From Eledone cirrhosa (lineage: Eukaryota), in contig OZ024760.1 of NCBI GenBank assembly GCA_964016885.1, positions 2,232,001 to 2,296,000 on the forward strand: a DNA stretch of 64,000 nucleotides. Reading direction: 5' to 3'. The notes beneath the pieces were generated by a model. That model made no database searches and had not been told where the DNA came from. It saw only the letters and a list, made by a program, of their open reading frames with translations. The position numbers were made by a program, and so were the translations under genes. Shown here one piece after another: positions 1 to 64,000 of this stretch. How positions within the stretch are numbered: position 1 is the first letter of the stretch; every line of letters begins with the position of its first letter.

Positions 1-55
1 ATTTTTTCCAATACTGCTCCGCCCGTCCCTTCAATCTATCTAATTTCTCATTCTT

Positions 56-91
56 TCTTCTGATGAAGGACTAACATCTGAAACGTTAAGA
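56..91 (+). ncRNA. Minimal hammerhead motif in a short Penelope-type terminal-repeat element
   Basis: tctt-CTGATGA-aggactaacatct-GAAAC-GTT^aaga. A sister copy at about 20946-20981 has stem II ggac/gtcc but GAAA changed to AAAA. Confidence 0.55.
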
Positions 92-380
92 CCCTCTTCC
101 TGCTATTTCAAGCGTTAACCTAATATATTCCTTCCATATACTGTACTAACTGTGTTGTTATTTCTGTTTACCTTTTTTATATATATATGTATGTAAAAGT
201 AGTTTCAGAAGATCCTATTAAGGGTGAAAGCAGCGATTCTTTGATTAAATCTTAATCTGTTATTTTAATAAATATTTGCTCTATGTTTTTTTTAATATAT
301 TTTTTTATATATATTATCCTTATCGAGCCCTCTTCGGATTTTAGTGTTCACATTTATTTTTATTACTATATATATATATA

Positions 381-757
381 TCATCATTTCATTTTACGTC
401 CGCTTTTCCCCTGCTTGCAAGGGTGGGACGGGAACTGATTTTGGCTTGATTTCTACAGCTGGATGCCCTTCCTAACACCAACCTCATTTACAGTGAGTGC
501 TGGGTGCTTTTTTGCCGTGGCGCCTACACGTCCATTTTACAGTGTGGGCTGGGTGCTTTTTTACCGTGGCACCTCCATGACCACTTTGCAGTGGAATGAT
601 ACGGACCCTAGACCTATCATCTTATTTCTACAGCTGAGTAAACTGGAGCAATGTGAAATAAAGTGTCTTGCTCAAGGACACAACACATCACCCGGTCTGA
701 GAATTGAACTCACAACCTTTCGATTGTAAGGCCTATGCTCTAACCACTAAGCCACAT
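381..757 (-). mobile_element. tRNA-derived SINE (family 1)
   Basis: tRNA-like A/B-box head, central ccttgagcaagacacttta domain and (ATG)n tail. Many near-identical copies in the window. Confidence 0.9.
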
Positions 758-1554
758 ATATATATACATATATATATACATATATATATACATATATATA
801 CTATATATATATAGTGTTGTAGAAAATAAGTTGCTTATACGTGGTTGTTATGTTGTAACTTCTTGAAGATAAACTGGTCCGAGCGATCCAAAAGTACTTC
901 ACGTCAGTAGTTTATCCCTCCTAAGAGTTGGTGATTAGGAGTGACAGAGTATTCATATATGTATGTATATTATATAAAAACCACAGACCCTCCATCTCAA
1001 CTCTACTTTTGAAAAGCAGAAGAACTGCGAAACCGGTAAAGGAACCAAATAAATATATATATTTAAAAAAAAAAAATAAGACTCCAGTTGCATTTTAGAT
1101 TTTATCTTTTTTTCTTTATACTTTCACTCATGTAGGACACCTCGGTTATTTTTCATTTTGTAAAAAAACCTCACTTTCTTATACATATATATATATATAT
1201 AAAGTCTAAAGACTGTCTTAAGCCAGAAGGCTAGTTCTGGGTAATTGCTGGCCTTGTGCCAAAAAGTAGAAACAATTATATTTTTTATACAACTGTAAAT
1301 AAAACCATTACAATATTTTACACCTAAAATATATTTAAAGATCTCATCAGAAGATTAATAAGTTAATGTGAGAGAAAGGTCCATGGAGCAGAATATGTTA
1401 TTATTGTAACAACTACATCTCTATACTGATTGTAACACAAACAGAAGTATTTTTATATCAGCAGACACCCAAATTCCCGATACCTCTGTATAATAGTATG
1501 CTTAATAGATGACAAAGATAGTAACACATCTATATTATGTACATATATTATATA

Positions 1555-3023
1555 CATAGCAACAACTCTACACTACAGATGTAGCAACAGCTCTATACTA
1601 TAGACATAGCAACAGTTCTATACTACAGACATAGCAACAGTTCTATACTACAGACATAGCAACAGCTCTATACTATAGACATAGCAACAGCTCTATACTA
1701 TAGACATAACAACAGTTCTATACTACAGACATAGCAACAGCTCTATACTATAGACATAGCAACAGCTCTATACTACAGACATAGCAACAGCTCTATACTA
1801 CAGACATAGCAACAGCTTTATACTATAGACATAGCAACAGTTCTATACTACAGACATAACAATTGTTCTACACTACAGATATAGCAACAGCTCTATACTA
1901 TAGACATAGCAACAGTTCTATACTACAAACATAACAACCAACAGTTCTACACTACAGACATAGCAACAGCTCTATACTATAGACATAACAACAGCTCTAT
2001 ACTATAGACATAACAACAGTTCTACACTACAGACATAGCAACAGCTCTATACTATAGACATAGCGACAGTTCTATACTACAGACATAACAACAGTTCTAC
2101 ACTACAGACATAGCAACAGCTCTATACTATAGACATAACAACAGCTCTACACTACAGACATAGCAACAGTTCTATACTATAGACATAACAACAGCTCTAT
2201 ACTATAGACATAACAACAGTTCTACACTACAGACATAGCAACAGCTCTATACTATAGACATAGTGACAGTTCTATACTACAGACATAACAACAGTTCTAC
2301 ACTACAGACATAGCAACAGCTCTATACTATAGACATAACAACAGCTCTATACTATAGACATAGCAACAGCTCTATACTACAGACATAGCATCAGCTCTAT
2401 ACTACAGACATAACAACAGTTCTACACTACAGACATAGCAACAGTTCTATACTATAGACATAACAACAGCTCTATACTATAGACATAACAACAGCTCTAT
2501 ACTATAGACATAACAACAGCTCTATACTATAGACATAGCAACAGTTCTATACTACAGACATAACAACAGTTCTACACTACAGACATAGCAACAGTTCTAT
2601 ACTACAGACATAGCAACAGCTCTATACTATAGACATAGCAACAGTTCTATACTACAGACATAACAACAGCTCTACACTACAGACATAGCAACAGCTCTAT
2701 ACTATAGACATAGCAACTGTTCTATACTACAAACATAACAACAGCTCTACACTACAGACATAGCAACAGCTCTATACTATAGACATAGCAACAGTTCTAT
2801 ACTACAGACATAACAACAGCTCTACTCTACAGACATAGCAACAGCACTATACTATAGACATAGCAACAGTTGTATACTACAGACATAACAACAGCTTTAC
2901 ACTACAGACATAGCAACAGCTCTATACTTTAGACATAACAACAGTTCTATATTATATATAGCAACACCACTATACTATGTAGCAACAACACTATACTATG
3001 TAGCAACACCACTATACTATGTA
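1555..3023. repeat. 25-bp minisatellite (about 56 copies)
   Basis: Unit agacatagcaacagctctatactat with recurring variants. Confidence 0.95.
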
Positions 3024-3038
3024 ATATATGCATGTATA

Positions 3039-3089
<51 letters not shown>

Positions 3090-3685
3090 ATAAATACACA
3101 TACACACATATATATATATATATAGGCACGTATACATACACACACATACAAAATGTACAGCCCCCCCCCCACCATTACAAGCCATAAAATAAGAGATATT
3201 GTAATATCTGTACCTCATATATGTCTTCTATTAACTCAATTGTTTAGTTTGAGTCGACAATATATTTCTAGAAGTTGACATTAAATACCTTATATTCTGT
3301 GTTATATAAACTCTAACATGTCTATACACACATATGTATGTATATATATATATATGTGTGTGTGTGTGTATATGTAAATATATATATAGATATAGACATA
3401 CATAAGCAAGCACATGCATGTATTGATATATCAAACACATTACTTGCTGCCAAATACATAAATGCACACACATGTGCACCCCCCCCCCCCCCACACACAC
3501 CCATATATATATATATATATATACATACTGAGCAGAAAACTGTTCAGATGTAGGTGTGTGTATATGTAAGTGTATGTGTAAGTATATATATGTCTGTATG
3601 TGTATATCTCTCTCTATATATATATAGAGAGAAGTAGTTCCACAACAGTTAGCTCATAATTTCTGAGAACAATTGTTTCACCTTA

Positions 3686-5717
3686 TTGTTACCTAGCATC
3701 CCTCCTTGCCAATATATTGTTACCTAGCTTCCCTCCTTACAAAGTATACTTGTTTCCTAGCTTCCCTCCTTGCAAATATATTGTTACCTAGCTTCCCTCC
3801 TTACAAAGTATACTTGTTTCCTAGCTTCCCTCCTTGCCAATATATTGTTACCTAGCTTCCCTCCTTACAAAGTATACTTGTTTCCTAGCTTCCCTCCTTG
3901 CCAATATATTGTTACCTAGCTTCCCTCCTTACAAAGTATACTTGTTTCCTAGCTTCCCTCCTTGCCAATATATTGTTACCTAGCTTCCCTCCTTACAAAG
4001 TATACTTGTTTCCTAGCTTCCCTCCTTGCCAATATATTGTTACCTAGCTTCCCTCCTTACAAAGTATACTTGTTTCCTAGCTTCCCTCCTTGCCAATATA
4101 TTGTTACCTAGCTTCCCTCCTTACAAAGTATACTTGTTTCCTAGTTTCCCTCCTTACAAAGTATACTTGTTTCCTAGCTTCCCTTCTTACAAAGTATACT
4201 TGTTTCCTAGCTTCCCTCCTTGCCAATATACTTGTTTCCTAGCTTCCCTCCTTACAAAGTATACTTGTTTCCTAGTTTCCCTCCTTACAAAGTATACTTG
4301 TTTCCTAGCTTCCCTCCTTACAAAGTATACTTGTTTCCTAGCTTCCCTCCTTGCCAATATACTTGTTTCCTAGCTTCCCTCCTTACAAAGTATACTTGTT
4401 TCCTAGCTGCCCTCCTTACAAAGTATACTTGTTTCCTAGCTTCCCTCCTTACAAAGTATACTTGTTTCCTAGCTTCCCTCCTTGCCAATATACTTGTTAC
4501 CTAGCTTCCTTCCTTACAAAGTATACTTGTTTCCTAGCTTCCCTCCTTACAAAGTATACTTGTTTCCTAGCTTCCCTCCTTGCCAATATACTTGTTTCCT
4601 AGCTTCCCTCCTTACAAAGTATACTTATTTCCTAGCTTCCCTCCTTACAAAGTATACTTGTTTCCTAGCTTCCCTTCTTACAAAGTATACTTGTTACCTA
4701 GCTTCCTCCTTACAAAGTATACTTGTTTCCTAGCTTCCCTCCTTACAAAGTATACTTGTTTCCTAGCTTCCCTCCTTACAAAGTATACTTGTTTCCTAGC
4801 TTCCCTCCTTGCCAATATACTTGTTTCCTAGCTTCCCTCCTTACAAAGTATACTTATTTCCTAGCTTCCCTCCTTACAAAGTATACTTGTTTCCTAGCTT
4901 CCCTTCTTACAAAGTATACTTGTTACCTAGCTTCCCTCCTTACAAAGTATACTTGTTTCCTAGCTTCCCTCCTTACAAAGTATACTTGTTTCCTAGCTTC
5001 CCTCCTTGCCAATATACTTGTTACCTAGCTTCCCTCCTTACAAAGTATACTTGTTTCCTAGCTTCCCTCCTTACAAAGTATACTTGTTTCCTAGCTTCCC
5101 TCCTTGCCAATATACTTGTTTCCTAGCTTCCCTCCTTACAAAGTATACTTGTTTCCTAGCTTCCCTCCTTATAAAGTATACTTGTTTCCTAGCTTCCCTC
5201 CTTGCCAATATACTTGTTACCTAGCTTCCCTCCTTACAAAGTATACTTGTTTCCTAGCTTCCCTCCTTGCCAATATACTTGTTTCCTAGCTTCCCTCCTT
5301 ACAAAGTATACTTGTTTCCTAGCTTCCCTCCTTGCCAATATACTTGTTTCCTAGCTTCCCTCCTTACAAAGTATACTTGTTACCTAGCTTCCCTCCTTAC
5401 AAAGTATACTTGTTTCCTAGCTTCCCTCCTTACAAAGTATACTTGTTTCCTAGCTTCCCTCCTTACAAAGTATACTTGTTTTCTAGCTTCCCTCCTTACA
5501 AAGTATACTTGTTTCCTAGCTTCCCTCCTTACAAAGTATACTTGTTTCCTAGCTTCCCTCCTTATGAAGTATACTTGTTTCCTAGCTTCCCTCCTTACAA
5601 AGTATACTTGTTTCCTAGCTTCCCTCCTTACAAAGTATAATTGTTTCCTAGCTTCCCTCCTTACAAAGTATACTTGTTACCCAGCTTCCCTCCTTACAAA
5701 GTATACTTGTTACCTAG
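3686..5717. repeat. 31-33-bp minisatellite (about 62 units) derived from the adjacent LINE ORF2
   Basis: Unit cttgtttcctagcttccctccttacaaagtata; the reverse strand reads RREARKQVY. A 64-bp dimer on the left, then 98-bp and longer higher-order periods. Confidence 0.92.
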
Positions 5718-6080
5718 TTTTCCTCATGACCTCTATGTAGTGTACTCTGCTTCCCCGGTTCTTCCTTTTTTTTCCATGCCTGTCTTTTGGCCTTAATTGC
5801 CTCATCCACCTTATTGTTCCACCACCAAGTCACTCTCCTTCTCTCTGTAGCCCTGCTCCATCCACAGATCTCATCTGTTGCCTTCAGTAGATTATCTTTT
5901 AGGAACTACCAATACTCTTCTATATTTAATGTCTCTATCTGTTCCTCTTTACTGTCGTAAGTGCTAAGCAAAATATCTCTAGATTAAATTTATTTCTAGC
6001 TGAGGGCTCTTTCAATTTCCATATCCTTCTCCTTCAGGCTGCTCTCTGTCTCCAAGTTCATCTAGCTCTGACAACACACA
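5718..6080 (-). mobile_element. RTE-type LINE ORF2 fragment
   Basis: LLKATDEICGWSR...RVTWWWNNKVDEAIKAKRQAWK on the minus strand. Confidence 0.85.
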
Positions 6081-6192
6081 TATCCTTACACACACACACA
6101 CACATATATGTATATACACACACACACACACACACATTCATATATGTATACACACACACATGCACACATATATATGTATACACACACATTCA

Positions 6193-6237
<45 letters not shown>

Positions 6238-6247
6238 ACACGCACAT

Positions 6248-6294
<47 letters not shown>

Positions 6295-6371
6295 CACACA
6301 CATGCACACATACACACACACATGCACACACACACACACACACACATGCACACACACACACATATATATGT

Positions 6372-6412
<41 letters not shown>

Positions 6413-6438
6413 CACACACATGCACACATACACACACA

Positions 6439-6491
<53 letters not shown>

Positions 6492-7579
6492 ATTTTTCTT
6501 TTGGCACAAGGCCAGCAATTATCCCAGTGTATTACTGGTACTTTATTTTATTGACTCCATAAGGATGAAAGGCAAAGTTAACCTTGGTGGGATTTGAACT
6601 GAGACCACAAAGGGATGTAACTCTATGCTGGAAAGCATGGTATCCAACCTTCTACACATACTGCCAATCCACCCTGTGATATATATATTGCTATCAGATG
6701 ATAGCCAATGTAAGAAGAGACATACTGCTGAATATGAATTAGGACCTTATATACAAAGGATGGATGGTCATGGTTGGTTGTATTTTATCATAGGCCTGCT
6801 TAATTAGGGTTGACCAAGAGCTAAAAAAACAGCAACTATATATATTTCCAATCTGAGTGGTAAGTGTGTTGAACTTAGAATCATAAAGTTGTGAGTTCAA
6901 TTCCTGGACTGGGTTGTGAGTTGTGTTCTTAAGCAAAACACTTCATTTCACATTACTCCAGTATAATCAACTGAAAATTAGTGCCAGCAATAGCTGGCAG
7001 GTTTAAGCCTGTGGTGGACTGGTGAGATGTCCAGTGGGGAAGCCTAGTGTGGCTAAATGGTATGTGTGTTGGACTTAAAATCATAATGTTGTGGGTTTGA
7101 TTCCTGGACTCAGCTGAAAATGAGTACCAGCAATGGCTGGGCGTTCAACCCTGTGATTGACTGGTGTCCTGTTCAAGGGAGTGTACTGCACTCTCAGTCA
7201 CTTCATGGCATGAAAACTGGCATAAGCACTCACCTGAATAACCTACGGGGTTGAGACAGACTCTACACATTTTTAGAAAGAAGAATCCTTTCCATCTATA
7301 ATTCTCAATCATTCTTGTCATTTCCCTCCTTACTCTTCTGACACACAAAATAATCTCTCTCTATATTTATATCAAAGCACTTTTTTTTTTTACATCCACT
7401 TTTCCCAGCCTGTAAATTTCTTTAAGATAGCCAGTTAGCACATGTATAAAACTCACATGCACCCATTTGAAATGTCAATATTGCAATATTTTCATCCTTA
7501 TCTCACTTCACAGAGTTTATCTAGGGGAAACTTTATCTAAAAATATTAAGATCAACTGGTTAGCATTTATATATGTTTG

Positions 7580-7610
<31 letters not shown>

Positions 7611-7685
7611 GCTAGCATGGAAGATAGCCATTAAACGATGATGATATACTACACACACATTCACTTTTCATATATTTTTGTGTGC

Positions 7686-7722
<37 letters not shown>

Positions 7723-8639
7723 CACACACATATCTGTATATATATATATATATATTACATACACACAATATATACTATATATATATTTTTTTGTGTGTGT
7801 GTATATATAAATACATATATATATATACTATATATTTATATATATATATATTACACTCACACAATATATACTTTACATATATTTTTGTGAGTGTGTGTAT
7901 ATATATATATATATATACATATATACACACACACATACACGCACACACACATACACACACACACATACACACACACACATATATATATATATATAATATA
8001 TTTAATGTATATTTACAGCACAAACACCTTTTCTTTTCAACGATATTCTACATTAAAACTACTCAAATAAAAACACATGTTAATCGTTTGATAAGAGTCA
8101 ACCATATTTATAATGTATTTAGTTTGGGAATCACATTGAAAGACAAGGTATTTGGATATTTAGATTTAAAAAGCAGGTATGTCAATATTGGCAGCTACTT
8201 TAATCTATTTTTATCTATGTTTATAATAGTGAAGTATCATGGCTTCTTAGTGGTTAGAGCATTGGGCTTTTGCAATTGAAAGGTTGTGAGTTCAATTCTT
8301 GGACCGGTTGATGTGTTGTTTCCTTGTGCAAGACACTTTATTTCCCGTTGCTCCAGTGTACTCAGCTGTAGAAATAAGATGATAGGGACTGGGGTCTCTA
8401 TCATTAAATTACCAATTACCAAAGACACTTCCAACGAGATATACCTTGCAGGAGGCCAGCTAAACCTGCATAATAATTGTTTCTACTTTTGGCACAAGGC
8501 CAGCAATTATCACAAGGTCAGCAATTATCCCAGTACATTACTGGTACTTTATTTTATCGACCCCCGTAAGGATGAAAGGGAAAGTTAACCTTGGTGGGAT
8601 TTGAACTCAGAACGTAAAGAGCCATAACTCAATTCTTCA

Positions 8640-8885
8640 GAGAAGAAGAAGAAGAAGAAGAGGAGGAGGTAGAGGAGAAGAAGAAGGAGAAGGCAAAGAC
8701 GAAAAAGAAGAATGCAAAGAATGCAAAGAATGCAAAGAAGAATGCGAAGAAGAAGAAGAAGAAGAAGAAGAAGAAGAAGAAGAAGAAGAAGAAGAAGAAG
8801 AAGAAGAAGAAGAAGAAGAAGAAGAAGAAGAAGAAGAAGAAGAAGAAGAATGCAAAGAAGAATGCAAAGAAGAAGAAGAAGAAGA
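8640..8885. repeat. (GAA)n microsatellite
   Basis: Long pure gaa run. Confidence 0.95.
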
Positions 8886-9055
8886 CTAATAGTGAGAATG
8901 TAACAATACAGAAGCAGAAGCTGAGTGCATGTTATATAATTTTATAAATAAGCAGGAATTAGCAATGGCAGCACTACAGGAAGCCAACAATATTTATAGC
9001 AATAATTAACGCTGTGGTGTCAGTGAGAGCAATAAAAGGAATTAGAAGAGTTTAA

Positions 9056-10099
9056 CCCTTTAGCATTTAAACCAGCCATAACCAGCCAGAATTCTCTCAC
9101 CTCTTTATGTTCAAACCAGCTGTAACTAGCCACGCATACTTATCTTAACCTTTAGCATTTAAACCAGCCATATCCAGCCAGAATTCTCTCACCTCTTTAT
9201 GTTCAAACCAGCTGTAACTAGCCACGCATACTTATCTTAACCTTTAGCATTTAAACCAGCCATATCCGGCCAGAATTCTCTCATCTCTTTATGTTCAAAC
9301 CAGCTGTAACTAGCCACTCATACTTATCTTAACCTTTAGCATTTAAACCAGCCATATCCGGCCAGAATTCTCTCATCTCTTTATGTTCAAACCAGCTGTA
9401 ACTAGCCACTCATACTTATCTTAACCTTTAGCATTTAAACCAGCCATATCCGGCCAGAATTCTCTCACCTCTTTATGTTCAAACCAGCTGTAACTAGCCA
9501 CTCATACTTATCTTAACCTTTAGCATTTAAACCAGCCATATCCGGCCAGAATTCTCTCACCTCTTTATGTTCAAACCAGCTGTAACTAGCCACTCATACT
9601 TATCTTAACCTTTAGCATTTAAACCAGCCATATCCGGCCAGAATTCTCTCATCTCTTTATGTTCAAACCAGCTGTAACTAGCCACTCATACTTATCTTAA
9701 CCTTTAGCATTTAAACCAGCCATATCCGGCCAGAATTCTCTCATCTCTTTATGTTCAAACCAGCTGTAACTAGCCACTCATACTTATCTTAACCTTTAGC
9801 ATTTAAACCAGCCATATCCGGTCAGAATTCTCTCACCTCTTTATGTTCAAACCAGCTGTAACTAGCCACTCATACTTATCTTAACCTTTTAGCATTTAAA
9901 CTGGCCATATCTGGCCAGAATTCTCTCACCTCTTTCTGTTCATACTGGCTATAACTGGCCACTCATACTTATGTTAAGGTATTGTTCTCAAAATAAATAA
10001 TATCAAAATCTCATAGATTGATATTATGTGAGATAATTAAGTGAGGTAAAGTGTTTACCAAGAAAATATAATAGTATATATAGAGTAATGTAAATAGGG
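9056..10099. repeat. piggyBac-like MITE whose terminal 92 bp is tandemly amplified about 10 times
   Basis: Period 92 (9147, 9239...). Each unit begins TTAACCTTTAGCATTT. Element closes ...GGG|TTAA at 10099-10103. Confidence 0.9.
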
Positions 10100-10599
10100 T
10101 TAAATAGAAAACCCTTTAAAATGGGTGGTTTTGTTTCATAGAACCAGAGGTGGTTTTGGGCAGGCTGGTATTAAAAGGGTTTTACCAGACCTGCAGTTTT
10201 ACATATTTTCTGCTAAATCAACATGCATCAAGGCCACTACAACTACCATCATTATCACTACCACTGTCTTCATTATCCAGCCAGAATTCTCTCATCTCTT
10301 TATGTTCAAGCCAGCTGTAACCTGCCACTCATACTAATGTTAAGGTGTTATTCTCAAAATAAATAATATCAAAATCTCATAGATTCGATATTATGTGAGA
10401 TAACCATATAAGGTAAAGCCTTTACCACAAAAATACGGGTTGTCTCCGATGGTAGGAGGGATCATAGCATCCCACTGGTCAGCTACCACCTGCCTTAAGC
10501 TGGGCAGCCCACAGCCAGTAAGGTGCTGGGCAGCCCACAGCCAGTAAGGTGCTGACCCGTCACAGTCTGCCTGCTTCAATTGGGTGCTTGGAGCTCAGA

Positions 10600-11215
10600 G
10601 AAAACACTGAAGTGCAGAATGTCTTAGCATGGGAAGGAACACCCAGCATGTTTGCCCTGCTCACAAAGAGATGCTTGCGTTGGCTTGGCTATGTTAGTTG
10701 CATGCAGGATGACAGAATACCCAAAGACATTTTGTATGGTGAAATTACCACTGGTTCCAGACCTACAGGGAGGCCCACACTCTGCTATAAAAACATGTGC
10801 AAGCGGGACCTTAAGGCAGGTGGTATTGCACCAGCAGGCTTTGAAGCGGTGGCAACTGATCGCAGCAACTGACTGCAGCAGCTGATTGCAGCAGCTGACC
10901 ACAGCAGCTGACCGCAGCAGCTGAGCGTAACAACTGACCGCAGCAACTGACCACAGCAGCTGGCAACTTGCCATCAAGTCGGCCATTAAGACATTAGAGA
11001 GGAGCAGTGGGAAGAAAGAAGAGCACACAGACATCAGAGAGCGGAGTCAGCTCCCTTGGACAACACCGTCTTCACATGCAGCAACAGCAACAGCCCCTAC
11101 CATTCAAGGATCGGGCTCTACAGCCACAGTCAACACTGCAGTTCCACCAAAGACTGACCCCCATGGCACAATCTCCATTGTCTCCCAAGACAGATGGAGG
11201 CCAGAGAAATATAGA
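10600..11215 (+). mobile_element. RTE-type LINE 3' fragment
   Basis: LRWLGYVSCMQDDRIPKDILYGEITTGSRPTGRP...KRDLK, with an internal 13-bp gcagcaactgacc tandem. Confidence 0.85.
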
Positions 11216-11399
11216 GTAATATAAAAGCTGAAGGGTTAAAGGCACCCACCCCACCATAAAAAAGGTAACTAACTATAGCAATAGTTCTCTGAAACCCAGG
11301 TAACATTCACTCCCTTGTATTGACACCACCATCGCCATGACTACCGACATAATTTAGCCAAACTAAGAAAAGCGTCAAAATATAAGTTTGAAAGCAGAG

Positions 11400-12155
11400 A
11401 CATAGTTTGGTATATTGATATATCATGTGATATATACACTGTACACTATAGTTGGTTATATTGATATATCATTTGATATATATACACAATATATACTATA
11501 GTTGGGTATATTGGTATATCATGTGTTATATATAAAATATATACTATAGTTGGATATATTGATATTTCAATTGATATATATATACACAATATACACCATA
11601 GTTGAATATATTGGTATTTCAATTGATATATATATATATATATACACAATATACACTATAGCTGGATATATTGGTATTTCAATTGATATATATATATATA
11701 TATACACAATATACACTATAGCTGGATATATTGGTATTTCAATTGATATATATATATATATATACACAATATACACCATAGTTGAATATATTGGTATTTC
11801 AATTGATATATATATATATATATACACAATGTACACTATAGCTGGATATATTGGTATTTCAATTGATATATATATATATACACAATATACACTATAGCTG
11901 GATATATTGGTATTTCAATTGATATATATATATATACACAATATACACTATAGCTGGATATATTGGTATTTCAATTGATATATATATATATATATATACA
12001 CAATATACACCATAGTTGAATATATTGGTATTTCAATTGATATATATATATATACACAATATACACTATAGCTGGATATATTGGTATTTCAATTGATATA
12101 TATATATATATATATACACAATATATACCATAGTTGAATATATTGGTATTTCAAT

Positions 12156-12190
<35 letters not shown>

Positions 12191-12225
12191 ATATACACTA
12201 TAGCTGGATATATTGGTATTTCAAT

Positions 12226-12266
<41 letters not shown>

Positions 12267-12301
12267 ATATACACTATAGCTGGATATATTGGTATTTCAA
12301 T

Positions 12302-12336
<35 letters not shown>

Positions 12337-12415
12337 ATATACACTATAGCTGGATATATTGGTATTTCAATTGATATATATACACAATATACACTACAGT
12401 TGGATATATTAGTAT
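11400..12415. repeat. About 55-80-bp satellite with an embedded variable (TA)n
   Basis: Unit cacaatatacactatagctggatatattggtatttcaattga(TA)n. Confidence 0.92.
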
Positions 12416-12696
12416 TTTCATTACATTATTCTTTCTGAGTTTAAATTCATTATTTCTTGATTTCCATTCCTCTCCAATTCCTTCCTTGAAATCCCTTGAA
12501 ATCCCTTGAAATCCCTTCTCTGGAAGGCACAGTTCTCCTGTTTGAAAATCACTAAAAACTATACTGAAAAAAAAAAAAAAACTCAACAAAACAAAACAAA
12601 AAAACCCCACACAAACAAAAAGACACACAGACAACAACAACAACAAAAATCCACACAGGGACAAAAACCACACACAATAATTTTAAATGTATATAC

Positions 12697-12781
12697 CCTG
12701 TGTTAAATATACTGTTGCCACATCTAACTTGAAACTGCCGACAATGGTACCAAAGTGAAGTAATTTACGTGAATGTAAAAC
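12697..12781 (-). CDS. OTOF: Otoferlin C2B exon, 85 bp, phase 0 to 1
   Basis: cacttag|GTTTTACAT...ACACAGG|gtatat. Encodes VLHSRKLLHFGTIVGSFKLDVATVYLTQ (otoferlin [28 protein letters not shown]). Confidence 0.93.
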
Positions 12782-12889
12782 CTAAGTGGGACGAATGAAA
12801 GAATAAAAAACAAATACAAATGAAAAGAAAAACATAAAACAACAGTAAAATAAAAGAAAAAAAAAAAATAAAGTAAAACTAACAGTAAA

Positions 12890-13670
12890 AAAGTAAACAA
12901 TAATAACATCATAACAATGTCAACAATGTGAAAAATAATGTCAACAACGATATCAATAACAACATAGACAACAACAACAGTGTCAACAACAGTGTCAACA
13001 ACAGTGTCAACAACAACAACAGTGTCAACAACAGTGTCAACAACAACAACAGTGTCAACAACAACAACAGTGTCAACAACAGAGTCAACAACAACACCAA
13101 CAGTGTCAACAACAGTCAACAACAACAACAACAACAACAGTGTCAACAACAACAACAACAACAACAGAGTCAACAACAACAACAACAACAACAACAGTGT
13201 CAACAACAACAGTGTCAACAACATTAACAACAACAACAGAGTCAACAACAACAACAACAATCTCAACAACAATATCAATAACCTCATAGATAACAACAAC
13301 AATGTCAACAACAGTATCAATAACAATATAAACAACAACATAATCAATGACAACAACAACAACAACAACAATAACAACAACAACGACGATGGTATAAACA
13401 GCAAAGTCAATGACAACAACAACATCAACAAGAGTGACATAAATAACATTAACATAAACAACAACAATATCAACAATGTCAACAACAGCGTCAACAACAA
13501 CGTCAACAACAATAAATAACATTAACATCAACAACAACAACAATAATAATAATGTCAACATAAACACCAAAGTCAACAACAACAACATCAACAAGAACAA
13601 AATTAATGACAAGAATAACTTCAACTATATTTACATCAACAAAAAGTTTGACAACAATAACAACAAGGTG
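12890..13670. repeat. (AAC)n-rich degenerate microsatellite
   Basis: aacaacaac / agtgtcaac motifs. Confidence 0.9.
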
Positions 13671-14278
13671 AATCTGAAATTAAATATGGAGAGGTGGAGA
13701 TTAGTGGTTGACCTCTTCTGTGCCATAGATGAGATAACTCGTCCTAACATGTACGCATTCCAGTGCCACGGATGAGATAATTCATCCTAAAATGTTTGAA
13801 CTCGTTTCCAACAGTTCATAACTTCAAAAATATATAAAGACAGTTCATAACCACACACATATATAAAGACAGAAACATACACACAGGGACATAAACACAC
13901 ACACACAGGGACATAAGCACACACACACACAGGGACATAACCACACACACATAGGGACATAACCGCACACACACATATAAAGATATAAACACACACACAG
14001 GGACATAACCACACACACACACATAGGGACATAACCATACACATATATAAAGACACAAACACACAGAGGGACATAACCACACACACATACATATAAAGGC
14101 ACAAAAAAACACACACACGGACATAAACACTCACACACATAAGACACAAACACGCATGCATATAATTTCACATACACACACAAATATACTTTCAAGATGA
14201 AGTAAGGAATAAACACAAAAAATATCTTTTAATATGTTGCACCTATATTAATTCGATATCATATATATATATATATAT

Positions 14279-14622
14279 ATGGAGGCACATGGCTTAATGG
14301 TTAGCGCATTGGCTTTGCAATCGAAAGGTTGTGAGTTCAATTCTCAGACCGGGTGATGTGTTGTTTCCGTGAGCAAGACACTTTATTTCACATTGCTCCA
14401 GTTTACTCAGCTGTAGAAATGAGATGATAGGGACTGGGGTCCTTATCATTCCACTGCAAAGTGGTCGTGGAGGTGCCACGGCAAAAAAGCACCCCGCACT
14501 CACTGTAAATGAGGTTGGTGTTAGGAAGGGCATCCAGCTGTAGAAATCAAGCCAGAATCAGTTCCCATCCCACCCTTGCAAGCAGGGAAAAGCGGACGTA
14601 AAATGATGATGATGATGATGAT
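14279..14622 (+). mobile_element. tRNA-derived SINE (family 1)
   Basis: atggaggcacatggc...gggaaaagcggacgtaaaatgatgat. Confidence 0.92.
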
Positions 14623-14964
14623 ATATGATATATATATATGGTATATATATTATATATATGATATATATATATATGGTATATATATTATATATGATATATA
14701 TATGATATATATATGATATATAATATACTAGAATTGTTCATATACTATGCACAAACGGTACAACGAAGAATCTGGTATATCTGAAAGATTTTTTTTACTG
14801 TTTTTTGTATCACACAGACACCACGGACTTGCCTCATACTGTAACCAGACAAACATCCAATACTGTCATTTTCTCTTTTACCTGTCTTCTCTTATCATCT
14901 ATTTACCCGGGCGAAGCTGGGTATGTCAGCTACTTATATATAATATATATATATTTATATATAT

Positions 14965-15366
14965 GTAGAAGTTATATTTAATTTGTTGGGATACAAATAT
15001 TTTTATAACTGATATAAAGCACTCAACAAATTTTTGGAGTAAAAATACAATATATTAACAAATGGAAACAATATTTATAAAACCATATTTATTTCATTAT
15101 ACATATTTCAAGGACACCAAAGCAAATTATGGTGCACTTTCATCAGATAAAATATAATATAGATCAGTTTTATAAACAAATATTGACATACCTTTCCAAC
15201 CAACATGGTCGCATTCTTTAAGGGTATGTCAATATTTGTTTATAAAAATGATCTATATTATATTTTATCTGATGAAAGTGCACCATAATTTGCTTTGGTG
15301 TCCTTGAAATATGTATAATGAAATAAATATGGTTTTATAAATATAGTTTCCATTTGTTAATATATT
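14965..15366. mobile_element. Fold-back hammerhead-bearing element (family A)
   Basis: About 145-bp inverted arms around 15193-15220. CTGATGA at 15269 ...GAAATATGTATA on +, mirrored on -. Confidence 0.8.
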
Positions 15367-15409
15367 ATATTTATATATATATATATATAACTAGCTGACA
15401 TACCCATAA

Positions 15410-15452
<43 letters not shown>

Positions 15453-15456
<4 letters not shown>

Positions 15457-15642
15457 AACAAGTAAGACCCCGACGGCTGAGCTCAAGCCGTTTCGACGGC
15501 TAATTCTGTACTGAATTAGCCGTCGAAACGGCTTGAGCTCAGCCATCGGGGTCTTACTTGTTCCTATTACCCACTCTACTACCCTAAGTATTGAGTACTT
15601 TGGTGCGTTATGGTCCACCTGGTTCCTTACCACATTTCCTTC

Positions 15643-15645
<3 letters not shown>
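15453..15645. mobile_element. Fold-back element (family E) carrying the hammerhead 3' half
   Basis: Near-perfect hairpin 15453-15566 with GAAACGGCT...AGCCGTC^GGGG. Related copies at 22860-23005, 31070-31260 and 33900-34045. Confidence 0.7.
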
Positions 15646-15705
<60 letters not shown>

Positions 15706-15797
15706 GATATGATATATATATATTATATATAAATCTCTCTCTCTCTATATATATATATAAATATATATATATATGTATGTATATGTATATATATATG

Positions 15798-15855
<58 letters not shown>

Positions 15856-16087
15856 GTACTTGAGGACACATGTTTCGCCCAATGAATTATTGACTCATAG
15901 GATACACACACAATATATATATATACATATAAATATATATATTATAATAATAATAAACAAGAAAGACGGTTTCATTGGTACATCCCTATTTATTTTGTTA
16001 TACGTATTTCAAAGACATAAGGCAGTTGTAAAATATATTTTCATATGCGTGCGTATGTGTGTGTGAGTATATATATATATGTTTGTA

Positions 16088-16176
<89 letters not shown>

Positions 16177-16204
16177 TATATACATATATTTATATATATG
16201 TATA

Positions 16205-16291
<87 letters not shown>

Positions 16292-16510
16292 AGGCTCATG
16301 CTGCCAATAAAAATACATGCACCCTTATGCATGAAAATGTATTTACAGGGGAGGCTGTTGAGGAAAAACAGATGCTTTTCTTAATTTGTCCTAGTATATA
16401 TTTATTTTGTGGTTAAAATTACTAATGTATGTAGACCTTTACACTTTCCTGTACAGAAATTGTAAAGGTCTTCATATTAACCAAATTGGTGGCATCGATA
16501 TAATGTGTAG

Positions 16511-17475
16511 CTCAGAGATAAGAGAGTCATTCCAGGTATAGCTGCTACTTCTCCCATTTGAGAGATCACTGCTCTGATACTATGAACATGTGGTTAGAAT
16601 GTTTCATGAAAGAATCACTGGAGAGATTTGTAGCTTGGAGATCAGAGTCACTCCAGATAAAGCTGCTACTTCTCCGCATTGAGAGATCACAGCTCCGATA
16701 CTATGGACATGTGGTTAGAATGTCTCATGAAAGAATCACTGGAGAGATTTGTAGCTTGGAGATCAGAGTCACTCCAGATAAAGCTGCTACTTCTCCGCAT
16801 TGAGAGATCACAGCTCCGATACTATGGACATGTGGTTAGAATGTCTCAGGAAAGAATCACTGGAGAGATTTGTAGCTTGGAGATCAGAGAGTCACTCCAG
16901 ATAGAGCTTCTACTTCTCTGCAATGAGAGATCACAGCTCTGATACTATGGGCATGTGGTTAGAATGTCTCAGGAAAGAATCACTGGAGAGATTTGTAGCT
17001 TGGAGATCAGAGAGTCACTCCAGATAGAGCTTCTACTTCTCTGCAATGAGAGATCACAGCTCTGATACTATAGGCATGTGGTCAGAATGTCTCAGGAAAG
17101 AATCACTGGAGAGATTTGTAGCTTGGAGATCAGAGTCACTCCAGATAGAGCTGCTACTTCTCCGCAATGAGAGATCACAGCTCTGATACTATGGGCATGT
17201 GGTTAGAATGTCTCAGGAAAGAATCCCTGGACAGATTTTACGGGTAAAACCAACAGGGAGGGGGACCCTGGGGTAGACCCCGAGCAAGATGGTTGGATTA
17301 CATCCATGAGCTTGGCTGGTCACGCTTGGAGATCCAGCTGGATCAATTGGAGACGGTTGCTTCTGACAGGACCTGCTGGGGGGAGTGTTTGGGGACCCTC
17401 TCAGGAATAAGTGGGAGAAGAAGAAGAAAAATAAAATAGCGAAAGAAGAAGAAGAAGAAGAAGAAGAAGAAGAGG
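16511..17475 (+). mobile_element. RTE-type LINE 3' fragment with a 121-123-bp segment repeated six times in tandem, plus a (GAA)n tail
   Basis: LLLRIERSQLRYYGHVVRMSQERI repeated, then VKPTGRGTLGRPRARWLDYI. Confidence 0.88.
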
Positions 17476-17650
17476 ATATATATAGGTATACGAGATATCG
17501 TTTTCAGTTCCCCTAGCTCAGGGTTCAATTTTTCACAATTGATAATTGAGAATAACAATTTCAAGACGACAACAACACAAGGTGATGAAACGTATGTAAA
17601 TGCTAGAAATAAACTTTACTGTACTGCTTATCTATGTTAATCCTCTTTTA

Positions 17651-17732
<82 letters not shown>

Positions 17733-17759
17733 AGTGTGTGTGTGTGTGTGTGTGTGTAT

Positions 17760-17945
17760 GTATCCTGGGTTCAATTGGGGTAACCACAGTAAGTAAGGTA
17801 CTCAATACGTAGTAGAGTATATACAATATTTAACATGGAAATGGCTTCTACAGGATTAGAACTGTTTCATTCGAAGGAAATCATCAAGAAAGCCTGCTGA
17901 GTACTTTACTTACTGTGGTTTACCTCCAATTGAACCAAGGATACA
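17760..17945. mobile_element. Diverged family B element with an inverted terminal copy
   Basis: gtaaccacagtaagtaaggtactca, repeated inverted at about 17898-17945. Degenerate TTGATGA...GAAACAGTT on the minus strand. Confidence 0.6.
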
Positions 17946-18280
17946 CACACACACACATGCACACACACACACACACATATCAACATCATCACCATCATTA
18001 TCATCATCATCACTGTTTAAAGAACAAACACAAAGCTAACCTGGAAGCGACATAAATTCCTCAACAAACATTTGATAAAGCTGCACTGAATCAAAATAAA
18101 TGGAGCTTAACTTGCTAGAAAGCCATAAAGACCTATGAAATACACCATCTGGATCACCATGAACAAAGAATTAGCTGTTGGACACCTTATATAACAGAAT
18201 CAACGAGAGAAGCCATTACTATATACGAGTGTGTACATATGAACATATATACATACATACTCACACACACAAACAAACAG

Positions 18281-18314
<34 letters not shown>

Positions 18315-18747
18315 CATCATTATTTTACGTCCGCTTTTCCCTTGCAAGGAAAAACATGGTTATATATATATATACATATATATACATATATATATATAGA
18401 GAGAGATACATACATACATATATATATGCATATGTAAATAGTATAATGCAGTAAATCTCAATAAATGGAGGTTAACCTGCTATTAAGCCATAAAAAATAT
18501 GAAAAAGACTGTCTGGATCATCATAAACAATTGAGAGCAAAGACAAAGTCTGAGTCTAAACATGGCAGTTATTATGTTTAATAATTCTCTAGCATGTCTC
18601 CTCTGTGAACTGATCTGTAAATTATTGGCTGGGTTAAAGTTACAGAAAGAAACATCAAAACTAAAAATAAAAGAAATAATCGCTGTTGGACCCACATATG
18701 TGAAAATCGATGGAAAAATCTATATGTGTGTGTGTATACCTATGTAG

Positions 18748-18782
<35 letters not shown>

Positions 18783-18869
18783 AACGGAAAAAATGAAACA
18801 AAATTTCATTTCCCACTCTTAGTACGGCCGTTACTTAAATACGTGTACATACTTATATTATATATATAT

Positions 18870-19078
18870 ATATAGATGAGATTCTACAGGACTAGAACTG
18901 TTTCATTCTTTAGAAATCATCAGGAATTAGAAATCATCAGGGATTCCTGATGATTGCTAAAGAATGAAACAGTTCTAGTCCTGTAGAATCTCATCTATAT
19001 TAAAACTGTTATACTCTGCTATGTATTGAGTACCTTACTTACTGTGGTTACCTCCGATTCAACCCGGAATAACGTACC
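18870..19078. mobile_element. Fold-back hammerhead element (family B)
   Basis: Inverted repeat 18870-19000 with back-to-back CTGATGA...GAAACAGTT cores. Confidence 0.75.
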
Positions 19079-19137
<59 letters not shown>

Positions 19138-19204
19138 ATATATATGTATGTGTGTGTGTGTAAGTGTATATATATATATATATATACATACATACATATA
19201 AGTG

Positions 19205-19258
<54 letters not shown>

Positions 19259-19416
19259 GTTGATTTAAAACTGCACTATCCACAAGTGTTTTTTAGCCTT
19301 CATATCATGTTCTCCTGTTTTATCTGATGAAAACACAAATATTATTGCATGATGATGTTTGTTTTTAAAATGCGCATAATAAAATACATGGAACTCCTTT
19401 AACCATCTTTTGATCT

Positions 19417-19471
<55 letters not shown>

Positions 19472-19478
19472 CATATAA

Positions 19479-19535
<57 letters not shown>

Positions 19536-19823
19536 TGTGTGTGTGTCAATGACACAGCAGTCCACACTGTAAGGTGGTAGTGTAGGAGACACGGTAAAAT
19601 GGGCTCCCGGTCCACACTGTAAATGTGGTTGGTGTTAGGAAGGGCATCCAGCTGTAAAAAACCTGCCAGAGACACTTCCGTACGAGCGAGACACAGTCTC
19701 CCGACCATTCCCACATCAGATGGAACAAAACCATCTAACCCATGCTAAACGATGATGATGATGATATCCATGCCAGCGTGGAAAAATGGATGTTAAACAG
19801 TGGTCATGATGATGACGATATAT

Positions 19824-20150
19824 ATCATCATCATCATCATCATTTTACGTCCGCTTTTCCCTGCTTGCAAGGGTGGGACGGGAACTGATTCTGGCTTGAT
19901 TTCTACAGCTGGATGCCCTTCCTAACACCAACCTCATTTACAGTGATGGCTGGGTGCTTTTTTGCCACGACACCTCCACGACCACTTCGCAGTGGAATGA
20001 TAGGGACCCCAGTCCCCATCATCTCATTTCTACAGCTGAGTAAACTGGAGCAATGTGAAATAAAGTGTCTTGCTCAAGGAAACAACACATCAGCCGGTCT
20101 GAGAATTGAACTCACAACCTGTCGATTGCAAGGCCAATGCTCTAACCTTT
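19824..20150 (-). mobile_element. tRNA-derived SINE (family 1)
   Basis: Reverse-complement copy of the same consensus. Confidence 0.9.
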
Positions 20151-20388
20151 AAGGGTATGTCAATATTTATTTATAAAACTGATCTATATTATATTTTATC
20201 TGATGAAAGCACACCATAATTTAACTTGGTGTCCTTGAAATATGTATAATGAAATAAATATGGTTTTATAAATATAGTTTCCATTTGTTAATATCGTATT
20301 TTTACTCCAAATATTTGTTGAGTGCTTTATATCAGTTATAAAAATATTTGCTTGTTGTATCCCAACAATTTAAATAGAACTTTTACAT
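20151..20388 (+). mobile_element. Hammerhead-bearing element (family A), single copy
   Basis: ttttat-CTGATGA(20200)-aagcacacca...tggtgtcctt-GAAA(20237)-tatgta-TA-atgaaa, ending in (TA)n. Confidence 0.75.
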
Positions 20389-20397
20389 ATATATATA

Positions 20398-20438
<41 letters not shown>

Positions 20439-21077
20439 TCATTTAGCGTCCATTTCCCACGCTAGCATGGGTAGGACGGGCTGCCCTTTTCGGAGAGATC
20501 TGGTCGGAGGACAATGTTTCACCCATACAGGCCGGATTTTGGGTTGGCTTCTACAGCTGGATGCCCTTCCTTACATCAACCACATTTACAGTGTGTGCTG
20601 GGTGCTTTTTGTCATGACACCTACACAACCACTTTATATATATATATATATACATCATCATCATTGCATAAAGTCTATTTTTCCATGCTTGCATGGCTTA
20701 GACAGATTGGCCACATCATGAGACAAATCTGACCAGTTGGCCGTGCTGTGCCTTGGTCAGACAGAACTGTAATTTGGCAGGGATTTTTACAGCTGGATGC
20801 CCTTTCCTAACAACAGCCACATTTACAATGTGGGACTAGGTGGCACTAGATGTCAACATGAATGGACCTGTTGTTTTTATCTAAAGACATTTTTTTTCCA
20901 ATTCCAACCCGCCCATCCCCTCAATCTATCTTATTTCTCATTGTTTCTTCTGATGAAGGACTAGCGTCCAAAACATTAAGACCTTCTTCCTCTATTTCAA
21001 GCGTTAACCTAATATATCCCTTCCATATACTGTACCGATTGTGTTGTTATTTCTGTTTACCTTTTACATACATAAAC

Positions 21078-21128
<51 letters not shown>

Positions 21129-21367
21129 ATAATAATAAATTAGAAGACTAAAATCCAAAGAGGATTTATCCAATAAGGATAAATATATATCAAATATATA
21201 AGAACCGTAGAGCAAATATTTATTAAAATAACAGATTAAAGTTTAAGCAAAGAATCGCTGCTTTCACCCTTTCAGAAGATCCTGGTAAGGGTGAAAGCAG
21301 CGATTCTTTGCTTAAACTTTAATCTGTTATTTTAATAAATATAAAATATATATATATATATATATAT

Positions 21368-21398
<31 letters not shown>

Positions 21399-21402
21399 AT
21401 AT

Positions 21403-21444
<42 letters not shown>

Positions 21445-21772
21445 AACTTATACTAGCATGGAGGAAATATGGATGTTAAACAGTGATGATGATATATATA
21501 TATATATATACACATATGCGAATAGTATAATGCATTTAGCATTTATTAATAACATGTATTATAGCCTGTAAAATCCTAATGCATACGAGAATAGTTTAAT
21601 TGCATCCTTCAATCTATTAGGGGAGGTTAATGCATCCCTTAATGGCCCAATATAGTTATCAATAATTTAGTATATTTTATTGATGTATGCATGTATGTGT
21701 ATATATATATATATATGTATAGATGTCGGGTTCAATTCAATCTATCTATATATGTATTCAATATATATATAT

Positions 21773-22120
21773 ATGGAGGCACATGGCTTAGTGGTTAGAG
21801 AATTGGCCTTGCAATCGAAAGGTTGTGAGTTCAATTCTCAGACCGGGTGATGTGTTGTTTCCTTGAGCAAGACACTTTATTTCACATTGCTCCAGTTTAC
21901 TCAGCTGTATAAATGAAATGATAGGGACTGGAGTCCCTATCATTCCACTGCAAAGTGGTCGTGGAGGTGCCACGGCAAAAAAGCACCCAGCACTCACTGT
22001 AAATGAGGTTGGTGTTAGGAAGGGCATCCAGCTGTAGAAATCAAGCCAGAATCAGTTCCCGTCCCACCCTTGCAAGCAGGGAAAAGCGGACGTAAAAAGA
22101 AATGATGAAATGATGATGAT
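21773..22120 (+). mobile_element. tRNA-derived SINE (family 1)
   Basis: Full-length copy of the same consensus. Confidence 0.92.
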
Positions 22121-23076
22121 ATATATATATATATATATAGATAAATTTCTTTATTAGCCACAAGGGCACAAAAGAAGGGGACAAATACAAATGGGGAGTT
22201 TACAGACAGGTATATGAAAATAAAACTATTAATACAATAACAAATAACAATTGAAATCTCCAATAAGGGGGGGGGGGAGGTGTTACACAGGGGTTGTACA
22301 CGCCGCGAAAAAATGTACAACCCTCATCTCCAGGAGTACCAAGAGTGAGTACTCCCTTCCTCTCTTCCTCTTTTTCCTCAACCTACAGGCTTATATAGAG
22401 AGAAGGCCCAACCACTCGGGCGATCTTTGCCACATTCACCCACCTTTTATAAAATTTGCTGGGGTATAGCACCTCTCTCTCCATCCTCTATCACCATCCG
22501 TCCTCTATCCATCCTCTATCCATCCTCTCTCAGCACCTCTCTATCCATATATATATAGATAGATATGTTTCTTTATTAGCCACAGGGGCACAAAAGAAGG
22601 GGACAAATACAAAGGGGGAAGTTTACATACAATAAAAACGTGTAAAATATTATCACAAATGCAATTTAAAAATTAGTCGATTTTCCCCAATAGAGGGAGA
22701 GTTCATATTGGTAACACAGACCCCCGAAAAAATGTGCAACCCTCATCTCCAGGAGTGCGAAGAGTTTGTACTCTTTCCTCTCCTCCTCCTTTTCCTCAAC
22801 CTACAGGCTGATATAGAGAGAATATATAGATAGATAGATAGATAGATAGATAGATTGGGTGTGGTAAAATACCAGGTGGACCATAACCTACAAGAGTACT
22901 AGATATTTGGGGTAGTAGGTTGGGTAATATGAAAAGATTCAAGACCCCGACAGCTGAGCTCCGGCTGTTTCGAGCTCAGCCGTCGGAGTCCTGAATCTTT
23001 TCATATATGAGGACGAGTAGGCAGTTCGTTCGAGACGGAGACCGTGAAAATTGCAAACTTGACTCACCACAGAATA

Positions 23077-23115
23077 TGAACCTGAAGATTGCGAAAGCAT
23101 GAAAGTACTTGTTCA
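23077..23115 (+). ncRNA. Minimal type I hammerhead ribozyme
   Basis: tgaac-CTGAAGA-t-tgc-gaaa-gca-t-GAAA-gtac-TT^gttca. All core nucleotides present and stems I and II paired. Confidence 0.72.
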
Positions 23116-23330
23116 ATTAACACTTAACATTTAATATTCTACCATACTATTTCATTCTAATACCATTATAAATTTTAAAGGATTGTAAATAAAAGGAGTA
23201 AATCAGACAAAGTTGGAATTCCTTTTATTAATATAATCTTCTATACACAATCATACACACCCGTGTATATTTATTTATATATATATCTATATCTATATAC
23301 AAGCATAAATATATATATATATATATATAT

Positions 23331-23710
23331 ATGGAGGCACATGGCTCCAATCGAAAGGTTGTGAGTTCAATTCTCAGACCGGGTGATGTGTTGTTTCCTT
23401 GAGCAAGACACTTTATTTCACATTGCTCCAGTTTACTCAGCTGTAGAATTGAGATGATAGGGACTGGGTTCCCTATCATTCCACTGCAAAGTGGTCGTGG
23501 AGGTGCCACGGCAAAAAAAGCACCCAGCCCACACTGTAAAGTGGTCGTGGAGGTGCCACGGAAAAAAAGTACCCAGCACTCACTGTAAATGAGATTGGTG
23601 TTAAGAAGGGCATCCAGCTGTAGAAATCAAGCCAGAATCAGTTGCCGTCCCACCCTTGCAAGCAGGGAAAAGCGGATGTAAAATGAAATGATGATGATGA
23701 TGAAATGATG
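23331..23710 (+). mobile_element. tRNA-derived SINE (family 1) with a head deletion and internal duplication
   Basis: Same consensus with a duplicated ccactg...gtgccacgg module. Confidence 0.9.
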
Positions 23711-24099
23711 ATATATATACAAGCATATATATATATATATATATATACAAGCATATATATATGCTTGTATATATATATATATATAGATAGACTTAAATGT
23801 TTAATGTAATGCAGTCATAGTTGCTTTCATGCAATTGGTTATTTCAAATATTTATAGTATCCTTAATAGTGGAAAATCATTGCTAAAATTTGCAGTAATC
23901 GATGAAAGAAAAACTTCAATTTTTAATGTGATGCAGTCACCATATTATTTTATACTCTTCAAGAATGTAGTTTCATGTGGTTGCTTAATTTAAATGTGTA
24001 TAGTATCTTTACTAGTGAACAGATTATTGCGAAAATTTGCAGTATTACAGTAAAGACTTCAATTGTTAATGATGCAGTCATAGTTCTGTTTTATATTTT

Positions 24100-24710
24100 T
24101 TCAAGAAAAATTATTAACCATCTTGCCAACAACAACCCTGAGCACCTTTTTGATTTCCATGTGTCTAACACACGTGGGCATGCCTACAAAGTCAAAAAAC
24201 AGCACAGCTCCCATGCCTTTTGGAAACATTTTTTCACACTCAGAGTTGCTGAAGCATGGAACAAACTCCCTGCATCAGCTGTTAGCTGCCGAAACACTGC
24301 ATCCTTTAAAACCTCCATGCTTCCTGAAATTCACCAACACTACACCTGATATCCTTCCCTCCATACACACGCACACATGTATATCATGACTCATACACTG
24401 TTCACTTTCCTGACATTTGTACATTATTCTATGTACTAACCGGGTGTGGATTAGCAGTATCGGTAGAGCGTCGGATACCGTGCTTTCCAGCATAGTTACG
24501 TCCTCCCTTTACGGTCTGAGTTCAAATCCCGCCGAGGTTAACTTTGCCTTTCATCCTTACGGGGTCGATAAAATAAAGTACCAGTAATGTACTGGGTAAT
24601 TGATGGCCTTGTGCCAAAAGTAGAAACAATTATTCTATGTACTATACATGCACCTTTGATGAGTTGTAGTGCACCTGAGTACTGTACACAATAATTTCAT
24701 TATTATTATA
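24100..24710 (+). mobile_element. CR1/L2-type LINE 3' fragment
   Basis: NTRGHAYKVKKQHS...FFTLRVAEAWNKLP...SFK, the typical CR1 ORF2 C-terminus. (ATT)n tail near 24700. Confidence 0.85.
24439..24628 (+). mobile_element. SINE family 2 inserted into a CR1 3' end with a 16-bp TSD
   Basis: TSD attattctatgtacta at 24423-24438 and 24629-24644. Central gcctttcatccttacggggtcgataaa domain. Other copies at 6490-6680(-), 8470-8620(-), 32310-32500(+), 59530-59715(-) and 60800-60920(-). Confidence 0.88.
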
Positions 24711-24997
24711 AGAATGTCTCTTGTTAATGTGGTTTCATGTAGTACAGGATGTTAAGAGTTAAAGGTGTGGTGTCACTCCTCTTATAGAATTAAATATATT
24801 AACATATTACAAGTCTGAAATACAAAGCCGATACTAGAAAAACTAAAATTTATATCTAAATATTCTGTTATGCCTTCATTCAGTTTTTTTTATCACATGA
24901 ATGAATACTAAAACCACACACATATATAAACATAAATTTATATATAAACACACACTTATATATATATATACACACACATATACGCATATATATATAA

Positions 24998-25052
<55 letters not shown>

Positions 25053-25145
25053 CATATATACATATATTGGGTCCTCAAGCATGAAATCTATAGAAATTTG
25101 TTTTTTTCTACAAATTTCATAGTTGACGACCCAATATATACACAC

Positions 25146-25205
<60 letters not shown>

Positions 25206-25343
25206 GCACACTTATATATACATATACATACATATGTACATACATACTTACATACATACATGCTTGCATAGAAACATACATACATCTGTCAAGAGAAAAG
25301 ATATGAAGAAACATAATGGTAAATAACAAGAATTACTACTTAC

Positions 25344-25406
25344 CGTTAATGTTATAATTTGGTCAAATAACATTGCTGGCGCCATGTGAAAATCAAACAC
25401 AAAATA
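25344..25406 (-). CDS. OTOF: Otoferlin C2B exon, 63 bp, phase 0 to 0
   Basis: ttacag|TATTTTGTG...TTAACG|gtaagt. Encodes YFVFDFHMAPAMLFDQIITLT (otoferlin [21 protein letters not shown]). Confidence 0.95.
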
Positions 25407-26699
25407 CTGTAATAAAAAGAAGAGAAATTCTTTAAAAATCAATACTTTTTTAAACAAAGAATTTGAATTCCATAATTACTATATAGACAAGTAGAAAAAA
25501 TTACAATAAAATCTAAGAATTTTGGTATGGAAACCTGATACTTTAACTCGGTTGATACCAACCTGTTCAAAACCAGCCCTGGTTCTATGAAACAAAACTT
25601 CATTTTAAAGAGTTCTTGTTCAATTATAATTTAACAATTGATATGGAAGATTTTAATTTAAATAAGAACCCTTTAAAATAAGTGGTTATGTTTCATAAAA
25701 CCAGAGGTTGTTTGGAATAGTCAGTATCAAAATGGCTGATGAAGAATTTGAAGGGATTTACTAAAGTTATTTGGTATATATAACAAAATTTTACAAATAA
25801 TATGGAAAATTTTTTATGTATACCAAAAACCTTCCATAACATGTATTAAATACCAAATAATTTTAATAAATCCCTTCAAATTCTTCATCAACCAATTTGA
25901 TACTAACTCTAAAAAGGTGCAGAGCACTAAAAGTCGATGGAAGCCTTGGAGTGGGGAGACCCTGGAAGACCTGGGATGAGGTGATAAAAGCTGACCTTGC
26001 CCAATTGCACCTCTCAAAGGTGATGACTCAGGACTGAGACCTTTGGCCTTATGCAGTAATACAGAAGACCTGACTTCCCACGGGTAGAAGCTGAAGCATA
26101 TAGACAGTATGTCCCCACCCCCTCCCACTGCAAAGTGGTCGTGGAGGTGTCACGACAAAAAGCACCCAGTCCACACTGTAAAGTGGTTGTGTAGGCGCCA
26201 CAGTAAAAAAGCATCCAGTACTCACTGTAAATGAGGTTGGTGTTAGGAAGAGCAACCAGCTGTAGAAATCAAGCCCAAATCAGTTCCCGTATGAGCAAGA
26301 CATGGTCACCTGACCCGGTATTGCCCACAACAGGACAACCTCTCTAACCCATGCTAGCATGGAAGAATGGACATAAAATGGTGATGATGATGATGTTCCA
26401 AATACCATCTGTTTCCATGAAATAAACCCATACATATCAAAAGTTCCTACTCAGATTGAAATCTTCCAACATAATTTCATATAAGAACTATATATTAACT
26501 ATCTTAGTAATGAAATAATTTATACGTTTAATAAATCCCTCAAAATTCTTCATTAATTACTTTAATTACTTGAAATACAGGTTTCTTATTTAAATTAAAC
26601 TCTTCCATCCTAATCTTATATAAGAACCATATATTAAGTTACCATCTTAATAATGAAATAATTAATAATTTTAGTAAATCCCTCAAAATTCATCATTAA

Positions 26700-26921
26700 C
26701 CCTTTAGCATTTTACATTATTCTATATTTACTATTGTATTTTTATGGTAAACGTTTTTTTTCACATAATTATCTCACACAATATCAAATCTACGAGAATT
26801 TGATATTATTTATTTTGAGAACAATACCTTAACAAAAGTATGAGCAGCTGGTTAAGGCCAGTTTTAACAGAAAGAGGTGAGAGAATTCTGGCCAGATATG
26901 GCCAATTTAAATGCTAAAGGG
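26700..26921. mobile_element. piggyBac-like MITE (222 bp)
   Basis: TTAA|CCCTTTAGCATTT...AAATGCTAAAGGG|TTAA. Confidence 0.88.
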
Positions 26922-28046
26922 TTAATCCTTTTAATACCAAAACCTTTTAATACCAAACTGCCCACAAGTGTCCCAAACCAGCTCTGGTTCTATGAAGTAA
27001 AACCACCCATAATAAAGGGTTCCCAATTAAATTTAAAAATCTAATACAGTTATTTGTTATGTTATATATGTAACAAAAGAAATCTTCCTGCAGTTCCTCT
27101 CACTGACTTGGCCAATAAAAATGACCTTTGACCATACTTAGAGAAAAACACATGAAGAATCTGGATGCTAGGTTTAGCGATGCCAAGGAAAGAGAAGATA
27201 GCAGGAGGTCATAGGTCAATATAAATAGGCTGTCCTGAGGGGACAGAGAGAGAGAATTTTCTATCACCAAAATAAGACGTTACCTTAACTGACAAGTTAA
27301 GGTAACGTCTTATTCAACCTTTGGCCAGTTTGAACAGAAAGAGGTAAGAGAATTCTGGCCAGACACGGCCAGTTTAATGAAGACAGTGGTAGTGATAATA
27401 ATGGTAATGTTGGTTCTGATGGCCATGATACATATTGATTTAGCAGTAAATATCTAAAACCCCAGGTCTTGATAAAACCCTTTTGATACCAACCTGCCCA
27501 AAAGGACCCATTTAAAAGGGTTTTCTATTTAACCCTTTACCATTCATATTACTCTATATTTACTATTGTATTTTCACAGTAAAGGATTTATCTCACATAA
27601 TGCCGAATCTATGAGATTTTGATATTATTCATTTTAAGAACCTAACCTTAACATCAGTATGAGCAACCAGTTATGGCCGGTCTAAATAGAAAGAGGTGAA
27701 AGAATTCTGGTCAGATATGGCTGCTCTAAATGCTAAAGGGTTGAATAAGACGTTACCGTAGGCAAGGACTACTACCTAGTTGCTAAGACTAATGAAGGAT
27801 ATCTTGCCATACTCTATTTCAGCATAACGAAATAACAACAAAAACATCGTCAACTTCTATGATTTGTAGTAATCTTATTCCTTGTCCCTTTATTCACTGA
27901 AGTGAAGTAAATTTCATATTTAAACGAAACCATCTATTTTGTCGTGTTATTTCACCTCTAACAACACTTACTAACTTCGCTTCACTTCATAAATACCCTC
28001 TTAATGAAATGATTGATATTTGATGACACTGTAAATATATATACAT

Positions 28047-28083
<37 letters not shown>

Positions 28084-28578
28084 ATACTTTGGGAGGGTCA
28101 TGTTGCCAATAAGAAACACACGCACCAGTTGCTTTCACTTCAATTTATTATATATTTATAAATTTATAAATTTACAAATCTACAAACTTATAAATTTCTG
28201 GTTGGTTGGTTGGTTCCACAACCAGATAGTTGTTTATATATAGTCATAGTCCTTTCGTCACACACTCTGTGACCTCTTCAGTGACTGGGGATTCCTTTCT
28301 TTGTTTCTGTGCCTTTCCTTTCTTCTATCCTACGCCATTTTGTTTCTGTGTGTGTGTTGTGTGCTCAGTTTGCGCATGCGCCACATCCGGGTGTCTGTGT
28401 GTGTTTGTGTTCATTTATCTATTTGTTTATTTATTTATTTATTTATTGTTGGTTGGTTGTTTGTTCTATGTGTGTGTGTGTTTTCATTTTGGCAACATGA
28501 CCCTCCCAAAGTATAACAATATCGGTTTCAACACACGATTTCAGATAAAGAATCTTGCTAAACAAATTCAGAAACGAA

Positions 28579-28609
<31 letters not shown>

Positions 28610-28806
28610 ACTGATACACAGTAACATTTTTTCTGTTGTTTCCACTGTGTAATTTAAATCAAAAGATGATTTATGAGACAAGAAGACTCTCTCAGTGTTG
28701 GTTATTATACTAGCCACATTGGCATTGTTACTAAAACACACCTTATATTGTATACACTGTATGTACTTATCACTATATATGTGTGTGTGTGTGTATATGT
28801 ATGCGC

Positions 28807-28846
<40 letters not shown>

Positions 28847-28856
28847 GCATACATAT

Positions 28857-28891
<35 letters not shown>

Positions 28892-29103
28892 CATTATATA
28901 TATATATACATTATATATATATACATTATATATATATACATTATATATTTGTTCTTATATATTATGTATACTCCAGTCCTACAAACTGTAGAGTGCTTCT
29001 TATCCGATATCTGCATTGCTTTATTGTACTACAATAAAACTCACCTCCTACATATATATATTATATATATATATATATATATACACATTATATATATATA
29101 CAC

Positions 29104-29152
<49 letters not shown>

Positions 29153-29154
<2 letters not shown>

Positions 29155-29353
29155 GTTATTCCGGGTTGAATCGGAGGTAACCACAGTAAGTAAGGTACTC
29201 AATACATAGCAGAGTATAACAGTTTTAATATAGATGAGATTCTACAGGACTAGAACTGTTTCATTCATTAGAAATCATCAGGAATCTCAGAGATTCCTGA
29301 TGATTTCTAATGAATGAAACAGTTCTAGTCCTGTAGAATCTCATCTATATTAA

Positions 29354-29357
<4 letters not shown>
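29153..29357. mobile_element. Fold-back hammerhead element (family B)
   Basis: Near-perfect palindrome 29221-29357. CTGATGA at 29297 and GAAAC at 29316. Flanked by (TA)n. Confidence 0.8.
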
Positions 29358-29412
<55 letters not shown>

Positions 29413-29431
29413 TTTTATATATATATATATC

Positions 29432-30423
29432 GACCAGAAATGGTATTATATCGGATCTACCACCACATCGTTTAAATCTTGCTGGTACCGTCATCGATTC
29501 TCAATCAAACATCCGAATCACCGTTTTGTGACCACGCTCGCCAACAAGACCTGGCAACTCCGTGAACACAACCAACAGTTCACCTTAAAATGGGATATAC
29601 TTTCCAGCGCAAGTGCATATCGGAGTGGATTGAAGTACTGCAGGTTATGTAACCTTGAGCTATTTTACATATTAAAATCCCAAAACAAACTACTTAACGA
29701 TAGAATTGAACGATCATTATACTGCAACCACAAACTAAGAGCTAAATTCTCTCACTATAAAATAACTTAACATTCGAACCCGTAACTATAACACCACTCT
29801 CTAGCTAACAACCTTCTCTTCCCCCCACACTACAAGACAATACACTGCTTATCACTATACATGGTAACTCAGTACAATTCCTAGATTACTACTACAAAAC
29901 CAAAAGTTCACTCACCACACATACTTTATCTGTCCCCTCTCTACCTATATCTCTCTCTACATCCATTACACTCTCTCTCTCTCACCTTTGACCTACCTCC
30001 CTCTCAACATCTATGAACCTGCCCTCTGGGGCAATAAATAATTCCGACCTTAACTATCAACGCATCTCTCCAAAATAACCAGTATAATAAAACCCCTACC
30101 ATAACATTTTGATTAAGATATCTACAAGCCACTCTCTCCTACTTCTCCAACCCCTGCATATCTTTCCTTCTCTCTCCCTCTTCCCTACTTTTCTCTCTTC
30201 CTGTTCCACTCTATCTTCCCCAACAACCCCACTTAAGGGTTTTTACATTGTACATTTACCATTCTGCTCTGAGGAAACAGTGGTCACAACATTAGATATT
30301 CGAGTTCTGCAAGTACTTGTGAATTTGCACGTAGCGGAACTAGGCTGCAGTACCACCGTGGAAACACTTGTAAGCACACGGAATAAATTACCTTTTTATG
30401 ATGTCTACCTGTTATTATTAATT

Positions 30424-30425
<2 letters not shown>
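29432..30425 (+). mobile_element. 5'-truncated Penelope-like element: GIY-YIG endonuclease C-terminus plus 3' UTR with hammerhead
   Basis: Frame 29432-29770 reads DQKWYYIGSTTTSFKSCWYRHRFS...WDILSSASAY...CRLCNLE...LLNDRIE...CNHK. Flanked by (TA)n on both sides. Confidence 0.88.
30265..30376 (+). ncRNA. Type I hammerhead ribozyme motif with a long stem II (Penelope 3' UTR)
   Basis: tgct-CTGAGGA-(about 85-nt stem II, gtggt...accac)-GAAAC-actt-GTA^agca. Confidence 0.7.
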
Positions 30426-30465
<40 letters not shown>

Positions 30466-30471
<6 letters not shown>

Positions 30472-30812
30472 ATATTAAATAAATGTAAACTATATTTATA
30501 AAACCATATTTATTTTATTATATATATTTCAAGGGTACCAAGACACATTGGTACGCTTTCCTCAGATAAAATACAAAGTTTGTTTTATAAATAAAGACAT
30601 ACCCATGAAAATCATACCTTATCTGTTGGATATTCACTGGATACCCTTGGTACCCTTGAAATATATATAATAAAATAAATATGGTTTTATAAATATAGTT
30701 TCCATTTATTTAATATCATTGAACATTTACTCCACTAACTTGTTGAGTGCTCTAAATCAGTTATAAACATTTATATTTGTCGGACTTCCAACAAATTAAA
30801 TACCCTTTCTAC
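30466..30812. mobile_element. Fold-back hammerhead element (family A)
   Basis: Minus-strand CTGAGGA...GAAATATATATAATAAAA at about 30512-30570, with an inverted partial arm at 30648-30722. Confidence 0.72.
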
Positions 30813-31069
30813 TTATATATATATACAGTCCACGCTGTAATGTGGCCGTGTAGGTAACACGGTAAAAACCTCCCAGTTCCACACTGTAAACGTGGTTGGT
30901 GTTAGGAAGGGCATCCAGCCGTAGAAAACCCGCCAGACAGTCCTATGCGAGCAAGACAAACACTCTTGTCTCAAGTGGGAAAACTCCCGTCCAAACCCAT
31001 GCAAGCGTGGAATATGGACGTTAAACGATGATGATGATGATGATGATGATATATATATAACAAAGAGGG

Positions 31070-31256
31070 AGTGGTAAGATACCAGGTGGACCATAACGCA
31101 CCAGAGTACTCAATATTTAGGGTAGTGGAGTGGGTAATAGGAAAAGAGCCAGGACCCCGACGGCTGAGCTCCGGCCATTTCAACAGCTAGATCCGAACTG
31201 TTCGGATCTAGCTGTTGAAATGGCCGGAGCTCAACCGTCTGGGTCCTGGCTCTTTT

Positions 31257-31260
<4 letters not shown>
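31070..31260. mobile_element. Fold-back element (family E)
   Basis: Hairpin 31138-31260 centred on gatccgaactgttcggatc, followed by (TA)n. Confidence 0.7.
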
Positions 31261-31312
<52 letters not shown>

Positions 31313-31574
31313 ATCAAAATACTTGAGTGTGTTAGAGTTAAACACACTCGTCGTATTAGAGAAATGACAGTATAGGATATAGCTCAATGTAATACAACAG
31401 AGCTGAAAAATTATAAAAAATAAACAAAGACGCCTTCAATACTACATTATTCAGGTTATCAATAATGTAGTGATAATATATCGTTACATAGGTATTCCGT
31501 CTGTTACAGAAACATATGTCAATACCTAATAAATTCCTTTTTTAAAAAAAGCACTTTCATTTTATATTCATCTT

Positions 31575-31618
<44 letters not shown>

Positions 31619-31765
31619 TTAGATAGATAGTTACATATGGGCTGTATGTATATCAATAACTATGTATACATAGTATACTGGTAACTATATATATGAACAC
31701 AGAATGTATGAAATAGAGATCCACTTCTAAATCCACATTACATAGAAAAAAACACAGGAACTCAC

Positions 31766-31897
31766 CTCATTATAATAAGGACAGTTAGTTGATTCTTTCA
31801 CACTCGTGTATCTTTTCTGGTCGCCAACTGTCACACAAATTACAGGGTCCATGTTCAATCCTGCTAATTGTCTAGCTTCGATGATGGTCACACATAC
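31766..31897 (-). CDS. OTOF: Otoferlin C2B exon, 132 bp, phase 0 to 0
   Basis: tctcaag|GTATGTGTG...AATGAG|gtgagt. Encodes [44 protein letters not shown], very close to otoferlin C2B (IEARQLVGLNMDPVVCV...[11 protein letters not shown]). Confidence 0.96.
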
Positions 31898-31993
31898 CTT
31901 GAGAAAATATTGAATATGATAAAAGATAAATATCAACATTGAGATTGGAAATAATTGGCTTTTGGTGACATGATGTTTAGACAGAATAAAGAA

Positions 31994-32049
<56 letters not shown>

Positions 32050-32648
32050 ACACACACACACACACATATATATGTGAAGGCACATGGCTGAGTGGTTAGA
32101 AAATTGGATGTGCAATCATGTGGTTGTGAGTTCAATTCCCGGATCGGGTGATGCGTTATGTCCTTGAGCAAGACACTTTATTTCACATTGCTCCTTCTGC
32201 CTGGATTTGCAACCAATAGACAGTATTAGCAATTGGAAAGATCAATGGAAACATTGTTTCCTCAGTCCGATTTGAAGAAAGTTGATTGACTGTCAATATA
32301 TACTTATATCCACGGCGGTGGATTGGCAGTATCGGTAGAGGGTCGGACGCCATGCTTTCCAGCATAGTTACGTCCCTTTACGATCTGAGTTCAAATCCCG
32401 CCGAGGTTGACTTTGCCTTTCATCCTTACGGGGTCGATAAAATAAAGTACCAGTAACGAACTGGGTAATTTGCTGGCCTTGTGCCTAAAGTAGAAACAAA
32501 TATATACTTATATATATAACATTGTTGATTGACTGTCAATATATACTTATATATATAACATCATCATTACCATTTTACATCCATTTTTCACACACACACA
32601 AAATTAACTTGAACATTGAGTTTTCAGATGCAAGTCTATTAGAATTCA

Positions 32649-32850
32649 TAGGAAAATGGGCAACTCGGTGTCAGGAAGCTGCTAAAACAGCAAAATGCCA
32701 TTGAAGTGGTGTTGGGTAAAACATTACTTCAAAGGATACAAATCAGCAGCTGATTTCTATCCTTTGAAGTAATGTTTTACCTAACGCCATCAATGACGCC
32801 AATTTGCTGTTTGCACAGCTTCCTTACACTGGGTTTTCCCATATTCCTAC
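32649..32850. mobile_element. About 200-bp fold-back MITE-like element
   Basis: Inverted repeat along its whole length, centred on aaatcagcagctgattt. Confidence 0.65.
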
Positions 32851-32853
32851 GAA

Positions 32854-32885
<32 letters not shown>

Positions 32886-33204
32886 GGTTACAGCTCACAC
32901 CTATGCAGGTTTAGCTGGCCTCCTCCAATTGGAGGTGTCTTGGGGGATTTAATGATAGGGACCCCAGTCCCTATCATCTCATTTCTACAGCTGAGTAAAC
33001 TGGAGCAGCATGAAATAAAGTGTCTTGCTCAAGGAAACAACACATCACCCAGTTCGAGAATTGAACTCACAACCTTTTGATTGCAAGCCCAATGCTCTAA
33101 CCACTAAGCCATGCGCCTTCATACACGCACACACACATATATATATATATATATACTGTATATATATATATACTATATAAATATATATATATATTATATA
33201 TATA

Positions 33205-33660
<456 letters not shown>

Positions 33661-34174
33661 TAAAACACAATGGTCCAGCAAACCGAAGATGTGGGTTCAT
33701 GTCCCATGTACCTCAATACTTTTACAATTTTTTCTATTCAGAGGGTTTTTTAACATCCCGACTAACAGAGTAATTCTATTTAGTCAAATACGGCGTAAGC
33801 ACATGTTATTAACTAATTTTCAAATTCTCTAGCTGTTTGTAAACAAAGCTTCCTTTGTGTCTCCATAAATATATATATATATATATATATAAATCAGGAT
33901 GGAATCAGTTTGGAACTGGTTAGACCATTACTCAACAGAGTACTCAATACTTGATAGAGTATGGATATATTATAAAGAAGTGGGACCCGACAGCTGAGCT
34001 TTTGCCATTTCAACAGCTATGAACATTTTAAGCTGTCATCAAGTCATGTCTATCTCAATAGCTGATGATGGATAAAATCCAGAAACATATATCTTACATT
34101 CAATCAACCAGTGTTACAATTAATTCTTCCTCTCCTCGCCCCAACTTTTCCGGAAAAAATAACGAGATGCTTAC

Positions 34175-34229
34175 TTGAAAGTCTTGAGCTCGTAATGATG
34201 CATGTTCCATGTGATGATCTACCTTTGGT
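34175..34229 (-). CDS. OTOF: Otoferlin exon preceding C2B, 55 bp, phase 2 to 0
   Basis: ttgcag|ACCAAAG...GACTTTCAA|gtaagc. Encodes PKVDHHMEHASLRAQDFQ, ending in the ferlin (Q/M)D(F/Y)Q motif that precedes C2B. Confidence 0.88.
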
Positions 34230-34314
34230 CTGCAATAGAACAACGAGAACAAGGACAGAAGAGAAATTAATTACTTTCATTGCATTAACCATCAATGAAG
34301 AATTATGTGGTTAA

Positions 34315-34870
34315 CCCTTTAGCATTTACATTACTCTATATTTACTATTGTATTTTTATGTATAGTTATCTCACAGAATATCAAATCTATGAGATCTTGG
34401 TATTATTTATTTTGAGATCAATACCTTAATATCAGCATGAGTGGCCAGTTATGGCCAGTTTGAACAGAAAGAGGTGAGAGAATTCTGGCCAGACACGGCC
34501 AGATTAATGAAGACCATGGTAGTGATAATTATGGTAATGATGGTTCTGGTGGTCATGATACATGTTGATTTAGCAGTAAATATCTAAAATCCCAGGTCTT
34601 GATAAAACCCTTTTGATACCAACCTGCCCAAAACCACCCATTTTAAAGGGTTTTCTATTTAACCCTTTACCATTCATATTACTCTATATTTACTATTGTA
34701 TTTTCACAGTTAAGGATTTATCTCACATAATACCGAATCTATGAGATTTTGATATTATTTATTTTAAGAACCTAACCTTAACATCAGTATGAGCAACCAG
34801 TTATGGCCGGTCTGAACAGAAAGAGGTGAAAGAATTCTGGTCAGATATGGCTGCTTTAAATGCTAAAGGG
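34315..34870. mobile_element. Composite piggyBac-like MITE
   Basis: Same TIRs and TTAA flanks, with two modules. A near-duplicate lies at about 27320-27743. Confidence 0.82.
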
Positions 34871-34937
34871 TTAAATATTAAATGATGATGATGATGATGA
34901 TGATGATAGTACAAACTAATTAAAATTTCGTAACAAC

Positions 34938-35079
34938 CTAAGCATTTTAGTCGGTGTCATAATCGCTGATCCAGTACTTTCACTGCGTTGATCATCTTCT
35001 GTACAAGTTGAATCTGTGCCAAAGGCTGATAATATTGAAGATGCAATTTTAGCACTTTTGCCTTCAACAGACAGAACTT
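34938..35079 (-). CDS. OTOF: Otoferlin linker exon, 142 bp, phase 1 to 2
   Basis: tttttcag|AAGTTCTG...ATGCTTAG|gttgtt. Encodes VLSVEGKSAKIASSILSAFGTDSTCTEDDQRSESTGSAIMTPTKMLR. Phase-consistent, but the donor is weak. Confidence 0.72.
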
Positions 35080-35142
35080 CTGAAAAACACACAAAGAAAA
35101 TAACAGATATTAATCATTTTGACATCAATCAAACTGTCTTAA

Positions 35143-35610
35143 CTCTTTAGCATTTACATTACTCTATATTTACTATTGTATTTTCACTGTAAACACTTTA
35201 TCTCACTTAATTATCTCCCATAATATTGAATCTATGAGATTATAATATAATTTATTTTGCGAACAATACCTTAACATCATGGCAAACGCTTTACCTCACA
35301 TAATATCAAATCTATGAGATTTTTATAGTATTTATTTTGAGAACAATACCTTAATATCAGTATGAATGGTCGATTACGGCCTGGTTAACCCTTTAGAATT
35401 TAAATTACTTTATATTTACTATTGTATTTTGGTGATACACACTTGACCTCACATAATTGTCTCACATAAGTATCAAATATATGAGATTTTGTTATTATTT
35501 ATTTTGAGAACAATACTTTAACATCAGTAATAATGGCTGGTTACAGCAAGTTTGAACAGAAAGAGGTGGGAGAATTCTGGCCGGATACAGCCGATTTAAA
35601 GGCCAAAGGG
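35143..35610. mobile_element. Concatenated piggyBac-like MITE
   Basis: Repeated left ends joined at TTAA; terminal AAAGGG|TTAA. Confidence 0.78.
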
Positions 35611-36104
35611 TTAAACTATCTTCCACCCAGTGCTGGACTTAGCTATAAGCTAAATAAGCTTTAGGACCACTTTAGTTTAATTATTTAAATTTTTTACCTG
35701 ATTTTCCACTCTTCCTCAAACTCTGGATTCTATGTTAGAAAACTCCTTTTTTATATCTAGTTGGTGGCATCTGGCCTCCTCAACTAGCTATAGCTCCTTG
35801 TCTGTAAGGGTTGTATCATTCTAGTTACCAATTGTCAATGTTTGCTCCTTCTGGAGTTTCAGAATATGTAACCATTATGTTAATATCAGTATGAGCAACT
35901 GGTTATGGCCGGTTTGAACAGAAAGAGGTGAGATAATTCTGGCGAGATATGGCTGGTTTAAATGCTAAGGGGTTAAAGCACCCCTAATATAGATGTCAAT
36001 AATTTGGGGTTCTATTACTAAGGTACTTTCAAACTGGGACTAAAATCTTAACCACCCCTAACCATTCATCCATACAACACATCTTCATCCATACCACAAC
36101 TTAC

Positions 36105-36193
36105 CTGCTTCAGCTTCCCCCAGTATTTGCTTGTTACTGTCTTCTGGTTTCTGTTTCATCACATTCTTGACCAATGAACTAAACTTTGCAGCC
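36105..36193 (-). CDS. OTOF: Otoferlin linker exon, 89 bp, phase 2 to 1
   Basis: gactccag|GGCTGCAAAG...GAAGCAG|gtaagt. Encodes AAKFSSLVKNVMKQKPEDSNKQILGEAEA. Phases join both neighbouring exons. Confidence 0.75.
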
Positions 36194-36225
36194 CTGGAGT
36201 CATAAGAAAAATAAGAAACATAATA

Positions 36226-36274
<49 letters not shown>

Positions 36275-36789
36275 TTTCTACTTTGGGCACAAGGCCAGCA
36301 ATTTGGGGACAGGGGAAAGTCGATTACATTGACCTCAGTACATTACTGGTGCTTTATGAGGACCAAATTTCATTCACAAGGCATTGATCATCCCAAGGCC
36401 ACAGTAGAAGAGGATTGATCCTAAACCACATAGTTCCAAAGCAAACATCTTAACCACACAGCCATACCTGCACCTCTATACAAACTAGTTATTTCTTATA
36501 CATATTTTTTCTTTATTAAATTACTTCATAATCTTATCAATTATTCATTAATTCCTTAATTTAAAACCAGATGTCACTTCTATATCTTAGGTCTGCTTAA
36601 GTAAAGCTAAGTGGGAATAAGCTGAGCTAATCTTTTTTTGAAATCCTCGCCCAAGAAACCTAAAGCTAGGGTTTATTGTTTTCAATAAATGCAGTTTCTC
36701 TAGAGTTAATCAGATAACAGGTGATTCTTCAGCTCCACATCATTGCAAAACACTCTATTATTTGAGATTTCAATATTAGTTTATTTAAC

Positions 36790-38856
36790 AAATGTCAATG
36801 TGCGTGAATGACCAAGCATAGACGAGTTGAGAAAGAAACTGGGTATAAGAGGGATAAGTTGTGGTGTGCAGGAGAGAAGGCTGAGATGGTATGGACATGT
36901 GGTGTGCAGGAGAGAAGGCTGAGATGGTATGGACATGTGGTGTGCAGGAGAGAAGGCTGAGATGGTATGGACATGTGGTGTGCAGGAGAGAAGGCTGAGA
37001 TGGTATGGACATGTGGTATGCAGGAGAGAAGGCTGAGATGGTATGGACATGTGGTGTGCAGGAGAGAAGGCTGAGATGGTATGGACATGTGGTATGCAGG
37101 AGAGAAGGCTGAGATGGTATGGACATGTGGTGTGCAGGAGAGAAGGCTGAGATGGTATGGACATGTGGTGTGCAGGAGAGAAGGCTGAGATGGTATGGAC
37201 ATGTGGTGTGCAGGAGAGAAGGCTGAGATGGTATGGACATGTGGTGTGCAGGAGAGAAGGCTGAGATGGTATGGACATGTGGTGTGCAGGAGAGAAGGCT
37301 GAGATGGTATGGACATGTGGTGTGCAGGAGAGAAGGCTGAGATGGTATGGACATGTGGTGTGCAGGAGAGAAGGCTGAGATGGTATGGACATGTGGTGTG
37401 CAGGAGAGAAGGCTGAGATGGTATGGACATGTGGTGTGCAGGAGAGAAGGCTGAGATGGTATGGACATGTGGTGTGCAGGAGAGAAGGCTGAGATGGTAT
37501 GGACATGTGGTGTGCAGGAGAGAAGGCTGAGATGGTATGGACATGTGGTGTGCAGGAGAGAAGGCTGAGATGGTATGGACATGTGGTGTGCAGGAGAGAA
37601 GGCTGGGATGGTATGGACATGTGGTGTGCAGGAGAGAAGGCTGAGATGGTATGGACATGTGGTGTGCAGGAGAGAAGGCTGAGATGGTATGGACATGTGG
37701 TGTGCAGGAGAGAAGGCTGAGATGGTATGGACATGTGATGTGCAGGAGAGAAGGCTGAGATGGTATGGACATGTGGTGTGCAGGAGAGAAGGCTGAGATG
37801 GTATGGACATGTGGTGTGCAGGAGAGAAGGCTGAGATGGTATGGACATGTGGTGTGCAGGAGAGAAGGCTGAGATGGTATGGACATGTGGTGTGCAGGAG
37901 AGAAGGCTGAGATGGTATGGACATGTGGTGTGCAGGAGAGAAGGCTGAGATGGTATGGACATGTGGTGTGCAGGAGAGAAGGCTGAGATGGTATGGACAT
38001 GTGGTGTGCAGGAGAGAAGGCTGAGATGGTATGGACATGTGGTGTGCAGGAGAGAAGGCTGAGATGGTATGGACATGTGGTGTGCAGGAGAGAAGGCTGA
38101 GATGGTATGGACATGTGGTGTGCAGGAGAGAAGGCTGAGATGGTATGGACATGTGGTGTGCAGGAGAGAAGGCTGAGATGGTATGGACATGTGGTGTGCA
38201 GGAGAGAAGGCTGAGATGGTATGGACATGTGGTGTGCAGGAGAGAAGGCTGAGATGGTATGGACATGTGGTGTGCAGGAGAGAAGGCTGAGATGGTATGG
38301 ACATGTGGTGTGCAGGAGAGAAGGCTGAGATGGTATGGACATGTGGTGTGCAGGAGAGAAGGCTGAGATGGTATGGACATGTGGTGTGCAGGAGAGAAGG
38401 CTGAGATGGTATGGACATGTGGTGTGCAGGAGAGAAGGCTGAGATGGTATGGACATGTGGTGTGCAGGAGAGAAGGCTGAGATGGTATGGACATGTGGTG
38501 TGCAGGAGAGAAGGCTGAGATGGTATGGACATGTGGTGTGCAGGAGAGAAGGCTGAGATGGTATGGACATGTGGTGTGCAGGAGAGAAGGCTGAGATGGT
38601 ATGGACATGTGGTGTGCAGGAGAGAAGGCTGAGATGCTATGGACATGTGGTGTGCAGGAGAGAAGGCTGAGATGGTATGGACATGTGGTGTGCAGGAGAG
38701 AAGGCTGAGATGCTATGGACATGTGGTGTGCAGGAGAGAAGGCTGAGATGGTATGGACATGTGGTGTGCAGGAGAGAAGGCTGAGATGGTATGGACATGT
38801 GGTGTGCAGGAGAGAAGGCTGAGATGGTATGGACATGTGGTGTGCATGGAGGATGC
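36790..38856 (+). repeat. RTE LINE fragment containing a 38-bp tandem array (52 units, 36860-38846)
   Basis: Unit tgtggtgtgcaggagagaaggctgagatggtatggaca reads GVQERRLRWYGH. Left flank IDELRKKLGIRGIS, right flank VVCMED. Confidence 0.93.
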
Positions 38857-38934
38857 TTCCGAAGCCACAGGCTTTTTTTCAGAGTTTCCCTTTCCTAGAA
38901 AGGTGTTGTGACAACAACTGGGGGCCTTTCACTC

Positions 38935-39474
38935 ACCTACATACATACATACACACATTACATACATACATACACACATTACATACATACATACACACAT
39001 TACATACATACATACACACATACATACATCATATACATACATAAATGCATATACACATACATACATACACATGCATACATACATAGATACATATATAACA
39101 TATATTATATATATACATACACACACACACATACACACAGACACATCCATCCATTCATACAGACACACATACACTCCAACATACATATATACATACATAT
39201 ACACCAACATACATTCATATACACACAAATCCATCCATCCATACCAACATACATACATATATACACCCATCCATACAGACATACATACACACACACACAC
39301 ATGTATGTACATAGATACATACAGACATACATATACACAGAAACACATATATACATAGATACATACAGACATACATATACACACACAAACACATATCTAC
39401 ACCCATCGATACAGACATGCATATACACACACACACACACACATATATACATATATACATACATACATACATAT

Positions 39475-39527
<53 letters not shown>

Positions 39528-39590
39528 TACACCCATCCATACATACATACATATACACACACAGACACAGATATACACCCATCCATACAG

Positions 39591-39641
<51 letters not shown>

Positions 39642-39720
39642 CATATATACACCCATTCATACAGATATACATATACACACACAGACACATTTATACATAG
39701 ATACATACAGACATACATAT

Positions 39721-39773
<53 letters not shown>

Positions 39774-42731
39774 TACACCCATTCATACAGACATACATAT
39801 ACACACACACACACATATATACATAGATACATACAGACATACATATACACACACACATATATATATATATACACCCATCGATACAGACATACATATACAC
39901 ACACAGACACATATATACACCCAACCATACAGACATACATATACACACACAGACACATATATACATAGATACATACAGACATACATATACACACACATTA
40001 TATATATATACACATATATACACCCATCCATACATACATACATATACACACACAGACACATATATACACCCATCCATACAGACATACATATACACACACA
40101 CACATATATACATATATACATAGACATACATACACACACACATATATATATATACACCCATCCATACAGACATACATATACACACACACACACATATATA
40201 CATAGATACATACAGACATACATACACACACACATATATATATATACACCCATCCATACAGACATACATATACACACACAGACACATATATACACCCATC
40301 CATACAGACATACATATACACACACAGACACATATATACATAGATACATACAGACATACATATACACACACACATATATATATATACACCCATCCATACA
40401 GACATACATATACACACACAGACACATATATACATAGATACATACAGACATACATATACACACACAGACACATATATACACCCATCCACACAGACATACA
40501 TATACACACCCATATATAAAATATATACAACATACACGCCCCTCTCCCAATACCTATCAGCTTTTACATCATATAGTGTATTTTCTATTGATCACATCAC
40601 TGACACATAATAATCAATACATTGATAAAAATTATCTTTATTATTTATCATATAATAATATATTGATGGATTTCCTACCACTCTCTCCCCCTCTCTTTCA
40701 TACACTCACATACTCTCTCCCCCTCTCTTTCATACACTCACATACTCTCTTTCCCTCTCTCCCATACACTCACTTACTCTCTCCTCTTCTCTCTCATACA
40801 CTCACATACTCTCTCCCCCTCTCTCTCATATACTCACATACTCTCTCCCTCTCTCCCATACACTCACATACTCTCTCCCCCTCTCTTTCATACACTCACA
40901 TACTCTCTCTCCCTCTCTCCCATACACTCACATACTCTCTCCCCCTCTCTTTCATACACTCACATACTCTCTCCCATACATTCACTTACTCTCTCCCCCT
41001 CTCTTTCATACACTTACTTTCTCTCTCCCCCCTCTCTCTCTCATATACTTACATACTCTCTCCCCCTCTCTTTCATACACTCACTCTCTTTCCCCCTCTC
41101 TTTCATACACTTACTTACTCTCTCCCCCTCTCTTTCACTCACTTACACTATCCACCTCTTTCTCATACACATACTCTCTCTCTCTTTCTCCTTACCCCTT
41201 CTCTCTCGGACACTCACTCTTTCTCTCTCTTTGCTCCCTCTCTCTGATACATTCATTCACTTACTCTCCTCTTCCTCTCTTACTTTCTATCTCTGTCAGG
41301 AATTCACTCATTCTATTTTTCTTTCTCTCTATCCTTCTAATTGACTCCCCCTCTCATTGTGTCTCTCTTTCTCTCTCACTCCCTGTCACTGTCACTCCTC
41401 TCTCACTGTCTGTTACTGTCACTCTCTCTCCCTCCCACTCTCTGTTACTGTCACTCTCTCTCCCTCCCACTCTCTGTTACTGTCACTCTTTCTCTCCCAC
41501 TCTCTGTTACTGTCACTCTTTCTCTCTCACTCTCTGCTACTCATTCACCCTCTCTTGCTTTCTCTGTCTCTCTCTCCCTACTCCCTCTCTGTCTCCCCCC
41601 CCCCTTCTCTCTCCATACCAGTTCTTTCTTATACAAGAGTTTATTGAATTCAAGAGTGTATATACACACCAACTGTGTATATAGATGTATGGATCTACAT
41701 ATATGCATGTATACATTTATATCTATATATATATGTATGTGTCTCGGTGTATATATGTAAATATACAGGTTTATATATATTTAGGTGCGTGTATATGTGT
41801 GTATATATATGTATGGATCTATATGTGTTGATGTATACATTTGTATCTGTGTATATATATGTGTATGGATTTACATGTGTGTGTGTGTGCATGTGTATGG
41901 ATGTATGAATCTACATGTATGTACTGTATGTACGTATATATCTGTACGTATGTATATGTGTGTATGTGTCTCAGTGTATATATGTGAATATATATGTGAA
42001 TCTACAGGTTTATATATATTTACATGTCTATATATATATGTGTGTGTGTGTGAGTGTATATGTGTATATATATTTACATGTCTATATATATATGTGTGTG
42101 AGTGTATGTGTGTATATATATATGTATGGATATACATATGTGTATGTATGTATATATCTGTATTGTGTGTATGTGTCACACTGTGTATATGTAAATATAC
42201 AGGTTTATATATATATTTACATGTCTATATATATATATGTGTGTGTGTGTATATGTGTATAGATCTACATGTGTGTATGTATACATCTGTATGTGTGTGT
42301 ATGTGTATATGGGGTGGACATGCGAGTATGCATGCATGTGTGGTGTGTGTGTGTGTGTGTGTGCATATGAAGGTGTGTTCATATGATTGAAGGTATCTAT
42401 CTACCTCTGTATAGGTGTGTGTTTTTATGTGTATGTGTGTGTTTGAGTATGTGTGTGTGTCTCTGGATGTGTGTGTGTCTCTGTATGCATGTATGTGTAT
42501 CTATGTTTGCATGTGTATACGTCCATACATGCATGTATGTGTGTGTGTGTGTGTGAATGCACATGTGTATGTGTGCACATGTGCATTTGTGTGTGTGTGT
42601 TTGTGTGTATGTGTGCACATGTGTATTTGTGTATTTGTATGTGTGTGTGTGTGTGTGTGTTTGAGTGTGTATGTATATGTGTGCACATATGTATTTGTGT
42701 GTGTGTGTCTGTGTGTACATGTGTATTTGTA

Positions 42732-42762
<31 letters not shown>

Positions 42763-43054
42763 CATGCATGTGCGTGTATCTTCTAAGAATTTCTTGGTCT
42801 CTAAAGATGTCTTTGTATACCTGGCCTAGGCTGTGTACTGACAGAAACAATTCTTGCATGACAAGCACTTCTCAATATTGGGTAGATGAGGTGGTGGGGG
42901 TGGGAGAGGGGAAGGAAGGTGGTGGGGGGAGAGACGAGAGGAAATAAAACCGAAAAATAGATGCAAAAAAAAGAAGGAAAAAAAGAAGAAAAAGAAAACG
43001 AGGAAAAAGAAGAAAACAAAAAATCAGTGAAAGAAGGAAAATGGAAGAGTAACA

Positions 43055-43086
<32 letters not shown>

Positions 43087-43330
43087 AGGAAAGAAGGAAG
43101 GAAAGAAAGAAAGAAAGAAGGAAAGAAGGAAAGAAAGAAGGAAAGAAGGAAAGAAAGAAAGAAAGAAAGAAAAGAAGAAGGCAAAGAAGAATAAAAATAA
43201 AAATTATATAATAATGGTAATAATAATAATTATTATCATAATAATAATAATAAGAAAAAATAAGAAAAATAAGAAAAACAAAATAATAATAAGAAGAATA
43301 AGAATAAGAAGAACAACAACAACAATACCA
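38935..43330. repeat. Extended low-complexity block of (CA/TA)n, (CT)n, (TG)n and (GAAA)n
   Basis: Mixed microsatellites over about 4.4 kb. Confidence 0.9.
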
Positions 43331-43570
43331 ACAACAAGGACACAAAGGAAGAGGATGTAGAGGTGGGTAAGGAGGTACATGAGACAGACAGTTTGATGTT
43401 AAGCTGTCATATTTGTGGCTGAAATCACCAATCACTGGACATTACATCGACCTCTGATGGCTAATGGTAGTTTGGTAGCTTTCATCCATCCACACTGATA
43501 CAATAGACAAACCACCATGTGTGTGTGTGTGTGTGTGTGTGCGTGTGTGTGTGTATATATATATATATAT

Positions 43571-43923
43571 ATGGAGGCACATGGCTTAGTGGTTAGAGCA
43601 TTGGCCTTGCAATCGAAAGGTTGTGAGTTCAATTCTTCAATTCTCAGACCAGGTGATGTGTTGTTTCCTTGAGCAAGACACTTTATTTCACATTGCTCTA
43701 GTTTACTCAGCTGTAGAAATGAGATGATAGGGACTGGGGTCCCTATCATTCCACTGCAAAGTGGTCGTGGAGGTGCCACGGAAAAAAAGCACCCAGCACT
43801 CACTGTAAATGAGGTTGGTGTTAGGAAGGGCATCCAGCTGTAGAAATCAAACCAGAATCAGTTCCTATCCCACCCTTGCAAGCAGGGAAAAGCGGACGTA
43901 AAATGATGATGATGATGATGATG
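43571..43923 (+). mobile_element. tRNA-derived SINE (family 1)
   Basis: Same consensus. Confidence 0.92.
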
Positions 43924-43924
43924 C

Positions 43925-44153
43925 AGAGGTTATATTTAATTTAAAAATTTTTTAATTTAAACATTTTTATAACTGATATAAAGTATTCAACAGCTTAGTG
44001 GAGTAAATATACAATATATTAATGAATGGAAACTATATTTATAAAACCATATTTATTTTATTATACATATTTCAAGGGCAACCAAGGCAAATTATGATGC
44101 GCTTTCATCAGATAAAATACAGATTTATTTTATAAATAAATATTGACATACCC
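43925..44153 (-). mobile_element. Hammerhead-bearing element (family A), minus strand
   Basis: Reverse complement reads ttttat-CTGATGA-aagcgcatca...tggttgccctt-GAAA-tatgta-TA-ataaaa. Confidence 0.75.
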
Positions 44154-44819
44154 GGAAAAAAAAAGACAACCTTAACGGTTGGAGCTTCCATTTATTAATA
44201 TATTGTATATATATATATATATATATATACAGACACACATATGCAAGTGTGTAAAAATTGACATAAAATCGCAGTTATATATATATATATACACACACAT
44301 ATACATACCGGCATATATTTATATATATATATATATAAATATGCTAGTATATATATATATACATACATACACACACATATATACATATAGATATTTACAT
44401 ATGGGTTATATCAAACATTAATAATAAAGTCCGATTCGTTTGTAAACAAATGTTCCAATTTAAAATGGCACATTCCGGGATAGTGTTTCCACTTTGCAAT
44501 GAGTTGGCCTTTGAGATGTAGACATTGCCGGCTAGGTGGTACCACCGCCGACCCGTACACTTGCGAGTCGCTGCCACGAAAGGCAGGTCCTACAGTTCAA
44601 ATAATTATTGTTTGCAGGCTATAAACCTCGTAATATCCTAAATTTTTCATTGACGCAAAACAACATCTATTGGTACCGTTGATATAAGGACTGGACCTTT
44701 CAAGTATCTTTTAAGGACAAAATTAAGTGCACACCCAATCAATTCCAGCTCTACCATACTAAAAATGCCAACAGAAAAAGAATAATTATCTAGTTTGCAC
44801 CACCTCTCCATTTCTTGGC

Positions 44820-45110
44820 TCAAAATAAATTGTTGTTGTGGCCACAAATCCCATTACTGTGGCCCGCTATGCAGAGGAAAGGAAGATAAACACATACTGG
44901 GATTGTCTAGCTGCTTCCTCTTCATACTGGTCACTGGACCCCGTACTGCTAAGCTCCTCTGCAAAATCAGAAATGCTGGTGTCCCTTCTGAGGAAGAAGC
45001 CCCGTGAGGTGGGGTGGTTGTTGCAGTGGGTGTCACCGGCCATTGTCCATGGGAATGCTTTTGGCGTCTTACCCAGGAGGTGCAGCCCCATTACCACCAT
45101 GCCCTAAATC
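44820..45110 (+). mobile_element. Degraded RLE-type (CRE-like) non-LTR retrotransposon C-terminus
   Basis: ARYAEERKINTY...KPREVGWLLQWVSPAIVHGNAFGVL resembles the CRE-clade AExxKxxKY...QRISxAIQRGNA motif. Confidence 0.5.
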
Positions 45111-45123
45111 TTAACCATCTAAC

Positions 45124-45404
<281 letters not shown>

Positions 45405-45483
45405 GTGTGTGTTTATATATACACATAGAGATATGGAAAAAACAGCTGTAAGAATATCGATAGTGATGATATATATATATATA

Positions 45484-45830
45484 ATGGAGGCACATGGCTT
45501 AGTGGTTAGAGCAATGGTCTTGCAATCGAAAGGTTGTAAGTTCAATTCTCAGACCGGGTGATGTGTTGTTTCCTTGAGCAAGGCACTTTATTTCACATTA
45601 CTCCAGTTTACTCAGCTGTAGAAATGAGATGATAGGGACTGGGGTCCCTATCATTCCACTGTAAAGTGGTCATGGAGGTGCCACAGCAAAAAAGCACCCA
45701 GCACTCACTGTAAATGAGGTTGGTGTTAGGAAGGGCATCCAGCTGTAGAAATCAAGCCAGCATCAGTTCCCGTCCCACCCTTGCAAGCAGGGAAAAGTGG
45801 ACGTAAAATGAAATGATGATGAATGATGAT
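45484..45830 (+). mobile_element. tRNA-derived SINE (family 1)
   Basis: Same consensus. Confidence 0.92.
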
Positions 45831-45835
45831 ATAAT

Positions 45836-46281
45836 TATAATGAAATGACTGGAGGCTGGACTTGTGTAAATCCTTGAAAGGTTTATTATACTATGATCAT
45901 TTCAATAACCGGGTTCCGTATGAATCCGGTGATATCATCAGGTATTCAAAATATAATAAGTGAATGTAATAGGTAAAATTCATGGGGCTGAAAATCAAAG
46001 ACCCGAGGACGACCGCCATCCAGCATCTTCTACCTTTGCCGGTCGCCCTCGAGTGACGTGGCTAAAGCTTACAGTGTGCTACTACCGGTCAAATAAAGGA
46101 AAACAGAAAGGGATAGGAACATAAGTCAGCGTTAATATCATGCCACAAGAAAAAAGAAAGAAAGAGAGAATACCTGATGATATCACCGGATTCATACGGA
46201 ACCCGGTCATTGAAATGATCATAGTATAATAAACCTTTCAAGGATTTACACAAGTCCAGCCTCCAGTCATTTCATTACAAT
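45836..46281. mobile_element. Fold-back hammerhead element (family C)
   Basis: About 110-bp inverted arms with a 220-bp spacer. atac-CTGATGA(46174)-...accgg...ccggt...-GAAA(46212)-tgatca-TA^gtat. Confidence 0.82.
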
Positions 46282-46428
46282 ATTTAACTCCGTACTAGCA
46301 CCAACCACTACAAAAACAAAGACGGTTGAACTGCTTTACGTTGAGTACTCTCCATATTATTACATTGAGATTGACCATACGGAATTGACCAGTTCTATCC
46401 AGTGGTGATCCTCAAACCTGAATATATA

Positions 46429-46790
46429 TATAGTTATGTAATAAACAACATAAGACAATTATTCCATTTACCAGTGGTTTCTTAAAAGCAAAAAATTTTG
46501 CTTTCAATCCTCAGAATGAAAAAATCCTGGTCTGTTTATTGAATTTGGATTTTAAAAACAAAAAAAAAAAAACTTTTTTTTTTATTTTTAAAATCCAAAT
46601 TCAATAAACAGACCAGGATTTTTTCATTCTGAGGATTGAAAGCAAAATTTTTTGCTTTTAAGAAACCACTGGTAAATGGAATAATTGCCTTATGTTGTTT
46701 ATTACATAACTATATAACTCTGTTACCTACATAGAGCACTCTTTTTTCCTGGACTTTTCCGATGGAATTACTTCATTCACACACATATAT
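46429..46790. mobile_element. Fold-back hammerhead element (family D)
   Basis: About 140-bp inverted arms meeting at an A/T tract near 46572. catt-CTGAGGA(46629)-ttgaaagcaaaa/ttttgctttt-GAAA(46662)-ccactgg-TA^aatg. Confidence 0.85.
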
Positions 46791-46994
46791 ATATATATAT
46801 AATGTGTGTGTATATATATATTATGTGTATATATATATATAATGTGTGTGTATATATATATATATGCAAGCATACATGCAGATAATCTACTAATGGATAG
46901 ATGGACCTCACTCAAGCCATTAACTCTAGTGTTCTGTTTTATATATAGTGGCCATTCTACTCCTCTTACTATACAATATTCTAAGATGGTACAT

Positions 46995-48240
46995 GTAATG
47001 GTGATGGTGGTGATAGTGGTGGTGGTGGTGGTAGTGGTGGTAATGGTGATGGTGGTGGTAGTGGTGATGTGATAGTGGTGATAGTGGTGGTGGTAGTGGT
47101 GGTGATGGTGGTGGTAGTGATAGTGGTGGTAGTGGTAGTGGTGGTAATGGTGATGGTAGTGGTAGTGGTGTTGGTGGTGGTAGTGGTGGTAGTGGTGGTA
47201 ATGGTGATGGTGGTGGTAGTGATAGTGGTGGTGGTAGTGGTGGTAGTGGTGGTAATGGTGATGGTGGTGGTAGTGATAGTGGTGGTGGTAGTGGTGGTAG
47301 TGGTGGTAATGGTGATGGTGGTGGTAGTGGTGTTGGTGGTGGTAGTGGTGGTGTGATAGTGATAGTGGTGATAGTGATAGTGGTGATAGTGATAGTGTTG
47401 GTTGTGGTGGTGGTGGTGTGATAGTGGTGGTAGTGGTGGTGTGATAGTGGTGGTGGTGTTGGTTGTGGTGGTGGTGGTGTGATAGTGGTGGTAGTGGTGG
47501 TAATGATAGTGGTGGTGGTGTTGGTTGTGGTGGTGGTGGTGTGATAGTGGTGGTGGTGTTGGTTGTGGTGGTGGTGGTGTGATAGTGGTGGTAGTGGTGG
47601 TGTGATAGTGGTGGTAGTGATAGTGGTGGTGGTAGTGGTGGTAGTGGTGATGTGATAGTGGTAGTGGGGATAGTGATAGTGGTGGTAGTGGTGGTAATGA
47701 TAGTGGTGGTAGTGATGGTAGTGGTGGTAGTGGTGGTAGTGGTGATGTGATAGTGGTAGTGGTGATAGTGATAGTGGTGGTGGTAGTGGTGGTGGTGGTG
47801 TGATAGTGGTGGTAGTGGGGATAGTGATAGTGGTGGTGTTGGTTGTGGTGGTGGTGGTGTGATAGTGGTGGTAGTGGTGGTAATGATAGTGGTGGTGGTG
47901 TTGGTTGTGGTGGTGGTCGTGGTGTGATAGTGGTGGTGTGATAATGGTGGTAGTGGTGGTGTTGGTTGTGGCGGTGGTGGTGATGATGGTGCTGGTGTTT
48001 GTTGTGGTGGTGCTGGTGTTTGTTGTGGTAGTGAAGGTGTTAGTGGTGGTGGTGGTGGTCGCAGTTGTGATGGTGGTGATGGAGTTTATGATTGTGAAGG
48101 TGGTGGGGTTAGTAATGGTGGTGGTTGTGAAAGAGGTGGTGTGGATGGTGATGATAGTGATAGCTGTGAAAGTGGTGGTGATGTAGTGGTCGTTGTGATT
48201 GGGGTGGTAATGGAGGTAGTGGTAGGGGCAGTGATGATGT
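46995..48240. repeat. (GGT/AGT/GAT)n degenerate trinucleotide repeat
   Basis: gtggtggtagtgatag tracts. Confidence 0.9.
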
Positions 48241-48295
48241 CAGTGTCAGACAAAATATGTTTGTGACATTTGTAACTTCACCACTACCACCTTAA

Positions 48296-48845
48296 CCCTT
48301 TAGCCTTTACTTTACTCTATATTTACGTTTATATTTTCACGGTTGTCCCACATAATATCGAATCTATGAGATTTTGATACTATTTATTTTGAGAACAATA
48401 CCTTAACATCAGTATGGGTGGCTGGTTACTGCCAGGTTAACTCTTTAGCATTTATATTACTCTATATTTACTATTGTATTTTCACGGTAAACACTTTATT
48501 TCACATAATATCAAATCTATGAGATTTTGATATTATTTATTTTGAGAATAATACTTTAACATTGGTATAAATGACTGGTTACAGCCAGTTTGAACAGAAA
48601 GAGGTGATAAAATTCTGGCTGGATATGGCCGGTTTAACCCTTTAGCATTTACATTACTCTATATATACTATTGTATTTTTGTGGTAAAGGCTTTATCTCA
48701 CATAATATCGAATCTACGAGATTTTGATGTTATTTATTTTGAGAACAATACCTTAACATAAGTATGAGCAGCCGGTTATGGCCGGTATTAACAGAAAGAG
48801 GTGAGGGACTTCTGGCTGGATATGGTTGGTTTAAATGGTAAAGGG
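48296..48845. mobile_element. Concatenated piggyBac-like MITE (three left ends)
   Basis: TTAACCCTTTAGC recurs at 48292, about 48437 and about 48634. Ends AAAGGG|TTAA. Confidence 0.82.
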
Positions 48846-49010
48846 TTAAACATCATCTCTGCTATTACATCTAATATTCTACCAAGTCCTACTCAATTGC
48901 TAGTGTATATTATAATAGTAGATTTTGTAATTAATTAACCATTCTTACTATCTTAAACATCATCTCTGCTATTACATCTAATATTCTACCAAGTCCTACT
49001 CAATTGCTAG

Positions 49011-49181
49011 TGTTATGAAGTTCATCTATCCTCAATATAACTTTGTTTTATTGCATATCTTTCTTTTCTTACAAATATTATTGTTATATTTCTTCAAGAC
49101 TAATTACTGTTTTTATATTCTAGATATTGAATAAAAGCTTGTAATTGGAGCTTTAGTTTTGCAATATTAGAACGCACAACA
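49011..49181 (+). repeat. 5' LTR
   Basis: TGTTATG...CACAACA, contains AATAAA at about 49130, identical to the 3' LTR. Confidence 0.97.
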
Positions 49182-49269
49182 ATTTTGTTCAATATCTTAT
49201 ACTATTCTTATCTTTTGCTTTTGCGTTTGTTGACATATTCCCTGGAGAAAAATGGCACCAAACTTTTCC

Positions 49270-52200
49270 CTTTGAAAGCAACGAAGCACTAATCACCCTG
49301 GATACTCAATTCTTAGCCCCCAGTCGTATACTCTATGCTAGACATCAACTCCTAACATGCCGCCAAAAGCAAGAAGAAACCGTCCAAGAGTTTATTAAAA
49401 GACTCAACCTTTTAGTGGAAAAATGTAACTGTAAAGCCATCACAGCTAAAGACCACAGAGATATGTTGATCCTGGATTCACTAGTAGCAGACGCTATACG
49501 AGCACGTCTCCTAGAGCTGGACGATACTCAAGCAAACCTAAAAGACTGCATAGCAATGGCAAATGCAATAGAACTATCCAGTGATTTTACTAAATCATTC
49601 AACCTAGACGTCTCTCTGAATTAGCAGCTACAAAATCAAAACAACCTCTTCTGAAATACTTGAAAAATGCTAATTCTCAAAGTGAATTTAAATGCTTTTT
49701 TTGTGGACTTTCTAGGCATCCTAGAAATAAATGCCCAGCTAGAAAAGACATATGCTATTCTTGTGGGAAGATCGGCCACTGGCAATCAGTCTGTAAATCT
49801 GACTGCCAAAGCAGTAAGCAAGCAGCCTCACTTATATGTTCATTAAATACCGGCAAACAATCTAAAGCTATTCTCTGCCCGATAACTATAAAAGACACCA
49901 CACTAAAGGCCTTAATCGATCCTGGTTCCACAGATTCGTTTATACGTCATAGCATAGCAACTGAATTAAACTTGAGCGTAAAACAAGAAAAACGGGCAAT
50001 CACACTAGCCGACAATAAAATATTAAAGACGACTGGTACTACATCCATACCAATATGTATCTACAGCGAGGAATACTCTGTGAACCTAATCACTGCAAAA
50101 GGTCTTGTCGCAGACGTCATTATCGGAATGGATGTCCTCACCCAGCATAGCTCTATTATTCTCCACCTTGGCGGTGCCCGGCCTCCCATGAAATTTTCAA
50201 ATCAACTATGCTGTACCTTTCCGACAATAGAAGTTAATCCGCCTCTTGTCTTCCACGATTTAGCCGAGACAAATATCAAGCCGATTGCCACTAAGGGACG
50301 TTTCATTAACAAGAGAGACGACAATTTTATTAAGTCCGAAATAACTCGCCTCCTAGAAGCCGGTATCATTGAGGAATCAATTTCACCTTGGTGAGCTCAG
50401 TGCTTCATAGTACACGGAAAGAAACCTCGACTCGTGGTAGACTACTCCCAGACAATTAATAAGTATACACAATTGGATGCCTATCCATCCCCCGACATTG
50501 AGGATGTTGTTAACAAAGTGGCACAGGATAAATATTTTTCAGAATTCGACCTCAAATCAGTGTATCACCAAGTACCTTTAAGAAAAATCGACAAACCTCT
50601 AACGGCATTTCAGGCTAATCACAAACTCTACCAATTCTGCTGCTTACCCTTCGGCGTGACTAACGCTGTACCTGTTTTTCAGAGAATTATGGATCAAGTT
50701 ATAGAGAAATATAACTTACTCAAAACCTATGCCTATATTGACAACGTCATAGTCACGGGAAATACCAAAGCTGAACATGATAGAAATGTGGAAGCATTCT
50801 TAAACGCCGTGAAGACAGAAAACCTAACTCTTAACTCGGATAAGAGTAAAATCTGCCAAACGAGTATATCTATACTAGGTTATAACATTCAGAACGGAGT
50901 AAAGAAACCCGATAAGGAACGCATCGAAACCCTACTAGACTACCCAATCCCAACAAACAAACAACAACTGAAACGATTCCTTGGATTCCTAGCCTATAAT
51001 GCTAGGTGGATTGCCGATTACTCGAAGAAAATCCAACCACTATTACAAGCTGACTCGTTCCCGCTGAATAAAGTAGCTACAGATGTAATACAAGCCATGA
51101 AAGCAGATATCTCTAATGCCGCTCTTAGCATTCCTCTTAAAACTGGCCACGCATTGGTAATAGAAACAGATGCGTCTGGCGATGCAATCGGAGCTATACT
51201 TTCTCAAAACGAACGGCCCGTGGCCTTCCTGTCGAGAACACTTACACCGTCCGAGAAAAGACAATCAACTGTGGAGCGAGAAGCTATGGCTATTATTGAA
51301 GCTGTACGGAGATGGTCACAATACGTGAAGTGTTTTCATACGATTATACGGACTGACCAAAAATCAGTAGCCTTCATTTTCTCGAGTAATAAATCACGAA
51401 TCAAAAATGATAAAATATCTCGCTGGCGTTTAGAACTATCAGAGCATCAATTTGACATTGACTACAAACCCGGCTACCTCAACACCCAAGCCGATTGTCT
51501 TTCAAGAATCGCTGCAGCTATATCGCCACCCTGTGATTTAAAAGTACTCCACGACCAACTAACACACCCAGGAGTAACTAGATTTTACGATTATATCCGA
51601 CGCCATAACCTGCCCTTTTCCGTAGACAAAATCCGCGACGTCGTCAAAAACTGCGTATCATGTTTGGAGTGCAAGCCAAAATTCTTCAAGCCTCCATCTG
51701 CTAAACTCATTAAGTCAACAAGGCCGTTCGAACGTCTGTCAATCGATATCGTTGGACCAAAACCAAAATCTTCAAAAGCAGGAAACATATACTTATTGAC
51801 TGCAGTAGACGAATTCAGCAGATTCCCTTTTGCTTTCGGTATCCGTGACATCACCTCAAACACTGTCATTAACTGTCTCAAACAAATCTTCTCAATATTC
51901 GGAGCTCCCTCATTCATACACTCTGATCGAGGAACTCAGTTTCTCTCCAAAGAATTCAATCATTTCTGCTTGTCCAATGGTATATCCCACACGCGCACTT
52001 CGCCATACCATCCACAGGGAAATGGCCAAAACGAGCGCTAAGCGCTACAACGGAGTCCTCTGGAAAGGAATTCAATGCATAATTAACTCGCGCAAACTTA
52101 AAGAAACTAAGTGGGAAGATATCATACCAGAAGTTCTCGCCTCGCAACGATCACTTCTCTGTACAGCGACTAATGAGACACCCCATAACCATATATTTAG

Positions 52201-52650
52201 ATTCGATTGAAAGGGTTCCTTAGGATTTTCCCTACCAGATTGACTTAGAGTTGGAAACGACGCCTATATTAGAAACTTTATTCGCACAAAGAACGACCCA
52301 TTAGTGAATAAAGTTATTATCGAACAGATGGTGAATGCTAATTTCACGGTTGTCAGATATCAAAATGGAAGATCTAGTACAGTCTCAATCTAGATCAGCA
52401 GACCTCTCCCCTGGCCCAATTAATTGTCAAAATAATGACAATCAATCCATGCAAGAAAACAGTTCGATTAGCAGTCCTGCTGATATGCAGAGACCACTTA
52501 ACATCGACCACAGTAACGATCTACTCTTAGATGATTGATTTAAATCCCATGGCAAATAGCACTAGCATCCTATCGCAAGTTCCTGCTGACCCCGTGAGAC
52601 GAAGCAATCGTATACGCGTAGCCCCCAAGCGCTATATTGAAGAACAATAA
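49270..52650 (+). pseudogene. Disrupted gag-pol of the Gypsy element
   Basis: Gag (ARHQLLTCRQ), two CCHC knuckles, protease ALIDPGS, RT (LPFG, YIDN), RNase H (ETDAS), integrase (HxxxxHPG, IDIVGP, VDEFSRF, HSDRGTQF, YHPQGNGQNER) and C-terminal RRSNRIRVAPKRY. Frameshift near 49615, in-frame TGA at 50392, 7-bp duplication near 52036, further stops near 52208 and 52241. Confidence 0.95.
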
Positions 52651-52663
52651 AATCGGCGAAGAA

Positions 52664-52834
52664 TGTTATGAAGTTCATCTATCCTCAATATAACTTTGTT
52701 TTATTGCATATCTTTCTTTTCTTACAAATATTATTGTTATATTTCTTCAAGACTAATTACTGTTTTTATATTCTAGATATTGAATAAAAGCTTGTAATTG
52801 GAGCTTTAGTTTTGCAATATTAGAACGCACAACA
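52664..52834 (+). repeat. 3' LTR
   Basis: Identical to 49011-49181 and followed by the TSD GCTAG. Confidence 0.97.
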
Positions 52835-55800
52835 GCTAGTGTATATTATAATAGTAGATTTTGTAATTAATCTACCATTCTTACTATCTTAAACACCATC
52901 TCTGCTATTACATCTAATATTCTACCAAGTCCTACTCAATTGCTAGTGTATATTATAATAGTAGATTTTGTAATTAATCTACCATTCTTACTATCTTAAA
53001 CACCATCTCTGCTATTACATCTAATATTCTACCAAGTCCTACTCAATTGCTAGTGTATATTATAATAGTAGATTTTGTAATTAATCTACCATTCTTACTA
53101 TCTTAAACACCATCTCTGCTATTACATCTAATATTCTACCAAGTCCTACTCAATTGCTAGTGTATATTATAATAGTAGATTTTGTAATTAGTCTACCATT
53201 CTTACTATCTTAAACACCATCTCTGCTATTACATCTAATATTCTACCAAGTCCTACTCAATTGCTAGTGTATATTATAATAGTAGATTTTGTAATTAATC
53301 TACCATTCTTACTATCTTAAACACCATCTCTGCTATTACATCTAATATTCTACCAAGTCCTACTCAATTGCTAGTGTATATTATAATAGTAGATTTTGTA
53401 ATTAATCTACCATTCTTACTATCTTAAACACCATCTCTGCTATTACATCTAATATTCTACCAAGTCCTACTCAATTGCTAGTGTATATTATAATAGTAGA
53501 TTTTGTAATTAATCTACCATTCTTACTATCTTAAACACCATCTCTGCTATTACATCTAATATTCTACCAAGTCCTACTCAATTGCTAGTGTATATTATAA
53601 TAGTAGATTTTGTAATTAATCTACCATTCTTACTATCTTAAACACCATCTCTGCTATTACATCTAATATTCTACCAAGTCCTACTCAATTGCTAGTGTAT
53701 ATTATAATAGTAGATTTTGTAATTAATCTACCATTCTTACTATCTTAAACACCATCTCTGCTATTACATCTAATATTCTACCAAGTCCTACTCAATTGCT
53801 AGTGTATATTATAATAGTAGATTTTGTAATTAATCTACCATTCTTACTATCTTAAACACCATCTCTGCTATTACATCTAATATTCTACCAAGTCCTACTC
53901 AATTGCTAGTGTATATTATAATAGTAGATTTTGTAATTAATCTACCATTCTTACTATCTTAAACACCATCTCTGCTATTACATCTAATATTCTACCAAGT
54001 CCTACTCAATTGCTAGTGTATATTATAATAGTAGATTTTGTAATTAATCTACCATTCTTACTATCTTAAACACCATCTCCGCTATTACATCTAATATTCT
54101 ACCAAGTCCTACTCAATTGCTAGTGTATATTATAATAGTAGATTTTGTAATTAATCTACCATTCTTACTATCTTAAACACCATCTCTGCTATTACATCTA
54201 ATATTCTACCAAGTCCTACTCAATTGCTAGTGTATATTATAATAGTAGATTTTGTAATTAATCTACCATTCTTACTATCTTAAACACCATCTCCGCTATT
54301 ACATCTAATATTCTACCAAGTCCTACTCAATTGCTAGTGTATATTATAATAGTAGATTTTGTAATTAATCTACCATTCTTACTATCTTAAACACCATCTC
54401 TGCTATTACATCTAATATTCTACCAAGTCCTACTCAATTGCTAGTGTATATTATAATAGTAGATTTTGTAATTAATCTACCATTCTTACTATCTTAAACA
54501 CCATCTCTGCTATTACATCTAATATTCTACCAAGTCCTACTCAATTGCTAGTGTATATTATAATAGTAGATTTTGTAATTAGTCTACCATTCTTACTATC
54601 TTAAACATCATCTCTGCTATTACATCTAATATTCTACCAAGTCCTACTCAATTGCTAGTGTCTGTTATAATAGTAGATTTTGTAATTAATTAACTATTCT
54701 TACTATCTTAAACATCATCTCTGCTATTACATCTAATATTCTACCAAGTCCTACTCAATTGCTAGAGTATATTATAATAGTAGATTTTTATAATTAATTA
54801 ACCATTCTTAATATGTTAAACATCATCTCTGCTATTAGATCTAATATTCTACCAAGTCCTACTCAATTGCTAGTGTCTATTATAATAGTAGATTTTATAA
54901 TTAGTCTACCATTCTTACTATCTTAAACATCATCTCTGCTATTACATCTAATATTCTACCAAGTCCTACTCAATTGCTAGTGTATATTATAATAGTAGAT
55001 TTTGTAATTAATTAACCATTCTTACTATCTTAAACATCATCTCTGCTATTACACCTAATATTCTACCAAGTCCTACTCAATTGCTAGTGTATATTATAAT
55101 AGTAGATTTTGTAATTAATTAACCATTTTTACTATCTTAAACATCATCTCTGCTATTACATCTAATATTCTACCAAATCCTACTCAATTGCTAGTGTATA
55201 TTATAATAGTAGATTTTGTAATTAGTCTACCATTCTTACTATCTTAAACATCATCTCTGCTATTACATCTAATATTCTACCAAGTCCTACTCAATTGCTA
55301 GTGTATATTATAATAGTAGATTTTGTAATTAGTCTACCATTCTTCCTATCTTAAACATCATCTCTGCTATTACATCTAATATTCTACCAAGTCCTACTCA
55401 ATTGCTAGTGTCTGTTATAATAGTAGATTTTGTAATTAGTCTACCATTGTTCCTATCTTAAACATCACCTCTACCTTACCACTCCTTCATCTTAAAGAAC
55501 TTATATAATTTCCATCACAAAATCTTTAAATTGGTGGCATCTGGAACCTTTACTATTGTGAATCTATTCAGGTATTCACAAGTTGATAATCAGAACGGCA
55601 GCTTAAATATTGGTTTAGCTGTAGTTCAATACACTTATTGGCATTGTTCTGGCTCCGAATAAATGGAAAGCAGGCAGAAACAGCCTCTGTCAGAAACAAA
55701 GAAAACTCTTCTTTTGCAGAACTCAAAAGTTTGCATCTACACCCACCCACCCCGCACACACACACACACACACACATAACAAAGACACACACACACACAT

Positions 55801-56482
55801 ATAACAAACACACACATACACACACAAACACACACACATACACATTCACAAACACACACATACACACACATAACAAACACACAAACACAAAAACATGCAC
55901 ATTCACACATGCACAAACACACACACCACACACACACAGAGAAACTCCACCTACGGCCATTCACACATGATCACCACCTATACTATCACTAAAGCAGCCA
56001 TTCACACACCACCACCAGCTCCACCTCCACCACCACCACCACCACCACCACACCCCTACCTCTCCTACATTCCTATAATTCTATACTTTCTCTAACTTTA
56101 AAAGCTGAACCATTCATGATTAAATTTACATTGAAATATTTCAAACCGAATTAACAGGAAATTTTACAAGAGAACATTTCCCAGGCTATAACAATACAAT
56201 TCTGAGTATATAGTTAATCAAGGTATTATCCTGTATTATCAATCTCTGAGGGGATGGGCATGTCTGGCTTTCATCTATGGTTTATTGTGGCTTATAGTGT
56301 CAAATGTTAGCACTTGTAATTACTATATTTTAGATAGGTAAGTAGATAGATAGATATGTTTCTTTATTAGCCATAGGGGCACAAAAGAAGGGGACAAATA
56401 CAAAGGTAAGTAAGTAGATGGATAGATAGATAAATATGAAAATAGATAGATAGACAGAAATATAGGTTGATAGACAGGTAGG

Positions 56483-56529
<47 letters not shown>

Positions 56530-56934
56530 ATAGATAAGTAGGTAAGTAGACAGACAGACAGATAGATAGATAGAAAGCAATATGAAGATAGCTAGACAGA
56601 CAGATAGATAGATATATTTCTTAGGTAGATAGACAGGCAGATTGATAGATAAATAGATAGACAGATAGATAGACAGGCAGACATATAGATAGATATGTAG
56701 GTAGATAGATAGATAGTGTAGGTAACATGGTAAAAACCTCCCAGTTCCACACTGTAAATATGGTTGGTGTTAGGAAGGGCATCCAGCCGTAGAAAACCCA
56801 CCAGACAGTCCTATGCGAGCAAGACAATCACTCTTGCCTCAAGTGGGAAAACTCTCGTCCAAACCCATGCGAGCGTGGAATATGGACGTTAAACGAAGAT
56901 GATGATGATGATGATGATAGATAGGCAGATACCC

Positions 56935-57400
56935 AGTATATTTCAACATATTTCAGGGTTATTACCCTCTTTTCAAATGTGAAGCTGAAACAGTTCAAGA
57001 CAAAAAACAATCGGTGTTCTTCCTTAACTGGCCTATATGTCTGAAATATATCCATGTGAAGCCGTTATAGTAGCCATTCTGTTTCATGCATTTCCAGTCT
57101 ATTATTTATCTGTGTTTTTTTCTGGTTGATGTTAATAGCCTCTTTGATTCTTAACTTGCCTACGTTCCTTTCCGTCACTTGGTGACATCAATTTCTTGGC
57201 TGCAACATCTGTGAAGATGTTTTTTTTAACAAAGGAAATTCTCATTGTCATTATGTGCTCCATGATCCATATGTGTAGCATCTGGATGGTATTTTATGTA
57301 CGAGGAGCTACATTTTTTTACATATGACCTTATATAACCCATACACTCTCATGCACACGTCTACATTGTTGATGGGGCAATTAGGAAGTGTGCACATATT
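56935..57400 (-). mobile_element. Degraded Penelope-like endonuclease C-terminus and 3' UTR
   Basis: Minus strand reads ...TERNVGKLRIKEAININQ, followed by a degenerate hammerhead (tttgaaaa-gagggt/accct-GAAAtatg). Confidence 0.45.
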
Positions 57401-57739
57401 GTATGTATGGGAAATTTACTGCATTGTACCAGATTTTTGAAACATATCTGCCCTTTATTACATATCTCACAATGCTTTGAATTAACTATAATACAAACAC
57501 ACACATATATATTTCAAAGAACACAAAAGCCTTTAGGAAATTCAACACATTTGTTTTATTATTTTTCAACACTAAAAGGTTTTGGTTTTCCTTTAAATAG
57601 ATATTAATGCTGTGATGTAGATATTTCCGAATCTTTTGCATCTTATCTCTCTGGTTTTATTTGATTTATTTCATTAACAATCATAACAACACATTGAGCT
57701 TCCCAGTATTTTGTTTAGTCAAAACTAAGAGGATATCTC

Positions 57740-58150
57740 CATTTATACATCTTTATACGTAAATATGACTTATGACTAGCAAGCGGCTCAGTAATCATAT
57801 CTGTATCAGTGAGTTGCTCAACATTACCAGACTTAGTCCAATTACATCAATTGTCAAGTCAAGAGTACTCAAACTACACAGTCATATAAAAAGATCAACT
57901 CGTGGTGTGAGTAGGTTATGCCTGGAAGGGAGGTTGGCTGGTAAGAGAAGCAGAGGCTGGCAGCAAAAACGATGGCTTGACAATGTCAACTTATGGACTC
58001 GACTTGATCTTTACTCTTTAAACTCTGCTGTTGGTGATCGAAAGGAACTATATATTCCTGGAAGGAAGGTTGGCTGGTAAGAGAACCAGAGGCCGGCAGC
58101 CAAAACAATGGCTTGATAATGTCAACTTATGGACTCGACTTGATCTTTGC
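57740..58150 (+). mobile_element. RTE-type LINE 3' fragment with a duplicated segment
   Basis: SIVKSRVLKLHSHIKR...LEGRLAGKRSRGWQQKRWLDNV, with the last part repeated. Confidence 0.75.
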
Positions 58151-58693
58151 TTGATATCACATGTTGATGCACCAGTCTGCAACTGGCAGATTTTAGCATC
58201 ACAAGAAGATGTATATATAATGTAATTAAATTTGAAGGGACACACACACACAGACACAGACACACACATATATATATATATATATATATGAATGACATAA
58301 ATACATACATATATATTGAGTGATGTAAATGCACAAAATAACATATCAAACTTTAACAGGAGACAATCTTGACAAGGAGCAAAACATTCCGAAACAATTG
58401 TCAATTGTCGTTGTTTTTTCAGCTACTGCTGGAACAAAAGGATGATGTTGTCATCTCTACCACGTGATATTTATGAGGCTGTTTACTTGTAAACAAACTG
58501 AATATTAATAACGTTATGATATTATTATATTATTAGTATTACACTAGGATAATTGCTGGCCTTGTGCCAAAAGTAGAAACAATTAATATTATTATTCACT
58601 CAAGAATACATTTAGGTATCCACCATGTTAAGAGTGAAAACAAATTTTTATATATATATATATAAATATATATATGTGTGTGTGTGTATATAT

Positions 58694-59033
58694 ATGGAGG
58701 CACATGGCTTAGTGGTTAGAGCAGTGGCCTTGCAATCGAAAGGTTGTGAGTTCAATTCTCAGACCGGGTGATGTGTTGTTTCCTTGAGCAAGACACTTTA
58801 TTTCACATTGCTCCAGTTTACTCAGCTGTAGAAATGAGATGATAGGGACTGGGGTCCCTATCATTCCACTGCAAAGTGGTCGTGGAGGCGCCACAGTAAA
58901 AAAGCACCCAGCACTCACTGTAAATGAGGTTGGTGTTAGGAAGGGCATCCAGCTGTAAAAATCAAGCCAGAATCAGTTCCCGTCCCACCCTTGCAAGCAG
59001 GGAAAAGCGGACATAAAATGATGATGATGATGA
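58694..59033 (+). mobile_element. tRNA-derived SINE (family 1)
   Basis: Same consensus. Confidence 0.92.
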
Positions 59034-59069
59034 TGTGTGTGTGTGTATATATACATATATATGTGTGTG

Positions 59070-59106
<37 letters not shown>

Positions 59107-59263
59107 TTGTTATTTGCCGAGAATAAGTAAGTGACATAGTCACTACTTTAAAACTCATAGCGAATGGTCTTCAAAATGTTTTTAATTAAACATACAGTAC
59201 ATTGCCAAATATACTGTACATACATTCATGTATACATCGCTATTTCAGAGCACCAATACTAAT

Positions 59264-59310
<47 letters not shown>

Positions 59311-61377
59311 ATCAGGAATGATCGACTTTCGTCAAATCGGACCGAGGAAACAATGCTTCCATTGGTCTTTCCAATTGCTAGTACTATCTATCGGTCGCAA
59401 CTCCAGGTAGAAGGAGCAACGTGAAATAAAGTGTCTTGCTCAAGGACATAACGCATCGCTCGGTCCGGGGATCGAACTCACAATCTCACGATTGCGAATC
59501 CAATTCTCTAACCACTCAGCCACACGCCTTCTTAATTGTTTCTACTTTTGGCACAAGGCCAGGAATTACCCAGAGCATTACTGGTACTTTATTTTATCGA
59601 CCCCGTAAGGATGAAACGCAAAGTTAACCTCTGCAGGATTTGAACTCAGATCATACAGGGACGTAACTCCATGCTGCAAAGCATGGTGTCCAACTCTCTA
59701 CCGATACTGCCAAATGATGAAGATATATATATATAACATAGATATATTTCTTTATTAGCCACAGGGGCACAAAAGAAGGGGACAAATACAAAGGGGGAAG
59801 TTTATATATATATAACATAGATAGATATATTTCTTTATTAGCCACAGGGGCACAAAAGAAGGGGACAAATACAAAGGGGGAAGTTTATATATATATAACA
59901 TAGATAGATATATTTCTTTATTAGCCACAGGGGCACAAAAGAAGGGGACAAATACAAAGGGGGAAGTTTACATACAATAAAAACGTGTAAAATGTTATCA
60001 CAGATGGAATTTAAAAGTTAGTCGATTTTCCCCAATAGAGGGAGACAGTTTATATGGGTAACACAGACCCCCGAAAAAAATGTGCAACCCTCATCTCCAG
60101 GAGTACGAAGAGCTTGTACTCCTTTCCTCTCCTCCTCCTTTTCCTCAACCTACAGGCTGATATAGAGAGAAGGCCCATTCACTCGGGCCATTCTCGCCAC
60201 TTTCACCCACCTTTCATAAAACTTGCTGGGGTACAGCACCTCTCTCTCCATCCTGATTCTTCTTCCAAAAACATAGATAGATAGATAGATAGATAGATAA
60301 AGAAAGAGAGAGAGGGGAGAGAGAGCAAGAAAGAGAGATACTTAAAAGATTAATAGTACCTTGACTGACTTCTGTTCATTTCTCTTATCTACATTAACCG
60401 TTAGTTCTTGAAAATCTGCTTAAGAAAACACTTAAGCAGCTTTATTAACATCTATAGGTGAGAACATGAGGCAGAGTCTTTAGAAGATCGGATAGAGTAC
60501 TTTATGGCATTTGTTCTGACTCTCTGGTCTCTGAGTTCAAATCCTGCTGAGGTCAACTTTGCCTTTCATCCTTTTGGGGGTCACTAAAAAAAAAGTACCA
60601 GTCTAGTACTGGGGTTGATTCTTCCTCTCTTTGGAAGAAATCTGCTGTGCTCAGGCCTGGAGAGGGATGTTGGCAATGAGGATGATGATGATGTTGTTGA
60701 TAATGATGATGATGATGGTGATGATGTTGGCAATGATGATGATGATGATGACAATGGTGAAGATGATGATGACAGCAATGTAGATACTGATGATGTTGAT
60801 AATAATTGTTTCTACTTTTGGCACAAGGCCAGCAAATACCCAGTGCATTACTGGTACTTTATTTTATCGACCCCGTAAGGATGAAAGGCAAAGTTGACCT
60901 CGGCGGGATTTGAACTCAGATGATGTTGATAATAATGATGGTGGTGGGGTGGACAATGGTATTGATTATGATTTTGATGACAATGTTGACGATGATATGG
61001 TGAACAGCAACAGTGAACAGTAAACAGGTAAAGACACTCTTAGGTCATAAATGACCATGGGATTTACACCTAGAAAGTTCCCCTCCGAGATACAAGTCCG
61101 GGCAAGATTGTTTGTAGAAGACCAACAGTCGCCCATGTATACAAGTCTCCTCTCTCCACACCACTGATGTTGTCCAAGAGAAAGGCAATGGCTGATACAG
61201 CTTGGCACCAGTGACGTCACAATTCATTTCTACAGCTGAGTGAACTGGAGCAACATGAAAATAAAGTGTCTTGCTCAAGGACACAATGCAAAGCTCGATC
61301 AGGGAATCAAACTCGCAACTTCACAATTGTAAGCCCAACACTCTAACCACGAAGCCATGCACCTCCACACATATATA

Positions 61378-61715
61378 TCATTTCATCATCATCATTTCAT
61401 TTTACGCCCTGCTTGCAAGGGTGGGACAGGAACTGATTCTGGCTTGATTTCTACAGCTGGATGCCCTTCCTAACACCAACCTCATTTACAGTGAGTGCTG
61501 GTTGCTTTTTTGCCGTGACACCTCCACGACCACTTTGCATTGGAATGATATGGACCCCAGTCCCTATCATCTCATTTCTACAGCTGAGTAAACTGGAGCA
61601 ATGTGAAATAAAGTGTCTTGCTCAAGGAAACAACACATCACCCGGTCTGAGAATTGAACTCACAACCTTTTGATTGCAAGGCCAATGCTCTAACCACTAA
61701 GCCATGTGCCTCCAT
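61378..61715 (-). mobile_element. tRNA-derived SINE (family 1)
   Basis: Same consensus. Abuts a related SINE with a different body at about 61040-61370. Partial copies also at 8237-8400, 26125-26396 and 32952-33122. Confidence 0.9.
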
Positions 61716-61892
61716 ATGTATATATATATAGTGTATAGTAATAATAATAAACGTGAAGACTAAAATCCAAAGAGGGCTCGATAAGGATAAATATATATCA
61801 AATATATAAGAACCCTAGAGCAAATATTTATTAAAAAAACAGATTAAAGTTTAAGCAAAGAATCGCTGCTTTCACCCTTTAATAAATATATA

Positions 61893-61927
<35 letters not shown>

Positions 61928-62071
61928 ATCAAAATCATTGTACCTTTGAAATATGTATAATATATATATATATTTAAAGGTTAAACAAGGTTCAATGAAT
62001 AAATCAAAGAATGAGTTTTACAATAGATTGGAAGCACTCAACAGAATGGTTTTCCCGAGTTATTAATATTA

Positions 62072-62307
62072 ATTCAAAATATTAATAAAAATAGAACTTC
62101 TTGTGTATATTTTATTATACATATTTCAGAGGTACTGAGCTAACTTCAACAATACGTCCTCATCAGATAAAATAAGATGATGCATGACATACCCTGACAT
62201 TATTTTATCTGTTGAAGATGTACTGTTGAAGTTAGCTCAGTACCTCTGAAATATGTATAATAAAATATACTTGATCACAAGAAGCTCTATTTTTGTTAAT
62301 ATTTTGA

Positions 62308-62310
<3 letters not shown>
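62072..62310. mobile_element. Fold-back hammerhead element (family A variant)
   Basis: Inverted arms 62072-62175 and 62200-62310. The minus arm has intact CTGATGA; the plus arm has CTGTTGA. Confidence 0.78.
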
Positions 62311-62393
<83 letters not shown>

Positions 62394-63118
62394 AGATTGG
62401 AAATAGCATGGAAAATATATTTAAAGGTCTGTTTTTCTTTTTTTTCCTTTCTAGTGACATTATTGAAAAGATGACATTATTGAAAAAATGAGAGGGACAA
62501 TTCTTTTAAAAAAGAGTTTTATAATGTATATACTTTATATACATTATAAAACTCTTTTATTTCCAATCTCACCTTTTCTCTATAGCCACTGTTTTGTATC
62601 GAACCTTACTTCCCTTTTCAAATATATATATATATATATAAATATCTTTTAACATTCACATGACCTCTACCGACCAATCAAAATTGTTTTGACCACAAGA
62701 ATTTTTGCAACACGAATTGGCGCAAAACTTATTTTAATACATCTGGAGCCACTTTTTTCACATAAAACAGGTAGAATTTCCAAAACTAATCAGATTAGAG
62801 CAAACATCACGGGCGCTCTATCTCAAAATTATTTTTGAAAAGTATTAGAAATGCGCAACCGGTAAAACTTAAAACCAAAACTGAATACTAACCAATACTA
62901 TTACTAATTTTTACTTATTCCTAATTAAACTATTTTTCACTGGGAACAATTTGTCAGCATTTTCTTTTCCGTTTACCAATATATATATATATATATGAAA
63001 TATATACATATATACATATCTATATACATATACATAGAGACATATATAAGCCCAATTATTTAACCACTAAGCCATGCACCTTCACACAGCAACAATAACA
63101 ACAAGAACAAGAACTTAC

Positions 63119-63363
63119 CCACTTGGAGATATACCAAAAGAACCCCGTGCAGCAACAGCACTAAACTTTGACATCTTTCCATATTTCTGTGGACTCGACG
63201 GTAAGGAATGTCTTTGGCTTTTTATTATCAACTGCTTACCATCCTCCCCATCTTCCCCCCCTTCCTCCTCCTCTTCACCTTGTACATCTTCAAAGCCTCC
63301 CTTTTGCCAAATACCAACAGAACCATCCGGTGCATTGTATGTGAGTTCAAAGTCAACTTTTGT
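63119..63363 (-). CDS. OTOF: Otoferlin exon (end of C2A and start of linker), 245 bp, phase 0 to 2
   Basis: ttttcag|ACAAAAGTT...CCAAGTGG|gtaagt. Translates TKVDFELTYNAPDGSVGIWQKGGFEDVQGEEEEEGG...SFGISPSG, resembling vertebrate otoferlin TSLCVEVRYQATDGTVGSW. Open frame throughout. Confidence 0.85.
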
Positions 63364-63439
63364 CTGAAAAGTAAAAAAAATAAAAATAATAATAACAAAA
63401 ATAATAAAAATATAATAATAATAATAAAAATAATAATAA

Positions 63440-64000
63440 TGCTTTCTTTATTAACCGCAAGGGTTTACATAAAGTAGACATTAAGGACAGTACAGGACGG
63501 TACAAATGGGCATTTCTGCATGTAAAAAAAACCAGAGGATGTAATAAAAAAATAACAATGAAAAATTCCCCAATAGGGGGGAGACTACGGAGGGACATTT
63601 GTGGAGAAAGCCCAGTAAAAGGCCACAGTGACCCTGACCAACAAGGCAAGTGCCCTCTCCCAGTTTTCCACTTTTAATTTACGGATATGTACTCAGAGTA
63701 GGCCCATTCACTCGGGCCATTCTTGCTTCTCTCACCCATCTTTCAACAAAATGCTGGGAAGAGAGCACTTTCCTCTCTACCCTGATTTTCCTTTTCAAAT
63801 GAAATTTGAAAAAGTCAATCAGGGCATCACCGAAGTGGTAAGTGCTCGTCTTCAGCCCTTTCAAACATGTCCACCATACTATCTCTTTTGCCATGGCCAC
63901 CAGACAGATAAAAACTGCCTGCCCTTCCCGGCTAAAGGAAGAGGGCGGGGAAATCCTCACGATGGACTCAGATGATAGCCGGATCCGTCCTACACGCGAC
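63440..64000 (-). mobile_element. L1/Tx1-like LINE 3' fragment
   Basis: AKEIVWWTCLKG...FFKFHLKRKIRVERKVLSSQHFVERW. Related 3' ends at 22140-22830 and 59735-60270, the latter with a triplicated tail. Confidence 0.7.

Follow-up and report, generated by a model that had tools for sequence, protein, structure and literature searches.

Structure of the element and its surroundings

The window, which is the whole stretch of DNA that was analysed, covers 64,000 nucleotides of Eledone cirrhosa (contig OZ024760.1, positions 2,232,001 to 2,296,000 of the forward strand). A Gypsy retrotransposon copy spans positions 49011-52834 of this window on the + strand and is, judging from its sequence, a young one; its two LTRs are identical at 171/171 positions. 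With LTRs of the TG...CA type, a short target-site duplication (TSD), and gag followed by protease, reverse transcriptase (RT), RNase H and integrase, it has the organization of a Ty3/gypsy LTR retrotransposon. Its features are as follows.

49006-49010, + strand: GCTAG, the 5' target-site duplication, lying within a tandem array of 107-bp units
49011-49181, + strand: 5' LTR, 171 bp, TG...CA, same sequence as the 3' LTR
49100-49123, + strand: putative 3' splice acceptor in the LTR, made of a CTAAT branch-like motif (49100-49104), a pyrimidine tract and TAG (49121-49123); recognized by sequence, its use suggested by chimeras in which host 5' splice sites are fused to this AG
49124-49136, + strand: predicted self-primer ATATTGAATAAAA, 13 nt, covering AATAAA, a perfect complement of the family site
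49137-49151, + strand: predicted small hairpin directly 3' of the primer end, of weak predicted energy, with similar stems predicted for most relatives
49183-49195, + strand: 13-nt site in the primer-binding position, with a private A>G at 49187 and no TGG, pairing with LTR 49124-49136
49196-49278, + strand: foreign insert of 83 nt, which reproduces the end of a host exon in antisense (donor match 98%, splice site at the joint)
49280-52630, + strand: gag-pol remnant, 5'-truncated, broken by stops and indels
52649-52663, + strand: purine-rich tract ahead of the 3' LTR
52664-52834, + strand: 3' LTR, identical to the 5' LTR
52835-52839, + strand: 3' target-site duplication GCTAG

The gag-pol remnant encodes a double CCHC motif, a protease, an RT with YIDN, an RNase H and an integrase, and no chromodomain. 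A gag fragment (49157-49621) gave a weak PNMA Pfam match (E 5e-4) that lies below the cut-off. The preliminary description had overlooked that this copy is rearranged. The foreign insert at 49196-49278 stands in place of the family leader and the 5' part of gag, and the rearrangement, as described below, adds evidence for self-priming and does not refute it.

The surroundings are rich in repeats. The 107-bp array comprises about 25 units, 98% alike, at 48840-49010 and 52835-55465, and the element was inserted at a unit boundary. Just upstream of this array lies a 197-bp two-unit repeat (48437-48834). Near-perfect inverted repeats occur at 45834-46281 (114 nt, 220 nt apart) and 46427-46716 (143 nt, 4 nt apart), and an interspersed repeat of about 300 nt has copies, 95-96% alike and in both orientations, at 43636-43887, 45484-45792, 58687-59002 and 61407-61722.

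The primer-binding position is complementary to the LTR

The site that follows the 5' LTR had been described as starting 1 nt after it and lacking TGG, and both points stand; the whole family is likewise devoid of a tRNA-type site. The sequence TTTTGTTCAATATCT occupies 49183-49197, 1 nt past the LTR end at 49181, and its reverse complement agrees with 49122-49136 at 14/15 positions, the remaining one being a G:U pair. When the 30 nt after the LTR were shuffled, 15 contiguous pairs were reached in 4/20000 cases. Folding of 49122-49200 gave z = -3.88, with 0/200 shuffles as low; longer windows gave z = -1.93 and -0.59.

We then searched the E. cirrhosa genome itself, which yielded 93 candidate LTR places; 40 were scored and 20 stretches were fetched. 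The usual junction among these 20 reads CA, one A, TTTTATTCAATAT and GA, followed by a normal leader and gag. The family site TTTTATTCAATAT is complementary at 13/13 positions to LTR 49124-49136. The intact relatives had been named as the place where a canonical TGG tRNA site might be found; none has one, and the siblings keep a perfect 13-nt LTR complement. The 15-nt match with its G:U pair is thus real in this copy, but does not hold as a family feature. Indeed, the G:U at 49187 is private to this copy, the siblings having A, and the last two bases, CT (49196-49197), do not belong to the family: the siblings have GA, and CT are the first bases of the insert. The coverage of AATAAA by the paired LTR segment is confirmed for 49124-49136.

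An exact-pattern search of the same genome showed which base follows the 13 nt: G in 19 places, C in 7 and A or T in none. One of the 19 G places is a second junction inside a chimera. All 7 C places read CT and correspond to six different foreign inserts, including that of the 49011-52834 copy. Several family copies also have internal deletions and inversions. A second family of the same genome, whose RT is about 48% identical, possesses a site of 12 nt that matches the LTR of that family. In this second family (L046:1622-1640 and other copies) the gag ATG directly follows the primer site, so that there is almost no leader.

Placement of the lineage

The element had been read as Mag-like, an assignment that its sequence does not support. 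Its RT-RNase H region is 25-26% identical to that of a Mag-like family of this genome, 29-32% to CsRN1-like families and 44-52% within its own animal-wide lineage; moreover, the Mag-like copies have TGG and the lineage has none. A quick maximum-likelihood tree of 47 RT-RNase H segments, which contains no chromovirus sequence and leaves out L055 as too short, separated the lineage (38 rows) from the CsRN1-like and Mag-like rows by a long branch (SH-aLRT 99), at a point where long branches meet. The Mag-like label of the comparison family was given on the basis of a motif and of how abundant the clades are in PMC6238403, rather than from a named reference, and the CsRN1-like label rests on PMC2582038. 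In the Mag-like family (L187-L201) an unusually long spacer of 8 nt separates the TGG from the end of the LTR.

Two other parts of the original reading, the double CCHC gag and the missing chromodomain, proved correct: a chromodomain was found in 0/9 proteins scanned at E<=0.01 and in none of the precomputed domains of 120 homologues. Ty3 RT scored 155 bits against 144 for a non-retrotransposon enzymatic polyprotein, and 286 against 239 by profile, which is only slightly above. YxDN was considered as a marker of the lineage and rejected, as 92/120 homologues have D.

The CsRN1 clade is characterized by a tRNA-Trp site TGGTGA, a CHCC gag and a 4-bp TSD (PMC2582038), none of which is found in this element. 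Cigr-1 has been described, in supplementary file 3 of PMC6238403, as a low-copy Gypsy clade present in Octopus bimaculoides beside CsRN1 and Mag. The two families described here are also low-copy and neither CsRN1-like nor Mag-like, and membership in Cigr-1 is a lead only, drawn from the clade description. Another lead for this lineage is presumably Saci-2 of Schistosoma. Its gag is reported as CCCH (PMC2582038), whereas this element has two CCHC.

Site and LTR covary across the lineage

A protein search returned 1112 relatives at E<=1e-60; those that carry a name belong to insects, a crustacean, a spider, a nematode and a ray. No relative was found in the viral contigs scanned, and the ESM Atlas gave generic RT-RNase H clusters only. 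From a metagenome scan 80 loci were kept, of which 54 had no detectable LTR pair and 26 had a flanking repeat; 23 of the latter were real LTR junctions and three were overlaps or other repeats. We used 13 of the 23, leaving 10 near-copies out of a final count of 15 junctions from 14 families. In 4/15 junctions the LTR end was set from the CA motif, as the 3' LTR was cut or diverged.

In 14/15 junctions, 11-17 contiguous Watson-Crick nucleotides pair with the element's own LTR at an offset of 1-2, and the 15th pairs at 15/16 positions with one mismatch. A TGG tRNA-type site is absent from all 15. Positions 2-13 are Watson-Crick paired in 13-15 of the 15 junctions, position 0 is unpaired in every one, and positions 4-13 show two to four pair types each. 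The mean pairing was 13.2 with the own LTR and 5.3 with the LTRs of other families. Only 2/210 cross-family pairs reached 11 nt, both of them between the two families of this genome, and internal control positions reached the observed pairing length in at most 1/137 in each case. As controls we used nine elements of this genome (six CsRN1-like and three Mag-like): all nine have TGG and pair over 5-6 nt. In one family a matched double change, G>T in the LTR and C>A in the site, was found in one of six aligned copies, as copying of the site from an LTR-derived primer would predict. The complementarity, for which a covariation test had been proposed, is thus maintained with compensatory changes across 14 families. 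Such pairing in 14/15 junctions, set against 5-6 nt in the tRNA-type controls, makes Tf1-like self-priming very likely throughout the lineage. Altogether, the self-priming signature, the absence of a chromodomain and the double CCHC gag of the preliminary description remain; its 15-nt primer and its Mag-like affiliation are not supported.

These data bear on two other explanations of the site. The primer might be a host tRNA half or fragment, the match with the LTR being incidental. Half-tRNA priming does exist in copia lineages (PMC6317226), and our scan of host tRNAs covered 16 Rfam hits only, mostly of Thr, Ala and Val types, with a longest pairing of 8 nt and with positive controls absent. 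However, the 14 families have different sites, each of which matches its own LTR only, and a host primer would reset the site at each cycle instead of tracking an LTR mutation such as the G>T/C>A double change; there is also no Rfam match at E<=1 within 48900-49400. We give this explanation practically no credence.

The second explanation is that the pairing hides the poly(A) signal of the 5' LTR, and that priming is due to an unknown host RNA or protein. Indeed, many families have AATAAA or a variant of it within the paired part of the LTR, and a downstream partner exists for the 5' LTR only. Yet in 14/15 junctions the first paired base stands 1 nt past the end of the LTR, which is where synthesis must start, with position 0 always unpaired; some families pair GTTAAA and have AATAAA further downstream (L102), and no TGG site follows. 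As the sole function of the pairing we find masking highly improbable, and it may be a second role. Small hairpins after the primer were predicted in most families, with energies of -1.9 to -13.8 kcal/mol and no shuffle control.

Chimeric copies carry antisense host exons

The insert at 49196-49278 matches a donor at G000:C2:26279235-26279320 at 98%. The donor sits in a repeat whose other copies match at 78-93%. On its other strand, it reads TATAAG then GTAAGT, which is a 5' splice site located exactly at the joint. The sequence of this copy shows a novel arrangement, a chimera in which an antisense host exon is joined to the primer site at a splice boundary. The inserts of L011, L014 and L073 likewise start exactly at a host 5' splice site. 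In the first family four of the six inserts could be traced at the junction, L017 and L074 being those that were not traced there. The second family was set as a prediction test: two of its three chimera inserts were traced (L070 was not, at the junction), both start at GT splice sites, and the inserts meet their LTR at its own AG, in an 11-nt register. Altogether, the 6/6 traced chimeras, drawn from two families, share one type of joint: the insert begins exactly at a host GT 5' splice site, read on the opposite strand, and abuts the AG of the LTR. As a background value, only 3% of CT dinucleotides have a GT 5' splice-site context in 1.9 million letters of own-genome loci. Two inserts, that of L014 and one of the second family, span exon-exon joints. 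In the L014 insert, two exons at least are fused at GT-AG boundaries across a distance of 124 kb. A metagenome copy (L097:175-260) has two LTR-end/primer-site junctions with about 40 foreign bases between them, like the L014 chimera.

On the LTR side, the 13-nt primer segment begins right after an acceptor-like AG, with CTAAT, a pyrimidine tract and TAG just ahead. The extra CT of this copy comes from the end of the host exon, and the family pairing covers 13 nt (49124-49136), not the 15 nt starting at 49122 that had been proposed for the primer. The CT extension, first considered as a map of the transcription start, was dropped once donor tracing had shown that CT is the exon-end AG, and 49122 is therefore at most a candidate transcription start. 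The TATA-like box reported upstream of 49122 is indeed present (TTATATTT from 49084, 31-38 nt upstream), but is weak evidence in an LTR of 75% AT.

The donor of this copy is followed by a solo LTR in the same sense, whose acceptor is 4650 nt further downstream. A same-sense family LTR lies near only one of the six traced donors, among 65 and 63 LTR cores listed in this assembly; the five other donors need lost or polymorphic insertions, or trans-splicing. A search of four contig sets of unrecorded kind for a joint between the donor exon and the solo LTR found none among the joints listed, a result that carries no reading on splicing.

The chimeras might have arisen after insertion, either by DNA rearrangement or by LINE retrocopying of an RNA spliced in antisense. 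The internal deletions and inversions of several copies are in keeping with such an origin. It is nevertheless very hard to sustain: the inserts are intronless and begin at 5' splice sites, the LTRs of this copy are identical and flanked by a 5-bp duplication, and the antisense strand of the normal leader reads TATC at the joint, not AG. The exon-exon joints found in copies bounded by two LTRs largely refute this scenario.

A model in which host exons extend the primer

Priming by an RNA segment of the element's own LTR is, in our opinion, highly probable for this Gypsy lineage, and with similar confidence we attribute the chimeric joints to splicing. Somewhat more cautiously, we consider that the spliced RNA was probably the primer itself. 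The explanation that we favour overall, and hold to be likely, combines these elements: a 13-base LTR RNA would act as self-primer, and a host exon spliced onto it would then be copied in antisense. In such a scheme the LTR segment 49124-49136 would fold onto the site 49183-49195, the element RNA would be cut after 49136, by RNase H if the process resembles that of Tf1, and minus-strand synthesis would start from the cut end at 49136. An RNase H domain is present in the element. If the element or a solo LTR lies in sense in a host intron, host exons could be spliced to the LTR acceptor, and the primer would grow at its 5' end. Plus-strand synthesis would then copy the whole primer, host exons included, giving an antisense exon, before jumping back to the minus strand of the element in U5, the primer site, gag or pol; the chimeric product would finally integrate with two LTRs and a 5-bp duplication. 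The return points seen in the chimeras are U5 (L014), the primer site (L017), gag (the 49011-52834 copy) and pol (L011).

Alternatively, self-priming could be of the plain Tf1 type, with a start at about 49122-49124, and spliced host-LTR RNAs could be co-packaged templates to which the plus-strand end, a 13-nt copy, annealed and was extended. Such a pathway yields the same chimera sequence, LTR elements are known to capture host RNAs by template switching (PMC5131818), and in 11/14 families AG and the 9 nt after it add up to 11 nt, as long as the primer of Tf1. However, every particle holds its own U3-R RNA, so that inverted U3 copies would be expected often, and 0/6 family inserts follow the element's own U3 over more than 4 nt. 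Moreover, none of the seven CT places is a normal copy that extends its pairing to CT, and co-packaging still requires self-priming. We regard co-packaging as unlikely and favour the extended primer.

A textbook acceptor is found in 3/14 families, with 11-13 nt after AG. The 11 other families have 9 nt after AG and their pairing runs 2-8 nt past AG, which fits a start-site primer. This small sample suggests that an 11-nt start-site primer is the common state and that the acceptor-bounded primer is a variant. No convincing donor site inside the element, or intron inside the LTR that extends the pairing, was found in the 14 families, the best case reaching 5 nt. A bolder proposal is that splicing makes the normal primer 5' end: intronic copies would borrow host promoters via the LTR acceptor, the spliced RNA would prime, possibly in trans and with solo LTRs as a source too, and antisense host exons would be present in a sizeable fraction of new insertions. 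We mention it as a tentative idea, towards which we lean less than away. When L090 and L091 are compared (around 4947-4970), a single base change in L090 is seen to bring the pairing from 13 to 19 nt, an indication that the primer of that family reaches upstream of AG.

Relation to known self-priming elements

To our knowledge, self-priming has been shown by experiment in fission yeast only, and it is usually tied to Tf1/sushi chromoviruses. In Tf1, the first 11 bases pair with the primer site and are cut off by RNase H to serve as primer (PMC7175516), and in about half of the Tf1 cDNA the 3' end is single-stranded and has the sequence of the primer (PMC11042837). Self-priming has been described for Tf1/sushi and Tcn1 elements and predicted for the plant copia lineage TAR (PMC6317226, PMC4600332, PMC2864245, PMC5006619, PMC6934838, PMC5341516, PMC5443660). 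The lineage studied here resembles Tf1/Tf2 of S. pombe, Tj1, Tf1/sushi and the Tcn1 clade in having no tRNA site and an LTR-adjacent site complementary to its own LTR (PMC7175516, PMC4600332, PMC11042837), and the copying of the primer sequence into the cDNA end, as we propose it, is a Tf1-type feature (PMC11042837). The primer is also of similar length, 11 nt in Tf1 and 11-17 nt here as predicted from sequence. In contrast to Tf1/sushi elements, this lineage has no chromodomain in nine of nine proteins scanned, and it extends across invertebrates, whereas chromoviruses are reported missing from molluscs and other protostomes (PMC2774666). Unlike in Tf1, the 5' boundary of the primer in this family is a splice acceptor apparently used by host exons.

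The plant copia TAR lineage (Houba, Osr-1), in which self-priming was predicted by an LTR-complementarity test (PMC6317226), shows that the mechanism is not confined to chromoviruses. It differs in belonging to another superfamily, and the available text of that report describes no splice-linked primer. LTR-mediated retroposition (PMC5131818) likewise places intronless host exons inside an LTR element, where they replace part of an ORF. Its model invokes two switches driven by microsimilarity, at any position, whereas the first joint of the present chimeras has a fixed place where the primer site ends, coincides exactly with a 5' splice site and leads into exons in antisense. Self-priming is not mentioned in the available part of PMC13524379. 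The literature covered, which excluded the original Tf1, Cigr-1 and Saci-2 papers and Repbase/GyDB, contained no report of self-priming in this lineage or of splice-linked primers.

A compact animal Gypsy lineage thus carries a self-priming signature with strong covariation, and elements primed in this way would escape silencing by tRNA 3' fragments. The chimeric copies may be seen as a fossil record of primer cargo, that is, genomic evidence that the LTR RNA segment is used. They point to an antisense capture of host exons, a possible source of antisense or small RNAs directed at host genes; if the primer is indeed made by splicing, host genes would be captured by way of the primer. For any LTR family devoid of a tRNA site, the sequence after the primer site in rearranged copies offers a cheap test. 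Finally, L011/L084 (G000:C3:193058800-193065750) is a tandem of chimeric pol-only copies with common LTRs, each holding the same 545-nt antisense insert; this arrangement resembles the tandem arrays described for Tf1/Tf2.
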